Assembly (NCBI GenBank): GCA_052327205.1
Contig: CM126224.1
Coordinates: forward strand, 36,580,001 to 36,644,000
Length of the DNA stretch: 64,000 nucleotides
Origin: Somniosus microcephalus
Taxonomy: Eukaryota
Direction: 5' to 3'
How positions within the stretch are numbered: position 1 is the stretch's first letter; each line of letters opens with the position of its first letter. The notes under the pieces were generated by a model. The model made no database searches. It was not told the origin of the DNA and worked only from the letters and a program-made list of their open reading frames with translations. The position numbers and the translations under genes are program-made. Shown in pieces: positions 1-64,000 of the stretch.

Positions 1-623
1 AGATGGCCAACCCCATGTTGTTGGGAGGAGGCGATGGGGATCGTCTGTGGCGTAGGATGAACGCAGATCAGTTATTTTGAGTGTGTGAGAGAGGAAAAAC
101 TTATATATCTGGATGTACACATTACAGTGACCAGATTTTGTCGGTTAAGATCCGTCCAGCGCTGGCTAATTATTTATAGAAAAAGGGTCAAAATGAAAGG
201 CACGTTACTTGGTATAACGGTGGAGTTGATTTTTTTCCCCTTGGAAAATGTAGTTCGCGGCAGCGCCACTTGGCAGACCAACTTTCATTTCAAATATCCC
301 CAAACTTCAGCACAACCACGCTGAAGAGGCAAACAGAAACCGGGGACACCCCTATCGGCCAGTGTGTAAGAATATCCACCGCTTCAATAAAGACCATCTC
401 CTCTATTCACCTGCACACCCTATGAATGTGGGGAAAAGGGTACAAGTAATATCACCGGGGTTATTGTGGAGTTAAATGTGCTGATGGTGAAGATGTCTGC
501 GTCCTTATTGCCCGAGATTACAGAGAGGTTGTCAAAAAATTGCAAGTTTGGACCAAATTATCTTTTATTTTAAAAAGTACAAGCCATAGCCAGAAACAAA
601 GTCAATATGATTATGAAAGCTCA

Positions 624-643
624 TTTTCCTTAACCATACTTAC
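624..643 (+). promoter_or_regulatory. U12-type (minor spliceosome) branch site and AC 3' splice site
   Basis: TTTTCCTTAAC at 624-634 matches the U12 branch consensus, and the terminal AC is at 642-643. There is no AG or polypyrimidine tract in front of the exon. AT-AC introns at this position are established for Ca-channel alpha-1 genes. Confidence 0.92.
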
Positions 644-749
644 TCCATTTGAATACATGATATTAGCGACCATTATTGCAAACTGCATTGTCTTGGCTCT
701 GGAGCAACACCTTCCCAATGACGATAAAACCCCCATGTCGGAGAGATTG
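644..749 (+). CDS. CACNA1A: Cav2 voltage-gated calcium channel alpha-1 subunit, coding exon 2 equivalent (domain I S1)
   Basis: Translates as (P)[35 protein letters not shown], the Cav2 IS1 segment. The exon is 106 nt, with an AC acceptor at 642-643 and a GTGAGT donor at 750-755. Confidence 0.95.
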
Positions 750-882
750 GTGAGTACCTTCTGCTGGTTACATTTTTCACGACACTGTAATACTAAGCTT
801 GCTGCTAAACATTCTCCATGTTTTAAAAAGCTGCAAGTGTCACTTACATAAACTTTACTTCTGATTCCTTCCTAAATTCAAA

Positions 883-1003
883 GAATTATATAGAATCACA
901 TAGAATTTTGCAGCACAGAAACGGACCATTTGGCCCAACTGGTCCATGCCGGTGTTTATGTTCCACAGGAGCCTCCTCCTATCCCTCTTCATCTAACTCT
1001 CAG
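883..1003 (-). mobile_element. CR1-type LINE 3' tail fragment
   Basis: Reverse-complement match to the CR1 3' UTR at ~25000-25085, with a short (ATTCT)-like terminal repeat. Confidence 0.65.
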
Positions 1004-2111
1004 CAAAACCAACATTTCTTAAAATGTGTCGGCCGTTTTTCTTGCGATTCTAGCTGTTTAAATAAGAAAATGTCCAGTTGTGGTTCTAAAGGGGGAAACA
1101 GACCTTTTCTAAGTTGTACAGTCCTAGAAAATATACAGAATATGAAACCTACATTTTGTATCTGTTTAAGTAACACGAGAAGACTTTGGAACACCAACTA
1201 AAATTTAAAAACACTTTCAGAATAAGATAACAGTTTACATACAACACTAAAAAATATATCTTAAATAAAGCATTGTTATCTTGAGGCACAAAATCATACT
1301 TTATGCTTAATAACAGCAGCAATAGTACAAAATAGTGAAGGGGTTGCTAAAGCAGAACAAGTAACTTCATAATGTAAGTAACGGGTTGAAAAGGTTTTTT
1401 TCTGGGGTGAGCACTGTTATGAAATAATGTTAAATAGTCTCATTATGGAATGTACGAATCAAATGCAAATGATAAATAATAGCAAAATGGTTTCCTTTCA
1501 AACATCAAGAATTAATACCTTTGTGCTGTGTGAAGAATCCTAAACTGGTAGACCTCACATCCTGTATAGTTTTAAAATAAACCCCACTTGTGCTTTTGTT
1601 AATTCACATTGTTATTACTGCATGATTGTCAGCAATATGATGTAGAAAATCATTCCACACAATGGAATCTAACCCTGCCCCCTCCCTCTAGCACATTAAT
1701 CACTCAGACACACAATTGTGCTTTAATTGGGCAATAAAGAATGAGAAGCACTGATTTTGTTTTTGTGGTTCTTGTCATATGGGTGTTGATGTTGATCGAG
1801 GTAAAACTGAATACTGAAAAGGTGAAGGTCAACTACTTCATATAAATGCAAATATTTGATTCAGTTATTGCAAGTATTTTGTGATTTTCATCATGTTAAG
1901 TTCACAGAAAGTAAAGATCTGCACCGGAGACACATTTATCCAAAGGTTTTAGAGTTGTTCTGAGCCAATTCAAATAATCCTTCTGTCCATTAACCATAAT
2001 CTAATTCATTCACAAACTCAAATTGCAAGTGAAGTATTTTTTTTTACACTGGTTAATCAATTTAGAAATTGACCTCTAACACTAGTGATTTGAAGAAAAA
2101 TCCTACGCTCC

Positions 2112-2500
2112 CTAACGACTCGTTTGGTCAAGATGGTGTGTAACTGAACCATTCCATCCAGAAAGTCTCAGATTCGATCCCCAGTCTGTGCTACATTCGT
2201 TAAACTCAATGGTGATGGCAGTGCCACAATTGACTCTGATGTCCTTGGGTTAGAGTGGGGAGGCTCATCCAGGATTCTTGCTCCTGATTGTTCTCTGGTA
2301 ATGCCTGCTGGAAAAAGCACATATATCGACATCAGATGCGAAAATGCTTGGGCTTGGTGCCCCCGCGATCTAATACTCTATACTGTCTAGTGTCAGGCTC
2401 AACCATGAAGAATATACATTTGACCGTGGTACCAAATTGTGGCGCTATATCCCAGCAGGAATCACTGACATCGGGGGAAGAAGAAAAACGAGGAAAACCC
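2112..2500 (+). mobile_element. Old tRNA-headed SINE (family X)
   Basis: Has a B-box-like GATTCGATCC near 2171-2180. The body is similar to copies at 6790, 17390, 27700, 42620, 48800, 52600 and 54290. Boundaries are approximate. Confidence 0.6.
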
Positions 2501-3414
2501 TGGTGTGAAATTAGTTTGCACACTGAATACCAGCTACAAGGATATCAGGATATTTATTTTGTAGCTGCCATCAATGAAGGAGTAAGAACATCAACTTGTT
2601 TAATTGTAAAAGCCTTGACAAATGTTGCCTCAAACAGTACCCATTCTAACTGGTTTATCAAATATTTGAAATTTGGGTTTTGAACTTTGCCTAATTGGAG
2701 TCTATCAACCAAATCTATAGTCCCTCTACAGATGTGAATGGACTCGCCTCTATATACTGTAGTTTAATCAGAGCACAGCAAATGGCTTATTGATTACTTT
2801 TTCATAGCAAAGGTACAGCAAGTCCTGTGAGATTATAGTCAGGTAAATTAAGTAGAATTTGGCTTTCTTCAATGAAAAATATCATACTGATTTTGTTCAA
2901 TCCAACTTGAGTTTAAAATAGTCATTTTAACTTTAAAAGAGCTTCCACAAACTTTTGCACAGCTGAAATTACTCATTTATTAGCTATTGTAAACAACACT
3001 TCAATGCAAAAGCATACGTAACAATTTTCATGTGATATTTGGCATTACTAAACAAATTAAAAAATTACTATTCATACATATTTCATATCACAAAATGGCA
3101 TTGTGTACTTCATACATTCCTGCTAGTTCACAGATTACAATAATAAAATTCATTAGTGAAGTCATAATGCTAAACTTAGTTTATGGATTTGGTATTCCTG
3201 GATGGTGTGGTGATTGAAGAGGTATTTCCTTCAGTTTTTAATTTTTTTTTGAGTAGTTACTTGCTAGTGAAGGACAGTGGTCCCTCTCATCTCTCCCGAT
3301 TAGGATCTGCCTCAGTCCTGTACTTCTGGCAAAAGGAAAACGGTTGGCTTGCTTCCATAGTTTTGAAAAACAGGCAATAACCAGTCACCGGGAGCCAATT
3401 TGTAGCGACCCAGC

Positions 3415-3903
3415 AAAGAACATAACATAAGAAATAGGCGCAGGAATAGGCCACTTGGCCCCTCGAGCCTGCTCCGCCATTCAATAAGATCATGGCTGAT
3501 CTTGGGCTCAAAGCCACTTCCCCGCCTGCTCCCCATAACCCCTCACTCCCTTATCTTGCAAAAATGTGTCTATCTTCACCTTGAATGTATTTAATGACCC
3601 AGCCTCCACAGCTTTCTGGGGCAGAGAATTCCCCAGATTTATGACCCTCTGAGAGAAGAAAATCCTCTTCATCTCAGTTCTAAAAGGGCGACCCTTTATT
3701 CTAAAACTGTGCCCCCCCCCATTCTCGATTTCCCCACGAGGGGAAACATCCTCTCTGCATCTACCCTGTCGAGCCCCCTCAGTATCTTCTATGTTTCAAT
3801 AAGATCACCTCTCATTCTTCTAAATTCCAATGAGTATAGGCCCAGCCTGCTCAACCTTTCCTCATAAATCAACCCCCTCATCTCTGGAATTAGCCTCGTG
3901 AAT
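3415..3903 (-). mobile_element. CR1 LINE, 5'-truncated
   Basis: Reverse complement of the ORF2 C-terminus and 3' UTR seen at ~37460-37944, with a terminal (TTATG/TTCT) repeat. Confidence 0.9.
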
Positions 3904-4561
3904 CAACCCCATCCAACTCTGTCCTGGCAATGTTTCACTCCGTGGCTTGAAACAGGAGCTGAGTTGAATAGAGGACGCTGTGTGCCTTCACCCCCACACC
4001 CTTATGGCACTGCGCATTACTGGCATCACTTTTGTACCACTCCGGTTCCTTCATGTTTTTATCAATGCAATGGTGTATTGAATAGCAAAACACTCAAGCT
4101 GGAGCATTTTATTGTTTGAAAAATTCTAACTGTGTGCTTCTTAAGAGATTTCAGTCAACTGCACAGCAAAAATCTATAATATCCTGTGGTACATTTTACA
4201 TATAGTACTTGGCAGTGTTATGCCACTTGTGCTGAAAGTCTACATCCTGGAAAACCAGTATAGTATTTTTCAATGAATAGGATCTGTGAAGGACCCTGAA
4301 TAAACAGCTGCATTTCACTTTATAAAAAAAAAAGAATTCATTGCAGCAGCACACCAACTCATGAGTAATTCATGATTTTACAATTTTCTTGTATGCAGAC
4401 CAGAAGTAACATGGTGGTTCAAACCTCGTCAGTGAGAACGGTAACAGTCTAGGTAATCTCCTGTTGCCACAAAAAGTGATGCTGCTGATGTATACTTCTC
4501 CTTGAAACAAATATAGTGATAGTGACTTTTTTAAGCACCTGACAACCTATTTATAATTAAA

Positions 4562-5333
4562 CTATCTGAGGCTGAGCCAGACCGTTCGCAGCCTTGGCAT
4601 CATATTTGACCCTGAAATGAGCTTTCGACCACATAGCCGTAGCATAACTAAGACTGCCTGTTTCCACCTCCGTAACATTGCCCGTCTCCGCCCCTGCCTC
4701 AGCTCATCTGCTGCTGAAACCTTCATCCATGCCTTTGTTATTTCTAAAGTTGACTATTCCAATGCACTCCTGGCTGGCCTCCCACATTCTACCCTACGTA
4801 TACTTGAGGTGATCCAAAACTCAGCTGCCTTTGTCCTAAATCACACCAAGTCCCGTTCACCCATCACCCATTGTGCTCGCTGACCTACATTGGCTCCCGG
4901 TTAAGCAATGCCTTGATGTCAAAATTCCCATCCTTGTTTTCAAATCCCTTCATGGCTTCATCCCTCCCTAGCTCTGTAATCTCCTTCAGCCCCACAACCT
5001 CCACCCGCCCACCCCTGAGATATCTGCACTCCCCTAATTCTGCCCTCTTGAGCATCCCTGATTTATAATCGCTCAACCATCGGTGGTCATGCCTTCAGCT
5101 GCCTCAGCCCTAAGCACTGGAATTCCCTCCCTAAACTTCTCTGCCTCGCTACCTCACTTTCCTCCTTTAAGACGCTCCTTAAAACCTACCTCTTTGACCA
5201 AGCTTTTGGTCACCTGCCCTAATTTCTTATGTGGCTTGGTGTCAATTTTTTTGTCTTATAGCACTCCTGTGAAGTGCCTTGGGATGTTTTACTATGTTAA
5301 AGGTGCTATATAAATACAAGTTGTTGCTGTTGG
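4562..5333 (+). mobile_element. L2-clade LINE, 5'-truncated
   Basis: ORF 4617-4883 (FHLRNIARLRPCLS..AETFIHAFVISKVDYSNALLAGLP) is the L2 ORF2 C-terminus. It ends in AAGGTGCTATATAAATACAAG plus a (TTG)n tail. Confidence 0.88.
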
Positions 5334-5337
5334 AACA

Positions 5338-5512
5338 AAAGCAAAATATTGCGGAACACTGGAAATCTGAAATAAAAACAGAAAATGCTGGAAATACTCG
5401 AGCAAGTCAGGTTATTTTCATCGGCTCATCGACCGGAAACGTTAACTCTGTTTCTCTCTCCACAGATGTTGCCTGACCTGCTGAGTATTTTTAGCATTTT
5501 TTGTTTTAATTT
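5338..5512. mobile_element. Collapsed Penelope-type fold-back element, same family as 62563-63083
   Basis: Inverted arms at ~5375-5411 and ~5472-5507. Segment 5341-5374 resembles the reverse complement of 63038-63070. It retains the hammerhead 3' half GACC-GGAAACGTTAACT. Confidence 0.7.
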
Positions 5513-6789
5513 ATAATGAAAGATCCCTTTTAAAGCTGCAATACCCCACAATTCTTTCATATATTTTCAGCCCAGGCGGTGAAACTCTTTCATTCAACAT
5601 ATACTACGCTTGAAGTGTGACTTTTCTTTTTAGACATATCTGTCTTCAATCTGAAATATTCTTGTAGCCTAGTTCAAGCTCCTTAAGGGAAATTAGTTAA
5701 TCCTGCTAAAAGTAGTTCCTGACCTGTTTCCTGCTAATCCCAATACATGAAACTAAGAATGAAAGGTCACGATTAAAATGAAGTTGTAAACAAAAATGAT
5801 GCCTTCACTGATCTGTTGCATTAAGGGTACATTCCCACTGCAAGTTTAGCTCCGTGCAAATCAGTTTTGGCTTTGGACTGCTGCCAAACTTGTGTAGTGT
5901 AAATCTGGTGTTAAAGCCTGACTTGGCTCCAGAGGGAAGCAAAGTGAGACTTGCTTCTCGGGGAGCCTCACTCTGCTTTTCTCTGGTGGCAGGTCTGGTC
6001 CTGACTCTGGATTCAGGTTGCATTTGCCCAGTAACTGCAGCGGCGGTGCCAAGACACACTGATTGTATTGTAAATGAACTTTTACACTACTAAAATGTAA
6101 AAAGTTGTAGCCATTACAGTTTTTAAGTACTTCCTGGTGGTGGCCTTCGTTGGTGTAATAGATTGGTGTGAGGTAGTGTTAGCATACACATTAACGCCTG
6201 ATATTTCCCCACCAAATGTGTTTCTGTTTTTGGGTGGACCATTGAGGAGGGTGAAAGCATAGGTCGGGTGTATCCCTACAAGGCAAGTGGTAAAATTGGA
6301 GGACTAGTCACCTGGGTCACTCTTATGCACCACATAACAACCGACTCGAGGAAGGCATTGTCAAAGAGCTAGGATCAGATTGTCTTGCCAGCTTCTCTGC
6401 TAGGGAATGATGTGTGACATTGGAGGATCAATAGGAGAAGAAAAGTGAATTTAAAAACCATGATGGGGGAAATTGAGGAAATGCTGGTGGAAACACGTCA
6501 CTATTGTGGGAAATGAGCCTGATTTTCAGTGTTGTTTATCAATAAATTGTATTTTTTTGGAATCATAATTTCCTTCACATTTCTAATTTCAGTTCAAAAA
6601 TGCCCATTAACTCTTAGATGGACTTGTTTAGCAAAGTCTCCATGATGCTTCAAGTACAGTATCCACTTGGAACGCTCTTAGTTAATTGTATATTGAGAAA
6701 AATTGTATAATTAAAAACCCATATAACACGAGTCCAATTAGAATGATGTGCTGAATGCTAATATATGGTGCTGGGTGGAAAGGTCTCCA

Positions 6790-7180
6790 AATGTTTGGGT
6801 TCTCTTGTCTCTTTCCCTTTCTCCTCCCCAATTTTCACCCCTCCTGCCCTGAAGACACCAATCCTTGCTGTGGTATAGCTGCCTTGGCTTAGTTGCAATC
6901 CTTCATACATGAGCCAAAGAATGTCTTGGCAGGGTATTTCATCATGGGATAGTAACACAGCTAAGGCTGATCCTTCAGCCAACATCCACACACGGGCACT
7001 TTCTAGCAGGAGCCACTGGATAGTCATCAGAAGCTCGAACCTTGGCTGTTTTTTCTCCTTGGCCAAGAGACACTACAGGCAATCGTGACACTCGTATTGC
7101 TAGCCCAACTAAGATCAGCTATTTCAACGTAGACTGACCATTGAATCTGATACTTTCTGATCGGTATGGCTCAGAGAGCC
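6790..7180 (-). mobile_element. Old tRNA-headed SINE (family X)
   Basis: Similar in reverse complement to 2112-2500 and 54290-54545. Confidence 0.6.
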
Positions 7181-7588
7181 AAATCTTTCGTAAGACTTGG
7201 GTTGTATTAATTTTGAGAGTCCACACAGCGAAGCAGGCATTGTTTCTTCTGTGATTTTTGTTAAGTCTGACCTATTTGTCGCACAGTGCTGGTTTATGTC
7301 ATTGTCACCTGACATGTCTGTTTCATACAGGATGGTGAAGAATATTGTTGTTTAATGGTGACCATTTTTTAATGTTTAATCTGAGCTCTCTGTCTCCTGC
7401 ATTTCACCTCTCCAGCAAAACCAGTCAGAGCTGATAATTAGGTGATGTAACAGTATTCTAAAAAATGATTTGACCATTTTCAGATGCAACATTAAAAAGA
7501 AAAATCGCTCAGTGAAAATGACCAAATCTATTTTTAACTGTTGAGCAAATAACTTGAACGATTTGACATTTTTTTTGTCATCAGATAA

Positions 7589-7765
<177 letters not shown>

Positions 7766-8827
7766 TAAGTAGCTGAAAATCCCACACTACCAGTGTCATT
7801 GTTTTACCTTAGAAGATTCCATATGTTTTATAGGTGAAAGGTTGAAATATAAGGCATTTTGAAATCACAAAGTTCAGTATTATTCTAGGGGCTTTGTTGT
7901 GTTCAGTACAATTGAACATTCATTATCTTCATGCCTATTATTCACCATCCCAATTATCAGCCAGAATGTACTGTACTCGGTATCAAACCTTGCAGTAAGG
8001 CCTTTTATTGCACAGGTACTTTCATTTGTATTTAATCTCCTTTTCTTGATGAATAAAACTAGTAATATTTAATTGTATGTATCTTACTTGTCTTCACTCC
8101 TGTGCTTAAAGCAATGCTGTATCATACATACAACACCAAGATTTGGACACTCGATTATCCGCCAGTTTCTATTATCTACCATAGGATCCCCTTCAAATTA
8201 ATGGATGATGATGGAGGATCTACTGTATACTTATCCACAGGTGGCTAATACACCATATTATTCTTATGGCGCACTGGCAAAAGTGAGCTTGTGTGGAAAT
8301 CACTAAGATCCTCTGAACCTGCTCTCAAAGTTACTTCAGGAGAATTAGAAAACATTCAGTCCTGCACTGTTTGATCTACGTGTGTACTACTTTGGGTATA
8401 AAATGGCACTCCTATTTAATGCTTAGTTAGCAGTTGTTCATCTATGTTTTCTTGCACTGAAGTGATCATAAAAATCAAAGAATCATACAGAAAAGCTTTG
8501 TTTAACTTGATGTGGTGATTTATGTGGTGATGGAAAAGAAGAGAGGCAATTTTTGCCTCTGTTGGCTTGCGATAAGGGTGTAGATTGTTTGCCATGGTGT
8601 AATCTAGCACTAAAATGTTGCCAGAATATAACTTAAGTTTGAAACAAAACCGAGAATGCAGTAAGTACACGCCACCTGTGTAGCATGGGAATTTGTTTAG
8701 GGCCCTTCAGAACTGAAAAATGAGGGATCAAAGAGCAGATTAGAAGGATCAGAAAAAATAATTAAGAGGGAACAAGATATCCCAACCACAGAAAATGATT
8801 TAATTTAATTTAAGTTTCAGATACTGT

Positions 8828-9501
8828 GGCCTAGAAATTAGGTTTGCCTCCGCCAGGGCTTTTGCGCCCGAAATTTTGCGCCAGCGATAATTGCCGCTGC
8901 GCCCGCCAAAAATTCAGCTGCCCCGCGCCCAGACGGCTGCGGGCGCTAATGGAGGGTTTCAGCGCCTCGCTATGGGCGCTGAATGCAGGTTTGCGGCGCT
9001 AATCCCCCGCTGCGGCACCCGATGCGGTGCGGCAGGCTGGGGTACTGCAGGCCTCCTCCTTCTGTTAAGGAGGAGCTGCCTGCAGCCGACCGCTGACCGG
9101 TCGATTCGCCCGACAAATGAGCCCGGCACCTCGGAGAAGTGCCGGGCTCGCGGGCCACACACATCAGTGCCGCGGGGGGGTGGTGGAGTCCGGGGAGGGA
9201 GGTGCGGGCAGGCGGCCGCCGGGAAAGCGGCCGGCCGCCGCTCCACCTTAATGCGCCGGCGCTACGTGCTGCAACATCCCGTTGAACAATCGTTGGTTGC
9301 GGCTGCCACGGGCGAGGCGGCCGCAACTGAATTTGGGCGTCCGGCCGCGTTACCACGGCAACGGGGACGCTGCGCACACCGATGACGTCATCGGTGCCGG
9401 CGCAGCGCTACCGGCTAACGCCGATGGTAGGGCCCAACGCAATTTCGATCGCGGCTATAATTCCGGCGCAAGGCCCTCTAACCCCACCGAATTTCTCGGC
9501 C
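8828..9501. mobile_element. Non-autonomous PIF/Harbinger-like DNA transposon, GC/CpG-rich
   Basis: Terminal inverted repeats (TIRs) GGCCTAGAAATTAGGT and ACCGAATTTCTCGGCC, with a 3-bp TSD TGT at 8825-8827 and 9502-9504. Confidence 0.85.
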
Positions 9502-12044
9502 TGTATTCAGTAACCAGTTGTACATTCACCATGTGTTTCCAATTCATTTAGTTTATAGTTTACTGTTCCCCAAGTTGAGGACCATTGTGCAGTGTGTTTT
9601 AACAGCAGTGAATATTTTTGAAACATTTAAAGGTCTACTTGGTTGCAAGTAAATGTAATCCTCAAAAGCTGATGAGACAAAAAGTATATTAAAGTTAGTG
9701 TATTAAAAAATAAATATGGGAGGAAAAGCATGATTTTTGAAGATCCTTATTGAACTGACATTAATGAATATCCCCTATGTGAATACCAGGCTGTCACTGT
9801 TCCAAACATTGTTAACTAATACCATGCAAGTTCGCTTCAAGTAATCGGTAACTAAAATTTATTATTTCAGATACTGTCGTAAATGGAACAGTTAGGACTG
9901 ACTTATTATGGGAGTTACACTTTTCAGACTTCATAGTTCTGGCTGTGGTTGAGTGGGAATGTCCCAGTAAATGCTTGGTTCACTAGGTTATCTGCATCCA
10001 CACCTAAAGGAACTGTTCAAAGTGGCACGATGTCCATTTGAGTACATTTTTAATATGTTGCTTTATGTTGTACATAAAGGGTACACGGTTAAAAATCTGG
10101 CTGGACATGGTATTACCTATTGGGTTTTGAGTAGAGTGTGCGGTCATAGATGGCCTGAGTTTTACCTCTGAAACAAGGTTCAGATATTGGCACAGATTTA
10201 TGTTTACTAACAGTGGTTATACATAATGTGGAGATTGGTTAACTAGCTTTTTTTTTGCTCATGATGATGTACATTAGACAAACATTTGAAAAATAAATGT
10301 CGTTATTAGGTCGAGTCATTGCTCAGAAGCGCGAGTGATTGGTAATTTGGACTGCTGTTGATTTTCTCACTGCCTTGACAACCTGCCGCCTCAGTCTACA
10401 ATTCACTTGAAAATGGCCAGCTGTGACCAAATGCTTGTGCGGCGTTTAGTCCACATTCTATTTAACGAATCAGACTGAACATTTGATTGCTTTTACAAGT
10501 CTCATTCCGTACAATAAACGGATCTTGCTTGTAATCTTAAAATGGGCTGGTTCTGTGTGAGACATGGTTCCATTAAATGTGTTTTTTTAATTAAAAAAAA
10601 AAAAAGTTTTCTAATCCACGAGGTCGGTATAGAATGCAAAGGATCTGTCTGGGGAATTTCTAGAAAATTGTTTTTTTTTACATGTTTATCTTGGCTGTTC
10701 CTCTCAGATTTTAAGCAAGGATTTTTTCTAAAGTAAAAGATAAATGTATTTTTGCTTTGATTTGTATTAAAACACTAAAATGATGTGTGATGCCCTGCAG
10801 TGAACATTAAATAAGCACACACTCTGCACTCTGCAAATGTGTTAATGGGGAATAAAGAAACCCTGAGCAACTGATGCATGATGCAGTTCTGACAGACACC
10901 TTGTTCAGATCAGGTGAATCTATTGAACTGTTCCTTCCTCCTACCCCAAACCCACTGTTGACAGAAGACCGTAGTTCTGATTCGTTTTAGTGTACTGATT
11001 GATCAAACAAATTTTTCTATGTAAGCGATCAAAGCTCCGCTACTGGAAAATAAAAAAGTGTTTATCATGGAGGCAGGTGTCCAATTAGCTGTGTGAAATA
11101 CATTTATCCAATCAGACACTAGCTAGCTTGACAGAATCTTTCAGGAGTGACTATGTATTCTGGCTACTGGTGACAGACACACAATCTATCTAGATCCGGT
11201 ATGAGAATGTGCTAATTGGGAAAGTAAATTTAGCATTTTAGGCCCTAGATAAAGATCGATATCTCATTGAATGACTGTAGAAAATCTAATAGACCCAGGC
11301 TAAAGGGCTTGGTTTATTGCTGAAGGAAATATCCCTCCACATCCAATAGCTTCATATTCTGTTTTGAACTGTTCATTTTTAATTCACCCCAATTACAAGA
11401 ACAAAGATTTCTGTTGTAATTGTGTCAATTTGTTATGAATCATAAGCTGCTTGTATCTTTGTGTTTGTTTTAACTTATCATTTAGCAAAGACAGCTGCAG
11501 CCTCTGAAACTGTAATCTGGAAATAGAATATAGGAAAAGCTCCCCTCCTTCTTCCCCATTCTGAGACTCGCTATATAACTTAAAACATCACCGTGCACTC
11601 TTTAGATCCTTTTTGAAACGTGTAGGCCTGCACTCCATCATTCTGTGTAACTCTGCGCTTGCAAACAAACTCTTTTGACACCAATCTGTTCCTTCAGTAC
11701 CTGGAAGATTTTTTTTTGCCAGATTACCACTTCCTATTATTGAAACCCTACTTTTGTTGGCATCATTTTATCTGAGATGATTTTACAATTCGCTCTCCTG
11801 TTTCCCATTGTCACTGAATTTGAAAAGGCTCAATCATCGCAAAGCACCTGACTTCAAATTGACCAGGGTTTTGCTGTTGAAATCCCAGTCTCAATTACAC
11901 CTGTTGGGGGGGTGTGGGGGGAAATGGAAAAACCTTTTGACTCCCCAGTCTTCTTCGCCCTTAATGGAGACCGGTTGATTTGAATCAAGGACCCAGGGCA
12001 GCAAGGACAAGTATGACATTGAGTTTTCCGTAACTTTCTTATTA

Positions 12045-12381
12045 CAGGAAACTTTGTGATATCCGGCACCGACGGGACCGAGCTGTTGCCGTCCCATCAA
12101 AACTGCCGGACAAACCAGCGCTAATGTTGAAACATACGGAGATTTTGAGCTCCGTATCTGGCAACAAACCCTGTTGCTTAGCAACAGCTTCTAAACAGTC
12201 GGCCGTACCTTGCAAGCGTCTCTGTAGCTTAGAAACAGCTTCAAGCGAGACCTTACAGAGCCTGACTGGTGGAAAAAAAAAAGCAACGAAAAGAAAAAAA
12301 ACCTAACGAAACGGATCCTGATTTTTGCCGGTGGCTCGAGCATTCCGGACAGTTAACCTCCGGATAAACCAAAGTTTCCTG
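12045..12381. mobile_element. Tc1/mariner (Tigger/pogo-like) MITE, copy 1
   Basis: TIRs CAGGAAACTTT and AAAGTTTCCTG, each flanked by TA. Three related copies are present in the window. Confidence 0.88.
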
Positions 12382-12987
12382 TACTAAGATTTTGTTTATT
12401 TGGTGTCTTTATCCCAAGCTCCAAAAAAAAAACTTTGTTCCATCTTGTGCTCGATAAACAAAACTCCCATTATTTCAGAAAGCTCTCCATTTCCTGTCTT
12501 TCAGATCTGTATTTTAAATATGCGGTTAGGGAGCCAGGCAGTGTGACGGTACAATGCATTAGACTGTCATTAATTGATAGGATGTGGGTTCTCATCCATA
12601 AATCTGCTGTCACTGAATCCTATATTTTGGTCAGGCCAGCAGAAGAGGTGCGATGTACGAGTTCAATGATAAGCTACTGGGAAGGAAGCAAATTCTGCAG
12701 GCAAAGCCCCCTAGGGTTGTTTTCCACTTTTTACAAGAGTCATTGTGTATGTTAGAAGAGGCCTTTAAAGCCTCCATCTTAATACTCTGAGACTCAGAAT
12801 GCTGCACAATATTGGGAGCTAAAAAAAATTATTAGAAAATGGGGAACTAAGTGCATCATTTTAAAGCTACTAGACATATTTGATGACTAAAAACATCTGT
12901 ATTAAAAGGACATTTTCATTTTTGTAATTCATATTTATATCTCTTCCATTCAAATATGGTTTTAGTTGCTTTGTGTCTGTTTAATTT

Positions 12988-13894
12988 GAAACATAGAAAA
13001 ATAGGAGCAGGAGTAGGCCATTCGGCCCTTCTAGCCTGCTCCGCCATTCAATACGATCATGGCTGATCCTCTATCTCAATACAAGAAACTTTCTGGTATC
13101 CGGCACGGACGGGACCGACATGGTGCAGGTTCAGCAATAAAACCGAACGCTATAGTAAAAGATACAGAGCTCCGTATAAAGCAACAAACCCTGTTGCTTA
13201 GCAACAGCTTCAAAACAATGCCCACAAGTTGCAAGCATCTCTGTAGCTTAGCAACAGCTGCAGCCAAACCCTTGCCTTCCTCCATTTGTTGCTGTGCAAG
13301 TAATAAAAGTTACCTGAAACCGACTCCTGAATTTTGCCGGTTAACCGACATTTCCGGTTATTTAGGGGCCGGTTAATCAAAAGTTTCCTGTACCATTTTT
13401 CCACGCTCTCCCCATACCCCTTGATGCCCCTTGTGTCTAGAAATCTATCTACCTCCTTAAATATATTCAGTGACTTGGCTTCCACAGCCTTCTGTGGTAG
13501 AGAATTCCACAGATTCACCACCCTCTGAGTGAAGAAATTTCTCCTCATCTCAGTCCTAAATGTCCTGAGACTGTGACCCTTTGTTCTAGCACCCCCCTCC
13601 AGCCAGGGGAAACATCCTCCCTGCATCCAGTCTGTCTAGCCCTGTCAGTATTTTATACATTTCCATGAGATCCCTTCTTATTCTTCTAAACTCTAGTGAA
13701 TACAGGCCTAGTCGACCCAATCTCTCCTCATACAACAGTCCTGCCACCCCAGGAATCAGTCTGGTGAACCTTCGCTGTACTCCCTCTGTGGCAAGTATAT
13801 CCTTTCTTCGGTAAGAGACCAAAACTGTACACAGTACTCCAGGTGTGGTCTTACCAAGGCCCTGTATAATTGTAGTAAGACATCCTTGTTCCTG
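12988..13894 (-). mobile_element. CR1 LINE, 5'-truncated, interrupted by a MITE
   Basis: Minus-strand ORFs contain [23 protein letters not shown] and FRTEMRRNFFTQRVVNLWNSLP, followed by a CR1 3' UTR. Confidence 0.9.
13082..13390. mobile_element. Tc1/mariner-like MITE, copy 2 (nested in CR1 3' UTR)
   Basis: TA-CAAGAAACTTT ... AAAGTTTCCTG-TA. The CR1 sequence resumes on both sides. Confidence 0.88.
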
Positions 13895-14146
13895 AATTTT
13901 TGAATAATTGAACTTCATCTGGCGATGAGATGTACAATAAAGAACCAAAAATGATGTCTTTTTTCACGCTTGTGTATAGTTTCCTAGGGGATACGGATAC
14001 AGGTCTGGGGACACTCATACTTGTGAAGTCCGTCGAGATCTGTTGTATTTTGTTCACGAGCAATGCAAACACCTACATATTGGCGGCAATATGGTTTCAA
14101 CCAAGAACCAGATAGCTTTTAAAGTTGATTGTTAACGTAGCATTAA

Positions 14147-14810
14147 GGGGGAAAAATTCAGTATCGCCCCGTTTGGGGCTCCATTATCGGCCATGCGCAA
14201 AGTTTAGCGCCTGGTGCTACTTATCGCCTCCGACAGCAAACTTGGCTTTTATCGCCCCTGGAGGTGATTGGAGCGCTAAATCAGGCACTTCACGCCTGTC
14301 TTAAGGCGCAAAAGCCGAGGAGCGAGGCGCTACCTCAGCGCGCTGGCGAAGCAAGGAAGGGCAAATCAAAATAAACCTGCAAAGTGCTGCTCAGTACTCA
14401 AAACTCCTTCACACAGCGTTGAATCTCTCCAGAAGTCTCAGTCTCTCTCTCTCTCAGAATGCATGGTGCAAAAACGTCACCAACAAAAAAAGGCAGGAAG
14501 CGGTCGCCTTTAAATAGCGCTCCCCTAGTCCCTTTCTGACAGCATAACGCTCCCCTCAACCTGTCGTTGCTGGCGGTAAGGCAGGGGGCGCCACTCAATA
14601 TCCGGCCCGGGGCGCTAACGGGGTGTTGCGCACTCGACTGACGTCACAGCGCAGGAGATCGTGGCTGTAGTGTTTAGCGCTGCCGCAAAATGTCTAGTTA
14701 ATTTCGCGAGCATCGCAAACATCACCGTGCCCGGGCGCTAGTTGCTTTGCGCCCCATTAGCGCCCTCTTAAGGCGCTAACGGGAGGTGCAAACAACTGAA
14801 TTTTCCCCCC
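14147..14810. mobile_element. Non-autonomous PIF/Harbinger-like DNA transposon
   Basis: TIRs GGGGGAAAAATTCAGT and ACTGAATTTTCCCCCC, with the canonical TAA TSD at 14144-14146 and 14811-14813. It has many subterminal GGCGCT/AGCGCC motifs. Confidence 0.88.
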
Positions 14811-17389
14811 TAAGTGTCTGGGAGATACCATTATTCCTAGCAAATGGAAGCCAATATTGTGGACAAGATTAATGCAATTGAAGAGAACAGTTGATTCTTG
14901 TTGTGGACTGGTGTTGCATTTGCTATTGTTGAGCCTTAATTTTTTTCTAGAAATAGTTTAATTATTGTTTTTTTTTACAAAAGCATTCTGAACTACTGGA
15001 AAGTGTACAGTTTGTTGGTGTCAATACCTAAGGCCTTTAAAATGACCCCATTTATTTTAGTAGGTTAACACCTCCATTAAAATAGGAGAGTGAGGAATTT
15101 TAGACAAAGGGGTTTGTCTGCTGATGTTCTGCGGCATAATTTTTGATGATGAACATAAAATGATTTGCACATCTTTTCCTTTGACCATTAAATGCTTGTC
15201 AATTGAACTTTATTTTTAATGTTATGAGGACAAATAGGTATATTTTGGAAACTGAACTGTAATAAGTAGAAGCACTTGGTAAATTGTAACATTAAAAACA
15301 TTATACAGTAATGGGGATTAAATGGTATGTGTGGATTTCCTTGCAACTTGATGCCTAACTCACGATTTCTCTAGTAGTTTTTAATTTGAATGTGCTAATG
15401 CTGGCTAAATCAAATGCTGCCTGTACATTCATCTTGTGTCTTTCTACCTCCGACTCGGGTTGTGTTAATGCTATATCAGGGACATACCAAGCTGAAAACT
15501 GTTGACGAGCGCAGCTCTATGTTGATGAGTTACAGGTAAATGGTAAAGGCTCATTCAGATTTCCCCTCCCCGCTGAATTATTCTTGTTTATGGTAAACGT
15601 AACAACGAAAGCTAATACCGTGGCTCATGGGGCTTCAAATGGGAATGTAGAAGTTAAAATCGTGCTGTTCTCTAAATGCCATAAATATTTGATCTGCCCC
15701 TATTAGATGGCTTTGGTTGTGCAAGGTGGTGTCTTCATGGGTCAGAGCAATAACAAAACTGTGCTTAATGGTGTGTAAAATCTGTGATTTTTGTCAAGGT
15801 TTTATAGAGGACAGGAATCAATGACCAGTGACCCAAGGGCCATAACTTGCATTTGATGAGTCTTTCCCACCGTTTAATACCACATTTATATTTATACTAG
15901 CCAGTTAGATTAGATCTTCTCATTGTTGACTCTTTCTCTTCAGAAAGGTAGAAATTTACTGGACTGTGAGCGCTATCTGGCTGGACAAGCTAGTAAGGAG
16001 AGCACGGAATCAAATGGAGGCCACTTGACTCTTTTCAATGAAAAATAGTAACATTTTTATACTTGTCCATGGTATTTATATTGAACTGGCTCAGATTCTC
16101 TAATCTAAATTGACCAGATGATAGCGTGACCTCTTAGATAGTTTTCAGTGCACAAATGGTTGTGTAATTGTCCTGTTAATGTGCGTGTGTGGTTACATTA
16201 TGTTTTTTTTTTTCTCTCCCCTTTTTTAAAGGTTGAAATCCCACTCTGTGATATTGGTAACACATTTGATAATGTATTGCCGTGAAATTCCTTTGTTCTC
16301 ACCTTTCACAAATTTGTTAATCCATTTACTTGACAAAGGTGAGAGGATTTGTTAAGTTAACCAATGCGTTGCAAAATATGGCACAATGGAATTTCACCCT
16401 AATGGCCGCATGCACCATCACATCACTGAGAGGGTGGGCAATATATCCTCTTCCAGGTCTTTGCCAGCTCTGCTCTACAGAGAGCCACTAGGAGGTGAAC
16501 AATAGTGATTCTTTTTCTGATTTTTTTTTTCCCCCTCCCTTTACTATGGGTAAGGCACTTCCGTTAGATAATTGACTACGTAGATAGTTCACAAACTCTA
16601 TGAGCCATGTATGGATATATTATTGTAAAATTTAATAAACTCGCTGCCGTCCACAGTATAGCACAGTAATTGGGAATCCAGTATTACAAGGTGTGTGTAC
16701 ACTACTGTACAGTTTAATTTGAAACAACTGTAAATTAGCAACTGGGAAACAAGCCTGAATTTACAGCTATGGTGCAAATGAGGCTTTTAGGAGGCATGTT
16801 GTACACTTGCACAATCATTAATAGTTGATTAAAATGTAAAAGTGTTGGAACTGTCTCTTGTATGAGAACGTCTCTCTTGTAATGCAGCTACATATCCAGA
16901 ATGTTTTCCCCCCAAACGTCATTTCTTTACCTCCCCAAGCCTAGGTGCACACAAGCCAATTGTAGGGCCCTTATTTCTGCCTTAGTTGAGGTCAGCTACC
17001 TCGGTGCATTTAGCTCTGTGCCATCGCTAACGTCAGTGCCTTTACGCACCCAGCCACCCATAGAGATAGAGAGTGACTTTATATTCAATGTAGCATATAT
17101 CTGGCCAAAAGAATTCTGAAGAGGTCCGCTGCATTGGAACCAGTTCCAGTTTTCTGATTTTGGAAAGCTAAAGGCTTTCTAAATGCGATTGTTTCATATG
17201 TAATGAGGGATGGTTATTGATGAATTAAAGATAAGCACGTGGATCGCATTAGTTTTCAGCCCTCTCCGACAATGCACATTTTTTTTTTTTCTATTGTGTA
17301 ATTGATTTATGATTCATTACAGATGAATCCTTTTGAACAATTGACTGTGTGTGTCACTGCATATTTATTTTTAAATACCTCTTATTTCT

Positions 17390-17750
17390 CTCAAGCTGGT
17401 AACCTGTTCCCCCTGGCCTCTCAGCCTTCTACCATTCTTCACGAGAGTCTAGACAGTGAGCACTGGGGCTGTTGCAGCTGTTGGACCTGTTGCTCACCTG
17501 ATGTGCACTTCTTTCGGCAGGGGTTGCTGAATAGTAATTGGAAGCAGCAACTGTGGTTGCCTTTTCCTCCCTTCTGCCCCCCTCTGCCCATATGCCTCAT
17601 TTATTGCCTCCCTAGCCTAGGGATGGTGAGGCTAATTGTAGTGCCCGACTTCTGCCACTTCTGAGATTAGCTTCCGAACCACAGACGTTGAACCGCCGGC
17701 CTCTTTGATTCGTATGGCACAGTGCAGTATATTTACACACTGAGCCATCA
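17390..17750 (-). mobile_element. Old tRNA-headed SINE (family X)
   Basis: The minus-strand head begins GATGGCTCAGTGTGTAAAT at ~17749. The body is shared with other copies. Confidence 0.55.
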
Positions 17751-18205
17751 GAAGAGACACTGGGTGGACACTTTGAGCCCAAACTAATTGAGGGTGTAAG
17801 GTAGTCGAAGGTTTGTTGTGTCACAAAAATAGGATTGTCTGATCATGTTTGAAGATAAATACAACATGTATTTGCAAGGCACTTTTCCCCTTGTTTACAT
17901 TAGTGAAAAATAACTGGCTTTGTTCCAAGCTGAGCTGAATGGATGGATGCTGCCGTCGCGTGACATCGCAGGTGCACCAGTATAATAGATGCCTGGTGCC
18001 CAGAGCTCCAGAATTACAACAGCGTAATCTGGATGATCTGACATGGACCCACATGCCAAGGGTACAAATTGGAGAAAATGCAGGGAGAAAAAATAATTTT
18101 GCTGTATGTTGGGTTGGAGAGTGGGAAGTAATATTGGTCGGCATTCAGCCCCCTCAAATCCAGTCCAATATAATTAATTGATTAATAGAAATGAATTCAA
18201 TGATC

Positions 18206-21200
18206 TTTTATTTATTCATTCACAGGATGTGGGTGTCGCTGGCAAGGCCAGCATTTATTGCCCATCCCTAGCTGCCCTTGAGAAGGTGGTGGTGAGCCGC
18301 CGCCTTGAACCTCTGCAGTCCGTGTGGTGAAGGTACTCCCACAGTGCTGTTAGGGAGGGAGTTCCAGGATTTTGACCCAGCGACAATGAAGGAACGGCGA
18401 TATGTTTCCAAGTCCGGATGGTGTGTGACTTGGAGGGGAACGTGGGTGGTTTTCCCATGCACCTGCTGTCCTTGTTTTTCTAGGAGGTGGCGGTCGTGGG
18501 TTTGGGAGGTGCTGTCGAAGAAACCTTGGTGAGTTGCTGCAGTGCATCTTGTAGATGGTATACACTGTAGCCACGTTGCGCTGGTGATGAAGGGAGTGAA
18601 TGTTTAAGATGGTCGATGGGGTGCCAATCAAGTGGGCTGCTTTGTCCTGGATAGTGTCGAGCTTCTTGAGTGTTGTTGGAGCTGCACTCATCCAGTGGAG
18701 AGTATTGCATCACACTCCTAACTTGTGCCTTGTAGATGGTGGAAAGGCTTTGGGGAGTCAGGAGGTGTGACACTCGCCGCAGAATACCCAGCCTCTGACC
18801 TGCTCTGGTAGCCACAGTATTTATGTGGCTGGTCCAATTAAGTTTCTAGTCAATGGTGACCTCCCCAAGAAGTTGCCGGTGGGGGATTTCATGATAATGC
18901 CATTGAATGTCAAGGAGCAGTGGTTAGACTCTTTCTTGTTGGAGATGATCATTGCCTGGCACTTGTGTGGTGTGAATGTTACCTGCCACTTATCAGCACA
19001 AGCCTGGATGTTGTCCAGGTCTTGCTGCATGCAGGCATAGGCTGCTTCATTATCTGAAGAATTGCGAATGGAACTGGACACTGCAAGCATCAGTGAACAT
19101 CCCCTCTTCTGATCTTATGATGGAGGGAAAGTCATTGATAAAGCACTTGAAAATGGTTGAAGCCTAGGACACTGCCCTGAGGAATTCCTACAGTGATATC
19201 CTAGGGTTGAGATGATTGGCTTCTAACAATCACAACCATCTTCCTTTGTGCTGGGTATGACTGCAGCCAGTGGAGAGTTTCCCCTGATCCCCATTGACTT
19301 CAATTTTACATGGGCTCCTTGGTGCCACACTCAGTCAAATGCTGCCTTGATGTCAAGGACAGTAACTGTCCCCTCACCTTTGGTATTCAGCTCTTTTCTT
19401 CATGTTTGGACCAAGGCTGTAATGAGATCAGGAGCTGGGTTGTTCTGTGGAACCCAAACTGAACATCGGTGAGCAGGTTATTGGTGAGTAAGTGCCGCTT
19501 GATGGCACTGTTGACGACACCTTCCATCACTCTGCTGACGATGGAGATTAGGCTGATGGGGCGGTAATTGGCTGGACTGGATTTCTCCTGCTTTTTGAGG
19601 GCAGGACATAACCTGGGCAATTTTCTACTTTGTTGGAAAGATGCCATTGTTGTAGCTGTACTGGGACAACTTGGTCAGAGGCGCGATTAGTTCTGAAGCA
19701 CAAGTCTTCAGCATTCTAAGCCTTGGCTGTATCCAGTGCGCTCAGCCGTTTCTTGATATCACGTGGAGTGAATCGAATTGACTGAAGGCAGGCATCTGTC
19801 ATGGTGGGGACCTTAAGAGGAGGCCGAGATGGATCATCCACTTGGCACTTCTGGCTGAAGATGGTTGCAAATGCTTCAGCCTTGTTATTTGCAATCACTT
19901 GCTGGGCTCCGCCATCATGGAGGATGGGGATGTTCATGGAGCCTCCTCCCGTTAGTTGTTTAATTGTCCGCCGCCATTCACGACTGGATGTGGCAGGACT
20001 GCAGAGCTTTGATCTGATTCGTTGGTTGTGGGATCGCTTAGCTCTGCTGCTTCCACTTTAGCCTGTGTTTTAGCTTTGCCAGGTTGGCATGCTCTTCTAC
20101 ACTTCATTGAACTAGGATAGGTCACCTGGCTTGATGGTAATGAGTGAGGGATATGCCAAGCCATGAAGTTACAGATTGTGGTGGAATGCAATTCTGCTGT
20201 TGATTGCCTATAGCCCAGTTTTGAGCTGCTGTATCTGTTCTGAATCTATTGGCACATTTAGTGCCACACAACACAATGGAGGGTGTCCTAAGTGTGAAGA
20301 TGGAACTTCGCCTCCACAAGGTCTGTCTTGCTGTTGGGACATGAATGGTGATTGTTCAGCTGTTGCTTGACAGCTCTCCCAATTTTGGCACAAGCCCCCA
20401 GATGTTCTAGACTTTGGAGTAAAAATTGGATTGCTTTGTGCCTCCCGATATGGGGCGCAAAGCAACTAGCGCCTGGACACAGCACCGCCCACGCCTCCTG
20501 CGAAATTCAGCGGGAGGTTAGCGGTGGCGCTAACCGGTAGTGCCCCATGGCGCTGCGCCGCCGGCAGTGATGTCATTGCCCTGCTCGCACCCCGGCCGCA
20601 ATCTTCAGGAGCGCCCCCTGACTTGCCGCCGGACGCTTTGTCCGACGGGGTCAGGGGGGGCCTAGTTGCAGCTGGGGAGGTGCTATTTAAGGCCTGTTCT
20701 CCCGTCCCCGGCCTTCTGACCTGCCCCCCCCCCCCCACGGAGTGCTGGCTGCGCTCCAAGAGCCCGGCACTTCTCTTGCATGCCGGGCTCTTTTGCCGGC
20801 ACTCCTGATCCCCGGGGGCCCAGCTGGGTCACGGTGCGCAAGACCCCTCCCCTTTAAGAAGGGGAGGAAGGCCTGCAATACCGTGGCACGTAGCGCCATG
20901 ATATTCCCTCGCAGCATCCCAAGGAGGATGCGGGGCGCTTCCAGTAGCACCCCGCTTCCCTCTTGGGGTGCTATTGGTGAATTTCCGGCGCGGGGGCACT
21001 AATTTTTCCAGGGTGCTAAAAGTAGCGCCCCAGCGAAGTTAGTGCCCCTACTCAATTTTTAGCCCTTTATGTCCAAACCGGATGCTGAAATCAATGCCGG
21101 TCCGGTTTTATTCTTGGGCTTTTTTGTAATAGTTTGAGACTACTGCGTGTTGCCATGGATTTGGAGACCGGGTAAGGTTTCCTTACCGAAAGGACACCAG

Positions 21201-21386
21201 TGAGCCAGTTGGGTTTTCACGACAATCCTCATAGCCACCATTGCTGATACTAGCATTTTATTTCAGATTTATTTAATAAACTGAATTCAAATTCACAAAC
21301 TGCACATGGTGGGATTTGAACTCGCATTTCTGAATCCAGGCCTCTTGTAACTAGTCCAGTAACATGACCACTATGCTACTGTACCC
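18206..21386 (-). mobile_element. Decayed near-full-length CR1-group LINE (endonuclease + RT) with a tRNA-like 5' head, interrupted by a MITE
   Basis: Minus-strand fragments include NIWGLVPKLGEL (EN start, ~20406), NYRPISLISIVSRVMEG..QFGF, QQDLDNIQACADKWQVTF and QRLGILRRVSHLLTPQSLSTIYKAQVRSVM. The 3' tail is ..TGAATGAATAAATAAAA. The A box is at 21368-21378 and the B box at 21312-21323. Confidence 0.85.
20416..21065. mobile_element. Non-autonomous PIF/Harbinger-like DNA transposon nested in the LINE
   Basis: TIRs GGAGTAAAAATTG and CAATTTTTAGCCC, with TTT on both flanks. It is GC-rich and has repeated GGGGCGC/AGCGCC motifs. Confidence 0.8.
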
Positions 21387-22329
21387 GTATGTATTAAACT
21401 TGCACTCAGCTGACTTCTTTGCACTGATGCAGAAATGGGCCTGGTTTCTTTTGTCATGTGTAATAAATTGCACCATATGTCTATCTTTCAATTTGAATAT
21501 TGAATTAAACTGGTCTTTTGGAAGAACATCATCTTGAAAATTAAAGATAATTTATTGCTGATTCTAAAACTCTGTGGCGATGAAAGTTCTTTGAACTGCT
21601 CTTGAATTATTTGCAAACTGCAGAGTGATTATATGCCTATATTCAACATCTACACTTAATACTATGCTTCTCTGGTGATTTTTTTTTTTTAGAGATTGTC
21701 GTACCCTGTCATTTACGCAAGACAATTTGGTGTCAAGAATTGTGTCAACATTATAATATCTTTCATTGAAAAGGATTTTAGTATAATGTGTTGATCTCAA
21801 ATTATCTTGGCCCTCAAATTAATCAAATACTCCAGCTTTTTGTCACCAGCCCAGTCTCTGAACAGTAGAATATATGTTTCAGTAATGACGGATGAAAGAT
21901 GTTCTTACTTTACCGCTTATTCAATTTCCAGCTGTGGCTTTTGCAATAAGCATTTGCAGGTCCTTTAAACATTAATTGGAAATTTAAATTCTATTTGGAG
22001 TAGTATTCTAGTATAATTATAAAATAAAAGAGGACAGATTGAATATTTAGTGGTTAATGGTGTAAGAATTTGTTCAGAAAATGGAGAAAGCAGTGCGCTT
22101 TGAGTCAAATGAGATTGGAAAGAAATTGGATCAAGAAAGAATGAAAAAGCAATGGAACATTGCTACATTTTCCAGTGAGGTTGGAATGAACTTCCCACTA
22201 AACAGCACTGACCATATCTGCCACTTTGCAGCAGTTCAAATAACTTGCATATTTAACAAAGAAATTAATTGAAAAGATTGGTGGAGTTACTTGAAAGACA
22301 ATGTTGCTGAAAGAACAAAATGGCAGTTT

Positions 22330-22660
22330 GTCCCAGTTGTTAGCAATGTTGCCTGAGCCGGAAGGTTGTGGGTTCTAGCCTTATTTCCAAACTGAAGCAC
22401 ACAAGCTAGGCTGACATCCCAGTGAGGATGTACTTTGTCTTTCACAGAAGATGTTAAACCCTTGCGCTGTCTGTCTGCCTGTTCCAGCAGTTCAGGTGGA
22501 TTTTGACGATCCCATGGCACAATTTGAATAAGATCAGGGAGTCGACTTGTCATCCTGGAATACGTTCCTCCCTCACCCAAAACCAGCAAAACTGAACATG
22601 GATAACCTGCTTATTCATTTCATTGATGTTTGCAGGATTTTGCTCTGCATAAAATAGCTG
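22330..22660 (+). mobile_element. DeuSINE (SacSINE1-like), degenerate
   Basis: Contains Deu-domain-like sequence GAAGATGTTAAACC..CTGTCTG..CAGGTGGA..GATCCCATGGCAC and resembles 31488-31845. Confidence 0.65.
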
Positions 22661-22667
22661 TTCTATT

Positions 22668-22776
22668 GGGGTAATTTTAACTTTATCACCGGGTGGAAAT
22701 GGGCAATGGCGATTCAGCCGCCCGATTTACACCCCCGTCTATTTTCATTCCATTGATAATAGTTAAAACGTTCCCC
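22668..22776. mobile_element. 109-bp Harbinger-like mini-MITE
   Basis: Imperfect TIRs GGGGTAATTTTAACT and AGTTAAAACGTTCCCC, with ATT on both flanks. Confidence 0.55.
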
Positions 22777-23751
22777 ATTGTGTTTGATTATATAAAGATG
22801 CATTTTGAAATGTTTGAGAGCTGCATTAAGGGAGCTATATAATGCATTAAAAAAAAACAGTTGTTTGTAATACAGTAAGATTAACAATTTAAAAAATACT
22901 ACAGGACCTGTGAGAACAACAGCTGTGATGTTACAATGTGCCTGTGTCTGTACATGTGAGATCAGCTGAACTCCCCTCACGCCAACAGACATTTGGCCAT
23001 TGGAATATAGATTATGGACAGAGCCAGAGAGCAATGATGAGATGGCGAGAATGGGAGAAATGCAAGACTTGTTTCTCTGTTAAGAATCTGGGAAAAAAGA
23101 AGGAAGTATAAAATGGACGAGTGCTCATAACAAACTCCCTGCTCCAGCTTGTTTTAACGTTTGTACTGCTTTAAGTACATGCATTTTCTTTGTATGACAT
23201 AACAAAGAGTATAGAGAATATTGTGAGCAATATTTTTATCTGGAAATCTAAACCTGTGGTTAATACAGTGGTAAAGGTATAGAACTACTGTAATAGCCGA
23301 AAAGACCGTAATGTCCCTAAAGTGTAATTGAATTCCCCACATCCTAAATAAAATAAAAGGTGATCCTTGCCTCTCCATCTCTTCCTCTGACATCATGAAG
23401 TTTTTACCATCAACATCACAATGAGTAAAATCTACCCCTAATCCACAGCCCATCATAACGTCAGTCGGTGGACCCGTGTGAGAATTTTTACATAGAATGC
23501 CAGGCTGCCTATTGCTCGCGGTTCCAGAGCCCTTTAACTAATTCCAATCACTTTTGCTTGTTCATGTTTTCGCATTGTACTCATTCAAATTATGTTAAGT
23601 GATTCTTATTACAAGAAATGTGGTAGATGAGCTGAATGTGAGGTTCTCATTTTTCACTACTTTTATTGATGCCAGGACTGTGCCATATTCAGCTTTTATA
23701 AAAAGAACTTGCATGCTGCAAGCAAAATTCCTCCATACTTCAGTGAATTGT

Positions 23752-25085
23752 TAACAAGGCCATAAAAAAGCAAACCAAGCACTGAGGATCATTTTTATAG
23801 GAATAGAATTGAAAAGCAGGGAAGTTATGTTAAACTTGTGTAGAACCTTGGTTGGACCACACTTGGAGTACTGTGCACAGTTCTGGTCTCCATATTACAA
23901 AAAGGATATAGAAGCACTGGAGAAGGTGCAAAAAAGATTTACAAGGATGATACCAGAACTGAGAGAATGGCCCGTATTTTCCGATCGCAGGCTTCCCGGA
24001 GGCCTGCGATCTGGAAAAATCTGCGCCCTTACCTGAGGGCTCCCGGGACGCGCACACTTCTGCTCCTGGGCCTCTCCAAACTCCAAGTGCACAGGGCCCA
24101 CGTATCCCAGGGGTGCAGACAGTTCGCAGCGTCCCTGGGATCACGGCCATGGGGAGCCAATCACGGAAGGGAAGACCTGTCAAATATATGAATGGAGATG
24201 AATGAAAAAACATAGTAAAACTTTAAATACATTTTTAAAAAATCACATTTTTAAAATGACTTGAAATTACAATAAACTATTTTAAACATTTTATTTTTTG
24301 AAGAAAAAAAATAGTTTTTTACAGGGCTAAAAATAAACTTTTTTAAAAGTATTTTTAAATGATAAATCAGTGAATTTTTTTTACTTTTTTCCACTCTTAT
24401 CCTGGTAAAAGCAGGCCTTACCAGGCGTAAGAATTGTAAGGGTTTTCTGCGGGCGGAGGGTCTCCAAAAAGCGGAACTATCCGCCCGCAGAGGCCCTAAT
24501 CCAGGGCAGCCGGAGGATCTGTCGAGACCATTCTTGACAGATCGGAAATGCCGGTTTTCAGCGTATGCGCTGTGCATGCCTGAACCCGCCATTTCCGATG
24601 TCCCTACGGGTGGGTACACCGCGCGTACACACCCGTAGAGATCGGAATATCCGGCCCATTATAATTATCAGGAAAGACTGAACAGACTGGGGCTCTTTTC
24701 TCGAGAAAAGAGAAGGCTAAGGGGTGACTTAATAGAGGTCTTTAAAATTATGAAGGGGTTTGATAGGGTAGACATAGAGAAGATGTTCCCACTTGTGGGG
24801 GAGACCAAACTAGGGGCTGTAAATATAAGATAGTCACTAATAAACCCAATTGGGAATTCAGGAGAAACTTCTTTACCCAGCGAGTGGTTAAAATGCAGAA
24901 CTTGCTGCCACATGGAGTAGTTGAGGCAAATAGCATAGATGCCTTTCAGAGGAAGCTAGACAAGTTCATTAAGGAGAAAGGAATGCAAAGATATGCTGAT
25001 GGGGTTAGATGAAGTAGGGTGGGAGGAGGCTCGTGTGGAGCATAAACACTGGCTGACTGGCCCATTTCTGTGCTGTAAATTTAAT
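23752..25085 (+). mobile_element. CR1 LINE, 5'-truncated, interrupted by a MITE
   Basis: The peptide PHLEYCAQFWSPYYKKDIEALEKVQKRFTRMIPELR continues after 24660 (YQERLNRLGLFSREKRRLRGDLIEVFKIMKG) and then runs into the 3' UTR. Confidence 0.9.
23969..24657. mobile_element. Harbinger-like MITE with AT-rich core (same family as 50711-51410)
   Basis: TIRs GGCCCGTATTTTCCGATC and GATCGGAATATCCGGCCC, with flanks AAT/ATT. It splits the CR1 ORF2. Confidence 0.85.
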
Positions 25086-25549
25086 ATAATTGGACACTGA
25101 AATTCTGGTATGTCAGAAGACAGAACAGTTTGGCACATTGAGTACCATACCATTTCTGTAGAAACTCCATTAACAACCAGAAGAGTCAATGAGAATGGCA
25201 ATTGAGTATCTATAAATAATAGCTGATGGGAGCGAGAGATTATATAGATGTTATTAAACAACAGTAATATGCATCTCGTACTGCTGGTAACCAGACAATG
25301 AACAACCAACTGATTTGTAAGAACATTAATTTTTAATTTAACCTGTTGCTACATAACCCAGAATAATAAATGACTAGTGATTTATGGAAGTGCTGGCCTA
25401 TCGCCCTTCTACGTTCAGTTGTGGACAGTTAACAATCAGACCTGAAAAAATACTACACTGAGCTAGCTATGAATCGGGAGCTTTAATTTAACTTTCTTCA
25501 TCGCTAAGATGGCGCTATCTTCCATACATAGCTTTACATTGTCTCTGTA

Positions 25550-25867
25550 CAGGAAACTTTTTTATCCAGGACCGGCGTGGTGCTGGTTTATCAAAGTCCG
25601 GATTACAGAGAGGTATAGTGAAAGGTACGAGAGCCGCGTACACGGCCACAGATCCAGGCGTCCCTGTTGCATAGCAACAGGTGCAGGAACCCCGGCCACA
25701 GATCCAGGCGTCCCTGTTGCATAGCAACAGGTACAGGAACCCCGGTTACACGACTACAGATCCAAGAACGGCCACTAATGAAGTAAAACTTACCCGAACC
25801 TACTCCTGCATTTTGCTGGTTAAGAGATTTCTGGTTATTTAGGTGCCGGTAAATCGAGAGTTTCCTG
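25550..25867. mobile_element. Tc1/mariner-like MITE, copy 3, with an internal 50-bp tandem duplication
   Basis: TA-CAGGAAACT ... AGTTTCCTG-TA. The unit at 25643-25692 is repeated at 25693-25742. Confidence 0.85.
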
Positions 25868-27190
25868 TATTTCTAATTGCTTCTAACTCATTTCTATTTA
25901 TTATAAACTTGTCTCCTTCATTATTCCATTTCAAAGATATGTTTTGTACCTTCTAGGTGTTGTTCTAAACCTTCTCACTGCTGTTACTGTCCGCCACACT
26001 CGTTCAGTTGGCAGGGTGGAGCAATCTGGACCTTGAGGCCCATTCATACCGATGATGGCTAAATTTGGCCGCAAACCTGCAATTTAAAGGCAATGTTGCA
26101 CGTGCCTTTGGAGGCAAAATCGGAAACACCAAAATTGTTCTTCATTCAGGCCACTGAAGGCAATGCTGCCTTCGACTACAGTGTAAACACAAGTGGAGTT
26201 AAAGGCAGCAAACTACATGGCCGTTGCCAAATTGAGTGGTAGATGTGCTTCCAGAGCTGTGATCTATAGCCCCTTATACTGGGCACCATGAAGAGTGAAC
26301 TGTGGCTACAGCCCTGCTCTCCCCAGTCCTTATACTGGGCACTATGGAGAGCGAGCTGTGACCTACTGAGTTTAGTGACCTCGGCACCCTTGGTTTGGAG
26401 AAGGGGAATTTGTCTCGGGAGTTGGGGGGGGTGCGGGTGGTGCTGGGCTGCCTACGCTGTCGGCCTGTAATTCTTGCTAGCAATTTATGTGGATATCAGG
26501 CAAGGAAAGAATCATGCTTGCTGCAATAGCTCCCATGGTCTAATGGTCTGTAGACACTCACCGGCCAAGCTCTCGCATGAGAAAGTCATTTGGGTGAGGT
26601 ATTTCAGGGCAACCAGTAAATAGTCACCAGCTTCAGGAGAGGAGGAGGAGGAAAGGAAAAATTGGCAGAACTAGGAATGGGACAAAATATTCATCCTTCC
26701 CAGCAAGTGGGGGAGTGAGAGATGCTGAAACAATCTCTGCCTATGCTCTGAGGGAGTTTTTGAACTGTGTGTCCTGGCGATGGTCACCTTTTTTTTGTGC
26801 TGGCTGCTGACAACATCACGTTGTAATGTAAACTAGACCAATCTTTATTACAGCCGTAAGGATGGAAGCGGAGTCTGCTGAGGCCGGTTTGCAGTTTCAA
26901 TGGAGTGTTGAGAATTGTGTGCTGCCCTGGCCAGAGTGAAAGTCACATCTGATTCTGCCAATTTCCCACCAGAAGCAAAGTGCTTCGGCAATCTCTGGTC
27001 AAAAACTGGCAGAGATTCCTGAATGGAAAACCAGAGCCATCCACATTGGACAAGAGACGTGGGGAGTTTTCAGCTGAGGCATTGCTCTGGCCCCAAAAAC
27101 AGGTTTAAAGCAGCAAGCTGGATTCATCATGATGAGTTTGAATGTTAGTCGAAACTAGAATTTGAGCTGAAACTTTCTGATTGGGTATCC

Positions 27191-27479
27191 TGTAGGAGTC
27201 TACGTACTCCTAGCAAAAAATACTGAACTCGGAGAGGTTCAACAGAAAAGGTTTAATTGTTGAGGCTGCATGCTGAACACAAAATGGAGTCAGAGACTAC
27301 ACAAAGTACGACTGCCTTTCATCAGTGCACAGCTTCGACTGCTCCTCCCCCGCTCTGGGCTTAACTATGTTGCAGATCGAGTTTCTTAAAGGTGTGTTCC
27401 TTCTTAAAGGCATGACGCCTGATTTATAGTCTACGGACCGGAAAGCGGATTGTGTCCTTTCTGTGATCGGTACGCTGCA
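27191..27479 (-). mobile_element. Solo LTR (Gypsy-like)
   Basis: Has TG...CA ends and a 4-bp TSD ATCC (27187-27190, 27480-27483). The minus strand shows a TATA-like CTATAAA (~27423-27429) upstream of ATTAAA (27252-27257). Confidence 0.7.
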
Positions 27480-27699
27480 ATCCAATAATTTTGTTCAAGT
27501 TACTGCATCACCCTGCACCTGTTGTTCCATTTTGTAGATAGCTTTGTTATCTAATTCAAAAAAATTATGAAAAACGAATGTCCAATTATAAGTGTCTGTA
27601 CTAAAATCAATTGGCTATTGAAATTAAACAATGTCGCAATGTACAGACTAATAACCAAATGAGCAGCCACAGTAAATGTTCCTCCCATGAAAAATGCAC

Positions 27700-28000
27700 T
27701 TCTCAGCTGGACCTGCAGTCGGGGATCTTCAGTTGATCTCTGTGTCCCTGGGTTAGGGAAAGTAAAACTTGACCAAAGGTCTTCTGTGTGTTTCCCAGTG
27801 AATCCTGCAGGATAGTATGTACATGAATGTCAGGCTTCGCTGCAAAGCCTTTGTGCTAAATTTGCTTGCCAATCCTCATTGTCCAGCCTGGCATGAAAAC
27901 AATGAGCATTTGAGTGAGGTACTGAGGGCTGCTGATGCCCATTGAACTGCACCCCAATAAGAATCAGCACCTTCAGGAGAGGTGGGGGGGAAATTAAAAT
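27700..28000 (+). mobile_element. Old SINE (family X), 5'-eroded
   Basis: Has the shared body and the 3' end TCAGCACCTTCAGGAGAGG. Confidence 0.55.
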
Positions 28001-29438
28001 TCATTTCAAATTATTGTTTAATATTTTTTAGCGGAATGTCAAGCCACGTGGCCTATTTAATAACCGAAGCAATGTTTTAGTGTTCAGTCAGCAGTGTCGA
28101 AGGTAAACATTTGATAATGGGAGTCTAAAACAAACAGGCAGGGTTTCAGGTGAACCAAATTAGTTGCCCAAGAGTCACCTTTGTTGACCGTGGTATTTAA
28201 CTCTAGGGACACTCCCGGCTGCATTGTTGTGGAGTTATTGTGGAAAGTATGTGTGTATATATTACAAGAAGTCCAATCTGTTCGGGTTAACAGATGGGGG
28301 AACTGACCGTAAATTCATGACGTATTTGCCATCCTTTTTTGAAGAACTGAGGTGGGGGGTGGAATTGAAGATTTATAAAAGGACATTGCATTGATAAAAG
28401 CAGTTCGAACCTGATTTTCTAGCATTACAAATATTTGTTCATTTTCTAATTCAAAACTGATTACGAGTTATAAATAGAATATGTTGGGGTCAGCAGGGTG
28501 ACGACATTAAAAAGTCTGTTTTTGTCCCATTTAATAGTGACCTGCATTTAGAGTCATGAGTTAGCCAAGCCAGTGGCAGCAGTGGAGATGCTTGAGCTGT
28601 TAGCAAGGACATCTTCCCTATTTTAACTTTACCGTTGGTTACTACTGCTGCACCATTTCCTTTTCAGCGCTTGCAATAACAAAATACCCTTGAGCTTTTT
28701 CTTTGGAATGTCAAGTACTTTTGCATCATCTTTTTTCACTCTAGCATAAAAAAGATTCCCATTAAGAACACTTGAATCTTCAGACAGGTTCTTTGTGCCT
28801 TGATATGTCTGTGCCGTTATTATGTGGCCAATTACACGTATGAAGCATTGGTCTTCAGTTCTACACAGATGATGGAAATTTACCTCTTTGGATAGTCGAG
28901 TACCTTTTTCAGCTTTCATAATCCATACCTATTTTCTCTCATCAAATGTTATATCCGTGTATGCATTGTGCCCGTGTAAGATGATTGAATATAATGGGAG
29001 TAGTTAGGAATATAAATTTTTTTTTAAATAGAGATATTTAGGGCCAGAACCAGGTGAAAAGAATAGGAGACACAAATATAATAAGTGGTTGGTGACACCA
29101 TCTTTGTATTCATTGGATCAACTTTAAAATTGTTTCCTTTTTGCTGCCAAAGTATCTTTGAAAAATAACCGAAATTCCTTCCAGTGGGAATGCAAACAGT
29201 TTAAGGTGTTATGTTGCGGTTTTGCAATTGGTAATGCATCTTCCACAATTCGTGTGAATTTTGCCAATGATTCTCTCTGGCACTATAATGCTATGTCATT
29301 TTCTCTTCAAACAGGATACTCTCTTTACTAAACTGTACAAGCACAGAGCTTTGATATCATTATTTACAAAAAAAATACTGAACTCCTGTAACCTACAGGA
29401 GATGAAATGATCTGACAAATTCTGCTTCGTTGCTGTGT

Positions 29439-30037
29439 TCTTTCTTAGGCAGTCCCTTGGAACCGAGGATGACTTGCTTCCACACTAAAAATGAGTTCTC
29501 AGGTGACTGATGAGTCCAATGTGGGACCTACAGTCTCTGTCACAGGTGGGGCAGACGGTGGTTGAAGGGGCGGGCGGGCGGGGTGCTTGTGTTGACGTGC
29601 GCTCCTTCCGCTGTTTGTGCTTGGCTCCTGCTTGCTCCCGGCGAAGAGACTCGAGGTGTTTGGCGCCTTCCCGGATGCTTCTCCTCCACTTTGTGCGGTC
29701 TTGGGCCAGGGATTCCCAGGTGTTGGCGGGGCTGTTGCACTTTTTCGAGGAGGCTTTGAGGGTGCCCTTGAAGCATTTCCTCTACCCACCTGGGGCTCTC
29801 TTGCCGTGTCGGAGCTCCGAGTAGAGCGCTTGTTTTGGGAGTCTCGTATTGGGCATGCGGACGATGTGGCCTGTCCATCGGAGCTGATCGAGCATGGTCA
29901 AAGCTTCGATGCTGGGGATGTTGGCCTGAGCGAGAACACTGACGTTGGTGCGCCTATCCTACCAATGGATTTGCTGGGTCTTGCGGAGGCAGCGTTGGTG
30001 GTACCTCTCCAGTGCTTTGAGGTGCCTGCTGTACATG
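29439..30037 (-). mobile_element. RTE-clade LINE, 5'-truncated
   Basis: Closely similar to 44840-45395. It has the RTE ORF C-terminus and an (AAG)-like tail. A possible TSD is GTTGCTGTGT / GTTGGTGTGT. Confidence 0.88.
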
Positions 30038-30435
30038 GTTGGTGTGTATACTTTTTGGGAAGCTAGAGACTTCCCTGAATTTAATAAACTATTGAGGTAA
30101 AACTGTTCTCGATCTGTTTATTGTGCATAATTACGAATTAATGAGAGAGGAGCTATTTCACTATTTGCAATATGCACTACAATTAGGTTTGCATTCTGGA
30201 GTACATTGCTTATATGCTATGCTTATACTTTTGCACTCTTCCGTTTCATATTCTGGCATTGATATATTTTGAGTTAAAGAAAATATACTTCTACAAAAAG
30301 GAAGCATTGGCCATGATCTCTATACTGCAATGCGAAAAAGCACTGCTAGAAAAGGTTGCTCAATAATTCAGCTCATCTTGCATTTCAACAAGAGAATGCA
30401 CTCTTTGGATTAACTGAAAATAAAGAATGGGTCCA

Positions 30436-30595
30436 ACAGCATCCTGACAGAGAAGAGACCAGTTAATATTTCCAGTGTGACCCTTTGTCAGAACAAATGG
30501 CGTTTTTGGCCTCTCTTCTTTATGATGCTGATCGTGCTTTGTGTTTACAGCATTATCTGTTTTTATTTCAGTTTCCTAGCCTTCATAGTTTTTAA
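30436..30595. mobile_element. Degenerate Penelope-type fold-back remnant
   Basis: The left part resembles 62600-62660 and the right part resembles 63000-63070. Confidence 0.5.
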
Positions 30596-31249
30596 ATCTC
30601 AGCTGATTGCCCTAAAGTTACTGCCCAATTTGCCTTCTGTTCTGAGGGCTAGTTGCCTGAGGTGCGGAGGGCATTTGATGGATATCTGATTGCTTTTGTT
30701 GAAGCAGGGACCCATGAAGCACATAATGAAGTCAAATGCTTCCAGCAGTGTTAATGACAATCATTTTGTCCCAGTGTAATAATTTTCACAAATCAAAAAT
30801 ACATATTGTGTACTTAAGGTGATGTTATGCTGATTAAAATTTTGTTCATTTAGTCATGATTACACAATATGCTTGCATATCAGTAAGTCAGCAGCCCAAA
30901 TTTTGTATTTTTAAAAAATGCTTTAGCTTATTTTTTACTTTTTGCTTTTAACTTGAAAGAAGTTGCATTTATAGGCAAACACAACAGGCGACTTGCATAC
31001 AGGAAGATCCCACAATGGGTAAATAGCAGTAATGTGAGTGTGACCACTGAGCCATGCTGACAGAGTTGATAGGTTGAGTGTGAGGTAGTTCTGCAAAATG
31101 TTGAACTGATATGACTCCCATATGTTTCAGTTGAAGGTTATAATGAACAGGAGAGCGTATGTCGGAGGCAGTTGTGACCAAATAGTGTAGTGGTCTGGTC
31201 AGATCACATCTTCAGTACTGCATTTAGATATGGTCATCGAAACACAAGG

Positions 31250-32030
31250 GAAACTTGGCTCTTTTGAAGGCAGTGCAGACAAGAGCCATGGGTCAAAGGT
31301 CAGAGTTATGAGGAAAGACTGGGGTAACTCTTGACTTTTCAGCCTGGAAAGGAAGTGCCTAAGTGGAAATCTTGCATCTACGATATATACAACAGTTAAT
31401 AACATAGTAAATCTGGAATATGACCAAGTTAAATTGCAATAGTAGGGCAAGAGGGCACAGGTTAAAGTTAGTGAAAAAAATTGTCAGCCTTGCTTCAGTG
31501 GTAGTACTGTTGCCTTTGGGTCAGAAGGCCATGGCTTCAAGTCTCACTCCAGACACTCAAATACTTAAATAAGACAGTATTGAGGGAGTAGTGCCATCTT
31601 TTGGATGAGACGTTAAAGCGAGGCCCTGTCTGCCCTCTCCAGTGGACATATAAGATTCCATGGTACTATTCAAAGAAGAACAAGGGAGTTAGTCTTAGCT
31701 AACTTTCATCCTTTTTGTGTGCAAATTGGCTGCTGCATCTGCCTACCTGACAACAGTGACTACACTTCAAAATGTACTTCATTCGCTGTGAATTGCCTTG
31801 GGATGTTCTGAGGTCATGAAAAGAGCTATATAAAAGCAGGTTTTTCCAAAGGCAATGTTAGGACTGATATCATGAAATTCCTCTTTAGGCGGAGTGATCA
31901 ATGTGTGGGATAGACTGCCGGTTAGAGTAGTGGAGGCAAAAGCCCTGGGTTCATTTAAGAAACAATTGGATGCGGCAGTGAGGGGACTTTGGGATCTTTC
32001 TGGATGGGCTTCCTGATAGCAATACTTCAT
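31250..32030 (+). mobile_element. Old CR1 3' fragment split by a DeuSINE
   Basis: Degenerate CR1 ORF2-end sequence lies at ~31250-31480 and continues at ~31850-32030. Confidence 0.55.
31488..31845 (+). mobile_element. DeuSINE (SacSINE1-like)
   Basis: tRNA-like head, then the Deu domain GCCATCTTTTGGATGAGACGTTAAAGCGAGGCCCTGTCTGCCCTCTC..GTGGAC, then an L2-like tail (CCTTGGGATGTT..GCTATATAAA) resembling 5275-5320. Confidence 0.8.
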
Positions 32031-33462
32031 TGCGCTGTTCCTTTTTAATTTGTGGGGGGGGGGTGGGGGTGGGTGGCGGGTGGAGTGGAGAGGGGCACTG
32101 GGAAGAATTTGTTTAAGTATCGCAGGACAAGCACTATTACCATCAACAATGATTGCCTTTCTCTCGGACATACTGCGTTATATGAGAAGCCAGTGTAAAA
32201 TACGATTATTTGAAATAGGTGGGTATATATGTTATGTGTACATAAGTAACTACTTCTATTGGTCATGGAGCAATGGCACGTTTTGCGGATAGTCAGTGTA
32301 CATTATGAAATTAAATGAAGGATAGCAGTTGGCAACATCCTTCTTAAATTTGAATTTGCAAAACGAAAGGCGTTATTTTATCTTGTCAGCAAGCCTCAGT
32401 TTCTGGTGTCCGACCTCCACTGTTTCAGTGTTTGGAAGCTGGTGCTTTTCTTGTTTTGCTTGCAGTTCTTTTTCATCATTAAATCCGTACCAGTTTAAAA
32501 AAAAACTCCACACATTCCCCCGGGGAAAACAAACACGGTCTATCACATTCTACACGTGGCCAATCAAAGCATTGGCTGTCTGCCTCTTCCCAGGGAATTA
32601 CTATTTCCCAGGGAATTAATAGTTCACAGTGAGCGTACTCTGATTGCAGAAGCTTGAGTATCATATCATTAGCATACTATGTGGTATTGAAACCAGGCCC
32701 TGTGCACTGGTTTGAACTCTCCCTGTAAACCTAGTGCTGTTAATCGAGTATACACAAAACCAAAGAACTGAACACATCCTTGCCAATTGAATGTTTTAGG
32801 GAGCTGCTAATGTTGTTATTTTCTATTGCTACTTCATATTAGAAAATGAACTGCTTTTATGATCATTATAAAGTCATTTTTTTAATGTCAATATAACAGT
32901 AATTCTATTTAAAAATTATTTTAAAATATTTATGCTGCTTGATTTTGGAGTCTAAATAAAACAGCTCTTTAACTTCTTCAAGTGGACCCAAAATGTTACT
33001 TTGGCTGTTTCACCTTATCCTAAATCACTAGGTTATGCAATGTTTATAAATCTTCTTGCATTGTACTTTGATGATGCGTGGCTGTTAGTTGTATAATATG
33101 TATAATTGTTCTAGCAACACTTTTCTGCAGGTCTATAGTAAAGACCGAACGATGTAGGCAGTTTTACATAATCTAGCTCACTGGATTTTGCTAATATGCT
33201 GCCTTGTGTTGCATTCCGAAAGTAATCTGATCCCGTGGTGTAAAGAAGCATTTGTCCAAAGCATCAATCTCTCCAAGCTGCAATACTCTGTAATTTTAAG
33301 ATTAATTTTGATAGCAGTTCATGAACTAGCTATGACTTGAAAATGATGGTGTCTAACTGGTTTGAGTTATTTATATACAGTGATGGAAAACTGTCTGTCT
33401 GGTTTTCGAGTTGTCCATGATTATTGTGGGAATCAGTAGGGCCAGAGGTGGCTCTCGGATGG

Positions 33463-33763
33463 TGTGATATCCGAGTGGTAAGGTCAGAAACTGAGAGAAG
33501 CGAGATATTAGGAACAAAACCCAACTGTTTATTTACACGGTGGAGCAGAGAAACATATCTCTTACAAGCTGGAGGCAAGGCACATTCTTATTGCACGAGC
33601 ACAAGATGGAGGATCCACCTCTGAGTCATACCCATAATGCAATGCCACATTACCGTATTAACTGGTGTACCAGGACATTGAATACATGACCCATTACCTT
33701 AAATACTGGTGAATGTGAACCCTTAATATTTGGCTCCATCTGGTGGATAACTTAAACATTACA
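33463..33763 (-). mobile_element. Probable solo LTR
   Basis: Inverted termini TGTGATAT ... ACATTACA and a minus-strand AATAAA near 33529-33534. No TSD found. Confidence 0.4.
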
Positions 33764-34537
33764 TCCCAGATTACTAAAGATGGAAACCTTTGGACATGGT
33801 TATCCCTGCAGGAAACTGAAATATATGTTCAGTGATCAGAGGGAACTGTAGGCTGGCTTTTATTCTAGTTTCTGTTATTTTGGATGGTGCTTTAGAAATA
33901 TATATTTTTTAAATGGTACTGCAAGGTTATCCCACACGTTCTGTATCTGATCCCATTAAAAAGGTTAAATAGTTATTGAAAGCCATAAACCACAGCTCAT
34001 AAGTCTACTCTAAGGTGATGAAGAGGTGACCGAATTAGTAAACTTTGGCTTGTTAAGAAATATTTAAGCATAACATGAGTGAGAAGTGGCTGGATAGCTC
34101 TGCGAATGTAAGTACAAGGAGGTAACTATCTGTCAGAGGGGCTAGTGGCTAGCTGAATTCTGCAGGAGTCTATCCTGAGTTTCCTACTCAATACTATTTG
34201 TAAATGGAGTGCAGCAAGGCTGCTGCAACATTTTGAAGTTCATTGACACCAAGCTATGTAACTAAGTGATTAATATGAGAGAGACTGAGTATTCAAAGGG
34301 ACCCATATCAATTCGACAGATGGCCTGGTGAATAGCGGATGGAGCTTCATGTAGGTGTACAAAACAAAGACCATGCACCTCACAGAAGGAAGTGTGTACA
34401 TTAAATACTTTAGAAAGGGTATTACTCACGGGCCTTCATAGCGAGTGTCTGTAGGCTATTCCACTGTGGAAGCATCACAACTGAGCCTGATCCTGTCCCC
34501 ACCTGAGATCCGCAGGATAGTCGGTCTCTCTTTGCCC

Positions 34538-34870
34538 ACCCAGGTCGTGGTTCACATTGGGACCAATGACATGGGTAGGAAGAGGGATGAGCTCCTGCAG
34601 CAAGAATTTAGGGAGCTAGGTAGCAGATTAAAGAGCAGGGCCTCAAAGGTTGTAATCTCTGGATTACTCCTGGTGCCACGTGCTAGCGAGTATAGGAATA
34701 GGAAGATAGAGCAGATGAATGCGTGGCTAAAGAGTTGGTGCAGGAGGGAGGGCTTTAGTTTCCTGGATCACTGGGCCTGCTTCTGGGGAAGGTGGGACTT
34801 GTTGTACCTGAACCAGAACGGGACAAATATCCTTGCGGGGAGGTTTGCGAGCGCTGTTCGGGGGGTTTAA
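34538..34870 (+). pseudogene. CR1 ORF1 C-terminal esterase (SGNH/GDSL-like) fragment
   Basis: QVVVHIGTNDMGRKRDELLQQEFRELGSRLKSRASKVVISGLL. It is 5'-truncated, and the ORF-track N-terminus comes from flanking DNA. Confidence 0.85.
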
Positions 34871-34993
34871 ACTAAAATGGCAGGGGGTTGGGAACCTGAG
34901 CAGGGAGACAGAGGAACGGGAAACAGGGATAAAAGCAAAACATAAGGAGAAAACAAAAGTGGCAGTCAGAGAAATCAACGGTTTAAATCAAAC

Positions 34994-37854
34994 GTGGCCA
35001 CAGTAAATAATAATTCTAATAGGTCTAAGAGCGTTAAAAAAGCAAGCCTGAAGGCTTTGTGTCTTAATGCGAGGAGCATTTGTAATAAGGTGGATGAATT
35101 GGCTGCGCAAATAGAGGTAAACGAATATGATTTGGTTGGGATTACGGAAACGTGGCTCAAGGATGGCCAAGACTGGGAACTCAACATCCAGGGGTATTCG
35201 ATATTCAGGAAAGATAGGCAAAAAGGAAAGGGAGGTGGGGTAGCATTACTGGTTAAAGAAGGGATTAATACAATTATAATGAAGGATATTAGCTCTGATG
35301 ATGTGGAATCTGTATGGGTAGAATTGAGAAATACTAAGGGGAAAAAAACATTAGTGGGAGTGGTATATAGACCTCCCAACAGTAAGGTGGAGGTTGGAGA
35401 TGGCATTAAAAGGGAAATTAAAGAAGCGTGCAATAAGGGCACAGCAGTCATCATGGGTGACTTTAATCTACATATAGATTGGGCCAACCAAATTAGTAAC
35501 AATACTGTGGAGGAGGAATTCCTGGAGTGTTTACGGGATGGTTTCCTGGACCAATATGTCGAGGATCCAACCAGAGATCAGGCCATCTTAGACTGGTATT
35601 ATGTAACGAGAAAGGATTAATTAGCAATCTTGTTGTACGAGGCCCCTTGGGTCGGAGCGATCATAATATGATCGAATTCTTCATTTAAGATGGAGAATGA
35701 AGTCGTTGACTCTGAGACTGGGGTCCTCAATTTAAATAAAGGAAACTACGATGGTCTGAGAGGGAGTTGGATAGGATTGATTGGGGAATGGCACTCAAAG
35801 GGTTGACGGTGGATAGGCAATGGCAAACATTCAAAGACCGAATGGATGAGCTGCAGAATTTGTTCATTCCAGTTTGGCATAAAAATAAAACAAAAAAGGT
35901 GACTCAACCGTGGCTAACAAGGGAAATTAGGGATAGCATAAGATCCAAGGAGAGGACATATAAACTGGCCAGAAAAGGCAATAATCCCGAGGATTGGGAG
36001 CAGTTTAGGATTCAACAAAGGAGGACAAAGGGATTAATTAAGAAAGGGAAAATAGAATATGAGAGGAAGCTTGCAGGGAACATAAAAACTGACTGTAAAA
36101 GCTTTTATAGATATGTGAAGAGAAAAAGATTGGTGAAGTCAAGCATAGGTCCCTTGCAGTCAGAATCAGGGGAATTTATAATGGGAAACAAAGAAATGGC
36201 AGACCAAACAAATTCATTCTTTGGTTCTGTCTTCACAAAGGAGGACACAAATAACCTCCCAGAGATGCCGGGGAACATAGGGTCTGATGAAAGGGTGGAA
36301 CTGAAAGAAATCAGTATTTATAGGGAAATGGTGTTAGGAAAATTGATGGGACTGAAGGCTGATAAATCCCCAGGGCCTGATAATCTACATCCCAGGGTAC
36401 TTAAGGAAGTGGCCCTAGAAATAGTAGATGCATTGCTGGTCATCTTCCAGAACTCGATAGACTCTGGAACAGTACCCATGGATTGGAGGGTAGCTAATGT
36501 TACCCCACTATTCAAAAAAGGTGGTAGAGAAAAAGCGGGGCATTATAGACCAGTAAGCCTGACATCGGTAGTGGGGAAAATGCTAGAGTCTATTATAAAA
36601 GATGTAATAGCAGAGCACTTGGAAAGCAGTGACAGGATCGGACAAAGTCGACATGGATTTACAAAAGGTAAATCATGCTTGACTAATCTACTGGAATTTT
36701 TTGAGGATGTAACTGGTAAAATAGATAAGGGAGAACCAGTGGATGTGGTGTATTTGGACTTTCAGAAGGCTTTTGATAAGGTCCCGCATAAGAGATTAGC
36801 GTGCAAAATTAAGGCACATGGGATTGGGGGCAAGGTATTGACTTGGATAGAGAACTGGTTGGCGGAAAGAAAGCAAAGAGTTGGAATAAACAGGTCGTTT
36901 TCCGAGTGGCAGGCAGTGACTAGTGGGGTACCGCAAGGATCGGTCCTAGGACCCCAGCTGTTCACTATATACATTAATGATCTGGACGAGGGAATTGGAT
37001 GTAATATCTCCAAATTTGCAGACAACACAAAGCTGGGTGGGAGGGTAAGCTGTGAGGAGGATGTTGTGAAACTCCAGTACGATTTGGACAGGTTGGGTGA
37101 TTGGGCAGAAACATGGCAAATGCACTATAATGTGGATAAATGTGAGGTTATCCCTGTTTTTGCCACCAAAGTGAAGGCAGATTATTATTTGAATGGTAAT
37201 AGATTGGGAGAAGGGGAAGTGCAAAGAGACCTGGGTGTTCTTGTGCACCAGTCGCTGAAGGTAAGCATGCAGGTGCAGCAGGCGGTTAAGAAGGCAAATG
37301 GTATGTTGGCCTTCGTAGCAAGAGGGTTCGAGTACAGGAACAAGGATGTCTTGCTACAGTTGCACAGGGCCTTGGCGAGACCGCACCTTGAGTATTGTGT
37401 GCAGTTTTGGTCGCCTTACCTGAGGAAGGACGTTCTTGCCATGGAAGGAGTGCAGTGAAGATTCACCAGGCTGATACCTGGGATGGCAGGAATGACGTAT
37501 GAGGAGAGATTGTGTTGATTGGGCTTATACTCACTGGAGTTTAGAAGATTGAGAGGGGATCTCATCGAAACCTATAAAATTCTGTCAGGCCTGGACAGAC
37601 TAGATGCAGGAAGGATGTTTCTGATGGCCGGGGAGTCCAGAACCAGGGGTCATAGTCTAAGGATAAGGGGTAAGCCATTTAGGACTGAGATGAGGAGGAA
37701 TTTCTTCACCCAGAGAGTGGTGAACCTGTGGAATTCTCTGCCGCAGGGGGCGGTGGAGGCCAGTTCATTAAATATATTCAAGAAAGAGTTGGATATATTT
37801 CTTAAGGCTAAAGGGATCAAGGGATATGGGGAGAAGGCAGGGACAGGGTACTGA
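34994..37854 (+). pseudogene. CR1 ORF2 endonuclease/reverse transcriptase, disrupted
   Basis: Motifs CLNARSI, GITETWL, GVVYRPP, MGDFN, YRPVSLTS, YLDFQKAFDKV and [10 protein letters not shown] are present. There are frameshifts near 35595-35690 and TGA stops at 37456 and 37516. The catalytic FADD reads FADN (37015-37026). Confidence 0.93.
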
Positions 37855-39877
37855 ATTTGGATGATCAGCCATGATCTCATTGAATGGCGGAGCAGGCTTG
37901 AAGGGCTGAATGGCCTACTCCTGCTCCTATCTTCTATGTTTCTATCTTTCCCTTTCTCCCTCAGTCTCAACAACTAGTCATGGTCTATAGTACAAAATTG
38001 TTGTTAATTTGGCACTACTTGTCAAGCTTATTCACAGTGGAAACAGGACAGCTGTTGAGAAATGGAAAAGTAATGTCACACTGGTGCTGTTTGGAGGTTG
38101 GGGTCAGGTGGAGTATAGGGAGCTTTACTTTGCATGACTCGGGTGTGCTTGATACTAACACTGGGTGCCTGAAATGGGAAGAGTTCCATTACCCAGCATC
38201 AACACCCCTCCCCTTGATGAGCATTCTTTCCACTGATTGATTGTTTTTGTAAAGTTTGCCAAACAGTTTCTTGAGCAAGAGTATGTCTCCTCACGTCCAG
38301 GCCAGACCTTGGGACTATTCTACATTGGATTCCCCAATAATCAAATGCTTGGTGATGCAGTTGGTTGGGGCATAGACATTGAGTGGGTAGGATGTCAAAC
38401 CATCTTCACTATTCTCCACGCGATGTTTCCAATCGCAGTAGGATTCTGTTGGAAATTGTTGAGCGCAGACAGGGTGCAAAGTTTGGGGGAAGAAAGAAAA
38501 CTGGCGAACCACTCGAACATCTCCCTCTCACGCCCACCTCGAGATTGATTCAAGAGTAGAAGAGGTGGATATTTTTGTGCTTCGCCATAGGTTTTATTTT
38601 TGCAAAACTGACTCCTTTAAAGTTGTATGTCCTCCTCCATCATGATGATAAAGGATTATTCATTATAGCACTTGAAGTCCAGCTGCCACCTACAAAGTTA
38701 AAATCTGCTTTGAAGGTTATTGACAGATTGCATTTTTGATCATTTTAAAATAGGTTAAAATGAAGGGTGGTGATGTAGCTCTTAACAATGGTTTGTCATT
38801 GTAGTAGAGGGTTCCAAAGCATTTGTTCTCTACAACATGAAGTGCCCTTTAGTGGATGAACCCCTCTTGCATTGGTTTCTGAAGTGAGTGTTAAGTTAAA
38901 GTGGTTTTGTATTGCACTTAAGCAAACATACAAAGTGATGGGGACACTTGAAGCAGTTAAGCATTATATTTTTCAGTATGACCTGGGTGTCTCTGGCTCT
39001 GTGCCATCCATCTGTCTATGCTTGTGTGTCTGTGGAGATGTTGATATATATTTAAGTTTCAACATGAACTCTTTTGAACTGTCAACATCTTAAATTCATG
39101 AATGAGCATCTTCTGGGGGGTCAGAGAGGAATTATCCAAAATTCTATATTCTTGAATTGGTCGGGGTTTTTAATTGCTTCTCAGTTGATTTCATGGTTGC
39201 TGGTGGGTGGGAGGATTAGGGGTCATGGTGCTTAGTTAGTTGCAACATGATTTTATTGGACAGGCTCGATGAAACAGTTGGTCTTTTCCTGTCCATTAGT
39301 TTCATATGTTCGTATTTATTCCAGTTGTTTAAATTTTAGTGCACTCACATGACTGCTTGTTCCAGTTCCATTCAGGTGTTGTTTTCTATGTTCTTGTAGG
39401 TGGCAGAATGCAGGAGGCAATGTTTGAACCCAGGGACTTAATTCATTAGGGAAAAAGAACAGACAATGGTATTGATGTTATTTTCCCCTCCCACTCACTA
39501 CATGTCTCTGAGTCTTCCCTTTGTTGTGTTGTTTAACTCCTCCTTCGGTGTATGTCTCCGATGCTCAATGTCTTCTGCCTCAAAACTGATGTCCTCCTAA
39601 TGTCTCTCTTTGCTTACCTGTCTCCCTTTCCCTGCAGCAATGTCTCTATCAGTTTGAATTTCATACTCGCTCAAGAAATGCTTTTAGGAGGCATGGCAAC
39701 CTCGACCTCCATTTGAAACGAGGCTGTAAGGAAGGAGATCAGCTTTATAGCATTCCTGGAACCTTGCATTGTGACAGTGAGAGCAGGGAGGAACAGCAAT
39801 ACGTGAAATACTAATTCACCACCCATGTCAAAGAATATGCTCTTTTGTAAGAACAGCTATAAATACAAAATATATTA

Positions 39878-40195
39878 CAGGAAACTTTTTCTTATCCGGA
39901 CGGGACCGACGTGGTGCCGGTTCATCAAAATTTCCGGATAACCGAAAGCTATAGTAAAAGATACGGAGCTGAGAGCTCCGTATAAAGCAACAAACCCTGT
40001 TGCTTAGCAACAGGTTCAGAACAATGGCCACAAGTTGCAAGCGTCTCTGTAGCTTAGCAACAGCTGCAGCCACACCCTTGCACAGCAACAGATGGAGGAA
40101 GGCAAGTAATAAAAGTTACCTGAACCTACTCCTGAATTTTGCCGGTTAACCGAGATTTCTGGTTATTTAGGTGCCGGTAAATTGAAAGTTTCCTG
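39878..40195. mobile_element. Tc1/mariner-like MITE, copy 4
   Basis: TA-CAGGAAACTTT ... AAAGTTTCCTG-TA. Most similar to copy 2. Confidence 0.88.
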
Positions 40196-40677
40196 TATTC
40201 TGCTGTTAAAGTGTAACTGGTGAGTCTCTAAGGTCACGGAACCCAATTGCAGTACAGACACACCAAGGTCCATTACAGATTAATTATATTTGGCAGACCC
40301 TTAGATAAATCAGAGGCTATTCTATATTGCTGGGGACATTTCTCCAAAGCCAGTGGCAAATGACTAGTTTTTTCCCGCGCTTTCCATTGTTCATCTATAA
40401 CCATTGCAGTCTCACCTTTTTAACTTTGCTCTATACACCTTTTCACATTTGTATTTTGTTGCATGTTAGACATTGAAGATGTGAACATAATGAAGTTAAT
40501 AGATGTTCCAAGTGCGTAATTAATTTTTATACAGTTAAATAATTATATCTGGGACAGTGAATACTTAGCAAATGATATCATACATTGCAAATGCTATTTT
40601 GTATGTTGCTAATGGCCTGATATTGAAGTTACAGGAGTACTATTTTTTTTAAATGATGCTAAGATTAATATTAATAT

Positions 40678-41893
40678 TAATAAAACCTGTACAAATGGAC
40701 ACCCCCAAAAAATGGCCACCTGCAAAAAATGGACACTTGTTGACAGTCCCAAATAACTTACATTGTAATAGATACAAGCTGCACCTTTGAAACCACGGAC
40801 GCTCGCAAATTACGAACTACGGGCAGCCTTCAATGCACAAGTCCGTTTGCAACTTAAAACCCGGGACATGCAGGTAAGTGCTAGGCAACAGCAGTTGGGG
40901 AAAAAAGCTGCATTTGTGGAATGGGGATCTCTTTACCGAAAATCCATAGCAGCAGAGAAACCGCTCGATCTCTGGGATTGAATGCGTGCACGGCTCTGTC
41001 CCAGGGATCGAGGGATTTCTCTGCCGCTATGGATGCTGGATAAAGAATTCCCAATTGCACAAAAGCCGGGGACTGCACCAGAATGACTGGTACTCTCGTA
41101 AAATGGGGCATGGTCTCCAGGGCACTGCCTGTAGATTATCTACATGGCAATCATTGCATTACATTTCCCACAGCCCCCTGCTCCTTGATGCCACCCGACC
41201 ACTGCCGCAGGGAGCTGTGACCACGTGGAGTGCAGTCTGGAGGGGGCTGGAGAGTCAGGAATCGTGGATGTCGACATTCAGGAGGGCGGCTGATCTGGGG
41301 GGGGGTGGGAGGGCGTGATCTCAGCATTTGGGGGGCAGGTCTCAGCACTCTGAGGGCATCTCTGAAATTGCGGGGGGCGATGGGGGCTCGGGGGAAAGAT
41401 GGAGAATGGGGTCTTGGAGCGAAGGAGAAATGGAAGAGAAGGGGACTAGGGCAAGAGAAGGGGACTAGGACTGGGGCTCAAGCGAGGGGAGGGTGGAGAT
41501 GGGTACCAGCATTCTCTGCAGAGCCATAAGCAGCAGCAACATCATGCAGTGGGAGCAGCATTGAGAGAGGAGCAGTCAGTAAAGTGGCAGAACCAAGGGG
41601 GCAGGGAAGAGGAAGAAGGTTCTTAAACTGAGGGCTATTAGACCGTGGGATCCTTCACCACATGTGGCTATTGAGGTAGAGATGAATACCAGATCCCAGA
41701 ATCAGGACATCCCTCCCTCAATGGAAAAGGACTCCAGGATGGCAATGAACTGGGAAACCCAACAAACAGAAAAAAATAGAACTGAAATTACAGGGCTCCA
41801 GAATTAGGCACAAGGCCAGGTGAGAGTGGAAAGAAGGAAGGTATGCTTGCTGATGTAAGTTCCTTGGGTGTCCCTAATTTACAGGTTTCACTG
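40678..41893. mobile_element. Tigger/pogo-like non-autonomous DNA transposon (~1.2 kb)
   Basis: The left end AAACCTGTACAAATGGACACCC pairs with the right end GGGTGTCCCTAATTTACAGGTTTCACTG-TA. The interior is G-rich. Confidence 0.6.
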
Positions 41894-42619
41894 TACATTT
41901 ATTAATTAAACCTAGCATCAATTGGAGATTTCGTATTGAAAAAACGAAGATCTTTGCACCCTTCAAATAGCTGCAAAATAAAATCCAAATGCCGAGACTA
42001 AATTCCAACATTCAGAAATTATTATATACTGTACAGTTTTCTCTTGACTTGGCAAAGATACATTGATAGTTTTGTCTATATTTAATTATACTTGACACAT
42101 CCTTCTTCCTGATGCAGCTTTTTTTGGGTTGGGTAAGCTTGCGGTTTGCTGTCATATTTAAATTAGCTATGAAGAGGTGCAGCAATGCTGACTGGTTCAG
42201 TTTCTATGGAGATGTTCCATGGAGCTGTCTTCTGATTCTGTTATTTCCCAGCAGATGAAGCTTCTATGCTCCTACCACAGGCAGTAATATTCAAACAAGC
42301 TGTGTCTGTGTGCAAAAGAAAAATGGGCTCATTCTGCAACAAATTTTGCTCATTACATCAGCAAATCTCTATTAAAGCAATTTAAACATTTGAACCAACT
42401 GCTGGTAAATGTAGCTTTTATTTTTTGCTGGCCTCTGTTACTAACTTAACCCGTCTTGTGAAAACACAACAGGTTTTGTTAACCTACTCAAGGACACCAA
42501 TGCTTGACATGAATAACGAAGATGAACATACACCCTTAATTAGCAACAAATCTAATTAAATAACCATCATATTGCAGATATTTATTTTATTAAGATGGAT
42601 GCCAATTTGCTGTCAAATT

Positions 42620-43030
42620 ACTGCTCCCCCCTCACTCAAGTTTCCCCCCTCATCTCGTGAAGGTGTTGACTCATGGCGGAATGTGGTTCTGTAGGTACCA
42701 GCCACACTCTGGTAACTTGGCCAACTGCTCATTCTTCAGGTGTGAGCCCAAACAGTGAGTGTTGGCAGGCTCTTTTAGCTGGGAGAGTGTCACAGTTGAA
42801 GCTAATACTGTTTTTTGATCAACATCCACAAATGTATACTTTCAGCATGCGTCATTGTATATCAATCAGGAGTTGAATCCCTGGCTGATTTCCCCACCCC
42901 AGCTTCCACCTTCTAGCCTAGTGCTGAGGGCGACTGTAATGCCCCTGCCGCTGCCTAGGTAGGACCTGTTAACTCCGCACAGACTGAACATTGAACCTGG
43001 AGCTTGACTTATTTTGTTTGGGTCAGGTTA
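42620..43030 (-). mobile_element. Old tRNA-headed SINE (family X)
   Basis: Body shared with other family X copies. Minus-strand B-box-like CAGGTTCAAT near 42990-42999. Confidence 0.6.
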
Positions 43031-44839
43031 TTATGAAGAGCTCTTCACAAGTGGATTGGGTGTCGCACTGCACTTTTTTCCAATCTGTGCGGTGATTTTG
43101 TTGAAATGACTCGAGTAAGGTTGTCACGTTTCTTTGCAATGTGGATTCTGATTACCAGTGGGCAAAACATTTTGAATCGTCCCATTGTATTGTGGGAGCT
43201 GCCTCTTGCTGTAACGGTGGTTAGAACCATCCATCGTTTGGAAAACCTTCATTTTGCAAATGTTGCGTTAAGCTCATAAGGCTGTGCTAAATGTGACATA
43301 GGCTGCTGTACAGAATGAAGCGCAGCTGTTCGTTCAATACAATAGTGTTACACTTGTGCAGTAAAATGCCAGAATACAACAAAACATATGGCGGTAATTG
43401 GAGAGGAAGACATTGTCCCGTCCCTCAATGCACTGAAATCGGATGATCATTTATTACCCTGTTTTAATTTCTTTTAAAAATTTAGCTGTCAATCCCAAGT
43501 AGCTCAGAGTGAAACTCAGGAAAGTGTATGAATTGGTTAGGTGTGTTCTGAGCGTCGAGACCTGTGTTGGTGCCGTGGGCTGCTCTTGCAGAGCCAGCTG
43601 CAACCCAATCGTGCCAAATTTCACCGAGACCAGCAGCTGGGAAGATGCAGTTTAGAAAACCGACCCAGGTTTTGGGAGTTGATGCCATGAGCTAAGGTCT
43701 TGGCTCAGTGTAAAAGTAGCTTCAGTCTGTTGTGCATTTTCCAAGCACCTGTGTGTATTGAAGCGAAATTGTGTTTTGAAGGGTTTAAGGGCTGTCGGTT
43801 GCAGATTTCCTTCCACATAGCCTGTCCTTTCCAACATTCCCTCGGCACCAGGGCAGCACTTGAAGGGGAGAGGGAGGTGAACCTGTGAGCAGCACTGGGA
43901 AAGTGAGAAGAGTGCATTAACATGGATTCGGGATGGGAGAAAAGTGCAGACGGAACTGAAGGAAGAGGACAGGAGAGGGCCAGCTGGAATAAAAAAAAGT
44001 CTAAATCAAAATTCTGCTGAAGCTAAAATTCTATTTGGTGAAAAGGGTGAAATAATTTGAACAAAAAAGTGCTCCCCCGCCCCTTTGACTTTCTACATCT
44101 ATAATCTGCATAGACATAGGCGAAATATATCACATTTTACATAATATACAGTACTGCTAAGTAAAGCTAGGAATGAAGAAATCAAGGGCAAAAATGATAA
44201 AAGATCCCAAGTTGGATCATTTTGTTCAGTAGATGATGTCCAGGAGGATTATATTCAGTTCTTAGCAGCCAGCTATTTGGGATGCTGAATCAGCTATTTC
44301 AGTAAAACAGTTGGTGTGCAATTCTGCAGTAACAATATTGGGGTTCTATTTTTCAATCCTACAGCAATCTTTAACAGCCAATGGCAGTTTGCTTTTAGAG
44401 TATTATCTTCCCTCATCATCCAATGCAGGCTGCTGTAAAAGCTGAAGTGATTGAACGCGGCTACGCACTGTGGGCGGGAATTCCTTCTCTGGTGGAAATT
44501 GCCGCCCTCAATATGCAGCCAGGTTCGGTTGCTTCAGCTCTTATACCAAGGGCGGCAGCAGGACTTCGATAGGAGCCCCAGAGCGGCGCACAAGAGGAAT
44601 GGGGCCGAGCAGCACTGATTTTCATCCACTTGCGCGGCCAGCTGGATGGGCTCCCCAAAACACCGACTGCCTCCAAGCATGAACGGTTAGCTGTACAATA
44701 TCCTCACCCAATGTACATGCATATACACTTGGGATGAGAGTCAGCAGCAGGGTCCCTGGCTGATTATCCCTCGCTGCAGGGTCACTGCAGCCATTTGTAG
44801 CACCCTGTTTTGAGACCAGCTCGCGAAGCCTTATTAGCT

Positions 44840-45395
44840 TTTCTTCTCTTCTTAGGCAGTCCCTCGGAACCGAGGATGACTTGCTTCCACATTAAAAATG
44901 AGTTTGCAGGTGACTGATGAGTCCAATGCAGGACCTACAGTCTCTGTCACAGGTTGGGGCAGACGGTGGTTGAAGGGGCGGGTGGGTGGGGTGCTTGGAT
45001 TGACGTGCGTTGCCTGCGCGTGGCTTCCGCTTGCTCCCGGCGAAGAGACTCGAGGTGTTCGGCGCCTTCCCAGATGCTTCTCCTCCACTTTGTGCGGTCT
45101 TGGGCCAGGGATTCCCAGGTGTCGGTGGGGATGTTATACTTTTTCAAGGAGGCTTTGAGGGTGCCCTTGAAATGTTTCCTCTGCCCACCTGGGGCTCTCT
45201 TGCCGTGCCGGAGCTCCGAGTAGAGCGCTTGTTTTGGGAGTCTCGTATCGGGCATGCGGACAATGTGACCCATCCATCGGAGCTGATTGAGCGTGGTCAA
45301 AGCTTCGATGCTGGGGATGTTGGCCTGAGCAAGAACACTGACGTCGGTGCGCCTATCCTACCAATGGATTTGCAGGATCTTGCGGAGGCAGCGTT
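44840..45395 (-). mobile_element. RTE-clade LINE, 5'-truncated
   Basis: ORF 44947-45300 reads QLRWMGHIVRMPDTRLPKQALYSELRHGKRAPGGQRK..LKASLK, the RTE C-terminus. It ends in an (AAG)n tail. Confidence 0.9.
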
Positions 45396-45767
45396 TACCA
45401 GATTTCTGACCGACTTGCTCATGTTAAACACTGATTTGGTTCCAACATTAATAACTGTGTATCTACCAATAGAAGGTTTTGTCCAATAATTTAAATCCCA
45501 AACCCCGAGTAAACTTTCCATCATGCACAAAATAGCCAAGTGTTTAGTGGTAGTGGAAAAAATATTACTTGTCCACATATTCCAGTTACATTTCAAAACC
45601 TGGGCCCATTTTAAATTATGTTTTTTTGTGTGTCTGAGAGGACCCTCTTTAAATTAAATTTTGACTTTTTACAACACTTTCTGCTGATACTTTGAGAACA
45701 TAACTCTCACCCGCACCAGTATAAACACCTTAAAACATCTAGCTCAATTTAATGTGGAGTGTTGGTT

Positions 45768-46025
45768 TGGATCAGTGGTAACAACTTGCCTCTGAAAGTT
45801 GTAGGTTCAAGCCCCGTTTCACAACTTGAGCACATAAATCTAAGCTGACATTTCAGTGAAGTACTTGGGGGAATACTCCACTGTTGGAGTTGCCGTCCAT
45901 CAGATGGGATATTGAATAGAGGCTCTTTCTTTCTATTGTGGTGACTCTGATGGACGTTAAAGAGCCAAAAGCAGCAAGTTCTCAGTGTGCCCAGGTCAAC
46001 ATTCTTCCTTCAACCAACACCTCCC
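45768..46025 (+). mobile_element. DeuSINE (SacSINE1-like), partial
   Basis: Head TCAGTGGTAAC..GGTTCAAGCCCC, followed by Deu-like GCCGTCCATCAGATG..GAGGC..TGGACGTTAAAGA. Confidence 0.65.
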
Positions 46026-47149
46026 ACTGGAAAAATTGCTCTTGGGTATTACAGCTCCATTAATGACCCTTTGTTCCCAGAATAAAAATAAAATAATTCT
46101 GGCAACTTTTGCCTGCAGTTTTTATATTAGATTTTTCAGAGTTTATGATGGGTTACATGTCCAGATTGCTGTATGTTTTGTTCTGATCATACTTTCAGAA
46201 GCATGCATTGGTTTGCTGCAATGGGTTGTACCTCATTAGTGTTGTTTTGAAGAATAAGGTAGTTTGTCAGCAATGACTTCATGGACCTTGTCAGGCAAGG
46301 GGTGATGGAAACCGTTCAACATTGGATTGGGCCATTGCTCTCTCTAGCGCATCGTGCGACTTCCCATATCTTTCTCTACATGCTGGCCCGCCCCCAATCC
46401 TTCATGAGGCATGTTGGATATTTTTATGGAGGGGAGTTTGTTGTGCGGGTCTTCAGTAATGGGCTTTAAGTGGAGGCTAGCAATCGCTTGCTGCAACTGA
46501 TGTATCCCATAAGAGCCTTAACCACAATTTCTTTTGGAGGAGGGGTGCACAGCTACAGGAGAGGATGGGTGAGGGAATATCATTTTAATGTTCATAAAGT
46601 CACCAGTAGCCCTGATGTGCAATGCTGGCAGGTCAGGTTCCTGTGCAGACTTGTAAAATTGCGAGTGTATTTATCTTGCTGAAATAACGGCATTGCAGAT
46701 TTTATGGTTATTGAAACAAAAAATGTAGTTACTTTTTAAGCTAATGTTGTGGAACGTCATTTCCCATGTTATTACTGTTATGCAGTACAAAAGGATTGGA
46801 ATCTACATTGTAACTGGATTGTTAGGATAGCTTGTCTGTTGCTCCCGCCCCCCAACACGGTTCAAATGGCAAAAATCCTGGCCCACACTTGGTGCCTCCC
46901 TGACAACCCAAGTAAAACTGGGGAGCAGAAAGCAGAAACCTTCTATTTTTGGCAGGGTGATTTGAGGTGCCAACCTACTAGATGATTGTTAAATAGTTGA
47001 CCTTTACCTGCAGAATGAATAGCGCAAATGTCTTGTGCTTTAAGGGTTAAACTATTTTTGTCAATAACCTTTTCAGACATAAGACAAATCAGTCAACTTT
47101 CCCAATGTGCAATTCAAAATATTCATGGAACATGATGAAGGGCTAATCA

Positions 47150-47450
47150 ATAACATTTTCTAAGGTGATATTGTATGTCCCTTCACCAGTTTTCATGCCA
47201 TAAGGTAGAAGTTCAGTGTGAAAGTTGAAATGTAGGGTGTCCTTTTAGTACTTATTTGATATTACTTCTCATTAATGTATTTAAGGGAAAGCTAGATAAG
47301 CACGTGAGGGAGAAAGGAGTAGAAGAATATGTTGATGGGATTAGATGAAGAGGGGTGGGAGGTGACTCGTGGAGCAGATGCAGCAACTTGAACCCATTGG
47401 GCTGAATGGCCTGTTTCTGTGCTGTAAATACTTTGTAATACTTTATAATA
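47150..47450 (+). mobile_element. Old CR1 3' fragment
   Basis: The 3' UTR is similar to 24940-25085. Confidence 0.6.
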
Positions 47451-48259
47451 AATGATCACTTTAGATTTTATAACTGGTTATAAATATATCAGGAAAGCAA
47501 AAAAGGACCTTAAATGAGCTTTATTATTTTTTACAAATACATGCAATGTGATTAAATAAATTGGGTTGAAACTCACTGTGTTGCTTGCTTGTGACATCTT
47601 GGAGATGATAATGCATGGATGTTTTGGTTTTTCCTCCCCAAACAGTTCTTCATTTAGAGACTGTCCATTTAAGACTCCTTTATAAAAATAAAAAAACCGC
47701 ACAGGGACAATCTGCGATGCAATAGTTTCTATACCTCTATGAACAATTGGTTTAATTTGACCCAGAACATTAAGAAAGCTTGTTTCATCACGGCAGACTT
47801 GAGTAAACAGATTTTAATTTCGGACTTGTAGCTATCATTCCCTGTAGCTATCATTCCCTGTTAATGAAGGTACGTTACACCTGTGGCAGTCTGCACTGGT
47901 GAGTGCTACTGCCCGTGCAGGGGGCCAGAAAGTGGCCGAGAATTCACGGGGTCTTTTATCATCTGACCACTGTACTTTCTGTGAAATACATCAAATTTAA
48001 ATCTAATGTTTTGGCTGCATAACATGAAGAAACTTGTTGATAAATCAGAATAATGTCTCTGATCTCAGATTCAGCTGACAATGTGGTTTGGGTAATTTTT
48101 AGTCAGATTATTCTTTCAATTCTATACAATGTATTCTTAGACTTTTAATATATGCACTGTAGTTTTGAGATTCCATGATCAGTGCAGGTAGCTGAGTTTG
48201 TAAGTTATTTTATTACAGGATTTATTTTACTCATGGACGTTAAATGAACTTCTGATTGT

Positions 48260-48710
48260 CATAGAGTCATAACGGCACAGAAGGAGGTCATTCGGCCCAC
48301 CGAGTCGGTGCCGGCTCTCTGTAGAGCAATCCAGTCAGTCCCATTCCCCCGCTCTATCCCCGTAGCCCTGCAAGTTTATTTCCCTCTAGTGCCTATCCAG
48401 TCTCCCCTTGAAAACATCGAGTGTCTCCACTTCCACCACTTCCGTTGGCAGCAAGTTCCAGGTCCTCACCACTCGCTGCGTAAAAAAGTTTTTCCTCACG
48501 TCCCCCCTGTATCTCTTGCCCAAAACCTTAAATCTATGTCCCCTAGTCCTTGTATCATCAATTAGTGGGAACAGCCTTTCCCCGTCTAGCCTATCCAAAC
48601 CCGTCATAATCTTGTACACCTCTATCAAATCACCCTCAATCTCCTTTGCTCTAATGAAAACAAATCCAGCTTCTCCAACCTGTCCTTGTAGCTAAGATCC
48701 CCCATCCCCA
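48260..48710 (-). mobile_element. CR1 LINE 3' fragment
   Basis: ORF 48386-48628 reads IEVYKIMTGLDRLD..RTRGHRFK..KNFFTQRVVRTWNLLP. Confidence 0.9.
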
Positions 48711-48799
48711 TTGTCGGAGGGCCCAGCAGGCTGGGCCATCAAGATGTTTTTTTTTCAATTTTCTTCTGTTTTTTAAATATGGTGACTCTTGTTTGGGTA

Positions 48800-49150
48800 A
48801 GATTGTACAAAGAAAACCCTCCGGTATCTCTGCCGAGTGGCCATTCTTCATGTGTGAGTCTAGCCGATGAATATCAGCAGGCTTTTTGACCATGGAGGGC
48901 ATTGCAGCTGAGCCCAATCCTTCCCTCACCTGACACCCACATACGTGGACTTGTTGCTGGCAGTGATCAGGAGCTCCTTGAATTTTTGCCCATCTTTCCC
49001 TAGTGCAGGACGCATTGGCCAATTCTAACGCCTCTATTGCTATTCCACTTGAAATTGGCCAACTCTGCCATGACCAGGGTTGAAGATGGGCTGTTTCTGG
49101 TCTCTATGTCTCACTACCACAAAGTATAATCAATCTTGGCCACTGAGCTC
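48800..49150 (-). mobile_element. Old tRNA-headed SINE (family X)
   Basis: Shared body GAGTGGCCATTCTTCATGTGTGAG..GCTGAGCC..ATCCT. Confidence 0.6.
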
Positions 49151-49922
49151 AACACCTTAAGTTTAAAATTGTTATTGAAAGCGAATATTCTCTTTCGGGT
49201 GGTGGATGTTTGTGTTTGCTCTGCACTCTTGTAGACTTTTTCTTTTATAATGGGGATGAGCATAATTGCGGGAAGGGGCAGTATTTACTGTTTACAAACA
49301 GATTCCGATACACCCCCTCACCTCTTGCCAACCTAATTACAAAGCAGCCTGCTTTGAAAATTGCCACTTTAAAAATAAGCACAATTATAATGAACCAAAA
49401 TACTGTTGTCATTCCTGAGCAAATTGTTCTGGAAAGTTAAACAATTATGTGCTCTCAAATGAATAAACAAAATCAATTTTCATTTTTGTAAATTTTCCGT
49501 GTTTAAAGAATGAGGGATGTTAATGTTTTAATTTGGATACCTCGTGTTAGCATCCCAAGACAGGTATAGCTTGTTAGATGCAGAATAAAGCCTCCTTTAA
49601 TCTAACCTTAGAGAAGCACATTAACGATAGAACTGCAGCATTTGCACGAAGGGAACTGCTTTGCACTGTTGGAGCGTGAGAATACCCTTAGAAATCTTGC
49701 AGAGAGCGAAGACTTATTGTCAATAATCTCAGCTGAATTCAAACCCACATTGCAGAGGTGAAAGTCCAGTGACATATCCATGGGGTTGCTTCTCTGAGCA
49801 TGGGCAGAGATGGTACTTGGAAACCTTACTCCCACTAAATGTGCTCTACCTGACCTGGGAGTGCCTGCTGCTAACACAATTAAACAGCTTGATGAGCGCA
49901 AAATTCAGAAAAACAGTGAACT

Positions 49923-50208
49923 TGCAGGAATTGACGAATTCCTAACTAATAACTGAGGTCGACTCAGGAGATCAATCAAACAGGTCTTTAATGTGAGACT
50001 AAATGAGTTCAAACAGTTTGATGAGATCGATACAGGAGAGCCACGAAAACAGGTCTTAACAAGATGGAGATTCCACGAGGACTGCCTGGGCAGTCACGTG
50101 GTTTGCAACGTGACGTCATCGCGTTTGCCCGCGTTTTCCCGCGCTCTTAAAGGCGCCACGCCCCGTGCATACAAACACTATATACAAAACAAAGTAATGT
50201 CTAACACA
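49923..50208 (-). mobile_element. Probable solo LTR related in layout to 27191-27479
   Basis: Starts with TG plus a hairpin (AGGAATT..AATTCCT), like 27191. It has minus-strand ATTAAA at 49987-49992 and shares the AAGATGGAG and TCTTAAAGG motifs. No TSD found. Confidence 0.45.
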
Positions 50209-50710
50209 ATGGTACAGGCTTAGGCTGGTGTTAGAACATCGTTAAAGGGAATTATGTACAGTTGCCCAGAGTCATTCAGTGGCTCCGCCACAAACTTAGA
50301 TTTTTGTCAGGAGTTTGGGAAACAAGACTGAATTTCGTGGCGGAGAATCGGCAGAGTCTAGCAGGTGAGAAAGTCGAATGTGAGGCAGCAAGCATCAACA
50401 CTAATGGTTTTTCAGATGTTAATGTAGAGCGAACCTCATTATTCAGCTTTGCTATAAACTTAAAGTTCATTGTGTATGTGTAGTATTTAGCTGCTGTGGT
50501 TCTGGGTGGTACTCTCTTTCCTGTGGTAGGGTTTTTTCTGCCAAAGGTACTTTTTGTATTTCAAATGTTTGGGGATTTTGCCGGATGTTGCTTAGAGTGG
50601 ATTTTTTTCTAACCTGTTTCAGTGGGGCTTGCTTGTGTGTTTATTTGAGGGGGGTGGGAAAAGAAATGTAATATTTCAAATGTTACATTGGGGAAAGTAT
50701 CAATCTTAAT

Positions 50711-51410
50711 GGCCCTTATTTTCTGATCGGAGGCCTCCGATCTTGGAAAAAAAATCTACACCCTTACCTGAGGGCTCCCGAGGTCCGGCCATTTCCGCTC
50801 CTGGGCCTCTCCACGACGAAATGCGCAGGGCCCAGGTATCCCAGGGGCGCATGCGGTTCGCAAGCATAACTGGGATCACGTGGTCCATGGGGAACCAATG
50901 GGAGAAGGGAATCTCCCTTCATACTTTTGCTAGCTTAGACCTGTCAAAAGTATGAATGTAAATCACTCCAAAAACACATCAAAACATTAAATAAATGTTT
51001 AAAATCACATTTTTAAAATTACATTAAATTAAATATCTTAAACAAAAATTTAATTAAAAAAAAAGTTTTTTACGGGGCTAAAAATAAACGTACCTTTTTT
51101 AAAAATACAAAATTATAAATGAGTGGAAAAACATTTTTTAAAAACTCTTATGCTGGTAAAAGCAGGCCTTACCAGGCGTAAGATTTTTAAGTGATTTCAG
51201 CGTGCGGAGGTTCTGCAGAAAGCGGAACTCTCCACCCGCAGAGGCCCTTCTCCAGGGCAGGCGTCCGATCTGTCAAGAGCAATCTTGACAGATCGGAAGT
51301 GCCGGTTTTCAGCGCATGCGCTTCGCATGCCTGAAACCGGCACTTGTGAGGCCCCCTACAGGGTGTGTACACAGCTCGTACACACCCGTCGGGATCGGAA
51401 AATACGGGCC
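50711..51410. mobile_element. Harbinger-like MITE (same family as 23969-24657)
   Basis: TIRs GGCCCTTATTTTCTGATC and GATCGGAAAATACGGGCC, with flanks AAT/TAT. It is collinear with 23969-24657. Confidence 0.85.
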
Positions 51411-52599
51411 TATATCTTTGGGACAGAGATGGAGAGTGAGCTTAAAAAGCCCATTTAGGTTTGCTATATGCTGCTAGCTACACCTTTTTGAAGTTGCGGG
51501 AAACTGTGAATGAAAACAAAATGGCGATCCTGCTTGGCAAAAGCCCAGTGTGCACCATCAAAATACATGGGTTCGATTAGTGCGTCTGACGGCTGCACTT
51601 CCTCTGCTAGCGGCATTACCAGAGGCAGCAAGAGGAGGGAAAAAGGAACACCAGTAAGCAGAGCTGCTCAAGTACTTTTGTCTGCTCGGCACAGGCCAGT
51701 GAAGGATAGCCATTCTGCTGCCTTACACAGAATAATTGCAAAGCACTTGGGGACTGAACAAAATAATGGCTGTTGGCAAATTTAAAACAATTGATGATAG
51801 ATTTGAGTCGGATGTTCAAAATCCTGAATATGCATCTTGATTTTATAAAGTCGAACTAGTTGTGCCCCCCCTTGGCCTCAGTGGTGTATCTCATTGATGG
51901 GTTGAAGTTTCTTCTGTTCCGCTTACAAAATCATTCATCACATCAGTAAGCAGAATAGCTCATTTAAATAAAGGCGAGCAACATGATTTTGGCAACATCT
52001 GTGCACATACTAACAGTGAGGAGTTTGAAAAATCGACTCTTCAGTAAGAATGAGACAAAATGAAACGTAAAAAAAACTCTTGAAGTTCACATCTGAAGGT
52101 TTGAGTTACAGATGTGGGATTCTGAATATGTCCATATTGGGGATTTCTTTTAAAATAAGTGAACATATTAAGAATGTTTAGACAATAACAGCCTGTCTAA
52201 AGACTCCAATCCAACATCCGTGACTCATTCCTCGTTCATAGAATTTGTTTTTTTTATTATTGGGTCCTGAATAGACAAAGGACAGGATAACATGAGAGGT
52301 GTAGAAAACTAAACATATTGCTTTAAATGTTCAACATTTTTGAAGAACATTTAGCTCTTACTAGACCGTCTAATGGTAGTTAATGACGACTCACTTGAGT
52401 TGGCCAATTTGTCGTCACTTGCAGATAATGGCTGTGTCTTCTGAAACAATGTGATTAAAAGGAAAATTGTCAATAGCATATCCCAAGAGTTGCCAGCAAA
52501 GGGCTACATAAAATGGTGTAGATTGTGGTGATGGCTATCTGGTGGAGTGGTCTGTGATGAAATGGGAGAGACTACCATTCGGTGAAAGAATTCTCTCTT

Positions 52600-52940
52600 T
52601 CCCCTGATTTTCTTTCCCCCCCCCCGCCCCCCAATTGTTGCTCCCTTCACTGCTGAGGGTGCTGACTCTCCCGATGAAATATGACTGCACACACTGGAAA
52701 CCCTCCAGCTATCTGCCCCAAGTGGCCATCTAGTGCATTTTGCAAAGGCATTCAACCACATATCTGATGAAGACAAAATCACAGTTAGGCCTGATCTTGC
52801 TGTAACCTGATCTCCACTCCACATGTGCACACCTGCCCACTTTTTCAGCAGGAGTCCCTGAATAGTAAAAAGGATCACAGGCCGACTTGTGTTTTTCTTT
52901 CCCTCCTGAGGCCAGGGTGCTGAGGCCAATTGTAGCAGTA
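52600..52940 (-). mobile_element. Old SINE (family X)
   Basis: Body and 3' end shared with other family X copies. Confidence 0.55.
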
Positions 52941-54289
52941 TATATTCTTAATTAAATTCAAGCACCATGATTAATAGGTCCAGAATTGCTCCGTATTTCT
53001 GTAGGATTCCAGAGAGATTGTGCTGGAGCCAGGAGGGCATTTTCCATCATCGGGCATGTTCTAAATACTGTCAGATCTTTCTACAGTTAATAGAAGCAAT
53101 AGTTGTAAGATGGTTCATAGTCAGCAAAATAGTGTAAAATGTACTTATTGTAATGGATTTTGAAGCTGTTTTGCCATTGTATATATTATAATGTTAATGG
53201 TTACTTGATTATTCAGGTAAGAATGTAGAGAAGTAAAGTCTTTTCAGTGTCTATTATGAAGTTTGTATGAAGTCAAAACAACACCTGGATGTAGCTACAT
53301 CGGATGACAAAACACTTAATTTAGAACAGATTCCTATTCACACAATGTGGCACAGTTACTGTTGAGAAATGCAATCCGAGAATTCTGAGTTCTGCTATTT
53401 CATTGCCGTCGCTAAATTTTATCAAAATCTAAATCAATGTATTTCATTATAATCACTTTGACATTCAGTTTTAACCTTTTTCACTGGCCCGAACGCTTTC
53501 TGGTATGAAACAGACATTTCATTTTACAGATGGTATCCAATACAGATACAGCTATAAATAATATCTACATCGTTGACTGGATATTAAATGTTTAATGTCT
53601 GGCTCATGCGATGCTCCATCATGTGCTAAGCACCCTATCTGTGTAAAGCATGCCCAATTTTCTAATATTGACAATTCTTGAGATTGTGCCATTCAACTAT
53701 ATTCATTGTTCCAGACATCAGTCAATTCTGACTTCTCTGCTTGTCAAGGATTTTTTAACTGTTATCTTAGGATTACTGATGAAATCCAGCTTCATTTGTT
53801 ATTTCCATGCCACTAATGCTGGGATTCAGTCTGCAATCTTCCTTTTGGATTGCTTGTAGTTAGAATTGGGTAACTTGGACTGGTTTTCCACAGATCAGAT
53901 CTTTTCAGTTTTACTGTGAATGGGATTAGCTCTTTCATAAAAGTTAGAAGGGATTAAATCTCCCTCTTCCCCCTACTCCCCTAAAAAATCTCTTCAGTGT
54001 GATTGTTAGCCAATTGCTGGTGGCAAAGGTTTAAAAACCTTCGCCTGGTATATTTGGTGAAGCATTTTGGGATTTCTTCCTTTTGAAGCCAGACCTTTGA
54101 GTCTTTCTTCTGAGACAAAGTCTTCACTTGCTCTTAACAAAGGACAAGAAACCATTGTTGAGCATAACCTCTGAAGATGATATTCCGGCGTATTTCAACT
54201 TGATGCATTCCAGCTACGTCTCTAATAGATTCAAAAATGGGCGCCCGTCACTTTAGACTCCTGAGAGGAAAGGCAGTACCTGTTGCAGC

Positions 54290-54545
54290 TCCTAATCATA
54301 CAGACCGTAAAGTTTCAGGTTCAATTCCTTTGTCTCTGCTGAGGTAGCTGATCACAGCTGGGGCAACAGTTGGAGTCTTACAGTTGTCCTCCAATGCCCC
54401 TGAAACCAAAATAAAATTCAGTTGGAGCTCCTGCTCCACTAATGGCTTGTATGCATGTTAGGTGGCACAAGATGGGGCTTTGCTGTGATGTTGAATAAGT
54501 TCACACATGAAGAGTAACTATTTGAATATGGGCGAGAAGGGAAGA
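54290..54545 (+). mobile_element. Old tRNA-headed SINE (family X)
   Basis: B-box-like GGTTCAATTCC at ~54318-54328, with the shared body. Confidence 0.55.
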
Positions 54546-57500
54546 AAAAAATGAAGAAATGTTGTCAAATTTAAAAACAGCATCTTGTGCGATTTTTGAA
54601 AGCTCCCAAACTCTTGGGATTTTGAGAGCAATCGGTCACCACCCAGAACCTTGTGACTGTGTGTGCTCTGCTTTCTCAGCTTAGTATGTGATGTGCTGGT
54701 ACTGGAATACAGAGTTTAAAAATGTTTATAGTATTTCTGGTCTGACAGCCTTTGGTAGTCCACTGCCACCCATTGTGCTGTAACACAATTGGCAGTCCTG
54801 ATCCTCAACTACTCTCAGAAGCTACATAGCATCGCAGGGAAAATACTTTTTTCTGAAAAAAGGGTAATTACCCTTATGTCTCCTGTGGTCCATGATCTCT
54901 CTCCTAAGGCCTGCAGTATTCTCGCTCAGCCCCACAATGCCCTACTCCCTGTGATCTTCTCCCTCACGCCCCTGATCATCTTACTAAGACATGTGATCTT
55001 CTCCCTGTGGCCCACAATCTCCTTTCTGGAATGTTACCACTGACTCAGCCCACACCGCCAAGCAGCACAATCATTCAGCGATTGGAGGAAAAGGAGGCAG
55101 AAAGGAATATAGACAAGAGAAAGCGAAATGAAATGGGACAAACACAGTAAGATGGAGGCAAAAGTTGCACAATTAAGGGACAGCTGAATAAAACAGATTT
55201 TTTTTCAAAGATTACTTTCCCACGGAATGCAATAACTGCAAGGGAGGAAACCACTGCTGTTCTGGACAAAAGACATCTGCAGAAATCCCCCAGAAAAATG
55301 GCAAATATTCCACTAAAATCAAAAACCCCAGCAGCAAAGTGAACCCAGGCATCCACGAAGTCCAGGTGTGAATGATTTGAACAGAAAACATCCTTGTATG
55401 TTGCTTATATATTGCTATGTATAACCAACTCAACTCTCTCTTGTTCTTGAGCATCTACCATAGTTTTGTGCCTGGCAAGGTACCAGCCTGACTATTCAGT
55501 GACCTTAAGAATTGCATTTCCAACTTCCTCTTGCTAGGCAAAAGGCTTTGAATACACCTCAAATCCTTCCAGCTCCCAAAACAAGAGGGAAGACTCAATT
55601 TCCCAAATTTCAGACACTACCACTGGGCAGCGCAGACCCAAGTGATTGTGAATCCCTAACTCCCCAGCCTAACCAGGGCTGGCAATGGAAGCCAGGACCT
55701 CCCTCCCAACCCCCTACACAGCATACCATTCATAGACCTGTACAAGAGGCCAATAGAGAGCCAGAAACAAATTTTACCCTCGCCCAACATAAACACTAAT
55801 GCTATCTCCAAATGAAGCACCCTCTCATGAATCCTCAATACTTTGCAGACTTCAAGCGTGGGGGAACTGACTTCCTTTGGAACTTTCCTCCACTCTCAAA
55901 CTGCTCCTTGTGGATGTATCTCCACCCTGTGCGCCATTTTTATTTCCATTACCAAGGATGAAACAGAGAGCCTGGGAATGAAACCTAGGCTGATCGTTAA
56001 GGGAGGAGAAATGACGGAAGGTGTAGCGTCGAACCTTAACACACCACTTGCAACAAATACAGGAAGGCCAATTTGAAATCATATGCTGCACATGCCCACC
56101 CTGCACAGGATCCACTAATTTTATCCCTCCATGCTGGATAATTGCTGGAGGGGCTGTGGCCAGAAGGGGCACTCTCCTCCACATATTATTGTCATGGGGG
56201 ATCACTAGGAACTTGACCGGTCTTGTGATCCTACAGGACCCTGTTCAGTCCTAGGCCTGCCCACTGAAGAGAAAGGGCCCCCTCACAAATGAGTCAGCCC
56301 AGCACGATTCCGATTACTATCTGCAAGAAGACGCATTCTCCCTCTGTGGCAGAGCGAAGCCCCACCAACTACAATTGTGGCTGAAACATACATGGCATCA
56401 GGCACTTTACTGCCTGTTCTTGGAGTTCCACTCAATACAAACTACCCTTCAGTGCTGCAACTCCTCTTGCCTGCCATGAGGAGCACCAATCCCAGCCAAT
56501 TCAACCAACAATATTCAGGGCCACTTCCCAACGGTCCCACGCCTGGAAACCAGAAGCAAAGCGGCTGGCTCATTTTCCCTCCCCTTCCTCCCCCAATTTG
56601 CATTGCTTCCAGTGCCCAATGTGGTGACACTTCCCGCCCACAGGGCAGTCAGGATGCACTGTTATTTTATAAACTATGTATGGGAATCTAGACACTCTCA
56701 AAATGTCTGAGATTGTATATTTAGGTATACACTGACTTCATAAAGTATATATGTGAATGTGCCCGTTATCATAGAGTGGCTTCATAGAATGTATGTCAAT
56801 GTACATCTATTGAGTATAATAGGTTTATAATTTATGTATGAGTGTACATCCATATGTATAATAGCTTCATAAAACATAAATGTACTTTGTTGACAACTTA
56901 ATTTAAAAAAAAATCTTGTGTGTGGGAAGCTCTCCCTTGGAGGAACAAGAGTTACTGCATAAAGTGATCTCTCATAATGCCTTCTATTTATTTACTTACC
57001 CTGCATCAGGCATGTGTTGCACGCACGGTTTGTGTGAAATGAGCTTATTAAATAAAGAAGCAAATGAAAGATGTTGGAGAGTTTACCATTGTAGTCGATA
57101 TATCTTCCATCAATAAATGTGTGGTCTTCTTGCATGACTGGAAGGTTGTACTTTGCTTGAAAAAAAAACATTCTTTCATTGGGCTATAACCTGTGTGTGT
57201 ATTGCAAAAAAAATGAAGACATTTTTAGTTGTGGGAATGAAAAAAGAATACGTTCCTTCTGTCTGTAAATAAGTGCCGCACTAAACACCGGGCCCGTCGA
57301 GGGCTGAATATTCCTCATGTTACTTTAAGCCGAACTGCAGCAATTATTTGAAATGTAGCAATCTCAGTATTTAGAAATCCAAACATTTTACTGAGTTTAC
57401 TTGCACAGGTTATTTAATTTAGTGAGACTGAGAAAGATGGGAAATTCCCCCTAATTGGTTTCTTCCCCCCCCCCCCCCCCCCTCAAGTTCCTGGTCTCGA

Positions 57501-58560
57501 CAATAAATGGGTGTAGCAATTCCCTCCTCCTTCCATAGCACGGACACATTGTTGGAAGGTTGCGCCACCTGATAGATTAAGCAAGAGAGTAAAGCAGGTT
57601 CTGTGTATTAGATTAAGTTGGTTGCTGTTAGCAATCGCTGATTGATATTGGAGCAGCAGCAGAGACTTCCTGTCATTCATCTTTGACTTCGCAACCAGTA
57701 GCATGTCCCCAAGCTTGTTGTATTGAACGTGATCTCTCAAAGTTCCTAGATGTAAGAACAGTGCATATATAGGAAAGCAATTTAGCTTCAATCAATAAGA
57801 CTGAGGGAAAGGATTTCAGCATCAATTGCTGAGAGGCCTTAGACATTGATAATGGTTTGAACGGTGGTGATTTATGAACAGAGACAGTAGGGTCCTTGTC
57901 AAGCCTCACAACAACCCCTGCCCCCATCTGCAATTAGAGAGATAGTGAACTAAAATGTTTTTACACAATTTTGTTATAAATATGCCTCGCGCTGTTTGTG
58001 AATTGGGCTGTAAATTTATGGATAAGATGCTTGGGTTATCTGCCTGTGATATTTTATTGCAATACTGTCAGTCCAGCTTGAAGCAGTGAATAATTCATCT
58101 ATATACAAAGGTTGCTGGGAATCGGTCCAAATTGGGCGACTGCAGCTTAGACATATCTAAGGAAAATATGTTTTTAAGGGGTTTAATGATGAGGTAAATC
58201 AGGAAAAGTGCACAAACCACTTTTCCAGGGTTCCGATCTAATTAATGAAATTCCAAAGCAGTTTAAGATAAATAATCTATAGCAGCAACAGAATTCTTTG
58301 GTGGGGTGAGGGATTGATCTGATGGTTTTTTTTGAGCAGGCTGGAATGTTTGGTGGTGTGTGTCCGTTTCATCCTAGCTTGAGAAGGTGGAATGGTTTGA
58401 GACACTGACTACTCTGTTAACACACACGGTGTTCTGTAAATTATATGATGGCAAGTGTGGAAATAGCCTTTCCCCCCCCCCCCCCCCCCCCAATTATTTC
58501 TGACCTTTTTGAGATGAGGTGTACCACCATGGTATCCTGCTCCATCTGGGGCCTCTGCTG

Positions 58561-59981
58561 AGAACATAAGAAATAGGAGCAGGAGTAGGCTGTTCGGCCC
58601 TTCGGCCCTGCTCCGCCATTCAGTAAGATCATGGCTGATCTTCTACCTCAACTCCACCTTCCCGCACTATCTCCACATCCCTTGATTGCCTTAGTATCCA
58701 AAAATCTATTGATCTCAGTCTTGAATATACTCAATGACTGAGCATCCACTGCCCTCTGGGGTAGAGATTCCAAAGATTCACAACCCTTTGAAGAAGTTTC
58801 TTCTCATCTCCGTCCTAAATGGCCGACCCCTTATTCTGAGACTGTGACCTCTAGTTCTAGATTCCCCAGCCAGGGGAAACATCCTCCCGGCATCTACCCT
58901 GTCAAACCCCTTAAGAATTTTGTATGTTTCAATGAGATCACCTCTCATTCATCTAAACTCGAGGGAATATAGCCCTCGTCTACTCAATATCTCCTCATTG
59001 GACAATCCTTTCATCCCAGGAATCAATCTAGTGAATCTTCGTTGCACTCCCTCTAAGGCAAGTAAGTATATCCTTCCTTAGGTAAGGAGACCAAAACTGT
59101 ACACAGTACTCCGGGTGTGGTCTCACAAGGACCCTATATAATTGTAGTAAGACTTCTTTACTCTTACACACCAATCCCTTTGTAATAAAGGCTAACATAC
59201 CATTTGCTTTCCTAATTGCTTGCTATACCTGCATGTTAACTTTCAGTGATTCGTGTACGAGGACACCCAGGTCCCTCTGAATACCAACATTTCCCAGTCT
59301 GTCACCATTTAAAAAATGTTCTGCTTTTCTATTTTTCCTACCAAAGTGGATAACTTCACACTTCTCCACATTATATTCGATCTGCCATGTTCTTGCCCAC
59401 TCCCTTAACCTGTCTATATCCCTTTGCAGCCTCTTTGCATCCTGCTCACAGCTTACTTTATCACCTAACTTTGTATCATCAGCAAACTTGGATACATCAC
59501 ACTTGGTCCTTCATCTAAGTCATTGATATAGATTGTGAATAGCTGAGGCCCAAGCACTGATCCTTGCGGTACACTACTAGATACAGCCTGCCAACCTGAA
59601 AATGACCTGTTTTATTCTTTCTCTGTTTTCTGTCTGTTAAACAATCCTCAATCCATGCTAATATATTGTCGCCAATCCCATGAGCCCTAATTTTTGTAAT
59701 AACCCCATGTGTGGCACCTTATCGAATGCTTTTTGAAAATCCAAATACACCACATACACTGGTTCCCTTTTATCTACCCTGGTAGGTACAACCTCAAAAA
59801 ACTCTAACAGATTTCTTTTTCATAAATCCGTGTTGACTCTTCCCAATCATCATATGATTTTCTAAGTGCTTTGTTATCGTGACCCTGATAGTAGATTCTA
59901 GCATTTTCCCTACTGCTGATGTCAGACTAACTGGTCTATAGTTCCCTGTGTTCTCTTTTCCTCCTTTCTTCAATAGCGGAG
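58561..59981 (-). mobile_element. CR1 LINE, 5'-truncated, with internal deletions
   Basis: Reverse complement of ~36500-37940. The ORF fragment reads TPLLKKGGKENTGNYRPVSLTSAVGKMLES..QHGF. Confidence 0.93.
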
Positions 59982-60910
59982 TTGAGGACCTTGGATACTT
60001 GCTTCCAATGGTTTCAGATGGGCTCAAAATGACAATTGATCAAACTTGTACTCAATAGTATTTGTAATATTTCAATTCTTTTTTAAAGAAGTTGTCCTGT
60101 TAAGATCAGATTGTTGCAGAATTGCTAATATGGAGATTTTATGATCCAAAAAGGTAGTTTTTTTTTACATCCACTGAACTCTGCTTGTCCCTGCACACAA
60201 TATGACTGCATTTCCCTGATGGCCACTGTCAAATGACAGATGCAATAGGCTCATTAATGTGCAGTTCACTGTCATAATTTGTTACTGAGTCAATTGAATC
60301 ACTCAAAATGCTTTTTGAAAATTGTCTGCTGTTTCTGCTTGGTAACTGAAATTCCTAATGTCATTGGCCAGGAAGTTGTACCCCAGCATGTCGGTGCCTT
60401 CAGGAGGTGATGATTGAAAAGCAAGACAGCAGTATGAACGTTAAAACTAAAAGATTAGACATCCAGAACAGACTATCATTACTGCACCAGGTTTTCTCCA
60501 CTTCGTCTTTTAAATATGGACTCTTTTATATAAAAAAAAAAATTAAAAAATTGATGCCTGAGTCTGACTGAAGCCTTTGTTTAGGAATCTAGGATGCAAT
60601 AGTCTTCTGGCTGGATTGGACTGAGGAGCCCAGCTCATGTGTACTAATCTTTAAATGGCCAGGATCTTGGTTCTTGAAGCTATATTGTTGTAGGCCAGTG
60701 GAGGGTTTGGCAGCCCAAATGTTTCTAATTGTAGTCCCCATTCCCCCCCACCCCCCCCACCAAAAAAAAATCAGATCACAGCAATTTTGCTGAGAGAATA
60801 ATTCGTGTGTTTGTTGCAATGGTAAGCTGGGTAAAAGGATTTAGCAACCAGATTAGAATAGAATCTGCTTTTGCTTATCTGAATTTTGCAGGAGCATCCA
60901 AAAAAATAAT

Positions 60911-61646
60911 GGCTCGTAATTTGCAGTCAGCAGCGAAGCGAAGTGACGGCGATCGCCGCTGACCTCAAAGAAAACTGCCCACAGAGATCTCGCGACCTCT
61001 GTGGTGTGAATTTGAGGTCTTCCGACCTTTGTTTAAATCTGGCGCAAATCAAGCGAATCCCAAGCATCCAGCAACAGTGATGTCATCAAGCTGGCTTAGC
61101 AACCAATCACACTAAAATCAGGAAGTAAAATGCACAGATTCTAATGTACGTTTTATAAATTTTATAGAGAGCGAAATAAAGATTGGGACATACACATAGG
61201 ATTAAGGTAGAAGCTGAAATATCATAAACTTAAAAAAAAAAAAAAATTAAAAACTTGTAATTCTTATTCATATTAATGGAATCATTTGACATTCCACAAA
61301 TATAAAATTAGTTTTTCATGGCCAGAACGGTTGTTCAACAGTCAGTACACTATTAAAAACCCAGTTACACCTCCTTCAATAAGGCTTAAAGTAGGTTTTT
61401 TTTTCACAGTGATGTTCCATTGTAAAGGGGGAAGCTTTTGTCCTTGTCTCTGATTTCAACTGGTTGCCTGCTCTGGGAAGTTTCACAGCACAGCCTGCGA
61501 CGGAGCAGTGAATGACTGACTGCAACTTCAGGATTTCCGTGTTTAACTGCGCTTGTGCTAAATCCTGAAATTGCGGTCAATTTCAGAGGGGTAATGACAG
61601 CGAATGCTGATGATTTTGCCCTCATTACCACCGCAAAATCCGAGCC
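60911..61646. mobile_element. Harbinger-like MITE with AT-rich core
   Basis: TIRs GGCTCGTAATTTGCAG and CCGCAAAATCCGAGCC, with flanks AAT/AGT. Confidence 0.72.
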
Positions 61647-61713
61647 AGTGAAAACTAGATTCTGTGATGCATGGCTTCTGGTAAAAATGTGAGAATTTTT
61701 ATTGTAAAGCACA

Positions 61714-62232
61714 TTGAATAATTTGCTTAATATTTCTGTTGTAAGCAAAAGGTCTGCTCTCTGTCATGGGAGAAATGCCTTGCTGAAGTGTCAGTAAAAC
61801 GTGCAGTGTGTAATGTTGTTATAACACCACTTGCTGATTTGCTTATTTTACAGTCTGTTGATGGGATTCGGCTGTATACAAATATTGATTCAAGTGAGCT
61901 AAATATAAGGTTACATTTAACCGGCGTCAGTGGTATGATGAGAGCACATATGGCCTCCTATTCACTGCAGCTTGAAGTCCTTTATTTAAATGCTTTCGTT
62001 ATGTTCGTTACGTTTGCAAAAGTCAGTAGAAAACTACTATAGATGCAGACTACCTGAAATCGAATGGGAATGTAATGAAACAGCATATCAATATGCAGAA
62101 CATAATAGATATGCTAGAAGTTGAATAATTTGCTTAATATTTCTATTTCAAGCAAAAGGTCTGCTCTCTGTCCTGGGAGAAATGCCTTGCTGAAGTGTCA
62201 GTAAAACGCGCAGTGTGTAATGTCATTATAAC
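61714..62232. repeat. 112-bp direct repeat (61714-61825 and 62121-62232) with a 295-bp spacer
   Basis: Both copies read TTGAATAATTTGCTTAATATTTCT..AAGCAAAAGGTCTGCTCTCTGTC.TGGGAGAAATGCCTTGCTGAAGTGTCAGTAAAACG.GCAGTGTGTAATGT..TTATAAC. Confidence 0.9.
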
Positions 62233-62562
62233 CCCCCCTGCTGTGCCTTGAGAGCGAGTCTTTCCGGTGTTTTCACTGAGCCAAAGTTACAGTTCCTTTT
62301 CCAACCTGTTCTATTTTTGTTGGAGTTTTTTTTTCTCACCTCCTTGACGTTTAAAAACTGGCAAGAAAGCCACAATGGATCAATACTTTAGTTCAGGTCA
62401 ATTTTTTGTTTTGGATTTATTTTTGTTTTGGATTTTATTAGCTATGAACACTACACATTTAATAATACATCTTGAATGCACTGGTCATTCCATAACTGAA
62501 AACAGAATCCTAGCAATTGTAGCACAAAAGGCGGTCCGTTGGCCCAGTGCATCTTAGCCAAT

Positions 62563-63083
62563 ATAACAACAGAAAATGCTGGAAAAACTCAGCAGGTCAG
62601 GCAACATCCGTGGAGAGAAATTTGAGTTGACGTTTTGGGTCGAACCCTTCTTCAAAACTGGAAAGAAAAGAAGATAGATCGGAGGCAGGGCTGCGATCGG
62701 ACAAAAGAATAAAAGAAACAAAAGAAGTAAAAGAGACAATAAAAGGTATTAGAAGCTAGACGAGATGGTAATAGGCTGAGATTAGGTGTAAAGTGTACTT
62801 GCCCTGCCAGTACACTACGCCTAATCTCAGCCTATTACCATCTCGTCTAGCTTCTAATACCTTTTATTGTCTCTTTGACTTCTTTTGTTTCTTTTATTCT
62901 TTTGTCCGATCGCAGCCCTGCCTCCGATCTATCTTTTCTTTCCAGTTTTGAAGAAGGGTTCGACCCGAAACGTCAACTCAAATTTCTCTCCACGGATGTT
63001 GCCTGACCTGTTGAGTTTTTCCAGCATTTTCTGTTGTTATTTCGGATTTCCAACATCCACAGTATTTTGCTATCGTACTAGTG
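62563..63083 (+). mobile_element. Young Penelope-type fold-back insertion (long inverted repeat) with 11-bp TSD
   Basis: Arms at 62563-62799 and 62809-63040 with a 9-nt loop. TCTTAGCCAAT is duplicated at 62552-62562 and 63084-63094. It is inserted in an old minus-strand CR1 tail (~62495-63300). Confidence 0.85.
62944..62978 (+). ncRNA. Minimal type I hammerhead-ribozyme-like motif (C3U variant)
   Basis: AGTT-[TTGAAGA]-A-GGGT-TCG-ACCC-[GAAA]-C-GTC-AACT. This gives stem I AGTT/AACT, stem II GGGT/ACCC, core boxes (C/U)UGANGA and GAAA, and a GUC cleavage triplet with a minimal stem III, the layout known from Penelope-like elements. Confidence 0.6.
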
Positions 63084-64000
63084 TCTTAGCCAATGATCGC
63101 TCTAAAACTGGAGCTGGCAACTCTCGTCCCATTTCTCTACTCTTTTTCCTTGCACCTTTTTATATTCTTCCTTCTCAAATACTTAACCAATTTCCTGTTC
63201 AGCGACGATGTAATCTCTGCCTCATTATCCACTTGTGGTAGAACATTCATGTTCTAATTACTAAATTCTTCTAACTTCTTCCTTCATTTCTCTAATGATG
63301 ATCCTTGACTCTGTCCCCTTGCTATTTGTAAAATGGTTCTGACGACATGCGGATGCTTCCTCAATGGGTGCTTACGCTGTGGAGTGGGGCTTGCAGGGAG
63401 CGCTGCTCGGGAAACTGAAGGCCCGTAGCCCCTGATTTTCCGTCTGTTTAAGCTGATGATTTCCCAACCAGTATTCCTTAAACGTGCTGCTCCTTGTTGG
63501 CAATGCTCAATTGGATAATCAGCCCTTACATGACTGCGTTGAGTACAACCTCTGAATTTAAGCAACAGATAGCAGGGTTCAGTTGTTAAGTGTTGCAACA
63601 ATATTATTAGAGTAAGTCTTCAACTTTATTATTTTACTTGGTGTCTGATTTTGAAATTGAGGCATCCATGTGATCAGCACAGGGATGCTGTAGGGTTAGT
63701 CCAAAATAGCTATTGGTCCCATGTCTCTCAAAGTAGGTGTACTTTAGGAAGAAGTACTGTCTCCTAAGAAGAAGGACATTTCCACACTGTGGGATGCAGA
63801 TCCTGCCAAACATCACTTAGTCCTCATTGTTGCATCATTTTTTGATTAGTCTGGCTACTTGCCTTTCATGAGCTGGGAGCCTGTCCTGAGATGGAGACCA
63901 TAGTAATGATCTTCACCATGATCACTGTACCTTCTACATGGAGCATAGACATTAAGCATTGTTATCAGCTCTCTCACTATTTGTGCTTTTATTGGCATTG

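What the first reader, a model, noticed from the sequence alone, without database searches (positions are those of the whole stretch)
62552..63094. Recent ~480-bp fold-back insertion carrying a hammerhead-ribozyme motif inside the CACNA1A intron
Seen: two ~235-bp arms (62563-62799 and 62809-63040) are near-perfect reverse complements, with about four substitutions and two small indels by my count. They enclose a 9-nt loop and are followed by a 43-nt single-copy tail, all bounded by an exact 11-bp TSD (TCTTAGCCAAT). There is no ORF and no terminal transposase-type TIR/TSD signature. Established: Penelope-like retroelements often leave inverted terminal segments and carry minimal hammerheads. 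Inference: this is a non-coding, Penelope-mobilised palindromic retro-element. In the channel pre-mRNA it would fold into a long dsRNA hairpin, a potential ADAR or Dicer substrate, and it could form a cruciform in DNA.
Basis: partly seen in the sequence, partly recalled or inferred. Interest (0 to 1): 0.75.

Follow-up and report, generated by a model that had tools for sequence, protein, structure and literature searches.

The report
Truncated Penelope retroelement fold-back insertion
This is a real 521-base hairpin-shaped insertion downstream of two calcium-channel exons, likely in an intron; it is most likely the broken-off end of a common Penelope-type jumping gene laid down in the already described 'inverted copy plus tail' pattern, with a ribozyme motif predicted to be inactive here, so it is ordinary.

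Summary
The fold-back is real: arms 62563-62799 and 62809-63040 are 96% complementary (4 substitutions, 2 indels), with a 9-nt spacer, a 43-nt one-sided tail and an exact 11-bp flanking repeat. The arm belongs to a high-copy repeat family whose coverage rises towards the 3' end and whose copies often end where the inverted arm ends. The 'loop' is ordinary family sequence. Two same-or-sister-species runs carry the filled right junction; a relative about 5% diverged appears to lack the insert. A minimal type-I hammerhead fold is present, but position 3 is U in both arms, the inverted copy has also lost G12, and the motif is buried in the hairpin (pairing probability 0). The layout (5'-truncated end, adjacent inverted 5'-truncated copy, tail on one side, 8-10-bp TSD) is published as typical of Penelope-like elements. 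I could not link the arm to an RT/GIY-YIG ORF. No editing or locus expression was shown. The host gene is a Cav2 channel, probably CACNA1A; the intron position is inferred. This scan already reported the same pattern on another genome (e1-7789271). Verdict: a new copy of a known kind; low interest.

The parts
62552..62562 (+). Left copy of the 11-bp target-site duplication
   Evidence: D16, 100% identical to 63084-63094; chance expectation 2e-4
62563..62799 (-). Inverted, 5'-truncated, tail-less copy of the repeat's 3' end (237 nt); carries the family-majority form at 5 of the 6 arm differences
   Evidence: alignment; tables 3-4 (family letters)
62625..62659 (-). Hammerhead-like motif of the inverted arm: U at core position 3 and G12 changed to A (62636); predicted dead
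   Evidence: descriptor scan; difference list
62800..62808 (+). 9-nt 'loop': the extra 5' sequence of the direct copy (family sequence), not a designed loop; 1-nt overlap (62799) at the head-to-head join
   Evidence: table 7, loose ends before 62816 in X1 (12 contigs) and X2 (4 contigs)
62809..63040 (+). Direct, 5'-truncated copy of the repeat's 3' end (putative pLTR part), 232 nt; five private changes
62944..62978 (+). Minimal type-I hammerhead fold: 4-bp helix I, core with U3 opposite G8, bulged A, 4-bp helix II starting G10.1-C11.1, palindromic CG in place of helix III, cleavage site after 62974
   Evidence: 2 hits in the 64-kb window, the two arms; 1 hit in 20 shuffled windows; features from PMC4209133
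63041..63083 (+). 43-nt single-sided tail; family sequence shared with other copies
   Evidence: family depth over 63046-63086; records aligned to 63081; matches at 5340-5411 and 30541-30593
63084..63094 (+). Right copy of the 11-bp target-site duplication
   Evidence: contigs X1 rec 8 and X2 rec 16 cross tail-to-flank
7625..7764 (+). Context: last Cav2 channel exon in the window (140 nt, AG/GT bounded); the insertion lies about 55 kb downstream on the sense strand
645..749 (+). Context: preceding Cav2 exon (coding part, approximate bounds)
5340..5512 (.). Second, older head-to-head insertion of a related repeat: inverted copy with tail (5340-5411), 17-nt filler, direct copy without tail (5429-5512)
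   Evidence: each about 83% identical to the main element

Best explanation
This is likely a single, heavily 5'-truncated insertion of a Penelope-like retrotransposon (PLE) end, made of a direct copy with its tail and an adjacent inverted tail-less copy between an 11-bp target duplication, and the hairpin is likely a by-product of integration with no function of its own. Inferred mechanism: the GIY-YIG endonuclease of an autonomous PLE nicked both strands 11 nt apart; one 3' end primed reverse transcription from the tail-end start site (giving 63083 back to 62800), the other primed from the inner start site (giving the copy that ends at 63040); both cDNAs stopped about 240-280 nt in and were joined head-to-head over 1 nt of overlap; repair duplicated the target. 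The arms were identical or nearly so at birth and have since drifted. The hammerhead is a passenger from the pLTR: predicted silent because U3 replaces C3, it has no helix III or same-sense partner, and it is locked in the 237-bp duplex. Shown: anatomy, family membership as a dispersed repeat, motif state. Inferred: PLE identity, priming order, inactivity.
For: Anatomy matches the published PLE layout: inverted 5'-truncated copy adjacent to the 5' end and a 30-40-bp tail on one side (PMC8557442 passages); inverted pLTR 37 bp shorter than the direct one, 31-bp tail, 8-10-bp TSDs (PMC3846280); paired minimal hammerheads on opposite strands 100-700 bp apart (PMC4209133). All minimal-hammerhead features of that paper are met but C3. 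Family behaviour: 24,161 and 20,161 contigs laid in X1 and X2; summed depth rises from 0.56 million (62800-62840) to 10.5 million (63005-63045) in X1 against 16.2 on the flank (not a copy number, but a 5'-truncation gradient); loose ends pile at 63041-63043 in all 4 runs, within 3 nt of where the inverted arm ends. In vitro a PLE protein nicks and extends both strands and starts reverse transcription at two sites that bound the tail (PMC11167929). The locus at 5340-5512 has the same tail/no-tail head-to-head plan with truncation points 42 nt apart. Helix I and II pairing probabilities are 0.0 in the whole element.
Against: No RT or GIY-YIG ORF could be tied to the arm (no genome; 0 hits), so PLE identity rests on non-coding anatomy. 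The two truncation points lie only 9 nt apart, which independent priming does not predict and snap-back does. The tail (43 nt) and TSD (11 bp) are slightly longer than the published ranges I read (30-40 bp; 8-10 bp). Five of six arm differences are on the right arm (binomial p about 0.2, hand computed), which could mean two templates or unequal error. The fold-back junction and the left junction were not seen in independent data.
Confidence: 0.85

Rival explanations
1. Same PLE origin, but the inverted arm arose by snap-back: one cDNA stopped at about 62800, folded on itself, copied its own strand as far as 63040, and the endonuclease resolved the intermediate, leaving the tail single. (Competes with twin priming inside the best explanation; confidence is for this sub-mechanism.)
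For: Truncation points only 9 nt apart with a 1-nt overlap; both arms share U3 and other non-majority letters such as C at 62924; PMC8557442 ascribes the tail to endonuclease resolution.
Against: The predicted cDNA end folds at 0 to -1.1 kcal/mol only; the inverted arm stops at a site where unrelated copies also end; the second locus has offsets of 42 nt plus filler.
Confidence: 0.4
2. The whole fold-back is a non-autonomous palindromic element copied as a unit, either by PLE enzymes or as a MITE/Foldback-type DNA transposon.
For: Near-perfect long inverted repeats and a clean TSD; the 62800-62922 part is abundant in X1/X2 and nearly absent in X4, so a young subfamily exists.
Against: Contigs with loose ends before 62816 continue in family sequence, not into a fold-back (12 in X1, 4 in X2); no opposite-strand joint near the loop among the 12 joints listed (though the laid stretch began at 62800 and may hide it); the right terminus has 43 extra nt, unlike a TIR element; depth gradient fits 5' truncation; no second copy of this junction in 64 kb.
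Confidence: 0.08
3. The insert has been kept because its pre-mRNA hairpin (ADAR/Dicer substrate) or its ribozyme affects the channel gene.
For: It lies on the sense strand downstream of a Cav2 exon and would fold into a very stable hairpin; present in both X1 and X2.
Against: About 55 kb from the nearest known exon; the family is extremely common; the arms have decayed by 4 substitutions and 2 indels with no compensatory change; ribozyme core degenerate and sequestered; apparently absent from a relative about 5% diverged.
Confidence: 0.04
4. Assembly or chimeric-read artefact.
For: Long palindromes are a known assembly problem for PLEs (PMC8557442); the central junction was not seen in independent data.
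Against: The arms differ at 6 places and each carries family-majority letters that the other lacks, so neither is a copy of the other; an exact TSD flanks the unit; single contigs of two runs cross the tail-flank junction with 29 element letters.
Confidence: 0.03

Closest known systems
Complex insertions of endonuclease-bearing Penelope-like elements (Penelope/Poseidon, Neptune, Nematis, Naiad): inverted 5'-truncated copy plus tail (PMC8557442; PMC3846280; PMC8969392)
   Same: 5'-truncated end, adjacent inverted copy head-to-head, inverted copy shorter by the tail, tail on one side only, short TSD.
   Different: No ORF at all between the arms (truncated inside the terminal part), so the result is a near-perfect palindrome; tail 43 nt and TSD 11 bp are slightly above the ranges read; clade not determined.
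Minimal type-I hammerheads of metazoan PLE pLTRs (PMC4209133)
   Same: 4-bp helix I, bulged base between 9 and 10.1, G10.1-C11.1, palindromic 15.2-16.2, no helix III; two motifs on opposite strands about 300 bp apart.
   Different: U3 faces G8 (neither C3-G8 nor the U3-A8 covariant reported there); helix II is 4 bp; the inverted copy lacks G12.
Poseidon_Ac (PAc) of Anolis, in vitro mechanism (PMC11167929)
   Same: Hammerhead upstream of two end points that bound a tail; AT-containing target; both strands can be primed.
   Different: No sequence comparison made (its GenBank supplement could not be read); the parts read do not model the inverted copy.
Animal non-LTR retrozymes (10.64898/2026.07.22.740005)
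   Same: Non-coding, pLTR-related, type-I hammerhead, present in a cartilaginous fish.
   Different: Retrozymes are same-sense tandem units that allow dimeric cleavage; here the two motifs are inverted and degenerate.
MITE / Foldback DNA transposons (recalled, no call)
   Same: Non-coding, long inverted repeats, TSD.
   Different: Asymmetric terminus, 5'-truncation gradient, hammerhead motif, variable junctions.

Membership tests
Penelope-like element (EN+) | ORF with telomerase-like RT and GIY-YIG endonuclease linked to this terminal sequence | tested here: inconclusive
   No ORF in the insert; no genome held; 0 hits (collections unlikely to hold this host) and 0 candidates
Penelope-like element (EN+) | Dispersed family with 5' truncation and shared 3' ends | tested here: met
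   tables 1, 2, 7; related copies at 5340-5512 and 30541-30593
Penelope-like element (EN+) | Inverted 5'-truncated copy adjacent to the 5' end | tested here: met
Penelope-like element (EN+) | 30-40-bp tail at one end only | tested here: met
   43-nt tail of family sequence; slightly longer than the range in PMC8557442
Penelope-like element (EN+) | Short TSD, single at the empty site | tested here: inconclusive
   11-bp repeat met; X4 record 23 leaves the reference at 63081 and runs on 950 letters, but these letters were not shown
Penelope-like element (EN+) | Partial tandem forming direct pLTRs | not testable with these tools
   Needs full-length copies; this insert is too short
Minimal type-I hammerhead ribozyme | Helix I, helix II, bulged base, G10.1-C11.1, palindromic 15.2-16.2, UH site | tested here: met
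   right arm
Minimal type-I hammerhead ribozyme | Intact catalytic core (C3-G8 or U3-A8; G12) | tested here: not met
   U3 with G8 in both arms; G12 to A in the left arm
Minimal type-I hammerhead ribozyme | Same-sense second copy for the dimeric fold; self-cleavage | tested here: not met
   Only two descriptor hits in 64 kb, on opposite strands; helix pairing probability 0.0 in the hairpin; cleavage itself not testable
Non-LTR retrozyme | At least two consecutive tandem units with complete hammerheads | tested here: not met
   definition
MITE / Foldback DNA transposon | Inverted repeats reaching both termini; copies with the same two ends | tested here: not met
   43-nt one-sided tail; other copies continue upstream of the loop
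CACNA1A intron | Flanking exons orthologous to Cav2.1 on both sides | tested here: inconclusive
   Upstream exon 46/46 to human Cav2.1 and 45/46 to Cav2.2; 17 of 20 chosen 1A-labelled vs 2 of 18 chosen 1B-labelled proteins within 2 differences over both exons; no downstream exon in the window

The most novel reading that the evidence does not exclude
The insert is an in vivo footprint of coupled, two-strand 'twin' priming by a dimeric Penelope-like enzyme: each staggered nick primes its own cDNA from one of the two start sites that bound the tail, both stop together, and the ends are joined. That would explain the long-unexplained inverted-copy-plus-tail pattern, and would make this young subfamily a large natural data set for the mechanism and a steady source of near-perfect intronic hairpins in its host.
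Probability: 0.35. Interest if true: 0.5.

Novelty: new member of a known kind. Interest (0 to 1): 0.2.

Why it matters
As a single locus it matters little: one of very many copies of a repeat, in a layout described for Penelope-like elements since at least 2013. Its use is as a clean example. How PLEs make inverted copies and tails is called undefined in PMC8557442, and young, ORF-less fold-backs with readable junctions, TSDs and arm differences allow snap-back and twin priming to be told apart by counting across a genome. A host role through dsRNA would be of more interest, but nothing here points to one.

Tried and rejected
Rfam scan: no hammerhead family among 10 matches; the 8 miRNA-precursor matches are below their gathering scores and reflect any long hairpin. 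No whole genome held, so no genome BLAST. Pfam scan of whole frames was not run (stop codons). ORF link: tail peptide of 45 aa found no candidate; two exact DNA patterns found 0 matches in viral and metagenome contigs; these blanks say nothing against a PLE. Sequencing runs: no RNA holder listed. RNA run X19 (same label as organism B, tissue unknown, about 24% read): 5,044 family reads on both strands, depth in 8 of 30 bins and 0 in 22 of the 23 bins from 63087 on, A>G places 6 against 6, 6 and 11 in the DNA runs: no verdict on expression or editing of this locus. Snap-back hairpin energy was negligible. No flanking repeat of 6 nt or more at the second locus. Supplement search of PMC4209133 found no shark entry in 2 files, file 1 not searched; supplements of PMC11167929 gave no usable comparison; bioRxiv supplements are closed. 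A search for 'twin priming' with 'Penelope' listed 3 papers, none on this topic by title or abstract start. Earlier findings by sequence and by place: none. miRNA precursor, retrozyme and MITE readings rejected for the reasons in the membership table.

Full report
Observation. The sequence at 62552-63094 is as described. The left arm 62563-62799 is the reverse complement of 62809-63040 at 96.2% identity over 237 columns, with four substitutions (right-arm 62819, 62877, 62967, 63011) and two indels of 2 and 3 nt. A 9-nt spacer separates the arms, a 43-nt tail (63041-63083) follows the right arm, and TCTTAGCCAAT flanks the 521-bp unit exactly; about 2e-4 such repeats are expected for 10 x 60 placements. 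As RNA it folds at -441 kcal/mol, z -46, with 0 of 100 shuffles as stable. The one ORF of 70 aa or more over it (62879-63241, stop to stop) runs into the flank, and its 45-aa part over the motif and tail found no homologue.

Host gene. A splice-site scan found an exon at 7625-7764 whose 46 residues match human Cav2.1 at 46 and Cav2.2 at 45. tblastn with 6 of the 120 listed homologues found this exon and one at about 645-749, and no later exon up to 64000. Over both exons 17 of 20 proteins labelled alpha-1A and 2 of 18 labelled alpha-1B (my picks from the 120) lie within two differences. So the gene is a Cav2 channel on the + strand, probably CACNA1A, and the insert lies about 55 kb beyond the last exon seen; that it is intronic is inferred. 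That the host is a cartilaginous fish is my recollection of how such repeats look and the wording of an earlier finding; no call tested it.

The arm is a dispersed repeat. No genome is held, so I laid four public runs on 62800-64000, which holds the loop, right arm, tail and right flank (likeness 88). Runs X1 and X2 (organisms A and B) match the flank at all but 1 of about 950 letters plus a 4-nt gap; X4 (organism C) differs at 43 letters and 15 gap positions over 63163-64000, about 5%. On the element 24,161, 20,161 and 10,528 contigs were laid in X1, X2 and X4. Summed depth in X1 rises from 0.56 million at 62800-62840 to 10.5 million at 63005-63045, against 16.2 on the flank; this is no copy number, but the gradient is what 5' truncation gives. 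In X4 the bins 62800-62922 have depth 0, 3.2 and 15.5, so this upstream part marks a subfamily largely confined to the A/B lineage. Loose ends pile at 63041-63043 in all four runs, within 3 nt of where the inverted arm stops, and at 63071-63074, where this copy's tail begins to differ; some records align to 63081. Only 24 of 858 loose-end rows, 40 of 99 variant rows and 24 of 55,568 pieces were shown.

The loop and the arm differences. Contigs with loose ends before 62816 (12 in X1, agreement 0.99; 4 in X2) carry the 9-nt spacer and go on upstream in other letters that share only the last T (62799) with the window. The loop is therefore the extra 5' reach of the direct copy. At 62819, 62877 and 63011 the family majority is the left-arm letter (99.7%, 99.6% and 94% of depth in X1); the 2-nt and a 3-nt insertion of the left arm are also seen in the family (246 of 288 RNA reads for the first). 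At 62967 the right arm keeps the hammerhead G and the left has A. Neither arm is thus a copy of the other as they now stand, which argues against an assembly artefact; five changes sit on the right arm and one on the left. Both arms share C at 62924, where T makes up 52-66% of depth in X1 and X2, and U at hammerhead position 3.

Filled and empty sites. One contig each in X1 and X2 starts at 63055 and runs unbroken to 64000, crossing tail, repeat and flank with 29 element letters (just under the 31 that the tool asks for a bridge). In X4 a 1,056-letter contig at flank depth (12.4) aligns only over 63081-63185 and runs on for 950 letters that do not fit the element, as an empty site would; those letters were not shown, so a single copy of the 11-mer was not read. 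The central junction lay at the edge of the laid stretch and the left junction among hidden rows; neither was verified. Arm divergence (4 of 232, about 0.9% per arm, hand computed) is below the 2.6% per lineage to organism C and above the flank difference to A and B, so the insert likely postdates the split from C and predates these haplotypes.

Hammerhead. Rfam gave no hammerhead match. A descriptor built from PMC4209133 (parts 1-2 of 4 read), relaxed at positions 3, 8 and 12 after I had seen the motif, hits twice in 64 kb, at +62948 and -62655, and once in 20 shuffled windows. The + motif has a 4-bp helix I, a bulged A, a 4-bp helix II opening with G10.1-C11.1, and a palindromic CG instead of helix III, as that paper describes. 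But position 3 is U opposite G8 (the paper reports C3-G8 and a U3-A8 covariant), and the - motif also has A for G12. The paper found single minimal motifs inactive and dimers weakly active; here there is no same-sense partner, and helix I and II have pairing probability 0.0 in the whole element (0.002 and 0.24 in the right arm alone). I predict no cleavage of the channel pre-mRNA.

Mechanism. PMC11167929 (parts 1-2 of 4) shows a PLE protein that nicks and extends both strands, starts reverse transcription at two sites bounding the tail, is predicted to be a dimer, and does not need ribozyme cleavage for insertion in vitro. In this insert each arm, read outward-in from its TSD, is exactly a first-strand cDNA: the bottom strand from 63083, the top strand from the equivalent of 63040. 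I therefore favour twin priming from both nicks (inference, about 0.55 within the PLE reading) over snap-back of one cDNA (about 0.4). For twin priming: the inverted arm ends at a common family end; the predicted cDNA end has no stable fold (0 to -1.1 kcal/mol); a second locus at 5340-5512 has the tail on the inverted copy, none on the direct copy, truncation points 42 nt apart and a 17-nt filler. For snap-back: the truncation points here are 9 nt apart and the arms share non-majority letters.

Comparison. [quoted passage not shown] PMC3846280 (parts 1-3 of 5) describes an inverted pLTR 37 bp shorter than the direct one, a 31-bp tail, 8-10-bp TSDs and an empty site with one copy. PMC4209133 notes paired minimal hammerheads 100-700 bp apart on opposite strands. 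PMC8969392 (passages) lists inverted pLTRs and short extensions as curation features. The bioRxiv paper 10.64898/2026.07.22.740005 (part 1 of 5 and passages) defines retrozymes as tandem units, which this is not. The insert works like, and is laid out like, a PLE end; the defining ORF link stays untested in effect (0 hits). Five paper searches listed no study of this family, which is no proof of absence. An earlier report of this scan on another genome (e1-7789271) reached the same reading after I had recorded mine; it is not independent support.

Host effects. RNA run X19 had 5,044 family reads of 16.7 million read, on both strands, 66% running on into unlike sequence, and essentially none on the unique flank; A>G places were no more than in DNA runs. 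The tissue is unknown, so this gives no verdict. Nothing seen suggests selection on the hairpin.

Verdict. Real, well bounded, and ordinary: a new copy of a known kind of PLE insertion with a degenerate ribozyme motif. Interest 0.2.

Noticed in passing
window 5340-5512: Older head-to-head pair of the same repeat end (about 83% identical): inverted copy with tail, 17-nt filler, direct copy without tail; no flanking repeat of 6 nt or more.
   Followed up: partly
window 30541-30593: Decayed tail-region fragment of the same repeat, 75% over 53 nt.
   Followed up: partly
window 40910-41066: Imperfect 158-bp palindrome (77% self-complementary), unrelated to the main element by blastn; possibly an old miniature inverted-repeat element.
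   Followed up: no
window 23977-24018: Short 42-bp imperfect palindrome.
   Followed up: no
window 61714-61836 and 62121-62243: Local direct duplication of 123 nt at 92% identity, 407 nt apart, just upstream of the insert.
   Followed up: no
window 63739: All three DNA runs (X1, X2, X4) have four extra letters here, so the window's haplotype has a private 4-nt deletion or an error.
   Followed up: no
table 5, 63043/63079: An opposite-strand joint between a tail-less end and a tail-bearing end in X1 and X2 (4 contigs each): another locus with a tail-to-tail arrangement.
   Followed up: no
window 36502-37940 / 58563-59982, 29438-29996 / 44844-45395, 13080-13894, 3424-3904: Dispersed repeats with reverse-transcriptase-like reading frames (LINE-type by recall, not tested); the 29438/44844 pair is 91% identical over 561 nt.
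   Followed up: no
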